A stretch of 64,000 nucleotides of DNA from Auanema rhodensis (lineage: Eukaryota; Animalia; Nematoda): contig OZ059896.1 of assembly GCA_964057225.1 (NCBI GenBank), positions 9,734,001 through 9,798,000 of the forward strand, written 5' to 3'. Positions 1 through 64,000 of this stretch are shown one piece after another. Position 1 is the first letter of the stretch, and each line of letters opens with the position of its first letter. The notes under the pieces were generated by a model. That model was not told the origin of the DNA. It ran no database searches and was given only the letters and a program-made list of their open reading frames with translations. The position numbers and the translations under genes were made by a program.

Positions 1-98
1 CAGTTCGCTGCCTTCTTCTTTTTTCCTCGCGCATTTTCTATTTTTGATATTATATTATCAACTATTTAAGGTAATATACAAAAACTCGAATACTCAAA

Positions 99-2348
99 AT
101 GGTCGGTAAGATTCAAGGAGGAGATGTTGTTGAGATGCAAGGAGATGAGATGACCAGGTATGAACTTGAGCTTCGCATTTAAAAAAAAGTGAAGGGATCT
201 GGAGCTTCACATTTAAAAAAGTGAAGGGAACTCTAAGAAACTAGCATTTATTAGAAATAGTAAGGAATAATAAACAATGTATAGTTGGTTTATCATATTG
301 TTGCTGAACTATTCTACATCATTCTATAATTTGATGTTGTGATATTGTTTATATGAGATTTTTCTAGAAATTAAGTTTAAAGAGGATGAGGGGGCGGAAA
401 AAAGAATTGATAGAAGCGACAGTTGAACCTACGATTTGTAATAGATGTCATTCTTGTGTGTTGCAAAGAGTTGTCGGACCATATTGTATTTATCGAACGA
501 TATCATTAGGACGAGACCTACTCATCGTCTGCTCGATAGACATTTTAGAACTGGTTCGGTTCTAATTTCATTATCTCCATTGTAGTATACCGTCGATGGT
601 CTTTTTTCTTGGCTTTTTTTATCATCATAGTTTCTATTATAGAAAATTTCGCTTAGTTTTTGATAGTCGTTTTGGATTTTTATCCAATTCAAAATGACAA
701 ATGGTGTAAAACGCTGAAAAAAGAAAGGCCATTCCCTTGAAAATACGAGGATGAAACAAAAAAAAAAGTTCTGATTGATACTATGGTGGCGTGAGCTAGT
801 TTGATAAGGTGACAGGTTGATGCTATGTGTTTCAAATTTGGCATCAGATATGAGCAAAGTTTCAAGAATGTGTGTACTACAAATAATGCTTCATTATCTC
901 ATTTCGGTTTCTGGAAAGCTATCAGATAACGTAATGATTACATGTGTATGATGCTTTGATGATTGCTCAATAGACCAAAAATAACTTTTTTATTAGTTTA
1001 AGCTTCTTTCAGAATCATCTGGGATCTCATCAAGGAAAAGCTCATCTTCCCATTCGTTGATCTTAACATTCACTTCTTCGATCTTGGAATTGAGCACCGT
1101 GATGCCACCAACGATCAAGTCACCATTGATGCTGCTGAGGCTACTCTTAAGTACAATGTTGCCGTCAAGTGCGCCACCATTACTCCTGATGAGGCCAGAG
1201 TTGAAGAGTTCAAGTTGAAGAAAATGTGGAAGTCCCCCAACGGAACCATCCGTAATATCCTCGGAGGAACCGTTTTCCGTGAGCCAATCATTGTCTCCAA
1301 TGTTCCACGTCTTGTTAACACCTGGTCCAAGCCAATCATCATTGGACGTCATGCCCACGGAGATCAATACAAAGCCACTGACTTCGTTGTTCCATCTGCT
1401 GGAAAGCTTCAAATTAAGTTTGTCCCAGCTGACGGATCTGAACCAATCGAGCATGAGGTCTACGAATTCAAGACTCCAGGAGTCTCTCTCTCCATGTACA
1501 ACACTGACGAATCCATCAGGTTTGATTGTATTGGCAAGGATATTTCATAGTAAAACTATTTTAGAGATTTCGCTCATTCATCTTTCAAGTATGCTTTGGG
1601 ACGTAAATACCCTCTCTACCTTTCTACCAAGAACACCATCTTGAAGAAGTATGATGGACGTTTCAAGGATATCTTCGCTGAGATCTACCCACAATACGAA
1701 GCTGAATTCAAGGCTGCCGGAATCTGGTACGAGCACCGTCTTATCGACGATATGGTTGCTCAAGCCATGAAGTCCGACGGAGGATTCGTCTGGGCCTGCA
1801 AGAACTACGACGGAGATGTTCAATCTGATTCCGTTGCTCAAGGTTTTTTTTAGTAATTTTTAGATGATATTTTAATTTATAATAATTCAGGATACGGATC
1901 CCTTGGACTTATGACTTCCGTCCTTATCTGCCCCGATGGCAAGACCGTTGAAGCCGAAGCTGCTCACGGAACCGTCACTAGACACTACAGAATGCACCAA
2001 AAGGGACAAGAAACCTCTACTAACCCTATTGCTTCTATCTTTGCCTGGAGCCGTGGTCTTTCCCACAGAGCCAAGCTCGATGGAAATGCCGAACTTAGCG
2101 CTTTCGCCGAAAACCTTGAGAAGGTCTGCATTGAAACTATGGAGTCCGGATTCATGACCAAGGATTTGGCTATTTGCATCAAGGGAAACAAGTAAGTATT
2201 TCTATATTGTTTGAATATTTTTTTTTTAAATATTTGAAATCATGATAACACATATTAAATTTGCAGCGTTACTCGTGCCGATTACCTCAACACCTTCGAG
2301 TTCCTCGACAAGCTTGCCGAAAACTTGGCTAAGAAGCAAGCTCAATAA
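99..2348 (+). CDS. idh-1: NADP-dependent isocitrate dehydrogenase (cytosolic IDH1 type), 5 exons: 99-157, 1013-1519, 1565-1842, 1891-2191, 2267-2348
   Basis: Spliced translation [31 protein letters not shown]...[15 protein letters not shown]...[21 protein letters not shown]...GRHAHGDQY...[27 protein letters not shown]...[14 protein letters not shown]...LAKKQAQ*. All introns are GT-AG and in frame; strong C-ending codon bias. Confidence 0.98.
168..230. repeat. Two-copy ~34 bp tandem duplication in idh-1 intron 1
   Basis: gagcttcgcatttaaaaaaaagtgaaggga followed by gagcttcacatttaaaaaaagtgaaggga. Confidence 0.85.
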
Positions 2349-2832
2349 ATACCATTAGGCATTATAATATTGTAATGTGATAAGCGACGCTGGTTGTGAT
2401 CATCTTTAATTTTGTACAAGTTTTATCCTTTTTCATATTGGAATTTAATAAATTAAATGTTTTATAATAAAAAGATACAGAATATTTTACAATGCCCGAT
2501 GTTATGAGAAAACATAATACCAAAAAAAAAAGATCATAATGAAAAGGAAAATGCATTTAATTGCCACAAATAAAAACAAATCAAGAATTAACAGGAGACG
2601 GTGAAGAAAACTGACGAAGGACTATGCTGTGTGTGAAAGAATATTATAAAGAAGATATCGTGTTGTTATATAATATCATGGCTATCCATAATATATAACC
2701 AAATTTCTACTAATATATAGTTAATGATTTTACCAGAATATACCGGAATTCAGTTTTCTAGTAATATCTTCTAATACAAATTATAGACAGTCACATAGTA
2801 ATATTGTTTTGAACAGCATAAAAATCGCAAAA

Positions 2833-3996
2833 TTATTCCGTTTGTTCATGACAAATATCGGCAAATTCTGATGAACGTAATGCTGATTTAATCATTTTTT
2901 TTAACATAGCATATCGAGGTACGATGGGATACATTCTTGTAGTATCATAACGATTACTTAGCTCCTTAAATATAATTATAAATATAATTAATTAAAATAT
3001 AAAAATTACTTTCACAATTCTTCGAAGACCCAAATATTTTTTAATCAGTTTATATAGTGAAGAATACATAAGTTCACAATCTTTTGTTAATTCATCTGTT
3101 TTTTTGGCTGAAATAATATAAATTTTTGAATAATTAAATTATATTTAAGATATATGGTATAAATTAATATAAAAGAGGAACAAAGACAAACCTCTTATTG
3201 AATCATATAATGATTGATCCAATTTTGTTTCGGTAACCCTACCCATCATTGTCGAACTTAGTAATGCGCCTATACCAGTAGCTGGTACTGATGTAGCTGA
3301 TGAAGAATCTTCTAATAGTTGAATAACTCTGGAAAAATATATGAAAATGATTGAATTCATAATGATTATGAAGAATCATACTTGACAACATATTCATTTG
3401 ATTCTTCTCCACCATCTTGAGTTGGAATATCTAATAGTTTCCAATACTGTTTTTCAAGCATAACCACCTAAAAAACACAAAATACATTGAAATATTATTA
3501 ATATTTAATATTTAATTCAATTTTAATAACAAAATACTTACTTCTCGAACGCTTTGTTGTAATTTCATGTAACGCAAAATAGGATTATCATCTTTACCTT
3601 TTAGATAATCTTCTTGCAACGCTTTTAATCCATTTTTTAATCGTCTAAAAATATATAAAATTATAAAATTAATTTAAAACCTATTACTATATACCTGTAT
3701 GGCTCAAGAATCCTACTTCTTGTTCTATTAAGTTTGTAAGCAGTGTTGATCAAATTATCTCGGCTCGATCCTAAATTGAACATTTGTATGTTTTCATGTT
3801 TTCTGCCAAAAATGAAACAATGATTTTACTTTGACAAAAGATTTATATCATATGTTGTGATTTGATTTGGAAACAGCTGGATGTTATTGTATAAAATAAA
3901 ATCTGATTGAATGTACTTACTTCCTGGCGTGACGAATGTTGGCACATCAGAAGAGCCATCTTTGGCCATAGACAATAATATATTGAACATGAGATC
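2833..3996 (-). CDS. Uncharacterised, probably alpha-helical protein; 7 exons here, possibly with a distal ATG-containing exon at 15813-15867
   Basis: In-frame spliced reading (DL)MFNILLSMAKDGSSDVPTFVTPG/RSSRDNLINTAYKLNRTRSRILEPYR/RLKNGLKALQEDYLKGKDDNPILRYMKLQQSVRE/VVMLEKQYWKLLDIP.../VIQLLEDSS...YDSI/...YKLIKKYLGLRRIVK/ELSNRYDTTRMYPIVPRYAMLKKMIKSALRSSEFADICHEQTE*, with canonical splice sites. Confidence 0.85.
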
Positions 3997-6900
3997 CTGA
4001 ACAAAACAAATACATATGATTTATGGGTTATTTTACTATTTATATATTTTATAAACTAAAACTTTTTCTTCTCAAACTCATGTATAAATTCTAATCAGTT
4101 ATATAAGAGCTTCACAATTTACATACATTTTACAATATAGAGTTGCTAAAATTTTACTTTGAAATAAGAAAAAGTATAATATTCTTGATGAAAAAGTATA
4201 ATTTCGAATTAATTATATCAATATATTATAATCTAAACTGATTTTTCTTAATAAGAAAAAAATTATGATTAGTCTTATTAATATAATATAATATTATATT
4301 ATGCTAAAAGAAATATGAAAAATTCATCAAACTGCATCTTAAATAAAGACAATTTTCTTAAAATCACTATGTGAAGAGTCCAATTTATTCACATAGTTTA
4401 TAAGAATACATATATGAAGGTTATGAATAAAATAGGGAATATCTTGACAAACAAGAAGAGTAAGTAGAGATTAGATAAAGATTAGTCGTAATGGGAAATT
4501 AGCAAAGATGAAGCTTAAAGCCTTTTTAATAAGATAAAGGAACTGATGTTTCATATGTTATTTCATGATTTCATCCATTTATATCAATTTCATTTCATAA
4601 TCTTCGATTTCAATATGCTCCACCCTTTTAAAGACTATATTATTTGATCTAATAGCTATTTTATTAAATATATTGTATATTCAAGTATATACTTGTTAGT
4701 TTGGTTACTATTACTGCTTATTCAATTATGCTTTTTCTAATCCAAAAATATAAAGTGGAAATTTCAGCTCGGTTTTCTTCCCTCCTTATAACAATTGCAG
4801 AGAAAAAAAAAAGATTTTTTTTTGGTTAAATAAAACTTTTCTAAACCACAGGAAGTAACATGTGGACATATGGAGAGGCCAAATAAATGATGTGAAGGAT
4901 ACATACATACATATATTTTTTTTCTTTTAAAAAATTGTTGTTTGGTTGTTCAACATCTTTTAAACGTAAAATAAACAATAAATTTAAATCAAAAAAATAT
5001 TTTTAATGTATGTATAGTCTTATAAAAAAATTTTGAGAACATTTATATTTTTATAATTTAGATAGATTATGTATATCTTAAAATATTTGTTTCATAAAAC
5101 ATAAATATAACTATATATTTATATATTTTTAGGAATTCAATTAAAAGAAAATAAAGAATAAAAAAACAAAAAAATAGAAGCTTATATGATTAAGCTGTTA
5201 CAACTAATAATTTTTCTGAAGATGTCTACTAGCTTCTAGTTTTGGTTTTACCGCTATTGTTTTCTTCCCAAGGGTCTAATTTTTTCGGCCTTTCGGCTAA
5301 CTGAGAAAAAGCAGAAGAAATACTTAAAATGGTCCATATGCTAAAGTTTTAAAACAAAAAAAAAACAATTTTAGCGTTTATAGTATGGAATATCTTCATA
5401 TTTTTACTAATTTACATAAATATATATATACATATATATATATAGGTTAGTAAGGTATAAGTATTGTACTCAACTATGTTATTAAATTTTTTTAAAATAT
5501 AAAATTCAAATATTATAAAAGAAAAAGATAAAAGAAATAAAAAAATTATAATATTAAGTTGTATATACCTTTATTTAATAAAAATATGTCTTCTTTAATG
5601 ATTCTAGCAATATTTTCATGATGTATTAATGAATAAATATAAAGAATCAAGCATTTTTTTGATGAATCAACTTCAAAAATGAAATGAATATCCAATTTTT
5701 TTTCGATTCATTAGAAAAAAAAACTAAAATATAAGAAAGAGAATAAGATAGTAAGACTAATTTCAAACGTCATTCTTTCTTACATCAAAAAATAATTCGT
5801 TTTAATTTTTGAGAATAAAGGAAACGAAAAAGCTTCAATTTTTCCATTTTTTTGTATTTAAGGATTTAACAAATACCATTTTTATTCACTGCAATGAGTA
5901 TTCTTTCTGAATAGATAGGATGAAAGTAAATGATAAGCTAAAGGAATATAAAGCTTAATAAGCTAGAATTGAACCATATGCATCTGGTGAGAGGGGGGGA
6001 GGGAACTGCTAGAGGAAGGGAGAGGCAGGGTGATATAACTTGTCAATGAGACACTGAAATGGAACGAAAAAGAAAAGGATTAGTCAAAGAGTTCAGCCAG
6101 AGTAGAGGGTTAGATTGAAAAAGAGAGAGAGAGAGGGAGAGAGTGAGAGAGACAGACAGAAAGAAAGAGAGAGAGATAAAGGGATATAAACGATAAATAA
6201 AGCTGAAATCAACTAAATGGGAGGGGAAGGTAAAACAAAAAAAAAGTATTTTTCTATTTATATGTATACAAAGGTGTATATATTTACAAATAATTCATAT
6301 AACCGATTATAACATAATCTTTATAACAGATATGGCTATTATATTTCCTAAATTCTAATCTTCTATGCACTTTCTCATCCCTCTCACTGACATGATTTTT
6401 CTCTTTTTAAAATTCTTCCAGCTTTTTTATTTTTTTTCTCTATTATTGACTATTCAATCTTAGTTTTCAAGTTGCGTCTGTCCATCAATCTTACGTTTTT
6501 AATAAAAAATAACGTTTCGGCTAGGTCTATTTAGCTAAGCTTTCCACAATTTTTTATTCTGAGGATGGATGAAGACTCGAAAATTTTAAAGAGAATCAAA
6601 GAAATATCAAAGCAAAACAAAAGAGTTCGGCGCAAACACAAGGAGAAAAAAAGTATTCCAAGTGAGGAATCCGAAGTCAGACAACGGCAAAGCTACAGAT
6701 GAAAAGGAAACAAAGGCATACGTAGGCATTATTGTGGAAAAGGATGTGAATAGCCGTGAGCCAAGATATGTGTCTCTGTGTAGGAAGATGAAAAATGCCC
6801 TTAGGACATGCATAACGCTTGATAGCTCCCAGAAAGGCGGAGCTTTTATAATTTTATTTCGAATTTTCTTAATAGGAGACAAAAAGAAGATAGGTTTAAG

Positions 6901-9900
6901 TAGAAAATGCTTTTGATGAGATCTTATTCTTCGACTTTCATGTCGAATTCAGAAGCTGACACAAAAAGTTGTATGAAGAATGCTAGCTCATCAGAAAATA
7001 TATATTACTCAAACAGACTTTAATATGCTTAGCTGAGTTGAGTAAAAGTGAAACCAAGAAGAAAAGCTGGAAATATATGGTTGAACGAACATTGTAAGCA
7101 AGTGAGAATTCGCATTTTGAGGCAACTCAGAATTTTTCGGAAGTTGATTTTTAAGTTATTATGACTGTAGCAATGAAACGAAACTTAGTAGAAAAATAAG
7201 AAAATTAGTAAACCACAAGTTAAAAAATATCTATACACATATCTTTATATACACAACATATATACATATTATGTAGATGCTCTATGCCGTTCCGTTTTCT
7301 GTTGACATAGTCGGTACACTTTTTTAAATCTGACATCTGAATTCAACTGATATAAGTAGATAGAAAAGGAAGATGGTAGAAAACAAGTCAATTATATTGA
7401 CTGTGATCAAGTCATGTTATCCGTTTAGAAATTCTCTCATTTTATTCTTGTCACCAACTTCCTATTTATCTTTCCTGTTCCTCTTTCACTGCAAAGCTTT
7501 CATGCGTTGTCTCTCGGTTCTAATACTCCATATTCGTGTCTCCACTGCATCACTCTTCTCTCCATTTCACCTACTCCTTACTGATTTCCGTTTTTAGTAT
7601 GCTCACGCTTCTTTTCTTCAGAATATGATATGGTTTTGGAAGATGAACATCTGGTTGTAGCAAGCATTACAAATAACAAAACAATATTTTTTTTTGAAGT
7701 TGCATGAGATTTCGTGTTTGAAATCAATTCAAAGAATAAGTCGTCACGAATTATATTTTGTTTCTCATACTGCTTCATTGCATCTTATGTTATACGGAAA
7801 AACTAAATTCATCAAATTTAATATTTATTTTATTTAAAAATAAAATAAAATAAATATTAGTCAAACTACATATAAAGAGTAATACACATGTGCTTGTATA
7901 CATGTATATCTATGTATGTAAGTGTTTTTATTCTTCAAAATATATCTTTATGTTGATGAATCTATTACAAAACTGTCAAATGCTTAATTACATTAGATTA
8001 TTATAGATATTTTAATTAAAAATAAGAAGAAAAAGATTTATAAAAGAGAATTAAGTTTCACAATGTGTTGAACAAGGAAGAATATACCAAAAGCATTTGA
8101 GCAAAACACAAAGATAATATCCAATTTGTTTAGAAAAAAATTTTAATTGATGTAATCATCCATTTTAAGTACATTTATAATGACAATAATTAGGTGAAAA
8201 CTGTGGCAATTGGCTGATATAATTTTGGCTTTTGGCTCCAAAACGAACATAATGTCTAACGAGAGGGTAATGAAATAAGGGAAATATCCAAAACATTATT
8301 GGATACATGTCTTGAAATTCAAAATAAATATCAGAAAATAATGCACAAAAATTCCTTTATCGTGATGCTTTAATAAATTTATTAAAAATTGAAAATATTG
8401 AATTGAAGCGATGAGATAGACAAGCCAAATTTAAAAAAAGAATACTAACCAACATTCTTAAGTTTAATTCATTCTAGAAAAGAAAAACTGAAAGTTTCAA
8501 ATGTTATCTCAAAGTTTAGAGTATTTTACATAAATAACAAATAAGGATAATATCTTTACATTACTAATATATTTATAGGGAAATGAAATAATGCCATGAA
8601 AGTTATTTGAACTTCTTCATTTGATAAAAAAAAATAAATAAAAAACTGCTTAAAATGAATAAAGTAATCAATAATTCATAAAGTTTAATTGTTTTTATTT
8701 AATTTAAAATTCACATAGCCATTTTTTGAACTTATTTAATGGCAATATTATACGTTAATTATTGAATTAAAATTAGATCTTAAAAAAAACTTTCAAAAGA
8801 TGAAACTATTCTCTATGAATATATGTATTTACAGCTGTAGGATAAAGCAAGTTCAATTTTTTTATTTTAATTCTAGTTTATGTGATGAAATATTTAGCTA
8901 CAAGTATTAAAAGTTCGAAAGAATGTCTAGTATATGAAAAAAATATGGAGAGACTGAACAATTTTTCCAAAACATTTACTTGTAATTTTGAAAAAAAGTC
9001 ATATAAGCTCCTTTTCAAGACAAAACAAAGAGTTTTCTATTGTGAATGAACAGTTAGCTATCCAAAATGTTAAAAGTCTGGGTATAGTCCAGTAAAGCAA
9101 AAGACTGCCTGGCCATTTTGTTGCTGTGCTGTCCGTATCGCTCGTCAACATGTTCTCTTATAAACGGCTTCTGAATACCAAGTAGACCGTAAAACGCTTA
9201 ATATCTTCCACAATAATAAAGAAAATGGGTAAAATTGAGAGAAGAAATGTCTGTCATTTCATGGTTTTTTTTCAATTTGGTCAAAACTACATCAGCAGCT
9301 TATTTTGGTGGTAAAAGCATTTGTTCTACGAAACGTTATATTTCGGTCATTTAGTGTGAGATTCATTAAGATGAATTGGCGAACGCCATGTAAGAATATA
9401 CGAAAAAAAATCCAAATAGCTTGAAATTACTATGCTTTAATGAATTTCCTCAGAAGTAATTTTATATATCGGCTCAGTATTCTTGCAGCGGAAAAAAAAG
9501 TTTCAAGTGAAAAGAGAAAATCGAAAAGAGCAGAATAAGAAGAAAGAGCTATAAAATGATTGTGTGGATGATTTTTTAATTATAATCAATGAAAACGAAT
9601 TATTTTGGAAAAGAAAAACAAAAAAGTTATGTATGGAATATATATGAGAACAGGGTAAGCCAATGAGAACGTAAAAAATAAAAGTCCAACTATGATTGTT
9701 ATAGCGGAAAATAGCAGTAACGATTCATATTAGCAACAAGTTTTCAAAATTATAAGCTTTATGAGACTTTATGAGAGAGAGAGAGAGAGGGAAAGAAGGA
9801 AGGAATGTTGACTGACAGTAAATGTTGAATGAAATAACATTATGAAGGGCAAGGTTGAACAGAAAATGAAAGCATCGAAAGATCTGTGGAATGAGAGGGA

Positions 9901-12900
9901 AAAAAGGGAGATTCAGAAGAGATATAGATAGAGAGATTCAGAGTTCAAAAGAAAAAGATCCAAGTTTGAACTTATACTGATGCATCTTCTCTGAAACATG
10001 TAAAGGATTTTAGACACCAAATGCTCAAAATATTTTCTGCACTTTATTGGAAGAAAGATTTTGAAATCCTAAGATATCGTGAGTAAAATAGTATTTGTTG
10101 GGAAATATTTTGATTATAAAATGAAAATATAAAGAATTCTAAGCAGAATTTAGCTAAATATAACAAAAAATGGCGAGTATTATTCATTAAGGAAAATATG
10201 AGAATTACATAAAAATAACAGTATTAATGAATGTTGGTATTAAAGAAATAAGCCAATACCGAAGGTATTCCGGGAATTTAGAGAATTTTCTTAGTTTCTT
10301 AGCAAAATATTTTTAAAACTCTAAAACACATACATATTCTTGACTAGAATATCAGGAAAATAGCGCTGAGATAGATAAGGAAAATTAGTAGCCGAGTGAA
10401 AAAGGACATTGATGGATGCAGCTCAATAAAATGCAACAAAAGACTGAAAAAAACAAAACAACAACAAAAGAGATTTTGAAAAATATTCAAAGTGAGAATA
10501 TGTACATAAAATCATTAGTTAGATGTGAATTATATGAATTTTATATGAAAACGTATAATGATCAGAGATGAGCTTATGATTTCATCTTTTGGCGTGTAAA
10601 TTTTCTTATTCTCGGAAACATGCTGATATTTGAAGCCGAAGTTTTTAAAAGTTTTGTAACGAACATGAAAAAAGATGAAGAAAAAAGCTTGCTCTTAAGA
10701 AATGAGCTTGAGTATTGCATTAGCCATGAGAATTAAAGTTGTGTTCCTGAGCCGTTATGTTGGCACATGACAATGGGTCCAGGAAAGAATCATGCAGAAA
10801 ATCGAAATATGGACTTCAATGTATGACAATAAGAACTAAAATTGGAGCAAGATAGCAGAGAATTTAGAGAGTTTACACCTTGAAGATTTGAAAATTGATA
10901 TGTTCCACTTTTTGTCATCCATGATGGCCAATTGTATGAGAAATATGAGAGTAATCGAACTACTACAAACATTTTAGAATTAATTCAAATTTCATTTAAG
11001 GTTGCTTTACTGAGGCTTGGGATAATTAAAAGAAAAATCAGAACTAAAAGCAAAAATTGAGAGTAGAGAAAATGGAAAATTTCCATGCTTTCTTGTTTAA
11101 CATCCATAGCTGAGTATCGTACATAAGTTTTCTTTGTCTTTAATCTTCCTTTGCATCCTCTCTCTTTCACATTATTTTGCTTCTGCTCATCTGTACCGCC
11201 TCAATATTCCTGACAAATCTCTCACTCTTATTTTTTTCTTTCTTAGTCTCTCTTACTCTCTCTGTTGCTGCCTTCTCTCTCAACTGTCTCTTACATTTAT
11301 TTATTACTAAATAAGGTGTAAACACTTGAGCATACATATTTTTTTTTCGTTTTGGCACCTCATTGGCAAGCCTGTTCTTGAGTTAATAATTCGATTTTTC
11401 AAAATATGTATTTATACACATATATATATATTTTTTTTATGAATGTATCGATAAAAAATCTACTATTTACTATATTATATTTTATGCATTAAGAGCCAAA
11501 GTATGGGTGATGATGCACATGAAGCATCTGTTATTCCACAATCATTGACACAATGTCTGTCTTTAGTTCATCATCATCCTTTTCTTCTTTCAAACCATAA
11601 TAAAGATCATTAAAGTATTGAAGCAGGTCATAAGTCTTTCTTAATACTTTATTGACTCCATCTGTTCTTTAGCAACTTTTCAGAAATAGGAAGTTATTTG
11701 AATGAACTGCTTTTATCTATGGAATCATTTTACATATCAGAAAGTTAACAAGAAAAAACTGGAGATAAGGATATATCTATATATAGAAAGTTCAATAAAT
11801 TTTTAATAAAACATAATAATATCTTTTTTGATTATTGTACTTCAAATATGAAAAAAAACAGAATTATAGAAAAGATTAAATGGATTAATATTAATTGAAA
11901 AAGAAGAACAAGGATACTTTTATGAAGCCATTGATTAGACATCACTTGCACGTGAAAATATTATATTCAGATCATATTACTAATCCTAGTTGCAGCCGTT
12001 AAGTAAGTTAGTCATCCAATCTCTTATTTCTTACAAATTTGTTTTATGTTTATTTAAAATGTATGAAGTATACACAAAGATTATTGGGAAGCTTTTAAAG
12101 TTCAAACATGAAAGAGTATCTATTCTAACTGCTGATATCTTACATATTATATTTATTTGAGTACATGGTTTTTCAAGATCAAAATTTTCAATTTACTGCT
12201 ATAAACTACTTTTCAATTGTTCGATTTTTCAAGCAAAAAAAAAGAAAAAGAAAAGAAAGATATGAAAAAAAAAATATAATGAGCTCTAAAAATAGTTCAG
12301 CTCAAATTATACATATATCTATATATTTTTTTAAATATTCAATATTTATATATACATCTATACTATACTATACTATATAGTTCTCTCTAAGTGCCATGAT
12401 CGTTTAATTCAATATACTTTAATATAATATAACTATTATAAATAAAAGTTTGATGTTTTATTAAAATATGTCCACAATAGGTAGTATGACCACTATTATT
12501 ATTTTTTGGAGCTATAGAGCTATTCAATTCCATTTCTAATAAAAAAGTCAAAAATAGATTATGAGCTTTTGCAGCATAAATGACCAGGACACTCAAAATC
12601 TTTCGAACATTTTCAAACAAATAGGAGTTTTGAAGAGTTAGTTACCTAAGTCTACACAGGGAATTATGAATAATATTATAATAATTAGTAATTATAATAT
12701 TTTATAGATTATGAAATATAAAAAGATAATGATAATTTCATATAAAGCTGAGTTGATTAAACAATTTTATTTAATATTATTATTTCCCAGTAATTGAAAT
12801 TTGTATTAGCAATAAATAGAATGATAATCAACTGTGTTTAAATTAAATATATTAACTATAACTATTTTATAAATTAATATACGAAAGATTTTAAAAAAAA

Positions 12901-14120
12901 CTTACAAGTATATCATACATGGTTAGTGTAGATGCTTTATATCCAGTAGGTATACTGAATAAGTTCTACTTCAAAAGTCTAAATTTTCAAGAAGTTCGTG
13001 AAGAAGCAATAAAGAATGAAGTATTGACGAACATAGAGTTATGAATATTCACATATTCAAATAATAACATTTAGTAATAAATCTCAAAACTACTTTCACA
13101 TAATAGAATTGGAATTGATAGTATATCAGGTTGGTACAAACCATAGCCCGAAGAATCAACGCCATTTTAAAGTTTTCATTTCAATTTCGAATTTTAATTA
13201 GATTTCATATTATTCAATACCAATATTAAAAAAAAAAGATTTAAATTGGCTTTATTTCAAACAAGAAAAATTTTGAATGAATCTTTTAAATAGGTTTTTT
13301 ATTTTGAAATAATAATCATAATGAACAAAAAATTTTGAAAAAAAGTGCCTTGTTGTCGCTGATATGATAATATTTTATATGAAATATTACAGAAAAATGA
13401 ATATATAATGAGATATTTAAGACAAAAAAACTGTATAAAGAATGAAAAATAAAGGAGAATAGCTAAAAAAAGTTAGTTTATTGTATGTGCAAAATGGGAA
13501 ATAGAGGAAGAGTACAGTGGAAATGAGACATTCAATTCGTTTAATGTTAGTCAGATTTGATAGATGAATTGGATTTAGCTTTAATTTCTTTTAGATTTCG
13601 GTTAGGTCACATAATCAGAAAAAAGAGAAATAGAAAATAGTTTTATAATACTATTACAAAATTTAATTTTTTGAATAAGAAATCGTTAGGTTAGGTTATA
13701 ACAATTGGAAACGTTTCTGAATAAATTTTCAATAATACTAGAGATAGCTATGAATAAAAGAAAATTTAAGTAATATCCTGTCATCTAATGAATGATTAGA
13801 ATGAGCAAAAGAACTGAATTGGAACTCTTCTCTTTTAAAAATATAAATAAATCATTAACTTTTGATAACTAATTTGCTATTTAACTTGAAAAAGCCATTG
13901 ATAAGTATGTGTTCAACATAGACATCTCGTGGGAAACGGCTTGAAAAATGCTTCTCTCCGACAAAATCTTGTATAAAAATTTTTATATGAATTCAATATA
14001 TTATGAAAATAAAAAAAATATATATATAAATCAAAAAAAATGAAATAAAAATATTTTATGAATTTCAAAAAAATTTTTATTTTACACTTAAAAGATTTTA
14101 CATAATATATTTTAGTAAAT

Positions 14121-14122
<2 letters not shown>

Positions 14123-14170
<48 letters not shown>

Positions 14171-14175
14171 ATGTA
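14123..14175. repeat. (TA)n microsatellite
   Basis: Long tatata run directly visible. Confidence 0.9.
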
Positions 14176-15812
14176 ATATATGATTTACTCAATTTAAACG
14201 AAATACAACAGTATGCTATGTACTTTCTAGAAAATCCATATTATAAAGAATAATATTTCATATTTAAATACTAATTTAAAATTGTGTTTTTTCATTGAAT
14301 CTTCAGTTTTTCAAAAATTTACGGATGTGCTTGAAACTCGTTAAAGATCAGCAATGTTTGAGTAATGAGGTAAGAACGAGGATACATCGAAATGAGGCAT
14401 TAGAAAACGAATTTTCAACTAATTGAACATTCAAAAGGAAAAAATAAGTCAATATAATTCTCATGAAAGTACAATACGTACAAGTTGAAAAAAATGTTTT
14501 TTCCTGTTATTCAACTACAATGAAATTATATTTCAACTTACTTGCTTGTATATTTGTTCTTTTCATTGAAAATCATTTTAAGTTTCAAAGTTCATTAAGC
14601 TACTGCTATTCTGTTTTATTTCAATTTTTTTGTCAAATAGAGGCTTTTAAAATTATATTTATAATACAGGAGTTGCTACGAAAGCAATTACCTTATGCTA
14701 ATATAAGCTCATAAAAATGGAAACATTTAGAAAAATTGGCGAAAAAAAAAATATTTAAAGATATAATAAAAATAATTTACCAACAGCTTCTTCATATATT
14801 CTGTCCATTTCGGAGTAACATCTTCAGGGCATAATTCACAACTCATATTGATATATGTGGAATATTTAAAGCTAGATATCACTTTTTAAATTTGAAATAA
14901 ATATAAAAGTAACAGCAAATATTAAGAGAAAACTTGTTAGAATTTGAATTTTTGAGAATGTGACTATCTTGAAAAATGTAAAATTTTGCGAAAACTACTC
15001 ATTAGTATTGAAGAAGAACTTCAGTTACACTTTTACAATTCATTATCTGATTCTCTATGAGCATTAAAAAAATTTTCGTCAAAGGCGAACAATTTTATTA
15101 GTAATCAAAAGAATAATTAAATATCAAAAATGAGAATGTTGGAATAAGAAGAAGACGAAGACGACGAAGAAAACGAAGAAAAGATATATTTTTGATTAAA
15201 ATGAAGAAACGGTTCTTCATTTCATCCTAAATCTCAACTTCATTATTGTCATCATGTTAATGAAGTGAGTTGTACAAGTATTATGTATGTATGAATGTAC
15301 AGATGTGTATTGACGAAACCTCAATGTTCAATTTAACATAGATAGAAATAATTGTTTTATATTAAAATTATATATTGTTTTAATTAAAAGAGAAAGTTAA
15401 TTGAATATATAACTATATATGTATAATTATAATATTTATAACGGTTTGATTTTCACAAAATAAATTGATTTTCATATGATTTCAACACAATTTCATTTAT
15501 GACAAATGAATACTACTATAGTATAGTTAAATATATTATTTTAAAGAATAAATATTGTAATTTATACAATATTTTATTAAATATAGAAACTAATTATAGT
15601 TTAAATATATATTTACACAGCCTCAATACAATTCGTTTCTACAACAAAATGACGTTCACGTGAAAAAAAAATAATTATAGACAAGTGATTGAAGCACATA
15701 AAATAACAAGTAAAAGAGACGAATCCTTGTTTGTTTTTCAAAATATCTGTGTATATACTATATTTCTTACTAATTTAATATCAACTTTAATTTAAAAATT
15801 TAAATTACTTAC

Positions 15813-15867
15813 CATTGGATTCGAAAGAATAGTATTTTGTAGCTGTGACGGCACTGAAACTGAAATC
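15813..15867 (-). other. Candidate first exon (5' UTR plus ATG) of the 2833-3996 gene
   Basis: Minus strand tttacag|gatttcagtttcag...tccaATG|gtaagt. The phase-0 donor directly after ATG is in frame with the GAT CTC ATG exon at 3996. Confidence 0.45.
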
Positions 15868-16659
15868 CTGTAAAATAAACTTTTAGCAAGTAAGTAAGAA
15901 AATAAGAAAAATCAAATTATATGTAACATGAGCTGATGAATAGCCTTGAATTGATCAACATTGAGAAAGATATGCAAGCATGTTATATGAGCCAATATGA
16001 CTGTTATGTTCCCAATTTACCCTTCAATAGCAGACTAATTCTTTGACTTTCTCAATTCAAGAGTTCAGAAAACACTTTGTAATCTTCTGGGGGGAAAAAC
16101 TCTTTATGGCAACATGGAAGCTAAAACTAGGCACTTCTAACGATCATAGTTAAATATTGTTACTTCACTTATAGTATTGGCAATCCAAAAGTACAAAAAT
16201 TCAATGTGAAATCAATTTTTTGAACAGATCACACTCATTTAGAATACATAGTAACACATTACAGATGCTACAGTTACGTTTCCAATTATAAATTTTTTTC
16301 CAATTTAAAATAATAAATTTATTCTAATTATTATTTTGTATATATTGACTTATATAAGTACATATGGGAGAAATCCATTATAATTCTGAATAGATATTTT
16401 TCCCAGAAGCAGGTGTTTTAGCCCATTTTCTGATGAAATCTGCTGCTTTGAACATTGGTTTATCTCTACTCATTTCACAATGTTTCAGTCGGTCTTTTCC
16501 AGAATTCACAAGAGTGATTTAGCTAAGAATCAACTGACATAAGAAAACAGAATGATAGCAAAAGATTGTGAAGACAAGAGAGATAACAAGAGCAAAGAGA
16601 TAGATAGAGAGCGGGAGCATAAAAGAGAAACAGAGAAGAAGAAAGATAGAGAGAGGGAC

Positions 16660-16980
16660 AAGGTAGCTTGTCGTTCATTCAGCTTGCGTCGTCCTACTCC
16701 TTCTCTTCCAGTTCTTCTCTCACCGGCTCGCCTCCTTCGTTGTTTGCGATGCCCGGGGGTGTGGATAGTGTAAAGTCGTTCTCCACAGCTCCATCTCTTC
16801 TCTGACTCTTTTACCTCTCTGAATATCCGTGCTATTCGGATATATATTTATCTGACTGTTCTCTACTTCTTATATATTCCTCCCTCTAACCGGCTGATCT
16901 TTTCTTTCGAGTTTCTTCTTCGCCCTCGTATATCTAGAGTTCGGCTCCAAATCCTTTGGAGCTCATGGCAGAAAACCACG
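16660..16980. promoter_or_regulatory. GC-elevated, CT-rich island, likely promoter region between the divergent minus-strand gene and the LIM gene
   Basis: Local GC/CpG enrichment flanked by GA/CT tracts in otherwise very AT-rich DNA, ~0.8-1 kb from both candidate starts; inferred from composition only. Confidence 0.35.
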
Positions 16981-17763
16981 AGACGAATTCCATTCGTGAT
17001 AGACAGTTTGAATTTTTTTTTGTCTTTTTAGTCGAAATTCTGACTTTTTTCTTCTCTTTTTTAATCTCAGTTTAATTGTTTATTTCCAAATCTTCCTATT
17101 ATATGTGTAACAAGCAATTGAGAAGATCGTTCGCTTCTATACATTTGATACCTTTATCATTGCACTTGATCAAAATTCTGGAATCTTCATTTCCACTATT
17201 ATTCTCAAATTTCTATTCGTCAGAATAACTATGATTCAACAGGAAGCTGTTACAAAAAAAATATTTTTTATTATTTCAAATTGAAAACTTGAAGAACCAA
17301 AACAGTTTAATTATAGATTACATGCTAACATCATTGTATTATCATGTGCAAACTTTGAAATGAAACTTTGAAATCAGCATGATATCTCATATCAAGATGT
17401 TCTGCCAGCTAAATAACACATACACAGACGACGGTGTAGATGAAGCAACAGTTGTTTCGACTGGACATCGGTCGCGAAACATATGAAGAAGAGCCGATTA
17501 ACCACGCTGGCTATTTGTCCATTCTTTTCGTTCCTTTCATTTCTTAGTCAGAAGACTTTCTTTATCTAAGTTGAAAGCTCAAGCTCAATGACAGTCTCTT
17601 GAGAAAATTTTTATTTTCTCTTGAGTTCTGTCTAGCTACTACATATTTTAATCATTTCTCTGCCAATGTATAAGAATTTTTCTTAATCATCTCTCTAAAA
17701 TCTTTCAAATCGTCACTTTTTTTTTCGGAAATTTGATTTATTTTCCAGATAAGTAACTATAAA

Positions 17764-20700
17764 ATGGCTGAGGAGGAAGATCCATATGCCGTGTCTTCTG
17801 ATTCCGATGATGAAGACGTTCGCAAGCCTCCTCCAAAGATTCAAATAGAAGGAAGAGAAAATACTGATCTAAATAAATTGGTTTGTAAATCTATTCATAT
17901 TATGTGCTCTTTTATTATATACGAAAAACCAATTTTATGCGTTGAAGAAGAGAGCAGTACGAAAAATTATTGTAACATTTCTTCAATCATTATTGTGGAA
18001 AGACATCTGGCATCACCAAGTCATCCATAATGATTTTAATAGATAGCCAATCAACAAACTAATTTTTATAATAATAAGTTTATATGCACATAGTCTAAAA
18101 TATCAAAAAAAAATACAACAAAATGTTCTTTATCATATACATTTGTTATATTTTAGAAAGAGGGAATATCACATGTGAGTTTGAAAATAATAATGCACCC
18201 TATTTCACATTGATTTTTCAAAATCTTTTTCTTCTTTCTACCAAAAAACACTATACTATATACTATACCAGATTATATATAACGTTTATTCAAACAATTT
18301 CTATAACAATTTCCTTTTTCCCAATGCATTACCTTTAAATATTTTAACAAAGATCATTTTAGAAGTCTGCTCTTCTAAACGACAACAAAGATATTGTGTT
18401 AGATGAAGACAGAAAAAATGAGTTAGAACAGCTAAAGCAAGCTAAAGATACTAAAAAGATGAAACAGGTAAAGAGATTTGTTTTGTATTTTATCTTATTA
18501 ACTTAAACTAAAGGATTTTGAATCTGGAGTTGTTTTAAACAAAGATGAAGAGGAGTTAGATGCCTCAAAGGCTGCTTTGGAAGAGGAACGCCAAAAACTG
18601 ACAGAAATAGGAAAGGTCAGTCATCATAATATATCTTTATCCGTCTATTTTACTAATTAATTATAACTGTTTTTAAGGTCATGATATGTTTTCTGTTCTT
18701 ATTCATTTAATATTTTTAGGAAAAGTATTCAAAATTCAAGGACAAATTTGAGAATCTTGACTCAACTCTTGGTGATAACTTGGAGGAAAAGCTAAAGAAA
18801 ATGGAACGTGATATCTCTGGATTAGGAAAAGATACTTTAGCTAGTGCTAAAGAAAAGTAAGTATTTGTTATTTTGATCAACAAAATTTTTTCTGTTTAAG
18901 ATTCGAAAAAGGAGAAGGTGATGTTAGCTATGAAAAAACTCAAGTTGATATCGAACGCAGTGCAGATCTTCAAAAAATGAAGGCTGCTTTCTCAAGGGTA
19001 AGGAAATATTTTTTTTTGTTCTTCAATTCATAGGTAAAGCATCATTATTCGGTTGAGATATTTCACATTTTTATATCAAATTTAAGAGATTAAATCGAGA
19101 GTTATATAGATTTCTTAAAGAGTTTTTTTTAAATCGAATGTTGAAGAGAAGTTTATATACTCAATGAAATATCCGGCTAGAACAGACAACCGGATTTCAG
19201 TACTCAGTACAAACAGATTCTATAATTCACGGCTTTCGACTAAGACGAATAATGACATATATATATGAAAAACGATGATGGCAAATTGAATGAAATATTT
19301 TTTTAAAATTTATATTTTCAGGATATGACAGCAGAAGAAGCTCCAAAAGATTGCGCTATCTGCAGTAAGGTTGTATATCCAGTTGAAAGAGTATTTGTTA
19401 ATAAGCAACTTTACCATGTCAACTGCTTCAAATGTAACAAATGTGCCAAGAAATTGACGTAAAGGGAATTTGATGTTAAATGTATTTAATTTAACATTTT
19501 AGACCAACAAACTACAATATGCATAAAGGAACATTATTGTGCAAGGTGCATATGCTGGAAGTTGAACATCCTGAGTTAGCTAAGACACTTGATCCAGCTA
19601 ATACGGAAGGTTTGTTTGTGTATATGATTTTAAAAAAACGAAGAAAGCGTAGTTGTGTGCGGTATATACATGTGTATAGAAAGTAACATCATACTTATGT
19701 ACATAATAATTCTTGTAATTGTTTTCTAACTGATCTTCACCGACCACTCATACAATGAAAAACAGAATTTTAACGATGTCACGTTTCGATTCAATTGTTT
19801 GAGACGATTCTAATTACCTACAACTATAGATACACTAATTAATACTATTATCAGATTATACTGATATTACATTTAATACAAGATATCCAAGTTAATATAT
19901 GTTTTTAAAGTCATTGACCATTGAGAAATATCCTATATTATTACCCAAAATCTCCCATCTGTTGTAATCGTCTGTAAATCGCTACTGACCAACAGTGGTT
20001 GGTTGTCAGTCGATTGACATCTTTGAGAGTATTAGCAAACACTATTTTCTCATCGGGACCCTATCTTTTGTGATCACAAACCATCTTGACTCTTAACAAT
20101 TATAACAAACTTTTATGTTGTTAAGCATCTATTACTCTGACTAAGTTGTCTTGTATATAAGGTTATATGAATGGAAAACTAGTAGTTGTAATGGAAAACA
20201 CAAAAAAAAAGGGAATCGTATGATGAAAAATCCTTATAGTTATAAGAATACATATATATACAAAGATAATTCAATATTATTATTAGTATTAGTTATGATA
20301 TTGTTCTAGAAGACGAACATGGTGGTGACCAGGATGATGATGATGAGGAGTTCGCCGTATCCAGCAAGCCAAAACAACTTTCTGGTGTTATCAAATGTAA
20401 GTTCAAATATCTTTCTGTTTATTAAAGAAATCGCACAACTCACAGTATTATAATACTTTCCGAGGGTCAATTATATTCAAATTGGCACTATTTATTAGAC
20501 AAAATATCTTTTCATCATGTTTTCAATAAATCTCATTTCTATCTTTCCCTTACAAAATTTTCGAAAGAATTTATGCAATCTTCTCGATATTTTCGACTGT
20601 TTATGAGTTGTCTCGGATGTCATCCATATACATCAGACGTCCTAGTCGCCATCAGGCATTTTACCCTAGCAATAGACTAGGTTACGGTGCAGCTCACACT

Positions 20701-23700
20701 ACGACACTATCATCACTCGGCGATCTACCTTTTCTTCTTCTTCTTATTCTCACAATTCTTATTGCAAATGAGGTGAAGAAAGACAGTGTTTTCATATATG
20801 CATCGTTCAGAATGTTCTATCATCATCTTCTTATTCATTTTTCTTTTCGCCATCAAACCACGACCGTTCTCGTCCCGTATATGCTCATCTTCTGTTCTCT
20901 CCTCCAATGTGTTGATGCGATTGTTTACTGGACGCACAAGACCACCAGCCGGAGGCCTACAACTCTTATCGTTCTTCTTTTCTTCTCTCTCGATTTCAGT
21001 CTTACTAGAAGACCTTCCTCCAAACTAACATTACCCTCTTGCCCTTACGCCTTATATCTCTCTCCTTCAATTCTACTCACTGTTTCATTACTTTCTCTAT
21101 CCGTTTAGACCATCACTTCTCTATCTTCATCTTCTTTCTCTCAGGCTATTCTGACTATCCTCAGTCTTATTACCAAACAGTCTCATAATCTATACGAAAT
21201 AGTCAGCCCATAGTCTTTGACGGCTCCACCTCCTCTCCCATCACAAGATAGGAAAATTGAACAAAATCGACCTGATCATCACACTACCCCCTCAAATCTA
21301 TTCTTGCTAAAACAAGGTTCCAGCCTTCCTTACAACCGATTATGGTTTCAGCTGGAGCTTCAGCAGTTCATGACGAATTGGCCCAACTGAAAAGCCTCAA
21401 AGAAAAGCGTGGCGACTTTGAATCATCTGTTAAGGAAGCTGCCAACGTTGAGAAAAAGACCAAGGTTAGTTCACTTTTCTATTATTTGGATTTAACTTTG
21501 AAATTGCAGATTGAAGAAGAAGTTTTGCAATCCGGATGGGTCAAGTCCAACAAAGAAAAGTACGTTATCATTTTTTAATTTTGTATATATATTCTATTAT
21601 TCTAGGTTTGTCTCTGGAGCCGCTTTAGAACGCGAAGAGGACGAAGATGAGATTTCTGGTGAACGTGATCCAAATATAATTCGTGAAGATAAGAAGAAAA
21701 AGCGTGAAGAATTGCACTTTGATCAAGTAAGTTTATTAACATCCAACTTTCTTTCTTTTCTTTTTGTTTTTATTTTTAACTTAAAATTATTTATTCTATT
21801 CTTATTTAATGGAACTTATTTTTTATTCTTCTAGGTTGTTGACATCAAAAATAAATGGAAATCTGGAGCTGTTGAAACAGCTGAAGATAGAACTGATAAA
21901 ACTGAACTCGAACAACTTAAGGTACAATATTTTCGAAATTTTTCTAAAATGTTTTGAGAAATCTGTATATATCTTTCGCTGAGTGAATTTTATTTTCCAG
22001 GGAACTCTATCTTCTGTAAAGGACCGCTTCCAAGAGAAAACAGATGGTGATTCAGAAGTAGTTGAGCGTCAATGGGATCGAAGTGAATTGGATACGGGTG
22101 GTAAGCTTAAACTTATAAAAATGTTTTATGTCACAGTCGTTTTGAATATGAATATTCGAGCTTTCCTTTGTTATACTGCTTCTTATTTATGTCAATACAC
22201 CGCTAGCACGCATTTCTTCAAATTCACAAGAACACTTTCACTTTTTTTTGATTTTTTGGATTAAAAAATTCAGAAGATGCTGTTCGAGCATTTTTGACAT
22301 ATTTGAGGAAGCAGTACATCAAAGAGGTTAAAGGCAAAGTTCCTCGCAAGATTGCGGTTGAAAGCTGTTAGTATATTTTGCATCGGAGTTCTGAAAACAA
22401 TTTATATGATTTTCATTATTCCTTTCACGATCGATGTATATTACCTTTTATTTTTTTTTGCAGCTGCTGCTGAAGCTAGAAAATCATTCATGGAAGGAGC
22501 TGCCTATCAATCTGGAGCTGTTGAAAAAACTGTTACTGATCTTAGCGATCTTAAATTTACTCGTAAGTTAATAATATTAGTAGTAATATGCTATATATAC
22601 AAAGCATAGCAGAATAGTTTGGATATATTTTCTTATATTATCATAAAGTGATATGTTTTGAACACTGTTATAACAGCTGTCTCAATATATTTCTCTTTTC
22701 ACGATACTTCTTCTATTGTTATAGTTGACCTCTTTAATTTTTAATTAATCATAACATCATATTACAATTCTATAATCAATACTAGATATTTTTATTTCAG
22801 AACTCAAAGGCTTTAAAGAGAAGTTTGAAAAAGGAGAAGGAGAAGTTGAAGTTCAAAAGACAGCTGTGGAAGTTGCTGAAGTTCAGCTTGGTAACATCAA
22901 GGCTGCTTTTGAAAAGGTATTGAAAAAGAAATAAGAACAATGTTTTAATTTAAAACTTAAAATTTTATAAAAATATTTCGGCTATTCAAGATGATTCATT
23001 TTCCTTTTTTTTTCTTCTTTTCCGCCCCTTCGAGTTGTTTGAAATCCACCACCCACCAACAAACAGCTGCTGTGTTTAGAGATTTAACTTAGAAGTGGAA
23101 AGCACTAACCATTACAACTCTTATTCGCCCCTCTAGAAGATGAATAGAGCACAGAAAATTTTGTTTATGATATTTATCCTATTAACTCGTTATTCTTTCA
23201 GCCGGACGAAGAAATGTCTCCAGAAGAACGTGCTGCTCAGAAGAAAAAAGAAATTGAAGCCGAGTTCCTTCGTTATAAACTTGCTCGCCGAGCTGCAGCT
23301 GAAAGAGCGAAACAACAGGTATTTTATTATTCTGAAGAACTCATATAAAAACATAGTATGTGAATAAAAGGATATGATTAAGGAGGAAGATGGAACTGCG
23401 CCTGTAGTTGAACCCGGAGAGGGTGGGGCCGATGTTGGTTCTATTAAAGATCGCTTTGATCATGGAGAGGCTTTCAAAGGCCAAGATTATGCAGGTGCTT
23501 TTTTTTGTTGTTATTAGTGCTATCAACGATAGTTCAATATGTGTTTCATATTTTTAAAACCCTTTGATAATTGTATCATACATTTTAAAACAATACAGAT
23601 AAACAACTCGACGTTGAATTTAAAATGGCTGGTAAAGCTCGTGAAAAGTTCAAGCAAATCGATGCATCTGGGGCTACTCCAGTTATGCCTAATCAGAACA

Positions 23701-25830
23701 AGAAGGTATTTGATCTTAATTCTTTATTCAAGTAGTAAAGTGTTATAAATAGGTTGAACCCAGCAAATGGGATAAGAAAGATGATAAACCAGTCGCTGAA
23801 GTCATTAACCGTAAAGAACAAACCAATGATGAGCCTTCTGACGAGGATGAAGATGCTTTCGATGTTAAGAACTTGATGAACAAATTCAAGAATATTGGTG
23901 AAAACTCGAATACCTCTTCTACTAACAAGTTTGTTTTTTATGGAAATGTTTTTTTATAATGTAATTATTTAAAGTGAGCAAAGAGCTGAGTTGTCTGCCT
24001 TGAAAACGGAGGCTAGAAACTTGAAGCAACGCTTCGAACAACGAGGTGATGATGATACTGAGCTCATAGAAGAAAAGAAGAAACAAATGCAAGAAGAATT
24101 TGAACAACTTAAAAGTGCGTTTACTTTGAATAATTTTATTTATTATTTACATCTAGGAGAAAGAGAGGAAGCCCAGAAGAGGTTAGACGAAGAAAGAGCT
24201 CAAGAAGAAATTGGTCAGGCAGAAAAGGAAGAGTTGAACATTAAGGTTGCAAATGTCACAAAAGCCTTGGTATCAATTGGTGATTATAGGCTGATCATGC
24301 ATCGAAAATGGCCGCTAAGTGGGAAAAAATTCAAGCAAAGGAAGCCAAAAAAGCCGAAAAAGGCAAAATGCCTGAAAAGAAATCAACAGCAGTAAGTTCA
24401 AACTTTTGATTTGACAGAAGTGATAGAGTGTGCGTGTGTTTCTTTATCTTTCTTTCTTTCTGCTTCTACTTCTACTATATTTAAATTTCTATTTCGCACA
24501 TTTTCTCTTTGCACTACATTTTCTTATGAACCTGCTCACCGTTAAAGCATTAACTGATCGTAATTATAGATAGTTAGTATTTTGCTTTTCTTGCAGTGCA
24601 CGACTCTTGTTATTATTTCTATAGTAATAGCTTGTATCTTCCAATACTACTGGCACAAATATGCTTTCTTTTCAACACTACTGTTAAGAAAAATTGATTC
24701 AACTGCTTGATCTTACTAATCGATTTCTTTTTTTATAAGCTTTATAGCAATAACTAACAAACCTAAATCTTCTACGATTGCTGCTTTCTGATTTTCTTTT
24801 TCTAACCGATTCCTTCTCTTTTTGCTCATTGTAAGCCATAATATAGTTCTAGGAAAGTTTTTGTTTGCAGGACCAGTGATTCTTCTATCTACACTTCCTT
24901 TTCAACCAACCAGCATTGTTCAGCACCGAATCTCTTTGAAATTTTATGTTTTATTTCATTTTTTCTGCATTTTGCATCATCACAGTCTAATTTTTTGTCT
25001 CCATGGACGATGAATTTCCAATGTCTCTGATTTGCTATACCATAATCAGCTTGTGAAAGTTCTCAGAAATTACTATATCGAAGGGGTATGCTATCGGTGA
25101 CATGGAAAACGTTTTTCTTTTCTATAAAAAATGAATCTGTATGTAATTCTGCCATGCCCTTATCATTCTTCACAACACGTCGTATTTATTGTATAAGCAC
25201 AATATAAAATTGAAAAAAAAATAAAAAGTTATATTGCTGAATTGTTTCCATGAACAAACTCGAAGTTTTTGTGAGTTGTGTGGAAATTAATCATGCTTAA
25301 CTTAGAAATGATTTTTGAATGTGAAACTTAACTACTAACTTTGTCTCATTCGTTGTCTTCTTTGTGTTTACGTTCGTTTTGTCTTTAGTAGGACAACTTC
25401 ATATCAAAGTATACAGATACAACTTTTTTAAATTTTCATGTGAAAGAGATCTAACACTGTGTGATTGAGGTGATTGCGTGTTTTTAACAAGCATGGCTTT
25501 CCTTTCAGAAATTTGTAATGAGATCCCAGCCTAAATGTGAAATTTGTGCTACCACTGTATATATGGCTGAACAATTCCAATGTTTCGGAATCTTATACCA
25601 TATCAAATGTTTCAGATGCTCATTCTGTCGACAAGCACTCAGGTAATATTCAATATAACTTTTTTTCTTTTTTAATAGTGATTTTTAGGGTTGAGAAGGT
25701 TCATAGAACATCCGAAGGTCAATTGTTCTGCCCAGTTCATTTCAAACAACTTGCCAATCCAAATGCCCAAGAACCCGAGTTGGTCAAAGAGGAAGAAAAT
25801 AATAATAATATAAAAATTGAAAATTTCTAA
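17764..25830 (+). CDS. tag-273: Multi-exon LIM-domain protein with acidic, repeat-rich middle (tag-273/EPLIN-LIMD2-like), multiple isoforms
   Basis: MAEEEDPYAVSSDSDDED...; LIM1 CAICSKVVYPVERVFVNKQLYHVNCFKCNKCAKKLT/PTNYNMHKGTLLCKVH (19322-19560); LIM2 CEICATTVYMAEQFQCFGILYHIKCFRCSFCRQALR/VEKVHRTSEGQLFCPVH (25509-25830); more than 20 in-frame GT-AG exons between. The symbol comes from recalled architecture, not a search. Confidence 0.8.
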
Positions 25831-26405
25831 TTATTGTATGCATATTTATTAAGAATAAATGAATATTAATCATATGATGTGCAGAAGCTCAGCTTACCGT
25901 ATATGCCAAAGAATTCTCAACAGTGATTTACAAACAAAACATTACATTATCTTCATTAAATACAATACAGTGTACATATTTTTCACATATTTTATATTAT
26001 TGTGTCTGATAATTGACAGTGCTTACACTCTAAAAAATCTGTTAAAGCGAGATAGGATAAAACGGTTTAATGAGAGATATTTAAAGATTTTCACTTATTA
26101 TAATCTATTCTGATGAAAAATTGAATTTAACAATATTTTCGGTACGTTTTTACTTTCTCTCAGAACTATTAACTGATTTCTAACGGTACTCGCTTCCATG
26201 TTTTTCATAAATATACGGTAACCAAGCATACGTAGTGCAACAGGCGCGAAAGTATAACTATTTTCAACTTATTTACAAGGTTAAGCTTAAAAGTATTTCT
26301 TAAAGTATTTTAATTTAATTGTATCTTTATATTTCAGTATTTTAAAATTATATATATATATATGGATGGATAGATATGTATATGTGAAGTGAAATAAATT
26401 TAAGC

Positions 26406-29400
26406 ATGAAACCATCTCGAGATCACGAACAGGATTTCAGTTGTCGTCCTTCTACATCTACACAAAGGTTAGTAAAAGTCTTCGGTTTATATATTAACGT
26501 ATTTGTATATTTCAGCTTTGATGAACATTTTCATAACGATGAGTTTAATATCAGGTTTGTAATTTTATTGTTTTTTCATCATTAAAAATAATTTAGTGAA
26601 AAACCTGAAAACTCTCCGAAAAGGGCACATAAGGTTATTCATTCCACCCCAATCAAACTATTGAAGTCCAGGTTTTTATTTATTGTTTGTAAATTTAAAA
26701 TATTAAACTTTTAGAATGCCTGCAGAGTTATTAGAGGGAGCCAATGATGAAGAAATTGTAAAAATGTGGAAACAAATGGATGAAAAGTTAGAACGGAATG
26801 CTAGACAGCACAATTTATCAGCTTTTAATGTTAAAAGCATTCTTCATGTAAGTATTTCGTTGAATATTCGAATAAATATATAATAGCTTTAGCATTTCAT
26901 TAAAAATCCTTCAACTTTGTCCATGTTTATGGGTATTGCTGATGGAGAAACAAATACAGGTTTGCCATCAGTTAAAATAACAAGATCAAAAGTGAAAAAA
27001 GATGAAACGGTAAAAATATATCTTATAAGTAAACTTAATAAGAGCTTTTGTAGAATACTAAGGAACTTAAACTTCGACCTGTCAATACCAATTTAGAATC
27101 GAAAAGGCCTCATTCATTTTTAGATTTATCATATGATGATGAAGAAGGTGATTAGCCATTTAAAACCATGATTATATATATTTTTTAGATGACGAGGATT
27201 ATCAACCTTCCGAATCAACAAATGATGAAGCTGCTGCTGTAACTATTTATTTTATATATTTTATTTTTGTGCCTATTACAGAGTGAAATAGACGAAACAT
27301 CTTTGGAAGGAGAAATTGCTGATGTTCATGAAGAATCTTTTTTAAATCGTACTTTAACGGATGATCAGTTTGTGATAGATTTAGATAATGTATCTTCGTT
27401 AAGAATATATTCATTCAACTAAATGCGCTTTTAGGAAAAAGGTTATGAATTACGTTCTCGAACTTCTAATTTAAATGATGCTGCAATTCATGATGAATTA
27501 GCTGATAGTAATAATGAAATAATTATGACAAGAGAAGCTGATGTATGTTTTGATTTTGCCTTTTCATATCAATGCCTTGATTTAAGGTTTTTTCTAATGT
27601 GGACGACTGTTATAGAGAGTTTTTGTATGGTCTTCAAGAGACAGATACGAAGCACGGTAATATTTCGAACAAAAAGTTATAAAAACAAAGTAGTTACAGA
27701 TAACAATTTGGACATTGGAGACGATGATGATACAGATTATAATCCTCAAGAAGATTTAGAACTTGAGGAAGAAATTGTAGATAAAGAAGAAGTTATGGTG
27801 AATCGGTTCACAGAAATTCCAAGTATGTACGATATTTAAAATTAAATTTTTATGAAGTAATATTCAGGGAGAGAAGTTGAGGGTATGTTTCGTGATTTGT
27901 TGGACGATCGGACAATTCAAGAAACTATCCCATCCTTAATGCCGTTGAATGCTTCTAAACAACCAAACAACCTTATTCAACGGGCAGAAAGCAAACCTAG
28001 AGTAAGTTATTATTTACATTTTAGTTAAATTCTATTGTTTAAGGTAAGAAGAAGACCAGATTTTGTAAAAACTGCAGATGTTCCTATTTATAATGATTCT
28101 TGTACTCTTTTAAACGGTATTATTCTAAATATTTCAAGTGATACTTACTTCGAATTTGTTTTAGATAAAATTTCTGTATATTTCCGAGCTTGTGAATATG
28201 ATCAACTTCAAATACAATTAGAACAGGTTTGTTATTTTTTATTGATGATGAATGTAAAATTTTTAATACCTTTGTTCAGCATGTACAATTATTAACTCAA
28301 GGTGTTGTATTATGTAATCATGATCCTAGTTTATATTCAGTTAAAGATAGGTTTCAAACTATGATCGTAAGTTAAACTGAATTCTATTTGTTTAACTTAA
28401 TTAATTTTAGAATGATATAGATAGTAAATTTTATGAATTCGGATCTAATTCATTTTTTAATATTTCAAATCTTGAAGGGTCTATCAAAACATGTCATGAT
28501 ATCTTAAAGGTTTCCATATTAAAGAAATATATATATAATGTCTTTGTCTGTAGATTCGTGAAGTAGCTGCTAGTGATATTAAATGGGCCAACTCTATTTA
28601 TCAAGGTTCTTCAGTTTTTTATTTTCAATTAACTTTTTTTTTCAGGATTTTTTCCTAGGCCTGAAGCTTGCTTAGCTATGTCTCGTAGCGAAGCTATATT
28701 ATATCCCAAACTGATTCCTATACTTCAACCTACTTTTGGCTTAGGATGCACTCCATTTTTCTCACCAAATGATGACCTTTTACTCGCCCTAGGACTAATG
28801 CAATTTGGACATGTACCTAACTCTACTCGAAGAGATTACGCCGGACGGTTTCTTTTTTTCATATATAGTAAGAGAAGAATGTCATTTTCAGTTATTATTT
28901 AATCGCTAAGCATATCTTAAAAAGTAAATCAACTTGTCAAATCAGAAACCATTTGAAAAATGTGCGAATTCGCAGTGATGGTAATGTTTTATATAAAATA
29001 ATTGTGGTATGTTAAAATATATTTAGCATTGAATTTAAAAGATATTTAAAGGAATCTGAAGATGGTTATCCCAATCTTACAATAAGTTCTGCTTTCAATG
29101 ATAAGTTTGAAGGGACCATGATGTCATGGCCCGCGGATGCTCGGCCAATATGGTTTGAAGTGATCTTTTTATCTTTTAAGCTTTGAAGTTATTCATCAAT
29201 TTCTAGATGTTTTGGAATACTTTTGAATTGGAATCAGAAAATGTTTTAAGCAAAATTTTTCCGAAGCCCATGCCTGAAGTTCCTAAACAAAAAGGAAAAA
29301 AAAACGGTTCAACGGAAAAGAAATCAAGAGCATCATCTCGAGGATCAAGACTAGAAACACCGGTATATTTTTTTTTTATCATACACGTTTTTTTTAATTT

Positions 29401-32400
29401 TAAATTTCAGTCTCCGCTTGTTCAATCTAAATCTGTATCCCCCGCTTCTAATCTTAGTTTGCAGGTTGAATAAAAATTTCATTTATCAAATGTTACTCCA
29501 TATATATTACAGTCGCATACCCCTGGCAAATGTGTACCTATATCTATGCCATCAAGTGGAGCACTTCTTGTTGGATCTCCTGCAGTGGGATTTCAGCTTA
29601 TAAATCTCTCACAACAGCAAATGTTCTATGTGAGCAATCCCAGTGATCCTATTGAGATACCGATAGGAGAATTAATGGTTTTTTTCTTCAGTGGTTTCAA
29701 ATTTCTGATCTTAATTTTCAGCCTGAAGATCAATCTGTTAAAGATCAGCTGGAGATGTCTTTGACTCCAGTTCCTTCTCCAGATCCCCAAAGTTCCACAT
29801 CGTGTCATTCTGAGAAACAACAGAAGGTATTGTTTCATTCCAAATATTTTTCTATATGTTTAATTAACAGAAAACTAAGTCTGCTACTAAGCAGTCGACT
29901 AGTTCTAGAAAAAGAGTGCAAGCTGCCAAAAAGGAAAAATCTCCTCCAACCAAACGAAGAAAGCTTGTTAATGAACCTTCTGTTCGTATAACAAGAAGTC
30001 GAGCAAAAAGGGAAATATCTCCTATAGCGAAGGAAAAAGAAATCTTGTCGGAACCATCATCTCGCTGTTCATCTCGCAGAAAACGAAACGATGACGAATT
30101 ATTGAAAGTAGAAGAAAAAAATGACATTACACCATCGTCGGATCAGATCATTGAAGAGGAAATCCCGGTTACCCCTCTAATTTCTGAATCGAGAGCTATT
30201 TCTTCTCAATCTGAGAATTCGGATGTCCTGCCAAGAGCGAATTCTCTGGCTTCCGGAACAATATCTATATGTAGCAATATATCTGGAAAACATAATGACA
30301 GTGTCTGTTCGAAGCACAGTTCGCCGGTTTGTATTTCTGAACTGTTAGTATTTATTATTTTACTCAGACTCATTCCTCAGCAGAAATGGATGATTCAAGA
30401 AATTTATCAAGCTGTAATGGATATGATTATTCAGGTTTCGTGTTACCTCCATCATTTCAATGTGGAAGAAATGCTATGGTATATTGGAAATTTCTTTCAT
30501 TCTTACTGTACATTTTTTCAGAATTCGTGCATTCCCAAAACACCAGTTCCAAGAACTCCTTCAGATTCTTCTCCTATTCCTTCTCCTATGCATTTGTCAG
30601 TGACAAAATCAGAAATATGCGAAAATACAGTAGTTTTATGAAATAAATTTAACTTATTATTTATCCTGCAATTTAGATAATTCCATTGACTCCTCGTGAC
30701 GACGGGTATTCTCAAAGTCCTTCTATACCTATCACTCAAATGATGCAAGCACGTGCAATTACAGAACCAACGGAAACTTCTCAAGCTGTGCGGTCTCTTT
30801 TCAATCAAGTTTGTAATTTAATGCAATCCATGTACCAGTCTAATGTATTAGGCGGACTCCGATTCATCGACTTCTTCAAAAGAAAATTATTATGAAGTTC
30901 CTCGTCAAACTACGTTTTCTACTTCATTTTCATTAATAGCTGCAGAAATTCCGGATCCCATCCCTAGTACTTCATCGAACATGGAGAGTGAGCTTAAAGA
31001 AGATAAGAAAACTGTATGTAATTCTTTTTAATATTTGGATATATTTTTGTGTTTAGGGCGATGAAGATGAATATGAATGTGAAGACATTCGTGTAGCAGG
31101 AAGTTCTCAATTGAATGTCGAGGATATTCCAAAAAGGGGCAAAAAGCGGACAAGAGAAGAGAAGGTATTTCTAGTAATTGCATTGTTACGTTTTCAACTG
31201 CTTAATGTAGAACACTGATGGAAAATTGGGTATGTCAAACGATGCTTATCGCATTCGGCAGGAATGTTCATTAGCAAAAAAAATAGCTTTTGATGTAAAG
31301 CAAAGACTTTCGATGCACAATGAAGTTTATTCACAAGTTCAAAAAATTATGAGCTCATTATCATCTCAAGCTATGGTATATTTTATAAGTTTATTATCAT
31401 TACTTATGACGATTAATTTATAGAAAATGGAACAACTTGAAGAGCTGTTATATCCAGATCATGTTGATGCATTGTGTCTTCTTACGGTACTGGTCGACAA
31501 CGATGCTTTATCCAAAAAATTGCTGTTATGTCCGCTTAGAAGAAGTTATAGAGCAGCTTTCAATATTCTTCTAGCCATCGAGGTAATCGAACAGTTTTGA
31601 AACAAACTTAGTTTTTCTTTTAGTCATATGCCACTCATGTACGTTTAAAGCCAACTGCCAAAAACTTGTTTAAAACGCTCACTAAAATTGGTAAATATCT
31701 AATATATTTATTAAAGCATTTGTTTGATACCTTATTAAGGACCTTTCACTTCTGATGATGTTTATCCTATATTGAAAGATATGATAGGTAATGAAAAGCC
31801 ATTGTGGTCATATCTTAAGAAATTCTCACCTTTACCCTATGAAGAAGAGTAAGTTATTTTCTGTTTTGTTGAACATTTCAGTATTTAATTTTAAACATGT
31901 GACCTGACTTTTTGTTTCTTTCTATAACCATGTGCACTTAGATCTCTGATAACTGACTATGAGTTCGTCGATCTAACGAAAGATGATATAACTACGAAAG
32001 ATATGCATTATGAGGTTATATCAAGTTTGGATGCTATTTTAGGAGGAACTCCGTGTAAAAAAGGAAATAAAATCCAGGTATTCTATTGGAACCTAATAAT
32101 TTTTACTATTCTGCTCTAGGTTAACGGCGAACATCTTTTTGGTCAGCATGGAAGTGTATATGTTCCGGTAAATGTGAAGTTTACTTCTTGCAAAAAACAG
32201 GAAGTAATTATTTGCATTCTTGCATGTAATTCATGTTTGAGATTTTAGACTAAACTTTCCTCGAGTGATGTTATATCTAGTACTTTGAGTGAACCTCAAA
32301 ATGAAGAAGAACAGCCGTTATGGACAAGATCTGAAGATTTATCTATTCTCACTACATTCACAGGCTTAGACTGTGATGAGAACGCAGCTCTACAAGAATT

Positions 32401-32470
32401 AAGTAAAGTAATGTCATATTCCGAAGAACATATCAAGTCAAGACTTCACTTTTTACTTTCTTTTGTCTAA
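26406..32470 (+). CDS. gon-4: GON-4 / GON4L-like nuclear protein, many short introns
   Basis: MDEKLERNARQHNLSAFNVKSILH/HFIKNP matches the conserved GON4L N-terminal block. Also acidic DDDDTDYNP...EEVMVNRFTEIP motif, FSPNDDLLLALGL, a PAH-like helical region near 31.3-31.5 kb, and a C-terminal Myb/SANT-like WTRSEDLSILTTF...HIKSRLHFLLSFV*. Confidence 0.85.
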
Positions 32471-32840
32471 TTGGGTATTCTTATCAGCAATGTTGTAAAT
32501 ATTGTACATAACTTCATATCATGCATCCTGCTCAATCACTTTAATTCCATAATAAATCTAAAATTATGATTAAAAAATTAATTGTGTCGCTTCCATTTTT
32601 AATGTTTATTTCTCGCGGTTATGAGAGATAATAGACAATAACATAAAATAAACAATTATTTTTAAAAATTAGTGGAGATATTTGGAAGAAATATTTTGTT
32701 TCAAACAGATTTTCTAACCTATATAAAAATGTTGCACATCTATGATCAATTCAAGAAACTGAGTATTCTGGAACGGTGTCATAATACACAAAAATGAAAA
32801 GTGTGTGTTGCTGGTGATACTTCATTTCTTCTGATTCTGC

Positions 32841-33414
32841 TTAAATTTCTTTTTCAGAATTCGTTATTTGATGCTTTGAGGAAGTAGTTGTAGCTGATTG
32901 AGCATTGCCACCATTTTGACCATCTTGACCTATAACACAAATATCAAAGAATGAAACAGAAGTATAAAGTCTTGCCGATTGGCCTCATAAACTTTTTTGC
33001 AGACTTCATATTTCTGGAAAAGTTTTGTTTCAGTCTTTTCTCTAGTTCGTCTTTGACTGGACTATCTTTCTTTTCTTCAGATGAGTTGTTTGACTTTGCA
33101 AGCTTCACCAATAAGTCTTCAAGATTCGGTTCGGGGAATTTTTTCATTGCACGTGCAGCTTCTTCAATCTCGCTGGGTGTCATTTCTAAGAGAATTCTGA
33201 GAGGAGTATTTTTAAATATAAGGAAATCGTTTTCTTTTTGGTATATGAATAATCCAATATAATCATTGGCTTTCATCTCAGCAGCCTGAGCAGATGTCAA
33301 TTTCTGCATTTTCCCGGTCGTTACATGAAACAGATTTTGCAATATTATGGAATCTGTATCAGCTGCGGTCAGATTCAAAGTAGCAATTGCAATAAGGAAT
33401 ATGGCGATAAGCAT
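32841..33414 (-). CDS. Putative ~175 aa secreted protein of unknown family; 2 exons (33414-32976, 32929-32841) joined by a GC-AG intron
   Basis: ttcttag acceptor then MLIAIFLIAIATLNLTAA signal-like segment; long open exon; G|gcaaga...tatag|GT junction gives ...RPIGQDGQNGGNAQSATTTSSKHQITNSEKEI*. Confidence 0.7.
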
Positions 33415-34163
33415 GGTTATAATTACAGCCAAATTTTCTAAGAAAAGAAAATTACAAAGCTTATAACAACGAAATTAAGAAAGATCAAGAAATCAGAAAT
33501 TTTCAAAAGTCATAGACCATTCACGTGTATTTTTATAGAAATCTTTCATTTTAGGAAGACCAATTAGAAAATTTCGCACAATAATTGTGTCTAGTATTCG
33601 TACTTTCTAAATAGTTACCAAAATACGGTAAAATGAATAGAAATGGAAATTTTTATAAGAAGTAACTGCCTATAGTGAAAATATATCCTCGAAATCAGTT
33701 GGGCAAAGTGTAAATGTCAGTTGTTTATAATTGAAAAAACGTCTACGAAGACGTAGATAAACGGTTGTAATAGTTGAACTCTTCAGAGAACTAATGTTTT
33801 TATTATAAATAGTATATTGTTCTTCTGTTTACTATACTATAAAGTTCAAAACGTTTATAATACTGAGGTTATTTGAAGCTGTAATCGGAATGTTTTTTTT
33901 AAATTCTATAAGTGCTTATTCTAAACGTTTATTACATTATAAAACAAAAGAAACTGAAAATAAGAACGATAGTAAAATTCAATTTCTTCTGAATTATTAA
34001 AAGGTTGTTGAATCGATATTTTCTTCAGATATAGGAAGCATAATGCCATTAGCGTGAGAGTTCTGGATTCTCTTATTAGAGTGATGTACACAGTAGAAGA
34101 AAAGGAGGACACCGCAACTCCTCCTACGTTGGTTACATTCAGAATTTCAAGTATAACTCTGCC

Positions 34164-34945
34164 ATGGTCCTTTTACTATGTATTCTTTACTTGTTTCATG
34201 CCCACATCTTACAATATGCTCAATCGAATTCATTTTCTGAGTTTGATGAATATAACTTTACCAGTGCTCGATCTCGATTGGAACAGGTAAGAATTCAATT
34301 ATAGATTTTAAAAAATATCAAAAATGATTTCATTTGAAATCAAAACAACGAAACCCAATGAGTAATATTGGTCCATGGTCCTGTTCTTATGACTGTATGG
34401 AATCTACAAAGAATCACAATCCTACAGAACAAGATAGGTGCCTCGAATGGAAGATTTTGACTATGAGGAGCAAAGGAGAAAACTGTATAAACGTGGTAAG
34501 TGAAAGTTTTTAGCGAATGGGTGTGATTATTATTATTAGATTCCAATGGCCTGGATTCAAAATAGAACAGTTGAAGTAATTCAGAAGATGTATTCTGGTG
34601 GGCCAAGAGAAATTTATGAAGAGCTGGTGAAGTTGGGCATTTTTGAGTCAGACTCAGGGAATGAGCCGTTTATTCATAAATTAGAGAGAAACAGCACACT
34701 TGTTGTAAGTTATATCAGCACTTTTATAAATTTAACACATATTTAAGTATATCATGTCTGTTCTACTTATGTTCGTAATTTGCATGGCGATGGCATATTT
34801 TTTTCGTATATTCGTGAAAAGACGAACTCATCAACTACATGGTTATAGAACACAAACTGGTATAAGCTAATTTCCACTAAAATCGCAGTAATATATAATT
34901 GCAGTTACATGTAAAAACAATCAAGAAATCGCTGAACTAGTGTAA
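34164..34945 (+). CDS. Putative small type-I single-pass membrane protein of unknown family; exon 1-2 junction uncertain
   Basis: MVLLLCILYLFHAHILQYAQS...LEQ|gtaag; downstream in-frame exons ...RCLEWKILTMRSKGENCINV/IPMAWIQNRTVE...NSTLV/YIMSVLLMFVICMAMAYFF RIFVKRR.../VTCKNNQEIAELV*; AATAAA at ~34994. Confidence 0.6.
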
Positions 34946-35058
34946 AATGTTGAGCAGAAAAATGTGATGATTGTCATATTTATTGTGAATAGGAATAAAT
35001 TTTTGAAACTATATCGAACAAACAAAAAGTAAAAATGAAAAATTGAACAGATACAACA

Positions 35059-36928
35059 TTAGATATATTTTTTCTCCACACTAGCTACGCTAGTTCTAAA
35101 CTTATGAACAGTGTCCAAAGCTTTTATGAAAAATGAGTAATTTAACTCTTCTAACTGCCCTAATATTTCTTGCAAATTTAGATTTCTCTCCAAAGCCAGG
35201 TGCCACTGAACGTAATTATTTACTACTGATTCGAAAGGATAATATCTAGCATACCGTATCTGCTAATGTACTGATAGCGCAACTTTGAGCAACGATCATA
35301 GATCCAGGAGGAGAGGATTCAATTGAAATCAGATGCCTCCCACATTGAGAGAAGGTTTTCTCAACATCCTCTTTCTACGATGCAATATTATCTATAATTG
35401 AATGACCCTACCTACCTTCAACTGTTTGATATCATTCACAATAACTGTTTCCCAGTGTGAAAAAAATTGACGCATTACTACTGCAGGAAAGATTCCACAC
35501 AATAAACGGCCTATACGAGCAAATGAATCAAAAGGCGGAATCAGATATTGATTGAGATATACGTAGCCGAGTAACTGAATTGAGAATTAAATTTGAAATA
35601 CATATATACTTACGACGTGAATTTCTTTGGCATGAATGTCTGTAAGTAGCAAACGATTTTCATGTGAAACCATGAACAAGTTGATTGATTTCATGGATGA
35701 ATGAGTTTTTATAAGTGCCTATAATTTATTCGACAATGTGCATATGAAAAGCTTTATATACCTTTAACATATCACTAGATTTCTCTAGCATTTCGCGATG
35801 TACGAAATACTCTCTAGGTGATCCTTGCCCAACAGTAATAACCCAGTTCCATCCTAGAGGTTTTTCTCCTTTCAAAATACAATCCAAAACTTTATGGATT
35901 TCAGTATTATTTTGAGAGTGTTCAACTCTGAAATACAGTAATTGAAACGTAAATTAGGAAAACAATATACAAATTTGGGTTGAAGAAGTTGTTTATCTCG
36001 AAATAGACCTTTGGGATATCAATAGTAATGTGAAATGAAACAGAACTGTGTTTTTCAACACATTGTTTTAGATCATTTAAACTTAACAAATTTGATATGA
36101 CAAAGTTCGAGCCTTCTGAAACCATAGGATCTGAAATTATTTCAATAACAGATCTAAAATATCAGATCGTATAAACAATATGATCAACGTTCATACTTAC
36201 ATTCAACAATTTCACCAGAAGGATTTTTGAAGGATACATCGACTCGGTTTGGCTCAGGAGCCTCTTGTGATTTCTCACGGTAATTAAATCCTAAATATAA
36301 TTTAAGGAAACGACGCTTTTATTAACCGATAACCTCCTTTCAAATTCTTCTTATTCAATTGAGAACCCACAGATTTGAGGCTGAATTGGCACAAAGTATC
36401 TTCAAAGATTTTCGTGAAGGTTCAAAAAAAACTTAATCATACTATGCTCATCACTTTTAGTAACCATTAATTCAGCAGAGTAAACCCATAAGACATTATT
36501 AAAATAAACAGGCATAACATTTGCTCGAATGCTGCTTCCTACATCTATTAAGGCCTAGAAAATAAATAAATATTATTATATATTTGAAAAGAAAACTACT
36601 CTCAATCCATTACGATGAAACTTGAAGTCGTAGGAAAATCTGATAAGATTTTTTGCATCCCCTTCGATCGTTTCCAATGATACATTTTTGAAATGATTAT
36701 GATAAGCTGAAAAAAAATGTATGTTAGTTTATTATGAGTAAGAAAGTAACCTATTTCGTCATGAACAAAAAGTTTTTCACCGTTTGATAATCGAATTTCT
36801 CTAGTATCATGAACCTATAAATACTCAGAATCAGAAAATATGCTCTATGGATAGCCAAATATTCATACCTGTTCAGAACTATCATCACTAACTTTTAAGC
36901 CTTTTATAATTTCATTGATGTCAGCCAT
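35059..36928 (-). CDS. Multi-exon protein with a degenerate BTB/POZ-like domain
   Basis: MADINEIIKGLKVSDDSSEQ/VHDTREIRLSNG...; WNWVITVGQGSPREYFVHREMLEKSSDMLK/ALIK...LLLTDIHAKEIHV/LLGYV resembles the BTB pattern (D-V-x-V...F-x-VHR-xx-L-xxx-S...L-x-D-I...LL-x-Y); ends ...SVASVEKKYI*. Confidence 0.7.
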
Positions 36929-37778
36929 TTATCAGCTTATAACTAAAATTAATATAGAAATATGTAATACAAAATATAGAAAATATATAGTTAAAATGCT
37001 AATTTTTTACGTGAATCTTTACGTGAATTTTTGAAAAATTTAAAAATAGCGCGAATATAGCGAAATGAGCAGCAATATTTCAATATAGCATATTATACTA
37101 TATTCTTAATTATATTCCACAATGCTTCATATTCATATTCATATTAAAATAATAATTACAATTAATTTTTTTTAATTTTTAACATACAGGCAGCGTTTTA
37201 TTTCGAACATCACTGCAGATTGTTTTATCATTTTTATATAAAGAATTCATAGTATTATTTGTTGAAACAGGAGTGCTCTATGATGCCCACTTTCACTATT
37301 TTATCTTGAATTATTAATATTAGATCTTTAAGCATTTATTACAGTTTTTTTTAAATGATTATTGTGATTTCAAACATTAGTTTTTCTAGTCTTAACTTCT
37401 CCATATGAAGGAAGTTGTGGCTTTCAAGCTTTTCATTTAACTGGGACCAAACGCAGAAAATGTGACAATATTATTTGCCGCATATATTGTCGTCAGAAAT
37501 TACGAGCTCTAATATTAAATTAACTTTGCTTCATTCGCCAGCCTCTCGAAATACGAAGTATGTTAAAAAAAATTACGTTTAACTAGAATTATCAGATTTA
37601 TCCGAATATCAACATGTATGAATGTCTAGAGTATGCTTCATTATTATATACATTATAATACATTATTAGATGAAAGTTAACAATATATAATATTCATGAC
37701 TTAAACCCAAAAAGTCTTAATATTATTTAGAAAATCATTATAAAAGTTATTTATGACAATAAAATGTATTATGTGTAG

Positions 37779-39173
37779 TTAGTGAATCCTGATACATAAC
37801 AGTGAACAGCCGGCACTTTCATCATACGATCTGAATTGTATGTAATATGTAATATATCTGCAATTTCTACACTTACCCTCCCATGGAAGATGGTGTAACT
37901 GAAACTGTCCTCACACTTGTAGCACTTTTACCCATAATAAATCCTAATATTAATTTTAACGTGTTTCGAATCTGAAGTTATTATTATATTTACAAAAAAA
38001 AATCATGACAAAATAAAAAAAAAAATCACATACCTCTTGGTTACAGAATAAATATACTAAGCTGTTCATAGATGAATTCAAACACACAAAAATACCAACA
38101 ATAATAAAGGATGGTTGAAATTCTACTGAAGTCATATCAATTAAACGAGGTAAAATACGAAAGGACGTCCATTCCAGAAAATGAAATAATGATATGGCAC
38201 AGAATTGTAACGAATACCTAGAAAAGACTCGTGAACTTGAATCATATTAAGTTTAGTTTAATACATAATTTCACGTTTTCTTTGACGTTTGCGAGTCACT
38301 TGATTACCAGCATTCACTAACTTAGTGGATTTCTTGAGATATACAAAAATCTGAATTAAATAATAGTTAAAAGAGATAATTCAAAAATATGTTGTTACAT
38401 AAGTATAACATATTAGAGAAATTATAGAAGAGACACAATTTATAGGCACATTAACAAACAAGTTGGAAGCATTTATATAATCATCTCTCAATTCGTAATT
38501 ATAAGCAAGTAAATGATGATTAAAAAAAATTCTAAAAAAATTAAGAGATTTTTCTATCAAGAAATGATTTACTTACGGGCAACATGGTAGCACGAATGAA
38601 GCTAATACTGAGATTACACCAGCAGTAGGGAATAAACCCAAAGTAATTATACTAACTGTGAAGAAATTAAATATTTCTCTACCAGGGAAGCATACCACAA
38701 CTAATCTGTAATATGCTCTATAGGTTTAAGTATGAAGTATTAAAGCTTATATACCTGTTTAAGGCCATGAAAATTTGAGAAAATGTGACATAAATCCAAG
38801 CAAATTCAAATAAAAATGCAAATAGTTTTCCGAAGGCACCGTATCGTCCACCCGGAAAAATGTAATCCTGAAAATGCTCTGAGAATTCTCAAAAAAAATT
38901 TACTTCCTTACATCAGCTAAAGCACATGGGATGAGGTAGAATAAGAAGGTAGACAACATTATGATGTCAACAAAAATATGTCCAGTTGATATAATATAAA
39001 CAGGTGATTTTCTATAAAAAAAATGGTAAATAACTACTTAGAAGATAAAAAATTATAAACCTTTGAATAATTGCCAGTATGAATACTGCAGTTAATACAA
39101 CAATACATACTATTAAAGCAACTACAAGACATACTGCAAAAGCTACCGATATTTCAAATTTTAATGTTGCCAT
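37779..39173 (-). CDS. Serpentine 7TM chemoreceptor, Srx/Srxa-like, paralog A (may instead stop at 37873 if the last intron is not used)
   Basis: MATLKFEISVAFAVCLVV...; motifs YIISTGHI, YIFPGG, MALNR, LPCCP, EWTSFRILP, NSSMNSLVYL; seven hydrophobic segments. Confidence 0.88.
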
Positions 39174-40018
39174 ACTGCGAAGATGATAGTGAATTGAAAC
39201 TAACTGATATTATCTAAAAAAGTGTTGTTTTCATTTTTTTTTCTTTTTGTTTTACAAGTTATAAATTATAGATGTGCATGTAGTATACATATATACATAT
39301 TAATATAAATTTAGAAGAAAAGGCAGATTATTCAAATCACTTTTCGAAGATTAGACTGTTGAGCTAAGATCAATAATAAGGAAATCAAAATGATACAATA
39401 AAAACCTATTAATCTATTTCAACAACGTTTTAGAAAGTTAGATAACAATATAAGCAAATGAATATTAATATACTAATCATATTGATGTTGTTTTTTTGCG
39501 CGAAATTCAATCAAACATAAATTGGCTCTTCCATAATATACTCCAATAGGATTCATGATTATTTGGTTTTTTCAACTCTTTTCTTTAAAATAAAATTTCT
39601 AATGTCACGTAGTAACATTGTTATAAGCTATATTTTTGATTCAAGCTTGAAGAAGTTAATTGAATTGCTATATTTTCAGGATAGGTGTTATAACTTGTAA
39701 ATATACTTGACTTTAAACTGAATTAATTCCATTTTAATTTATTGTTTATTGATTATCATATGAAATGCTAGACATATTTAGCTCATATGGTACTTTATTT
39801 TATTTTGTCTGGACTTTACAATGTATTGGAACGTCTACATGATATTTAATTTCCTAGAAACACGTTAGATATTTCAAAATTAATATTGGCTATTATTCTT
39901 ATTGCTACGATAGTAACAGAATTTATAATCTTGATAAAATAAGTTTATAATAATATCTAATGTCAAAATGAAAGTTAAATATAAATATAGTATATATGTA
40001 TATACATATATGTATATA

Positions 40019-40764
40019 CAGTCCTGTGCGATGAAGGTTGCACACCCACTAGAATCCCTTATACCTTCTCAGACAAACTACAAAAATTCAGAAAAAATAT
40101 ATTTTGGATGTTAAAAAACGATAATGAATTCAGAAAAAATCTTTAAAGTTTTAAAAATCATGTTTAAAAGTATTTTCTGAAGTCTCCGAAATTTTCATAA
40201 ACTGCTTGAAGTCTTCTTTCATGAATTTCATGAGTTTCATAAAAACTTCAGATATAATCTTTTAATAGAATGTTAGGAACACACTAAACGTCAATTTTTC
40301 TTTTAAACGGGAGAATTTGGTTGTACGTCAACCAAGTTCTCTTCATAGATATTCAGTAAGATTCAGATGCTGAAGCTTACTTGTTTGAAGCTATGCCATA
40401 GGAAAAACTTGGTTATTGATCGAGCTCTGTGCTCAGAATGATTTAAAGATATTTCTAATAAATTAACTTCTTTCCTAATCTCAAATTTTGTTATATTAAG
40501 ATGAATTATTCAAAATAGTTAAAAAACACTATTTTTCTTTATAAATTTAGAAAACAATATTGAAATCAGTTTTTATTATATTAACATATATTTTGACTGA
40601 ATATAAACTATATAAACTAGAATGTTAGGAACACACTAAACGTCAATTTTTTGAAATTAAAAAAGCAAAATTTTTGAAATTAAAAAAAAATTTGTTTTTG
40701 TAGTTTGAAGGGTTTTTCTGGAGCCTCTAACATAGGGATGTGCAACCTTCATTGCACAGGACTG
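40019..40764. mobile_element. Non-autonomous Tc1/mariner-superfamily element (MITE), copy 1
   Basis: TA target duplication; TIR CAGTCCTGTGC(G/A)ATGAAGGTTGCACA at both ends; no coding capacity; body homologous to 42700-43398. Confidence 0.93.
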
Positions 40765-40768
40765 TATG

Positions 40769-41506
40769 TTAGATGTGCGCAAAAGTTTCTGGCCATCCGC
40801 ATTAAAATTTGAATAAGAATTTCAAAATTAAAAATAGCCATAAACCAAATTTATAATTATATTTGTTAAAGTATTTTTAATTGAAATTATTAAAAAAATT
40901 TCATTTTTCATCTTTTAATTTTCCGAAATGGCTTTCTACTATACTCACATGCGTTATTGTTTTGAGCTGTATTTCAAGCAAGGTTTGAATGCTTTGAAAG
41001 CTCATAATCTTTTTCAAATCACTTATGTTAGAGATATTACTACTTATAGTATCTGTATATGAAATTATTTATCACTCCTGGTGAAGCAGTACCTCTAAAT
41101 TCTAAAACCAAAAAATTGACCCCCGTAAACGTGATGTTATGTTATTTTTGGGATGACAAAGGAATATTTTATTAGGAAATTGTTGAATTAAGATGAGATG
41201 TTGATTACTAGGATCAATTCTGAACAAATTCAACGGTGTTTCATTAAAACGCCCACGCACACCGAAGAAAATCTTTCTTCTACATGACAACGCGCGGCAT
41301 CATCTGGACTAGGACGTGTGTTGAATTGTGGAGAAGAAACGATATAAGCTCCTAAAACATATACCTATTCACCAGACCTTGCTTCTTCTGAATATCAAAA
41401 CAAAATAAATAGTAATATTTTTATAAGTTTCTGGAAACACGTTTTGAAATTATGAGGTGAATGCATGTGGGCGCGAAGAGGGCCAGGAACTTTTGCGCAC
41501 ACCTAA
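40769..41506 (+). mobile_element. Internally deleted, degenerate mariner element
   Basis: TIRs TTAG(A/G)TGTGCGCAAAAGTT(T/C)CTGGCC. Broken transposase remnants: THMRYCFELYFKQGLNA (N-terminal HTH), VMLCYFWDDKGI, IFLLHDNARHH, YSPDLASSEY; stops and frameshifts present. Confidence 0.92.
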
Positions 41507-42699
41507 TATACATATATATTTAAGTTGTATAGTGAAAAAAGAGCAAAAATGTGTTTCACTTGTAGTAAATATTATTTAGAATATAGCCAGCAAAAATGTT
41601 CATCAAATAATTTTTAGGTTGAAGGTTAAATCTTACAACCTGAAACTTGAGAAGAATTACAAGTCAAATTCTTAAACGAGATATAAATTCAATTTTATGA
41701 GTAAAATAACAAATAATCTTAAAGTTTACAGAAACAAAACTGACATGATCAGGTATTCAATATATCAAGTACATAAACTAAGTTGTTTAGTACAATTAAA
41801 ATCCACCTGAGGCAACTTTTCAATTCTTTTGTAAAAGCAGTTAAACTTTTAATTATAGTCTAGAATAATAAGATGTTGATAATAGAAATTGTGCTAGATA
41901 ATGAAAAAAGTGGATGAATATACATATGTAAATTAGGAATTAGCAGCCTATCAAAGTTAAAAACATAAAATAATTGTTAAAACATTGGAACATATTTTAT
42001 AAAATTAATTTAAAATAAATAAAAAAACTTTGTATAAAAAGTAAACCATGCACATTGAGAGTATAACTATGATTATTATGAGCATAGATGATTGAATTCT
42101 ACTTTACTTTTCTATGTCACATTCCCAGCATCAGCAATTTGTTATACAAAGAGCATCATCTCTAACTCTCTCACTCGAACACACATTTCTGGAAACTATA
42201 GGTGAGATCATGAAGATTAGGGTGTTCCTACGTTAGATAAGGAAGTTCTGAGAGAAAACTATGTGAGAAAGTATAACATTTCAGTGTGATATAGTAGATT
42301 TTACCAAAATAAGACGTCAAATAGTGGATCTCGTTTAACAAAAGTTAAAAAAAATGTCTAATAATATTCTACTACTTATTCTATTATTTAATACAACTTA
42401 TTCATAAACATTTTATTGCATAAAACAATATAGAAAGAATGCTTCATTTCTGCCTATTCTTTTTTTTGTATGTATATTATAAATAATCTTATGAAATTGA
42501 TGTAATGAAGTTAAAAGTTCAAAAGTATATGTATATATTAATATTATATAACTAATGCTATTACTTTTGAATAGTCGTTAAGGAAAGTTATAAGTATCAC
42601 ATAAATGAATCAGAATTATCCTTCAAGTAAATGTGTGTGAGGGGAAAAAAGGAAATATTCTACGTATACTAACTAATTATAAATATATAAATATACATA

Positions 42700-43398
42700 C
42701 AGTCCTGTGCAAAAAACCTCGGACAAAAATATCTTAGAGGCCCCAGAAACCCCTTCAAACTACAAAAAAATTTTTTTTTTAATTTCATAAGTTTCGTAAT
42801 GTCACATAGTATATATTCAGTCAAAATATATGTTAATATAATGAAAATTGATTTCAATATTTTTTTCTAAATTTATAAGGAAAAATAGTGTTTTTTGACT
42901 ATTTTGAATAATTCATCTTAATATAACAAAATTTGAGATTAGGAACATGTTAATTCATTAAAAAATATTTTAAAATGATTCTAAGCACAAAGCTCAATCA
43001 ATAACTAAGTTTTTCCTATGGCATAGCTTCAAACAAGTAAGCTTCAGCATCTGAATCTTACCGAATATCTATGAAGATAACTTGGTTAACATACAACCAA
43101 ATTCTCCCGTTTAAAAGAAAAATAGACGTTTAGTGTATTCCTAACATTCTATCAAAAGATTATTTCTGAAGTCTTGATGAAACTTCTGAAATTCAAGAAA
43201 GAAGACTTCTAGCAGTTTATGAAAATTTCGGAGACTCCAAAAAATACTTTTGAACATGATTTTTAAAACTTTAAAGATTTTTTCTGAATTCGTTATCAAT
43301 TTTTAACACTCAAAATGTATTTTTTCTGATTTTTTGTAGTTTGTCTGAGAAGGTATAAGGGATTCTAAAAGTTGTCCGAGGTTTTTTGCACATGACTG
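42700..43398. mobile_element. Non-autonomous Tc1/mariner-superfamily element (MITE), copy 2, inverted relative to copy 1
   Basis: TA target duplication; TIR CAGTC(C/A)TGTGCAAAAAACCTCGGACAA; interior is a reverse-complement homolog of 40019-40764. Confidence 0.93.
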
Positions 43399-43716
43399 TA
43401 CATATGTAAGCATATAAATAAAGGGAATTTAACTTCATGAAGTCAGCTGATTTAATCAAAACATTATTAGTTTTTTTTTCTCTCATAGTACCATGCAATA
43501 TAATTGTGGATAAATATTATTAAAATCATGTTTCTAATCCAAGATGCATATTTCAAAGCTAATTGCCTCCAACAAGTAGAAATAGTTTGATTAAGTTGGA
43601 AGGACGTAGCAAAATGTAAAATATACAAAGGAAAAATATTTTCTCTTCAAATGTGAGGGATAGCATATCTCTTGATCTTCCTACTTCATCTAGTTACTTT
43701 GGTCATGAAGTGTGCT

Positions 43717-45904
43717 TTATTCTATTTTTCCTACAATTGTTGATGGAGCTGGACCGACGAGTTTTTTTTTGACAAAAAGTCCCAGTAGCACTTGCCGAAC
43801 CTAGAACAAACAATATCAGCTTCAACTTAAAAGATATGATAACCTGCTTGTGAAATAGTAAAATAACCAAACTATTCATTGATGCATTGAGTGCCATACT
43901 AATACCAATCACAAGAAATACTGGATTAAAATCAGGCGAAGATAAGTTCAAAAATTTAGGTAAAATTCGAAAAGATGTCCATTCTATCAAATGAAAGGAA
44001 GAGACAGCAAAAGATTGTAAGGCAAACCTAAAATAAAAAATATTGAATTTCTAAACTTCTGAACTTCTTTTCAGAATCATACATAAGTTCTCGTTTACGT
44101 TTGACTGCTTGATTTGTTTCCCCAAATGCTTTTGATGTTTTAATTAAATGTATTAAAATCTGCAATAAAAACCTTAAATTATCAATACATTTTTCAATTT
44201 TATGAAATATTTTTATTTGTAATTTGGTGTATGTGAAAAGTTATTTGGTTTACTAGTGTTTCATGATAATTCACAAATATGTTGACAAATCATAAAAAGT
44301 AGAAAGTAAAATGATTTTTAAGAAACGTGGAGGAGGAGTAGGAGAGCAACAACGATTTGTTCCCAGAAATACTAATGAGATATACACCCTAATCAGGGAA
44401 TATTCTGCAAAAAGAGCAAAATTACATCTGCTTGATCTTGATCTCCGATATACTTTCAAACGTTCGGAAAACGCAGAGAATTAACTTATTGCTGAAACTA
44501 ATTGCTCATATACATACATGTACACACTCATATGTGAGAGAATATAGAGATCACTTTGGAAGACGTTTCGCTAATTTTCTGAAGATATCAAACCAAAAAT
44601 TTATAAAAAGCTCAGTTATAAGAAGAAATATAGGATTTTTTTTCATAAAAGTATTATATCTTTTTTCTATTTCAAGTCAAATAAATCATTCCGAACATTT
44701 AAGAAAATAAAGGAGAAAAAATAGAATTCAAGCTGAAAAAAAACAATAAAATAAAAATAAATGTGTTTCATGTTTCAAAATTTTCTGAAACTTGCAAGTT
44801 CACTTTGATCTGCATAGAGCAAGTATATCTATGCTAAAATACCATATGAAATAAACATTTTTTGCAATATAAATAAAAACACAAATAGAAAAAAAACAGT
44901 ATGCAAAATGTATGGTTAATGTGCTTTAATTGAAGAGCATTCGTGGCAATGTTTGATCTATAGTCAAGAATACATTGAATAATTCATTTTCGATTGAAAC
45001 TTTTCCATAGCTGTCATACAGCTTGGTACATATATAACTGTTTTAAAACAGTTTATATATTAAAAACATATGGTAATATGATTGTCAAAAATAAATTATT
45101 GCAAACATACGTAAACATAGCAAAATAGTGAGCATGCAGATGCAGATATATTCAAAGGCATATACACAATAATATTTGAATAGTTTGTAGTAACATTGTC
45201 CTTCACTTGAAAACTGTAAGCAAAAATGAGCCTATTGAAAGACATTCTAAAATTAATATTATTAATAAAATTAATTTTCAAATTGCATTGGTTACTGGCA
45301 GCATGGGAAGATATATTGGCATATAATAGTTAAGATCAAGCATACAGCTACAATTACAATATTCATAATGATTGTTTTTTTTAGAGTAAATATATTCCAA
45401 TATGGATGACAAACAATAATTAATCTAAGATTTATATAAATAAGTGTTAATATAAGTGTTTATTAAATATTTTGAAGATAACCTGTTAATTGATATGAAT
45501 ACATTGAATATATTTACTGAAAACCATGACCAAACTCCCAAAAATATAGCACATTGACCGAATATACCATTTCTACCTCCAGGAAAGATATAATCCTACA
45601 ATATTTCAAATAATTCTTTAAGAAAATTTATATATACATACTCCTGCAAGTGTTACAGGAACAAGATAAAATAAAAATGAAAATAATAGCAATATATCCA
45701 TAATGATATGTCCAGCAGATATAACATATAAAGTATGTCTAAATGATTAATTAATTAATTATTTAATTTGAAAAACATGAATTACCTTTTTCGTTTAGCT
45801 AAATACACAACAATTATTGATGTTAAACAACATACAGTAAACAAACATAATATCAATATTCCAAAAGGAATAGCTACAGCAAGCTTAGTGTTATCTTCTG
45901 CCAT
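43717..45904 (-). CDS. Serpentine 7TM chemoreceptor, Srx/Srxa-like, paralog B
   Basis: MAEDNTKLAVAIPFGILIL...YVISAGHI...DYIFPGGRNG...ISINR...FPCCQ...EWTSFRILPKF...NASMNSLVILLFHKQ/VRQ...GKIE*; intron positions shared with paralogs A and C. Confidence 0.88.
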
Positions 45905-47741
45905 TTGTATCTTGATCGGATGTGCTAAAATAGTAAAATAATCCCTAATATACTTTGATGTAAATAATATTTTACTTTATAAGTATAAACATATACTATA
46001 TATAAGTTAGTTAAGTGAATAAACATAACTAAAGATATTATAAGCTGAGTAATAAGTTATTATAAAATATATTAAATAATAGTTAACAACTATTGTATTA
46101 TATAACAATTTTTATTAGAAAACATTAGAAAATTGCCAAAAATAAAATGTACAATATTGGTGTTAATTGATTGTGAAAAACAGTTAAGAATTAAGCTTAT
46201 ATGTATCTGAGTAGTGACTAAAAACATTCAAAATAATTATTTGATTAAGAATGTTCTTTCAATCAGAATATATACATGAAACTGTTTTTCAAAACAGTTC
46301 ATTATATAAAGTAAGTTAGTATTTGCAATTTCTTCTATTATTTTAATATAAAAACATTTATTATTTATGAATTTTATCAGAAAATGGAAATAATGCGACG
46401 TGGTGCTATGTTCAAACAATATTTAGATCTTCAAGAAAAGTAGTAGTTAAATGTTGATTCTATTGTATTGAGTTGAATATTAATTCAATTGTCTATTTTT
46501 AATTGATTTTCTGATATTGGGTTTTAAATAGATTGCATAAATTAAATTATTATACATAGATCACGTCATATATAGTATAAGCTTCTTCGATATTTCAAAA
46601 CAATTTTTGAATTTTTATGAAATATGATCTTTTCAACAATGATTGAAGTAATAAATATTTCCTAAATAATTACATTTATATATATATATATATATATATA
46701 ATTTTTAAAATTTTACTTTTGTTACCGTCATGTGCTGTTCAAGCTGTCTCTGTACAGCTTCCGTATTTTGGCACCTTGTTACGCTCGCTCTACCTCGCAC
46801 CTCCTTAATTTCCGCAATCCACCATTCTTAGTTGTCAATTTACTTATATAAGCATTTTAAATTAATTTTACAAATCAAATTAATCTGTCTTAGATCACAA
46901 ACATCATATTGTTTCCAATAAAAATGATTCTAAATATAAAGTTTGATATTAAGACATGAACATTAACGTTATAGTAGTATAGTAATCATTAAGAATTTTA
47001 TAATTTCTTCTTAAAATAAGAATATTTAATTCCTGGAAGTAATCTCTACTAAAACATATACTTAAGTTTAACTTCATTGTAGATCAAAGAATGTTTGAAT
47101 GTAACTATAATGACCAATTTTTCTACAAAGAATATATTTTCAAAAACTTTATTAATTTATTATAATTTATAAGTTTATATAGTTTGCAAAGAAGTCATAT
47201 AGCTTGACAAGGTTAGGCAATTGATGGTAAAGAAATATACTTATAAGATCAGAAACTAAATATTTTCTCAGAATTTTCTTTTAATTTTAGTTGCTATAAT
47301 ATTACTGGGAATTGAAAAGAACTTCATTCATATGTCTATTATAGTTCAAAAAAATATTTACTAGAATTGATGATAAATGGAATTAAATGAATACAAGTAC
47401 TATATAAGTAATTAATATGAAATAGTCTTCATTTTATTAATTTAATGTTATTTTATATTCAAAAAATGAGACCTCTAGAGCTGCATATCATTGAGCTGAT
47501 GGACATTGACAATTCCCCCAAGCAACTAGACAGTATTACTTCATTAAAACAAAAAAATATATTTTAAATAATATAGTTTCTGTTTAATAATTATTCAAAA
47601 AGCTTAAAGTATTTTTGATTGTATTGGGGATTACCTGTTAAAATCAAAATATTAACATACATTAACTAATTATATAATATAAATATTTTATTATTTTAAC
47701 TACTAACAAATATATAAAATACATAAACAAATATATAACTT

Positions 47742-49299
47742 CTAATCTCCAGATCTCATGGAAGAAACATTCAGTGTTGTTGCATGAACTCGTGATCCTT
47801 TCACCGGCACGATCGAACGTATCAGAATTGATCGAACCTTAAATAATTTCAGATTAACAAGATTCAAAAAAAAAAATCACGGAAGTACTGAGTATATTAT
47901 AATATTATAAACTATTTTATTATAATTTAAATTATATTTAAAATTTGTCATGATATCAGATTTTATATATAGTTTTAAAATGAAAAAGGTATAACGATGA
48001 TTAAATTGTCAATAATTTTAATTTTAAAATAAAAATTGAATTACCTCTTGGTTGAATATCATATATACAACACTATTCATAGTAGCATTAATAGTTAAAC
48101 TAAATCCAACAATCAAAAAATATGGATCAAATTCTTTAGCTGATAAATTAACAAAATAAGGTAAAATTCGAAAAGATGTCCATTCTATTAAATGAAATAA
48201 TGACACAGCAAAAAATTGTAAGGCAAATCTGAAAGTTTTTTCATAAATTTTCAAATATATTTGGTATAAAACATACAATAATTCTCTTTTATGTTTCCTC
48301 CGTTGTCCTTGTACAAGAGATATTGTTTTAGAAGATTTTGCCAAATTATAAAAAATCTGAAATAGCATAATTAGTATAAAATTACGAAAATATCATAAGA
48401 ATGTTTTTTGACTTTGAATGTAAAACAAGTAATAAGACTTATTCACAATTTAAAATATATTTATATGTATATCTATACATGTAACTTACACCAGCATAAC
48501 AGATTACGGCACAAAGTGATGATCCAATATTTATTGGTGTATTTATAATATAATTACTATAGTTAGTAACACCTTCTATCACAATATAGTTATATGCCAT
48601 CAGATGATGATTAAGCATAATTCTGAAATTATTAAAAATTTAATTAAAATTATTTAATTTTTAAATATTACGGGCAACATGGTAAAAAAAATTGTGCGAA
48701 TAACGCCAATGTAGTTCCAGTAATTATAATTAAAATAACAATAATTCCAGTATTTCGAAAAGTGAAAAAATCAACATATGGAAAACAAACAACAATAAAT
48801 CTGATAAAATTCATAATTATATATTATATTTATAAACGAATAATACCTATTAATAGCCATTAAAATATTAAAAATTCCGACAGTTAACCATGACCATTCT
48901 ACTGCGAATGTGGCTAGTTGACCAAAAACACCAAAACGCCCTCCAGGAAAAATATAAGCCTAAAATCTTACATGTGAAAAAAAACAAATGTATACAAAAT
49001 AACTTACACTAGCATAAGCTATAGGAATAAGATAAAATAAAAAAGCTGATATTAAAATGAGATCCATACAAATGTGTCCAGTTGAAATCAAATAAATAGG
49101 TTTCCTAAAATAAAACATTAAAAATGATTTAAATTTATTAATAAATTAAATAATATTAATAAAAAGTATATATAAACTACCTTTTTCCAAATGCTAAATA
49201 TGCAACTGTTGCGAGTACAAGTGAACAGAGAATGAACGCTAAGATGAGAGCAACACCAAAAACGATAGTAATATCTCGTTTAATATGATTAATTTCCAT
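47742..49299 (-). CDS. Serpentine 7TM chemoreceptor, Srx/Srxa-like, paralog C
   Basis: MEINHIKRDITIVFGVAL...YLISTGHI...YIFPGGRFG...MAINR...LPCCP...EWTSFRILPYF...NATMNSVVYMIFNQE/VRS...SSMRSGD*. Confidence 0.88.
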
Positions 49300-50172
49300 T
49301 ATTATTTATTACAATATTTAATATTATAGTTATTATTATTATATTTTCTAAATCAATAAGAATTAAAATTAAAAATATTAAATGAAAAGAAAATATAAAT
49401 ATTTTGATAGAAAAGCTAACATATAAAAGCAAGGATATGCGGAGAATGTGTATTATATGATATGCTGGATGAAAAAATATCTGAAGGCGGTCCACAATGT
49501 TTTTCGATCTCAGCAATTGCAAAGTGTAGGTATGGTGGCTGTGAATCTGAAAGTTAGTTTTTGGTTCCTAATTATATGTGAGTCTTCTGTACAAAATGGG
49601 ATGGAAAACAGCAAAAAAAAATATATACCAATATGAGTGCAGATTTTATCATTAATTATGAAATTAACATTTGCTTCCAGACCAGAAGAATCAGAAAAAT
49701 TCTTTTCCTTCAAATATCGTCAAAGCAACTGGAAGAAACAAAATGAAATAATTTTTCCGAACAGTGGATTACGCTTATAGTTAAGTGTATTGTCTATAAA
49801 TAACTGAAATTGTACCCCAGTGATTTATAAAAATCTATTCTGTAGAGAGTAATTCGAAGTTCTTTGAACTTTAAGTAAAATAGCTTTTTGATTAAATGGT
49901 TTATACATATATTTCGTATATTTCATATAGTTAAAATAGAAGTAGAAGTACAGTATGCACTTTCAATTGAATATGCATTAAGTACTTATTATATGCGGCG
50001 AAATTGAAAACTTATTTTTATTGAAAAAATAACTTTAAGTTTTGATGTAAATTATTTAAAATATCTTTAACTAATATATAAATTAACACAGTATTATGAA
50101 AACGAATTTATTAAATATAAATTATGATCAGAAATCATTATAAGTAACAAGCTTGTATCACATTATTTGATT

Positions 50173-53100
50173 CTACATCTTCGATTTAAGTATATTCAAA
50201 GCACCCTCATTCACATCGGTCATATCATATCTAAAATAATTTTATATTTAAACCAAAAAATTATGAAGAAACACTTACGATTCGTCGCTGTTTGTTGTAT
50301 ATGCTGCACTAACAGGACCTTTTGGAGGTTGATAATCTTCTTCATATACAGAACCATTCTGAATTATATAGTTAGATATAGAAGTTTTGACATATTTTCA
50401 TTACCAAATGTTTCCTTGTAACAAGATGTTTTTTATCTAAAACATATAGAACTTCATTTGCAGCTCGTAAGCCACTTTCTACAGCTCCGCTCATATAGCC
50501 CATCCATTCCAGAGCTGTCTCAGTTCCGGCAAAATGAACACTGAATACCAGCACATTAGGACAACTACATAATAATCTATTAACAAACCTGCAATGTGGT
50601 TGACGAATTGTGGCAAAAGCATCCATGTTTCCTGGAGTGACAGCAACAGTTGGACATCCACCATTGAACGGTTCATGTACCCACAACTAAAAATAAAGAA
50701 GATGAATCAGTATAAATCCTTCAATCATCTAAATTGCACTACCTTTTCTACATAGTCAATCATCTGAGTACGGCATTTAATACCGAAGAAGCGTTCCAAA
50801 TCTTTGAGTATTGCTTCTTTTCGCTCAATTAGAGACATGTCTGAACAAAAACAATTGTAGAAAAGCTTAAACATTACTCTTTTACCTGTAAACTCTTCAT
50901 TGATGAAACCAACAAGAGCAGGAGCTCCACGTGAAGAACAAGCATCATAAACTTCGATAAGTGGGAGTATCTTGAAAACAAAACATTATATTTATCTATG
51001 TATGGTATAAATAAATAGTTTCTGCAAGTTGTATATTGTGATGATCAGCATGGTTATTGAGGAACAGCAAAAAGAGATGAGATAGTTGCTACAATTCGAG
51101 TTATTTCTAGGTTTTTTACTTTGCAAAATGAACTAATTAAGATTTTTGTTGGCTTACTTGTGGGAACATCTTGGAGAATTTTGAAACGTCTACAAGACAA
51201 AACGAAATATACAATTTTCGTTATTTTTTTATTTTTTCATATAATATTATTTCATTTGTTTGAATTGACATGATTTCAAAAAAAAATTAAAGCATTTTTT
51301 GTATTATAATAAATGAATATATATAAATATATCTGAATTTGATTAATGTATAAACCAATTTATCTTAGAAAAAAGAAAGATTATCTGATACGTCATGATG
51401 AATAACAGATAAATTCAAAAATTAAACGAATATCTTATTATTCAGATTTAGATATTATCCAGATATATAGTTTTAAATAAAGAAACACCAAAATAATTAT
51501 TCTAAATAGACACAATTTTTATATTTTTTGAAAACATTGAACTCAATTATCTTTTTCATTTTCAAAAAAAAAATGTTTAAGAACATTGATGAATGTGTTA
51601 ATTTTAAATTTTTTAGTAGAATGTATTATATAATTATATTTAAAAAGGTAATATAGCTTACTTCTCCTGCACTAGAAGTTCTACCAGTACTGATAATTTC
51701 ACCGGAAAATCCATCTTCTCTCCAGAAAGGCGTTTCATATGTTATAATAAACTTAATAAAGTTTCCAACAGGACATGATTCAAACAATCGACTCTATAAA
51801 ATGGTTCAATTAACACAGATCTTTCTCAAGAGATAAACTATAATATTTTATCTATATTTATATAAACAAATAATTACCTTTATCAATGGAACATCTGGTT
51901 TAAATTGAATATAGTCACATTGATTTGGAGGAATTGCTAAAATTACCCGACGACAGTGGAAATATTCATACTGAAATAGAGAAACTTTGTTTTTTTTTTC
52001 CCGAAAAATAGTACATACAACATCTTTTTCACGCGGTAAAGTGCTGTAGGCATGAAGTAATGTCAAGCCCGTTTTTTCATCATAAATAATCTCATCAACT
52101 GCTCGATTCAACAGTATATTTTCCATTCCAAATTCTTTTGCCATGATTTCACACATTTGTTGAGTTCCATCCTAGGAAAAAATTGCTTTTTTACCATGTT
52201 TTTCAAAAAAATTTTTATTTATTTTTTAAATTTTTTCTCCCGGAAATAAAATACGTAGGTATATTTTCAATATTTTCTATGACATCAATACCTCCACACG
52301 GACAGCTTGTGCTCCATCGCCGATATTGTTAACAAGACAACTGAATGTACCAGCAGCTTTTGAAAAAGCCAAATGATAGAGCATATTCACACTAAAATAG
52401 ATTCATTAAAATTTGTTTTTATGTTTTATCTATCGGTATTACCGATTAGGCTTCACTCCATATATAGCTGTCGTCTTCAAGTCCATACAATCGTGTGATG
52501 TACGCGTTATACAATTCTCTTGGCACCATTTCTCCAGCGTCATTCCATCGTAATTAATGGCATCCTTCCAAGAGAAAGGATCTTTCAAATCAAGCTTAAA
52601 ATAATAATTATTAATATTATTTATAACATCATTCTCTTTGATTATTCTAATATTAATTAACAAACTTGGCACTTTCAGTACTTATAATAAAAATATTGAA
52701 ATTATTAAAATAAACTTGTTCGAAATTATAAAATTCACAAAGAGATTGCCTATTTTTTCAATTTTTAATGTATGGGAGAGACGAACAATTACTATGATTG
52801 AGCGAAATTTAGCAAAAAAGCTTATGATCAAACTACAAAGTTTATTAAGTTCTTCAAGTTTAGTTTAATTCTGAGATTATATGCATAATAATTTTATTAA
52901 TTGAACAATCTCCAGTACCTGTTTAACCAGTTTTTCTGTTTTCGTTAAACTAGCATACCAGTCGATCACCTCTATAGGTGTAAATTGCCTGAAACAATAT
53001 AATCAGTTATACATATCTTATTTGATTTCTTATTTGATATTTGTAATTATATGTTATATTTTATTTGAACATACTGTAATGATGTTATTGGCAAACTTCC

Positions 53101-53564
53101 GGAATATTGACGAGGTTCTGGTGTTCCTATTTGAGCCCATTTAGTACCATTTTCATATTGTTCATATGTCTTAAGGCCTAGTTCTTTTATCAGTTGATTG
53201 ATATGGCGCTGTGTGTGGCCAACCCATTGTCCTAGAGAAAGGAGAATCAGTGCCGTTCGTTGACTGAAGAAAACTAACCACCAAGATCAAATCGAACATT
53301 CTTTTTACCGGGTCCAAGAATAGGTACAGTCAGAGTACGACCTCCCACACGATCTTTAGCTTCAATCACGAGGATCTGAACAAAAAAAAATAACATAAGT
53401 TGAAAACAGGTTTACTATTTGATTGATAAGAAAATGTTATGATTTATGAAATTTACCTTAAGATTTGGATCTTTCTTCCGCAATTCTCTGACAGCAGAGA
53501 GTCCGGCTAGTCCTGCTCCTACTACAATGACGTCGTAGTCTTGGGGTGCTTCCTGAGAAGACAT
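50173..53564 (-). CDS. Flavin-containing monoamine-oxidase-like amine oxidase
   Basis: FAD-binding DVIVVGAGLAGLSA...IEAKDRVGGRT...FDLG/[68 protein letters not shown]; ends LNILKSKM*. Confidence 0.93.
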
Positions 53565-54184
53565 GTCGACAGAGTTTCATATGGATTGAAACCTGAAAAA
53601 TGATCATGCTTTTCATATAACAATTACAAGAAGTTTCATTATGATAGCTAAAGCTTAAAGCATATTGAAAGATCTAGAAGTAAAATAAATAAGCTAACTA
53701 TAATTGAATAGTCTAGGCAGTCTAAGCAGTCTAGTCAGCTAATTATTATTAAATTTTCACAATTATCTCCAAATGTACGGCAGGGTTTTGGTAGAAATTA
53801 GTAGAATGACTGGTAGTTTTAGCTTTTTAGCTTAGGCTTTATATAACATTGAGATTGTTTATGAGAGGAATCAGTGATAATGTTATGACAAGAGAGTATA
53901 TGGAGAGAGAGAAAAGACTGTCAACGATAAGGAAAAGCCATTAAACGATGAAAGTGACAAACAAGGTGTGCCTATGAACATATAAAGAATAGTGAAGATA
54001 CCTAAAGAAAAAAAAGAAATTTGAAACAAATTGAAGAACCGGGCATATGAATCGGAAGAAATAGCATATGTACGATGGAGATAAAGAAAATGTGGAAAAA
54101 GAGATTCCTTAAGAGGTAGAGAAAGAAGAAATATGTGTATAGAGAGAAAAATAAAGGGAAAAAGGTGAAGATAAACAGGGTGGC

Positions 54185-54257
54185 AAAAGAGAAAGAGAGA
54201 GAAAATGAGAGAGAGAGAGAAAAGGGCAGAAAGAGAAAGAGAGAAAGAGGGAAAAGG

Positions 54258-54307
<50 letters not shown>

Positions 54308-54426
54308 AAGAGCAAGTAAGAGAGAAAAAGAGAGAGGGAAAGAGAGAGAAAGAGAGAGAGAGAGAGAAAAGTAGAGAAAGAGAGAAAGAAAAGGAGAGAG
54401 AGAGAGAGAAAGGAGAGAAAGAGAGC

Positions 54427-54463
<37 letters not shown>

Positions 54464-54505
54464 TAAGAGAGAAAGAGAGAGAAAAGAGAAAGAGAGAGAG
54501 AGAAA
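54185..54505. repeat. Compound (GA)n / purine-rich low-complexity tract
   Basis: About 320 bp almost entirely A/G with several perfect (GA)n runs. Confidence 0.95.
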
Positions 54506-57500
54506 AACCAAGAAAGAATACAGTGCGAATGAACATAAGAAAAGATGTTTTAATGAATCTAACAAGGAATAGATTAATAATAGAGAGAAATAATAAAAGA
54601 GAAATGAGAGGAGTATAGAGATATTTAGACGATGATGACTATTTCTTCCGATATCTCAAAAAGTTGTTCGAAGTCATATTTAAATTATGAAAGATTAGAG
54701 AGATTTATTATGATATGAAAGAACAAGATTATAAAAACCATAAACAAGATTTTATGATTTTAAAAAGACACGTTTGTGTGTATATATTCCAGAGAGAAGT
54801 TTTAAAAGATTCATGACATCACTTCCAATGTAGATGTACATCTATGCTCTCTCATATCTTTTTTTTTTTTCATTTTTTTTATATTATTATTAACATTGCA
54901 TCATCTTAATTGTTGTTGATATGTCAAAGAATTGAATTATATAAATAATATATTTCTCATTTGATTTATATATTATATATTATGAATAACAAATAATGCT
55001 TCTGAACTACATCATAGAGGATATGATGATAACCAACTCTGCTCTATTTTGCTCTGACATGATAAGCAGAAAGCATTTTTTTTAATTGGAACTTCAAACA
55101 CATCAACGTTACACCATTATCAGCCGATCATTTGATTAAATCCTTAAAATTCAATTAATCCGATTAAATTATCACTGAAATATCTTCTGATATCATAATG
55201 TCAGACAATTTCATGTTCAAAATTTTAATCTTATTATTGTAGTGAAGTATAATATTATTACAGTCACTTTAATGTTCTCATATCAAACGGGAATTAAGAC
55301 CAATAAAATACCTTTCCTCAACTATTAAAACTTAAAAATTCCATGTGGAAATAGCCAGAACCTTACGATCACATGACCCTTCTCAGTTATCTCTTCCAAT
55401 TTCCCTCTGTACTCCTCCTTCTATCACCATTACTACGTCTTGTCCATTTCCACTTAATGGCTTGTCTTCTCATTTCTCTCACTTTTAATTATCTTTTTTA
55501 CTCCTTTTCTGGAGAAAGATATAAAGTAAGAACGAAATTTCGTGAGAGATATACAGTGTCTTTAGCAAGACATTACAAAAATTTCTCTTAAAATAATGAC
55601 TACAGTTCACAAATAATAGAACATGAAGATAAGATTATTTTCGAAATGCAAAAACGAAATCAAAGGGAAGAAAGAGAAAAAAAAAGGAAAGTAGGGCATA
55701 ACACATACTTACATATATAAATACATAAATATAATAATAAAATATTGAAAGTTCTAGATAGTTTTACATATTAGACATCTCGTATATCATAAATGATTGA
55801 ATCACCTTTGTTTCTTGAAACAAGATTTAAGCTAATACAACTTTTTTACAATTCGATAAACTTAAATTAATCGAATATTATAATTTACTTAAAGAATATT
55901 TATTCATCAACAATAGTTACTCAATTTTGATGTTCAATGTCAAGAAACTCATGATGTGTAGGACATTTCATATTATTGAAATATATTTACTAATTATTGT
56001 AATACTTTACATCTTTTAAATTAATTTTATTACTTTATTATTAATCTGAAAAATACAATAAATGAATATGTACATAGGAAGGTAATCTTCCAAAATTTGC
56101 TACATTAAGAGCTACAACATGTGCACATGTTTAACTGGAAAAAATAATTGTTGATCATAGATGTTGTGAATAATACACACTTTTGAAATCAAATTGCTTA
56201 TTTGATCAAAAATCTTTAAAATACACCTTCTTAACTATAATATATATAATAATACTATATTATTAATATTTTTGTATAAATATTTAACAATAATTATAGA
56301 TTTTCCTATTATCAATAAATTATTTTTGTTCGCTATATTTTCAAAAATTAGTACAAATTTCTTGTAAATATGTCTGTGTGACTAGAACAAATATAATTTT
56401 ACTTAATATATTTTTTTTATAAATTACAACATGAGTAAGCATCCGGGATAAGAAATTACATTCTAAAAGATGCACATAAATCTTATTTTATATTGAAATT
56501 TTGATTGAAACTTTTGAAAAAACTTTATATGTATATTGTTTTCATCAGAAATTTTCAAATTGAAAAGTTGTTGATAAAAGATAATCTTTTCTAATTAAAA
56601 TAATATACATCATCATTTAAAGTTATTAATATTATTATTCTTTGATGATAATTATTAATTGTTATCTTATAATGAATAATATCAGAAATAATATTAAATA
56701 TTATAGAAAACGTATTATTAATTATCTTTCTTAATTTTAATAATATAAGATTATTTATTTTGTTTTAAATATTTTATTATATTTTATGTATAATATTATA
56801 TATCTAATTATAATTTATTTATAAAATATATATTAATTAAGGTTTAATCTTAATTACTCAAACATAAATATGATAATCGCAAAGCAAATACTCAAATGTA
56901 ATACTGAAAAATGTTTCTTATCATATCTGTCAGTTTTTTTTTATTTAATTAAAAAAAAATTTGTTTAAAAGGTCAATTACATCACAAATCATTTAGTAAC
57001 TTTCATAAAGTAATGATCGTATATACATATAATGATTAAACTACTGTAATTATCTTATAGCATAGTATAATATTTCAAATTTAAAATAAAAATAAATAAA
57101 TAAATAAAATAAAAATAGAATACAATGATAAGAAAAACAAATATTTATTAACTATTCTTTCTTTACTTTCGAAGAAAAATCTATAACTATTATAGCATAA
57201 ATACATAAATATAATAATAATGATTATAAGAATTGTTCCATTTTTTTTTTGATGAGACCTTGAAGAAAATTGAACTAAAAACTATTTGGCAACACATCCA
57301 ATCAACATGAACCAGTTAATCATATTAGCCTGATGAATAAAAAAATGGAGACATTTGAACTACAATCATGACGTAGTCTGTTCTATGTATTACTGTTTAA
57401 ACCAAATTAAAAACTTCTACAGAAAAACTTATTATAAGTAAAATCAGGTTAAAATTATTATTATATATTATTATAAATTTATATATTTATATTCAAAATT

Positions 57501-58381
57501 TGTGGTAGCCATTAACACGTTTAAATTTAGAATTTATTCCAGCAATAAATTTGTTCTTTTATACTTTATTTGGATAAATTATACGATTTTCATAGAAAAA
57601 AAAAACTTTTATCAGTTTTATATATCATTTTATATGAAATTCATGTGCACGTTACACTTCATCTCTATTGTTAAATGAATTTCATATCAAAAAGAAGAAG
57701 ATATTATCGGTAGAGTTCAAGAGATTCCGTCCATGCTTTCATATCATTGTTTCTAATACATGTTTCATTTATATTTTTTTTCTCTTCATCAACAAGTTTC
57801 AGTCTGAAATTTTATTTTTTAAAATCAAAGTTCAATTGTTAAGATATTATAAGAGTAAAAGTTATTTAATTAATAAAAATCAGTATAAACTAATGTACTT
57901 AACACATTAATGTTCAGTCGTAAATTCACAAAAATAAATAAAAAGTGAGATATTATTCACTTGTAATCATTCATATCAAATTAACTCAAAAGGAGTGCCT
58001 ATTGTTAAAAACAAAAGTTTCAGACAAATTCTTAACACGGTGTGAAGGTCGTCAATCCGACACAGAGTCGAGGACGGAAAAATGATCACGAGAAGTTCAT
58101 TTCTATAATTCCGGAGATATTAAATCAACTTAACCCCGCCTACTTTGTTTAGATCTGATATCAATTATATAAGAACCAACTATTGTTTGGTCAAAAACCT
58201 TAAACGTATCGTCCGAAGAAGTTCGTACAATTTTTAAAATATTTCGAAGTATTATAACAACTTTCATCAATTCATATCATCCTAGTTTGATAATTGTCAT
58301 TAAATATTTTAAATTGAAATCCTCTACTCTTTATATTACTATGATTAGTTAATTTGTATTTATGATTTCTCGATTTCAGAA

Positions 58382-59334
58382 ATGTATATCACCGTAAATC
58401 GTGTGGAGAATGATGTCTACATTCGAGGTGCTACTGTTGATGATTCTGAACTAGTCATACAAACTTTGATAAAGTCTATTACTACTGATGAACCTGTGTG
58501 TCGCTCGCTTGGAATATCAGAATCAGACGCTGAAATATTCTACCGTGGTATACTCATTTCTAGAAAATTTGAAAAACAAATTTAATTAAAGGTTATGTAC
58601 CAAAAACTCTTTCTGCTGGAGTTTCAGCAATTGCTTTTGAAGGTGATCAAATAATGGGAATACTTTTAAGTGATGTGAAGCAACGGTAGGACATTGAATA
58701 GTTAATATTATTTTCATTAACTATTATTATTTAGTGGAGACGTATTATATAATGAAGATCCTAGTACATATTCCGGAAGAGGAATGAAAGTATTATGTCA
58801 ATTACTTTATCATTTAACTAATGATGTAATGAAATTACCAAACTTTCCTCAGCAGTTTACTTACGTTAATTTTTAGTTTTGGAAAGAAATGCCTCCTGCT
58901 GTAGTGACCATAGTGCATGCACTTGATATTTGGGTCCATCCTTCAAAGTGAGCAAAAGAAGATCATTATATTATTTTATATCAAAGAAAAGATTATTTAC
59001 AATCTGAGTTTAGAAGACGTTCCTTGACACAAGATCTTGTTCATCATAGTATGAGATTCTATTCGTCATTTAAAGCTGATGCTATTGTAGCCGAATTTTT
59101 AAATTCATCTAGAAAGGTTCATTTCAATTCTTTTTACCATCAAGTATATTTTTTTTCCAATCATTTCAGATTATATTTTCAACTGGATTTTTCCGAATGA
59201 AAGTCATTGAACATGACAAGCTGAAAGATGAAAATGGACAACGATTGATCAATTGTCCAACAGAAAATAGTTCGTGTTTAGGTGTAGCATTCTTTCAGCC
59301 GACGTTCGCAACACCTCTTCGTTCAAGAATTTAG
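58382..59334 (+). CDS. GNAT acyltransferase, insect/nematode arylalkylamine N-acetyltransferase (AANAT)-like, 6 exons
   Basis: tttcag|aaATG; IRGATVDDSELVIQTLIKSITTDEPVCRSLG (DEP motif), SAIAFEGDQIMGILL, IWVHPS, AIVAE...STGFFRMKVIEHDKLKDENGQRLINC; ends TPLRSRI*. Family assigned from recalled motifs. Confidence 0.78.
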
Positions 59335-60934
59335 AAAAAATATATAATTTTATCAATTTAATTTGTACATAAATGCACAAATAGCGCTTTATTTTTTGTT
59401 TTTTTTTTCAAAATAAAACTTTAAATTAATTAAAAAATAAGAATATTAATATATAAAAGACAATCTAAAGATAGATACAACATATGTATGTATACTATAT
59501 TTCAAATATGCTTTAATAATGCTTATATAAAGTTTTTTCAAATTTTTATTTTAGTAACATTCAGTTACAAATAAGTCATCTATTTTACGATCTTTATATC
59601 AGGATACTAATACTACTAATTACTATTAATACTATTAATTTGAAGATAAATATAAAAATTAAATAATCTTAACTATATTACTCATATATATATATATATA
59701 TATATAACCTATATAATATATGTATAATATGTACATGTTATATACATATTTTCAATTTTCAAAAGATAATATGTATATATTATATTAAAATTATTATCAC
59801 TACTACATATAAGCTTTTTTCTTTTTTTATTTTGCACAAATAAAATAATAATCATGTATGGATTACTTTTTACATTACCAACATCTTTGCTTTTTTTCAA
59901 TATGGCTTCTCCATATGTGAGATCAGCTTTTCATTTTATTTAATTTTTTTGAAAAAAAAAATTCTTCTTAAAACTATTTGAAGTTAAATTGTTGTATATA
60001 AGCATTTGATGAATCATCACTATCTTTCCGCTGACATATGTATAAGTTGACACACAATATATACACAAAGCACACAGTTCAATTGAAATAATAAAAAGTT
60101 TTGAAGACTTTTAGTTTCCTCAACTTTCAATTTTTATAAAAAGAAATCTTTCAAAATTATTTATTTGTTTTTTTTTTTGGCTTATCACATGAATATCTGA
60201 ATTAGTTTCTATTACTTTCATATAAAAGAATAATATCATATTATTCTAATATTCATACTATTACGGACCGGTTGCTCATCTTTTTTTTAGTTTTACTGTT
60301 TATATAAGTTATACTATAATATTGATTTGTATTCCATTGTTTTGTTATTGTTATATAATATATATTAGAAAATATAACTAATGTAATGAGAAGATGTATG
60401 TTAGGATGTATTTGAATAATTAGAAAATATAGGTCAAGTTCATTTTCTCATTTTTTCTTCCTAAGTTTGTCTATAGAATTTAAAATTAAATTATATTTTT
60501 AATTCTTTTCCACTTATATATATACATATAAATATATATATGTATATATGTATGTTAACTATTCTATTTATATTATAAATATTTCCCATTTTTTATGACG
60601 TTTGATTATGAAAACGGATGAGAATGTTTGATAAAAATTCAAAAACTGCTTCCTAATAGATTTTATATGAATCTATACATCTCCGATATAATCTAATTTC
60701 TTTTCTAGCTTCATTGATTAAGGATGTTTCCAAAATATATGTTTCATCATTTATATCGTCATTTGGTTTTAAAATAAAAGCAAAAGTTCTTTTTTTCATA
60801 TTTCCACATCTTACGCAAAAGATTTTCAATGAATCATTCATATATTTTCCTCTAATCATATCAATAAAAGCTCTGTCTACTTTCATAGTGTTAGTTGTGT
60901 CAGACTTTTTTTTTCTTTCTTCTACTTTGATTTT

Positions 60935-61080
60935 CTTTTCTATCTCTCTCTCTCTCTTCCTCCCTCTTTTCTTTCTCTTTCTCTCTCTCTCTCTCTCTAT
61001 CTCTTTCTACCTCTTTTCTTTTCTTTTTTTCACTATCTCTTCCCCTTTCTCTATCCTTTTCTCTCTATTTCTCTCCCTGA
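60935..61080. repeat. (CT)n / pyrimidine-rich low-complexity tract
   Basis: tctctctc runs directly visible. Confidence 0.85.
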
Positions 61081-63320
61081 TATTCTTTTTCAAAAGTAAA
61101 TCGAAGTAACTAAATACCTATACTTGCATGTCGTTTATCGACTTCACTACTCAATCAATACGCTTTTCATTTATGAAATTTGTTTTGTTTGTGCTTGTTC
61201 TAATTTAAGTATAACCCCAATTTGTTATTCGTTCAAATATATTTTTGATAATGTATGTATTTGAAAACATTGTCCCTATTATCAGTATATTGACTTGACT
61301 CTATGCTTACTATACGCCCACTATTCTTTCCTTTTGTGATTTCTACATACACTATTTATCTGTTGCTAGTTTTCTTTCTTGAACAGATTTCTATTCAACC
61401 ATGTCAAATGGCTGAATCATCATTAACAATGAACTCTGCACTTCCTTTCAAGAGACTAGCAGGTGTCGAACCTCCAATTAATCGAGTCATCATCAACTGA
61501 CTCGATTACATGTCCCATTTCCTCACTTCCATTCCTGTTCTTCACATAGAATTCAACATTTGCAAAATCAACTAGTCCATATGCCATGTGTTTTTAATAT
61601 TTCTTATAATTTCATCTGAAACTCGAACTTTATTTCACTTGTGTCTTGTCTTAGCATGGCTAATCATTTATCAGTTTCTCCTTTTTTTATATTCGTGGAG
61701 CAGTTCCTGTTCTAAGCTTTTGCTCAAATGAAGAAGCTAATGTTAGAATACAGAAACGTTCTTCTTCTTGCTGTTAAAGCTCCTATTAGAAACGACGAAA
61801 TGGACCAAAACGATAGACTTTATGTCTATATGAGGTAGCTCTGAAGGACAAGGTGGTTGCACTCACTTGCCCGACTCTAGTCTGTGCTTCACATCCAAAG
61901 CACAAATATGGTATCTCATTCTTCACGTTCTCTTTCTTCTTTTTTTCTATTATTCTATCTATTCTGTCGCTCTCGTTCAGCCTTCTCCCTCTTCAGCCTC
62001 ATTCTCTTCATCTCTTCTTTTTCTTTCATCAGTTCATTTTCATTTCATTTTTAACCACACATGTCTCTACATTTCTTGATTTTCATTTCATTTATCCTAT
62101 CAATTTCTATTCTAATTTCTTCCACGTGTTCTTTTTTATTTTCAACAAGCTGTTGGTCATTTTGTTGTCCGCTGGCTGACTGGGACTGACTGCCTATCCT
62201 TCAATCGATAATGAAATCAAATGGGATGACGACGCCAGTTCACACGAGGCTAGCCCACACACAATGTGTTGGATCTTGTCATCTTTTTTATGACTTATTT
62301 TTTAAATTCTTCATTATTTTTCATTTTATTGAATAGTGAAATGAAAGTATCTCCCTATTTCTTCTCTCATTATATATGCTACATCATCTCATTGCAAAGT
62401 AATTCTGGTGAGTGCCAGCTTAAGCGTTGATCAACGGAAACATTGAAGCTATTCCTTCCTTTCCTCCTGGTGTTCCTCTCATTTTGATAGATATTTTTTA
62501 TCAAATAGATAGCTACGTATCCCAAACTACGAATAAATATATATATTTTTTGGTTACAACTATATTTCTAGTTTCCATAGTTCAATTGTTTATATTTCCG
62601 TTCTTACTAGCTTTTTTTTGGTTTCTAAAGATATCTTTAAACATTTATCAATTATAATTATATTTTTTTAATTATTTAATTAACTTTTTTGTTTTGTTTT
62701 GTTTTAAAACTTAAATTATTGTTAATTCTTTTATTTATATTTGCACTCTATGTTTTACTGAATTATTTCTATTATATTCTTCATTTGTTCTATTTTCGGA
62801 TTCTATTTTGACATTTCTCGAATGAATCTAAACGAATGAACTATGGTTTCTTCATTCATCCCAATACTTTCCTCTTTACCAAACTTTATTTGTCTTTTAT
62901 CATTGTCTTTTCTTTTCATTTCATTTATTTTATCAAAATAATAGTGTTGAATTATTGAAATTTGGCTTAATTATCCCTTCTAAGAAATATAATACTCTAT
63001 TCTATATACTTATACGTTTATAATTCTATGATAAAGTTGCACGATAGCTTTGTTATTATATCTTTCAATTGTATTTTTCTTTCATTTCTCACTTTTATTT
63101 CTGATTATAGTTTCATCTTGACAAAAACTAATACCAAATGAGTTTTGGCACCTTTGCCCTTTGTTATGAAAATTTGTTGTGGAAAATAGGCAATTTATTT
63201 CAAATTTATGTTGCTATGATGTAGTACAATATTTTGAATAGTATTTTCTCTTTATTTAATATGTTTCTTGTGATTTTGTTTTCGTTTTTCATATTTTGTA
63301 TTAATCCATGAACTTGTAGG

Positions 63321-63563
63321 ATGTCTCAGGTTAGGGCAGATTATGATTTTGATGCTCAACCTGGCTCTGGGGAAATGAGCATTAAGAAAGGAGAAATTCT
63401 CACCGTTCTTCGACCCGTATGCTTGTCTATTATCAGTGAATTGTTGTAATAGTATTTTTCAATTTAGAATGTGGAAGGCGGTTGGATAGAAGGACGAAAT
63501 TCAGATGGCAAAATGGGTTTATTTCCCAAATCCTATGTTAGCTCGTATTCTGGGCCTCCTCCG
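63321..63563 (+). CDS. lst-4: N-terminal SH3 exons (63321-63416, 63468-63563) of a sorting nexin 9/18/33 ortholog; gene continues beyond the window
   Basis: MSQVRADYDFDAQPGSGEMSIKKGEILTVLRP/NVEGGWIEGRNSDGKMGLFPKSYVSSYSGPPP, a start-proximal SH3 typical of SNX9/LST-4. Confidence 0.85.
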
Positions 63564-64000
63564 GTATTTTATTTATTTTTCCTTATATTTAAAACTGTAG
63601 ATCAAGTTATTCTAATTATGCATTATTCATGGTATTGAGTTTGTCTTGCAATTCCTGGTTGAGAATAGTTTATTTCCATTTTTTTCCACTTTGCGCTGAA
63701 TTTCTGAACATTTTTTTTCTACAATTTAAAGTTTAACAGATGGCGTTGATTTATAAACTCAATCTCAATTCAACCAAAAGTTTTGGAATATAATTTTCTT
63801 CCTATTTCCTGCTTCTACCGTCTTGCCATACTTTTGATTTTTACTCTTTCATGGCTCTTGTATGGAAAACCTTTGAGCAAAAGTGATTGTTCATTCAAAC
63901 GGTGTTCTCTCTAGCATATTGCCTGTCCTACTGGACATAATTAGTTGAAATGGAGCTCTGAAGATTGAGCTTTCGAGCATATGCTCGCCTTTTTATTTTT

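What the first reader, a model, noticed from the sequence alone, without database searches (positions are those of the whole stretch)
24290..25830. LIM gene has three phase-0 alternative last exons: membrane tail anchor, two-residue stop, or second LIM domain
Seen: the common exon ends ...PEKKSTA|gtaagt (24391, phase 0). Three strong acceptors follow, each in frame: ttgcag|CTTLVIISIVIACIFQYYWHKYAFFSTLLLRKIDSTA* (24597-24710, hydrophobic segment followed by aromatic/basic residues); ttgcag|DQ* (24871-24879); and tttcag|KFVMRSQPKCEIC... LIM2 (25509-25830). Inference: 3'-end choice switches a putative actin-binding scaffold between tail-anchored, soluble and two-LIM forms. A membrane-anchored EPLIN/Xin-like isoform would be unusual.
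Basis: partly seen in the sequence, partly recalled or inferred. Interest (0 to 1): 0.7.

Follow-up and report, generated by a model that had tools for sequence, protein, structure and literature searches.

The report
Membrane-anchor tail option of worm LIM gene
This roundworm's copy of the little-studied LIM-domain gene tag-273 can end in three ways (a short hydrophobic membrane-anchor tail, a two-residue stub, or a second LIM domain), and the same three endings sit in the same order in distant worm relatives, so the anchor tail is a real, conserved and so far undescribed isoform rather than a chance reading frame.

Summary
The gene (17764-25830, + strand) is the orthologue of C. elegans tag-273/Y57G11A.1.

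By itself the 37-codon hydrophobic frame is unremarkable: about 20% of shuffled copies of this T-rich intron give one. Comparison settles it.
- The same layout (phase-0 donor, hydrophobic exon, DQ-stop exon, LIM2) occurs in Auanema sp. JU1783, Ancylostoma ceylanicum and Angiostrongylus cantonensis. Diploscapter pachys has the hydrophobic exon.
- Hydrophobic-tail proteins are annotated in Ancylostoma, Nippostrongylus and Teladorsagia and share a C-x-x-Q-x-Y-W-H motif with the window.
- The short ending is annotated from Ascaris to C. elegans, where a polyadenylated RNA contig carries it.
- Two Pristionchus species lack the separate exon. Reading through the donor there gives a conserved hydrophobic tail.
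- No such tail was seen in Caenorhabditis, which may explain why it is unknown.

The tail and DQ forms probably use two acceptors of one terminal exon with a shared AATAAA (25220). Conserved CUAAC, GCAUG and GU-rich motifs flank the acceptors.

Verdict: a new variant of a known kind, of moderate interest. The scan has not reported this locus before.

The parts
17764..25830 (+). tag-273 (Y57G11A.1) orthologue, about 21 exons, from the ATG to the stop of the LIM2 form
   Evidence: tblastn of Auanema sp. JU1783 protein P0154 (894 aa) is collinear over the whole length. The family was named from the hits.
19313..19608 (+). LIM1, in two exons (19313-19459 and 19504-19608)
   Evidence: Pfam LIM, E 1.9e-7. 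The best single-LIM match among solved structures for the orthologous segment is EPLIN 2d8y, E 5e-13.
21342..21344 (+). Internal ATG (MVSAGASAVHDELAQ...), the likely start of a LIM1-less isoform from an internal promoter
   Evidence: C. elegans isoform a (P0222), H. bacteriophora P0035 and A. duodenale P0158 start at the homologous MV.AG.
24290..24391 (+). Last common exon (ADHASKMAAKWEKIQAKEAKKAEKGKMPEKKSTA), ending in phase 0
   Evidence: It is 33/33 identical to JU1783 over the aligned residues. The motif is conserved across nematodes.
24392..24397 (+). Shared 5' splice site GTAAGT
   Evidence: The position is the same in all orthologous loci.
24428..24439 (+). Conserved intronic GU-rich element GTGTGCGTGTGT, 36 nt after the donor
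   Evidence: It is an island of identity with JU1783 in otherwise diverged intron. It resembles the UGUGUG SUP-12 site described in PMC3469465 (inference).
24597..24710 (+). Hydrophobic (tail-anchor) coding segment of 37 codons plus TGA, entered through acceptor cttgcag|24597
   Evidence: Homologous exons and tails were found in eight sequences from six genera (alignment A4). Pair scores exceed those of 264 hydrophobic decoy ORFs.
24754..24806 (+). Two CTAAC motifs (24754, 24802) between the tail stop and the DQ acceptor
   Evidence: Across the equivalent segment of five species CTAAC occurs 11 times against 0.9 expected. CUAAC repeats are the ASD-2 site in unc-60 (PMC3469465).
24871..24879 (+). 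Two-residue ending GAC CAG TGA (DQ*), entered through acceptor tttgcag|24871
   Evidence: A 26-nt block around it is identical in JU1783. DQ* is annotated in Haemonchus, Necator, Cyathostominae, Cylicocyclus and Parelaphostrongylus and is present in the A. ceylanicum and Angiostrongylus loci.
24880..25240 (+). 3' UTR of the proximal terminal exon, with conserved TATTTATTGTA (25183-25193) and AATAAA (25220-25225). The end coordinate is approximate.
   Evidence: The same motif and AATAAA occur in JU1783. TATTTATTATTGTA occurs in two Pristionchus species.
25451..25495 (+). CTAAC followed by TGTGTG (25451-25463), and TTAACAAGCATG (25484-25495), just upstream of the LIM2 acceptor
   Evidence: YTAACA[AT]GCATG lies within 45 nt of the LIM2 acceptor in 4 of 8 species (binomial P about 7e-6). 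The other four have YTAAC, three of them followed within about 2 nt by GTGTG.
25509..25642 (+). LIM2 exon 1
   Evidence: Pfam LIM, E 1.3e-5. It is about 90% identical to JU1783. In orthologues it is joined directly to ...PEKK...
25689..25830 (+). LIM2 exon 2, with stop TAA at 25828-25830. AATAAA follows at 25854.

Best explanation
The window carries the orthologue of C. elegans tag-273, a long, highly charged LIM-domain protein. Its LIM domains are of the EPLIN/MICAL/CRP type. After the last common exon (ending at 24391, phase 0) the transcript is finished in one of three ways.

1. Splicing to 24597 adds a 37-residue tail. Its roughly 15-residue hydrophobic core is preceded by a lysine-rich stretch and followed by a conserved Q-x-Y-W-H juxtamembrane motif and basic residues. 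This is the layout of a tail-anchored membrane protein with a cytosolic N-terminus.
2. Splicing to 24871 adds only Asp-Gln and a stop, giving a soluble form without LIM2.
3. Skipping this region and splicing to 25509 adds the second LIM domain.

Endings 1 and 2 are most likely two alternative 3' splice sites of a single proximal terminal exon that ends at the conserved AATAAA at 25220. Ending 3 uses the distal poly(A) signal at 25854.

The choice is probably set by tissue-specific RNA-binding proteins: STAR/ASD-2-type at CUAAC, RBFOX at GCAUG, and SUP-12-type at GU-rich runs. Their motifs are conserved next to the competing acceptors, much as in C. elegans unc-60.

What is shown: the sequence features, their conservation, and the existence of all three endings in public gene models of other species. 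RNA evidence in other species exists for the short and LIM2 endings only.

What is inferred: use of the junctions in this species, the shared poly(A) site, membrane insertion, and the identity of the regulators.
For: **Layout**
- The features are in the window as described.
- The same order of phase-0 donor, hydrophobic exon, DQ* and LIM2 is found in Auanema JU1783 (L005), A. ceylanicum (L002) and Angiostrongylus cantonensis (L010). Diploscapter (L008) has the hydrophobic exon.

**Hydrophobic tails in public gene models**
- A. ceylanicum P0211 and P0214, from two assemblies, and A. duodenale P0158.
- N. brasiliensis P0255.
- T. circumcincta P0282.

**Homology of the tails**
- Pair scores are window-JU1783 64, JU1783-Nippostrongylus 52 and Nippostrongylus-Ancylostoma 61. 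Each exceeds all 264 hydrophobic decoy ORF tails (alignment A4).
- The per-intron chance of such an ORF is 0.06-0.20, yet one is present in five independent loci.

**Constraint between the window and JU1783**
- Synonymous sites of the flanking exons are saturated (pS 0.83-0.88).
- The tail exon with its acceptor, and the DQ block, are islands of identity within the intron.

**Tail-anchor features**
- The Kyte-Doolittle 19-residue mean is 1.85-2.4 in the tails.
- In A. ceylanicum P0211 no window outside the last 60 residues exceeds 0.77, and the LIM2-form orthologues never exceed 0.9.
- The N-terminus is acidic and is not a signal peptide.

**Short ending**
- C. elegans isoforms b and c end in the stub, and RNA contig L003 carries it with a poly(A) tail.
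- Ascaris, Haemonchus and Necator isoforms also have it.

**Shared terminal exon**
- JU1783 has no poly(A)-like hexamer and no donor between the tail stop and the DQ acceptor.

**Regulatory motifs**
- Enrichment and conservation.
- Precedents: PMC3469465 and PMC3585155.
Against: - Use of 24597 and 24871 here is therefore inferred.
- Public hydrophobic-tail models could be choices of ab initio gene predictors. The A. ceylanicum paper says only that AUGUSTUS was run with cDNA hints.
- Between the window and JU1783 the tail exon has pN about equal to pS (0.26 against 0.29). That pair on its own shows nucleotide-level constraint rather than protein-level constraint.
- The hydrophobic core is short, at 15-16 residues.
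- No such exon was seen in Caenorhabditis sp. 36 or Mesorhabditis, and none is annotated in the curated isoform sets of C. elegans, C. briggsae or Haemonchus.
Confidence: 0.72

Rival explanations
1. The hydrophobic frame is a chance ORF in T-rich intron sequence. Only the DQ* and LIM2 endings are real.
For: - 19.5% of shuffles of the window segment give a comparable ORF.
- Other acceptor-plus-ORF combinations exist in the same intron.
Against: - The ORF sits at the same place and in the same phase in loci or models of six further genera, including genomes where this segment is up to 43% G+C.
- It shares a C..Q.YW motif and beats 264 hydrophobic decoys.
- Its acceptor and first 60 nt are conserved with JU1783, although synonymous sites are otherwise saturated.
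Confidence: 0.05
2. The exon is real and conserved, but its product is not a membrane anchor. There are two versions of this idea. In one, the conserved segment acts at the RNA level, as a decoy acceptor or regulatory element that tunes how much DQ or LIM2 message is made. In the other, the hydrophobic C-terminus serves as a degradation or aggregation signal, or as an amphipathic or hairpin lipid-droplet signal, rather than a bilayer-spanning anchor.
For: - pN is about equal to pS between the window and JU1783, with unusually low pS. This is typical of splicing-regulatory constraint.
- The hydrophobic core is short.
- CUAAC repeats and GU-rich elements are dense around the exon.
- The sequence after the Q.YW motif diverges freely.
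Against: - Hydrophobicity, phase and an in-frame stop are kept in lineages whose nucleotide sequences are no longer alignable, and indels are in frame.
- Pristionchus keeps a hydrophobic tail through a different gene structure.
- The lysine-rich flank before the core and the basic residues after it fit a membrane anchor.
Confidence: 0.18
3. The hydrophobic exon is an internal cassette exon, spliced onward from the GTAAGC at 24831 to the LIM2 exon. Its stop codon would then make an unproductive, decay-prone message.
For: A donor-like GTAAGC lies at 24831, after the tail stop.
Against: - That donor is absent from JU1783, A. ceylanicum and Angiostrongylus.
- It lies only 39 nt before the DQ acceptor.
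- Coding conservation of the tail would be unnecessary for a poison exon.
Confidence: 0.05

Closest known systems
C. elegans tag-273 / Y57G11A.1 (isoforms a-d)
   Same: It is the orthologous gene. Shared features are LIM1, charged repeats, the KMAAKWEKIQ.KEAKKAEK motif, a phase-0 branch point, a two-residue alternative ending (GNG|AQ*) and a LIM2 ending. The internal MV.AG start is also shared.
   Different: No hydrophobic ending is annotated in C. elegans, C. briggsae, C. remanei or C. nigoni, and none was found in the Caenorhabditis sp. 36 locus. The gene is functionally uncharacterised: only five papers in the library mention it, all in passing.
SLMAP (sarcolemmal membrane-associated protein) alternative tail anchors
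   Same: It is a long coiled-coil cytoskeleton-associated protein whose C-terminal tail anchor is selected by alternative splicing. The hydrophobic profile of the anchor decides the target membrane (PMC2712456).
   Different: - It is an unrelated protein family.
- SLMAP switches between two anchors. Here the choice is anchor, no anchor or a LIM domain.
- SLMAP targeting is experimentally shown, whereas here it is predicted.
C. elegans unc-60 (ADF/cofilin) alternative pre-mRNA processing by ASD-2 and SUP-12
   Same: One upstream exon is joined either to a proximal set ending at its own poly(A) site or to a distal set. CUAAC repeats and a UGUGUG stretch next to the proximal 3' splice site mediate the switch (PMC3469465). 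Comparable CUAAC and GU-rich motifs are conserved here.
   Different: Binding of these factors here is untested. Half of the species have GCAUG (an RBFOX-type site) instead of GU repeats upstream of LIM2.
EPLIN / LIMA1 (and the MICAL and LIMD2 LIM domains)
   Same: Among solved single-LIM proteins the LIM1 segment matches EPLIN best (2d8y, E 5e-13), followed by MICAL1 and LIMD2. Some databases name the Ascaris and Aphelenchoides orthologues 'LIM domain and actin-binding protein 1'.
   Different: - CRP1 scores as high.
- No similarity outside the LIM domain was tested.
- EPLIN has one central LIM domain and no known membrane-anchored isoform (own knowledge; nothing was found).

Membership tests
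Tail-anchored membrane proteins | A single hydrophobic segment within about 40 residues of the C-terminus | tested here: met
   The hydrophobic core is residues 1-15 of the 37-residue tail, with 22 residues after it. The Kyte-Doolittle mean is 2.81 over 15 residues and 1.85 over 19. The homologous tails behave the same way.
Tail-anchored membrane proteins | No N-terminal signal peptide and no other membrane segment | tested here: met
   The N-terminus MAEEEDPYAVSSDSDDED is acidic. In the orthologues the highest 19-residue hydropathy outside the tail is 0.9 or less.
Tail-anchored membrane proteins | A segment long and hydrophobic enough to span a bilayer | tested here: inconclusive
   The uninterrupted core is only 15-16 residues. 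No dedicated predictor was available.
Tail-anchored membrane proteins | Post-translational insertion and membrane localisation | not testable with these tools
   This needs a reporter fusion or fractionation.
TAG-273 (Y57G11A.1) family of nematode LIM proteins | Collinear similarity over the full length, with LIM domains at both conserved positions | tested here: met
   tblastn of P0154 covers residues 1-893 in order. Pfam LIM is found at both places. Sixty orthologue clusters were found.
TAG-273 (Y57G11A.1) family of nematode LIM proteins | The KMAAKWEKIQAKEAKKAEK..MP.KK motif immediately before the alternative endings | tested here: met
Alternative terminal exon / alternative 3' splice-site event | Competing acceptors in a compatible phase after one donor, with a separate poly(A) signal for the proximal end | tested here: met
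   The AATAAA at 25220 and the surrounding blocks are conserved in JU1783.
Alternative terminal exon / alternative 3' splice-site event | Spliced RNA showing each junction in this species | not testable with these tools
Alternative terminal exon / alternative 3' splice-site event | Each junction documented in orthologues | tested here: met
   - Short ending: C. elegans RNA contig L003 with a poly(A) tail.
- LIM2 ending: many models.
- Hydrophobic ending: gene models only, in Ancylostoma, Nippostrongylus and Teladorsagia.
EPLIN / LIMA1 family | Homology beyond the LIM domain (flanking actin-binding regions) | not tested
   No referenced LIMA1 full-length sequence was on hand. Only the LIM domain was compared.

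The most novel reading that the evidence does not exclude
A membrane-tethered isoform of the TAG-273 LIM scaffold is an ancient feature of rhabditid and strongylid nematodes, present in Auanema, Diploscapter and four strongylid genera. It would link the actin cytoskeleton or contractile apparatus to an organelle or sarcoplasmic membrane. It would be under a conserved tissue-specific splicing code (CUAAC, GCAUG, GU-rich). Pristionchus would have rebuilt it by donor read-through, and Caenorhabditis would have lost it, which is why it has escaped study.
Probability: 0.45. Interest if true: 0.65.

Novelty: new variant of a known kind. Interest (0 to 1): 0.55.

Why it matters
tag-273 is a conserved but unstudied nematode gene, and its parasite orthologues already appear in sequence databases as 'LIM domain protein variant'. 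A conserved switch between a membrane-anchored form, a stub and a two-LIM form suggests the protein works at a membrane-cytoskeleton interface in some tissues. It also offers a compact locus of about 1.1 kb for studying how 3' splice-site choice and intronic polyadenylation are coordinated. The case shows that an isoform absent from C. elegans can be ancestral and widespread in its relatives. It also shows that a hydrophobic 'chance-looking' frame in AT-rich intron can be judged by comparative data alone.

Tried and rejected
**Reads.** No place was reported as human-like.

**Joined model.** I never searched a joined spliced model. Exons were searched singly by reference, and public orthologue proteins stood in for the full length.

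**Searches that added little.**
- Pfam on the hydrophobic exon gave only sub-threshold noise.
- The intron has no second copy in the genome, so it is not a repeat.
- The representative search with LIM2 exon 1 was dominated by multi-LIM proteins. Only a handful of its hits were orthologues.
- A short-fragment search for junction-spanning RNA-derived peptides returned mostly genomic read-through ORFs.

**Loci that could not be fetched.**
- C. elegans P0165, A. ceylanicum P0211 and Haemonchus P0164 are not on record as the longest products.
- The C. elegans and Haemonchus genomic introns were therefore not examined.

**Ideas weighed and rejected.**
- Direct window-versus-Ancylostoma tail similarity is weak. 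Between 5 and 25 of 264 decoys score as high, so homology rests on the intermediates.
- dN/dS between the window and JU1783 does not show protein-level selection.
- I considered a KASH-like tail, but there is no PPPX-type ending.
- I considered a cassette (poison) exon, but the donor at 24831 is not conserved.
Full report
**What is there.**

- The exon 24290-24391 (ADHASKMAAKWEKIQAKEAKKAEKGKMPEKKSTA) ends in phase 0 before GTAAGT.
- An acceptor at 24597 opens a 37-codon hydrophobic frame with its stop at 24708-24710.
- An acceptor at 24871 opens GAC CAG TGA.
- An acceptor at 25509 opens a LIM domain (Pfam LIM). It continues after a 46-nt intron (25643-25688) to the stop at 25828-25830.
- AATAAA hexamers lie at 25220 and 25854.

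The genome is a 181-Mb nematode assembly. Earlier notes of the scan call it Auanema-like. My own comparison agrees: the closest protein is from Auanema sp. JU1783. However, synonymous sites between the two are saturated (pS 0.83-0.88), so it is a different species.

**The gene.**

tblastn of the JU1783 protein P0154 (894 aa) lays out about 21 short exons from the ATG at 17764 to 25830. The family is C. elegans Y57G11A.1 / tag-273.
- It has an acidic N-terminus.
- LIM1 lies at 19313-19608. Its orthologous segment matches the EPLIN, MICAL and LIMD2 LIM domains and CRP.
- A long charged region follows, with repeated K-[DE]-[KR]-F motifs and coiled-coil-like stretches.
- The invariant KMAAKWEKIQAKEAKKAEK motif comes next, and then the alternative endings.

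tag-273 is essentially unstudied. Five papers in the library mention it, none as their subject.

**Is the hydrophobic frame more than chance?**

Within the window alone it is not.
- The 1117-nt intron is 41% T.
- It holds other acceptor-like sites followed by 29- and 46-codon frames.
- 19.5% of dinucleotide shuffles of 24392-24879 produce an acceptor followed by a hydrophobic ORF of 20 or more codons.
- A note on this same genome (s1-393716) describes a similar proposal in smg-6 that turned out to be a chance ORF.

I therefore looked for independent evidence.

**Comparative evidence.**

A search with the conserved region of the Pristionchus orthologue returned 60 orthologue clusters. I sorted them by what follows ...MP.KK.. 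and found three recurring endings.

(a) LIM2 occurs in almost all lineages.

(b) A stub of one to three residues is widespread.
- DQ* occurs in Haemonchus, Necator, Cyathostominae, Cylicocyclus and Parelaphostrongylus.
- DHQ* occurs in Nippostrongylus, AQ*/AP* in Caenorhabditis, E* in Pristionchus and DK* in Ascaris and Parascaris.

(c) A hydrophobic tail occurs in several strongylids.
- A. ceylanicum (P0211 and P0214, two assemblies): LAATVCFGLVAICLALQYGHQLVVLLRR.
- A. duodenale (P0158).
- N. brasiliensis (P0255): LISAAVCLTLALFCVAQQYWPQLIRLINR.
- T. circumcincta (P0282): LAATVLCFALVVFCVAQQYWHQLLATTYH.

A. ceylanicum carries forms (a) and (c), plus a donor read-through form, as isoforms of one gene. 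Its DQ* exon is present in the genomic locus but is not among the models I read.

**Genomic loci**.

The order of phase-0 donor, hydrophobic exon, DQ* exon and LIM2 is identical in three further loci. Coordinates are the first base of each exon.

| Locus | Species | Tail exon | DQ* exon | LIM2 |
|---|---|---|---|---|
| window | this species | 24597 | 24871 | 25509 |
| L005 | Auanema JU1783 | 7612 | 7815 | 8348 |
| L002 | A. ceylanicum | 44253 | 44585 | 46166 |
| L010 | Angiostrongylus cantonensis | 40938 | 41378 | 42242 |

- The JU1783 tail reads CMAVILLSILLACFCQHYWPHAFLTLSAPKTK.
- The Angiostrongylus tail reads PSITLGIGLIMLYVAIQYHLYHL and is not annotated.
- Diploscapter pachys (L008) has LLPAVVIVGLATVCIVASFIRD at 6855.
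- In each of these loci exactly one such candidate exists. The per-locus chance is 0.06-0.09 in the four other loci.

**Homology of the tails.**

Tail similarity was judged against 264 hydrophobic ORF tails harvested from the same loci.
- Window-JU1783 scores 64, JU1783-Nippostrongylus 52 and Nippostrongylus-Ancylostoma 61. Each beats every decoy.
- Ancylostoma-Angiostrongylus and Ancylostoma-Diploscapter are matched by at most one decoy.
- The direct window-Ancylostoma score is not significant, so homology is by transitivity.
- The shared signature is a small residue, four hydrophobic residues, Cys, then x(1-3)-Q-[QYH]-Y-[WG]-[HP]-[QKH] (alignment A4).

**Pristionchus and the lineages without a tail.**
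- Pristionchus pacificus and P. fissidentatus lack a separate exon.
- Running through the donor there gives VSRMIIGIMIIAIMIIPFLIPLRPSSTIQ* and VSLMGIMMILAIIPLLIPFLISLLSPSTLH*.
- These two tails differ by in-frame indels and mostly conservative changes (pN 0.21, pS 0.42).
- This suggests that the same kind of product is made there through a different gene structure.
- No candidate was seen in Caenorhabditis sp. 36 or Mesorhabditis spiculigera.

**Conservation pattern in the intron** (window against JU1783).

Against a diverged background, the islands of identity are:
- GTGTGCGTGTG, 36 nt after the donor.
- The tail acceptor plus the first roughly 60 nt of the tail.
- A perfect 26-nt block across the DQ acceptor, codons and stop.
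- Blocks in the following 350 nt, including TATTTATTGTA and AATAAA.
- A GU-rich block just beyond the AATAAA.
- TTAACAAGCATG, 14-25 nt before the LIM2 acceptor.

In the tail exon pS is 0.29 and pN is 0.26. This pair therefore shows strong nucleotide-level constraint, as is common for regulated alternative exons. It does not by itself show protein-level selection. The protein-level argument comes from the distant lineages.

**How the ends are probably made.**
- JU1783 has neither a poly(A)-like hexamer nor a donor between the tail stop and the DQ acceptor. The window has only weak variants there.
- The tail and DQ forms are therefore best read as two 3' splice sites of one proximal terminal exon that ends after AATAAA 25220. 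The LIM2 form skips that exon and ends after AATAAA 25854.
- The short form is a genuine polyadenylated mRNA in C. elegans (contig L003).
- CTAAC occurs 11 times, against 0.9 expected, between the tail stop and the short-exon acceptor in five species.
- YTAACA[AT]GCATG lies within 45 nt of the LIM2 acceptor in four of eight species (P about 7e-6). The other four have YTAAC, three of them followed within about 2 nt by GTGTG.
- In C. elegans unc-60, CUAAC repeats (ASD-2) and UGUGUG (SUP-12) beside a proximal 3' splice site switch processing to the distal exon set (PMC3469465).
- An upstream UGCAUG bound by ASD-1/FOX-1 represses the downstream exon of egl-15 (PMC3585155).
- By analogy the three-way choice here is likely tissue-specific. 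This is inference.

**Is it a tail anchor?**
- The tail has a 15-16-residue hydrophobic core. The Kyte-Doolittle mean is 2.8 over 15 residues and 1.85 over 19.
- The core is 22 residues from the C-terminus. It is preceded by KEAKKAEKGKMPEKK and followed by H, K, R and K.
- The rest of the protein has no hydrophobic segment and no signal peptide.
- That meets the sequence criteria for a tail-anchored protein. The short core leaves both the spanning ability and the target membrane open.

**Rivals.**
- Chance ORF: now unlikely, about 5%.
- A real exon with a non-anchor role, such as an RNA-level regulator or a degron or hairpin: about 18%.
- A cassette or poison exon using GTAAGC at 24831: about 5%, because that donor is not conserved.

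**Limits.**
- I searched no joined spliced model. Exons were searched by reference, and public orthologue proteins served for full-length comparisons.
- The hydrophobic-tail gene models in other species may owe something to ab initio prediction. The A. ceylanicum paper states only that AUGUSTUS was run with cDNA hints.

**Verdict.**

The short and LIM2 forms are already annotated in C. elegans. The anchored form exists only as unnamed models in a few parasite annotations and is undescribed. It is best classed as a new variant of a known kind, namely a splice-selected tail anchor as in SLMAP (PMC2712456). Interest is moderate.

Noticed in passing
window 21342-21470 (ORF 21342-21578): An internal ATG opens MVSAGASAVHDELAQLKSLKEKRGDFESS... 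after a roughly 900-nt intron. C. elegans isoform a (598 aa), H. bacteriophora P0035 and A. duodenale P0158 start at the homologous MV.AG. A LIM1-less isoform from an internal promoter is therefore probably conserved, which would give at least 2 x 3 protein forms.
   Followed up: partly
L006:7794-7883 and L011 (about 7972-8064): In Pristionchus pacificus and P. fissidentatus, reading through the shared donor gives conserved hydrophobic tails of 29-30 residues (GIM.I.AI.IP.LIP). They differ by in-frame indels. This may be a different way of making the anchored form.
   Followed up: partly
window 25183-25193; L005:8094; L006:8289; L011:8498: An AU-rich element TATTTATT(ATT)GTA is conserved in the short-form 3' UTR in the window, JU1783 and two Pristionchus species. 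It lies about 30 nt before the poly(A) signal in the window, JU1783 and P. pacificus; no AATAAA follows it in P. fissidentatus. It may be a stability or translation control site.
   Followed up: no
window 18720-24110 (coding exons): The protein carries about eight copies of a short K-[DE]-[KR]-F-[EQ]-x-G-type motif (FKDKFENL, AKEKFEKGEGD, VKDRFQEK, FKEKFEKGEGE, IKDRFDHGEAF, AREKFKQI, MNKFKNIGE, LKQRFEQRGD). The function is unknown and no Pfam family covers them.
   Followed up: no
window 24290-24391 and 25509-25643 against L005: Synonymous sites between this genome and Auanema sp. JU1783 are saturated (pS 0.83-0.88), while the proteins are about 85-100% identical. The window's species is a relative of JU1783 and not the same species.
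   Followed up: yes
P0105 (1254 aa): One distant orthologue model fuses the LIM2 exon to a multi-pass membrane protein downstream. It looks like a gene-merging artefact and not a membrane isoform.
   Followed up: no
window 24392-24406: Reading through the donor gives VSSNF*. A. ceylanicum has an annotated read-through isoform (P0219, ...TAAVSLP). The 'VS' simply reflects the GT.AGT donor, so this fourth ending has no conserved peptide.
   Followed up: partly
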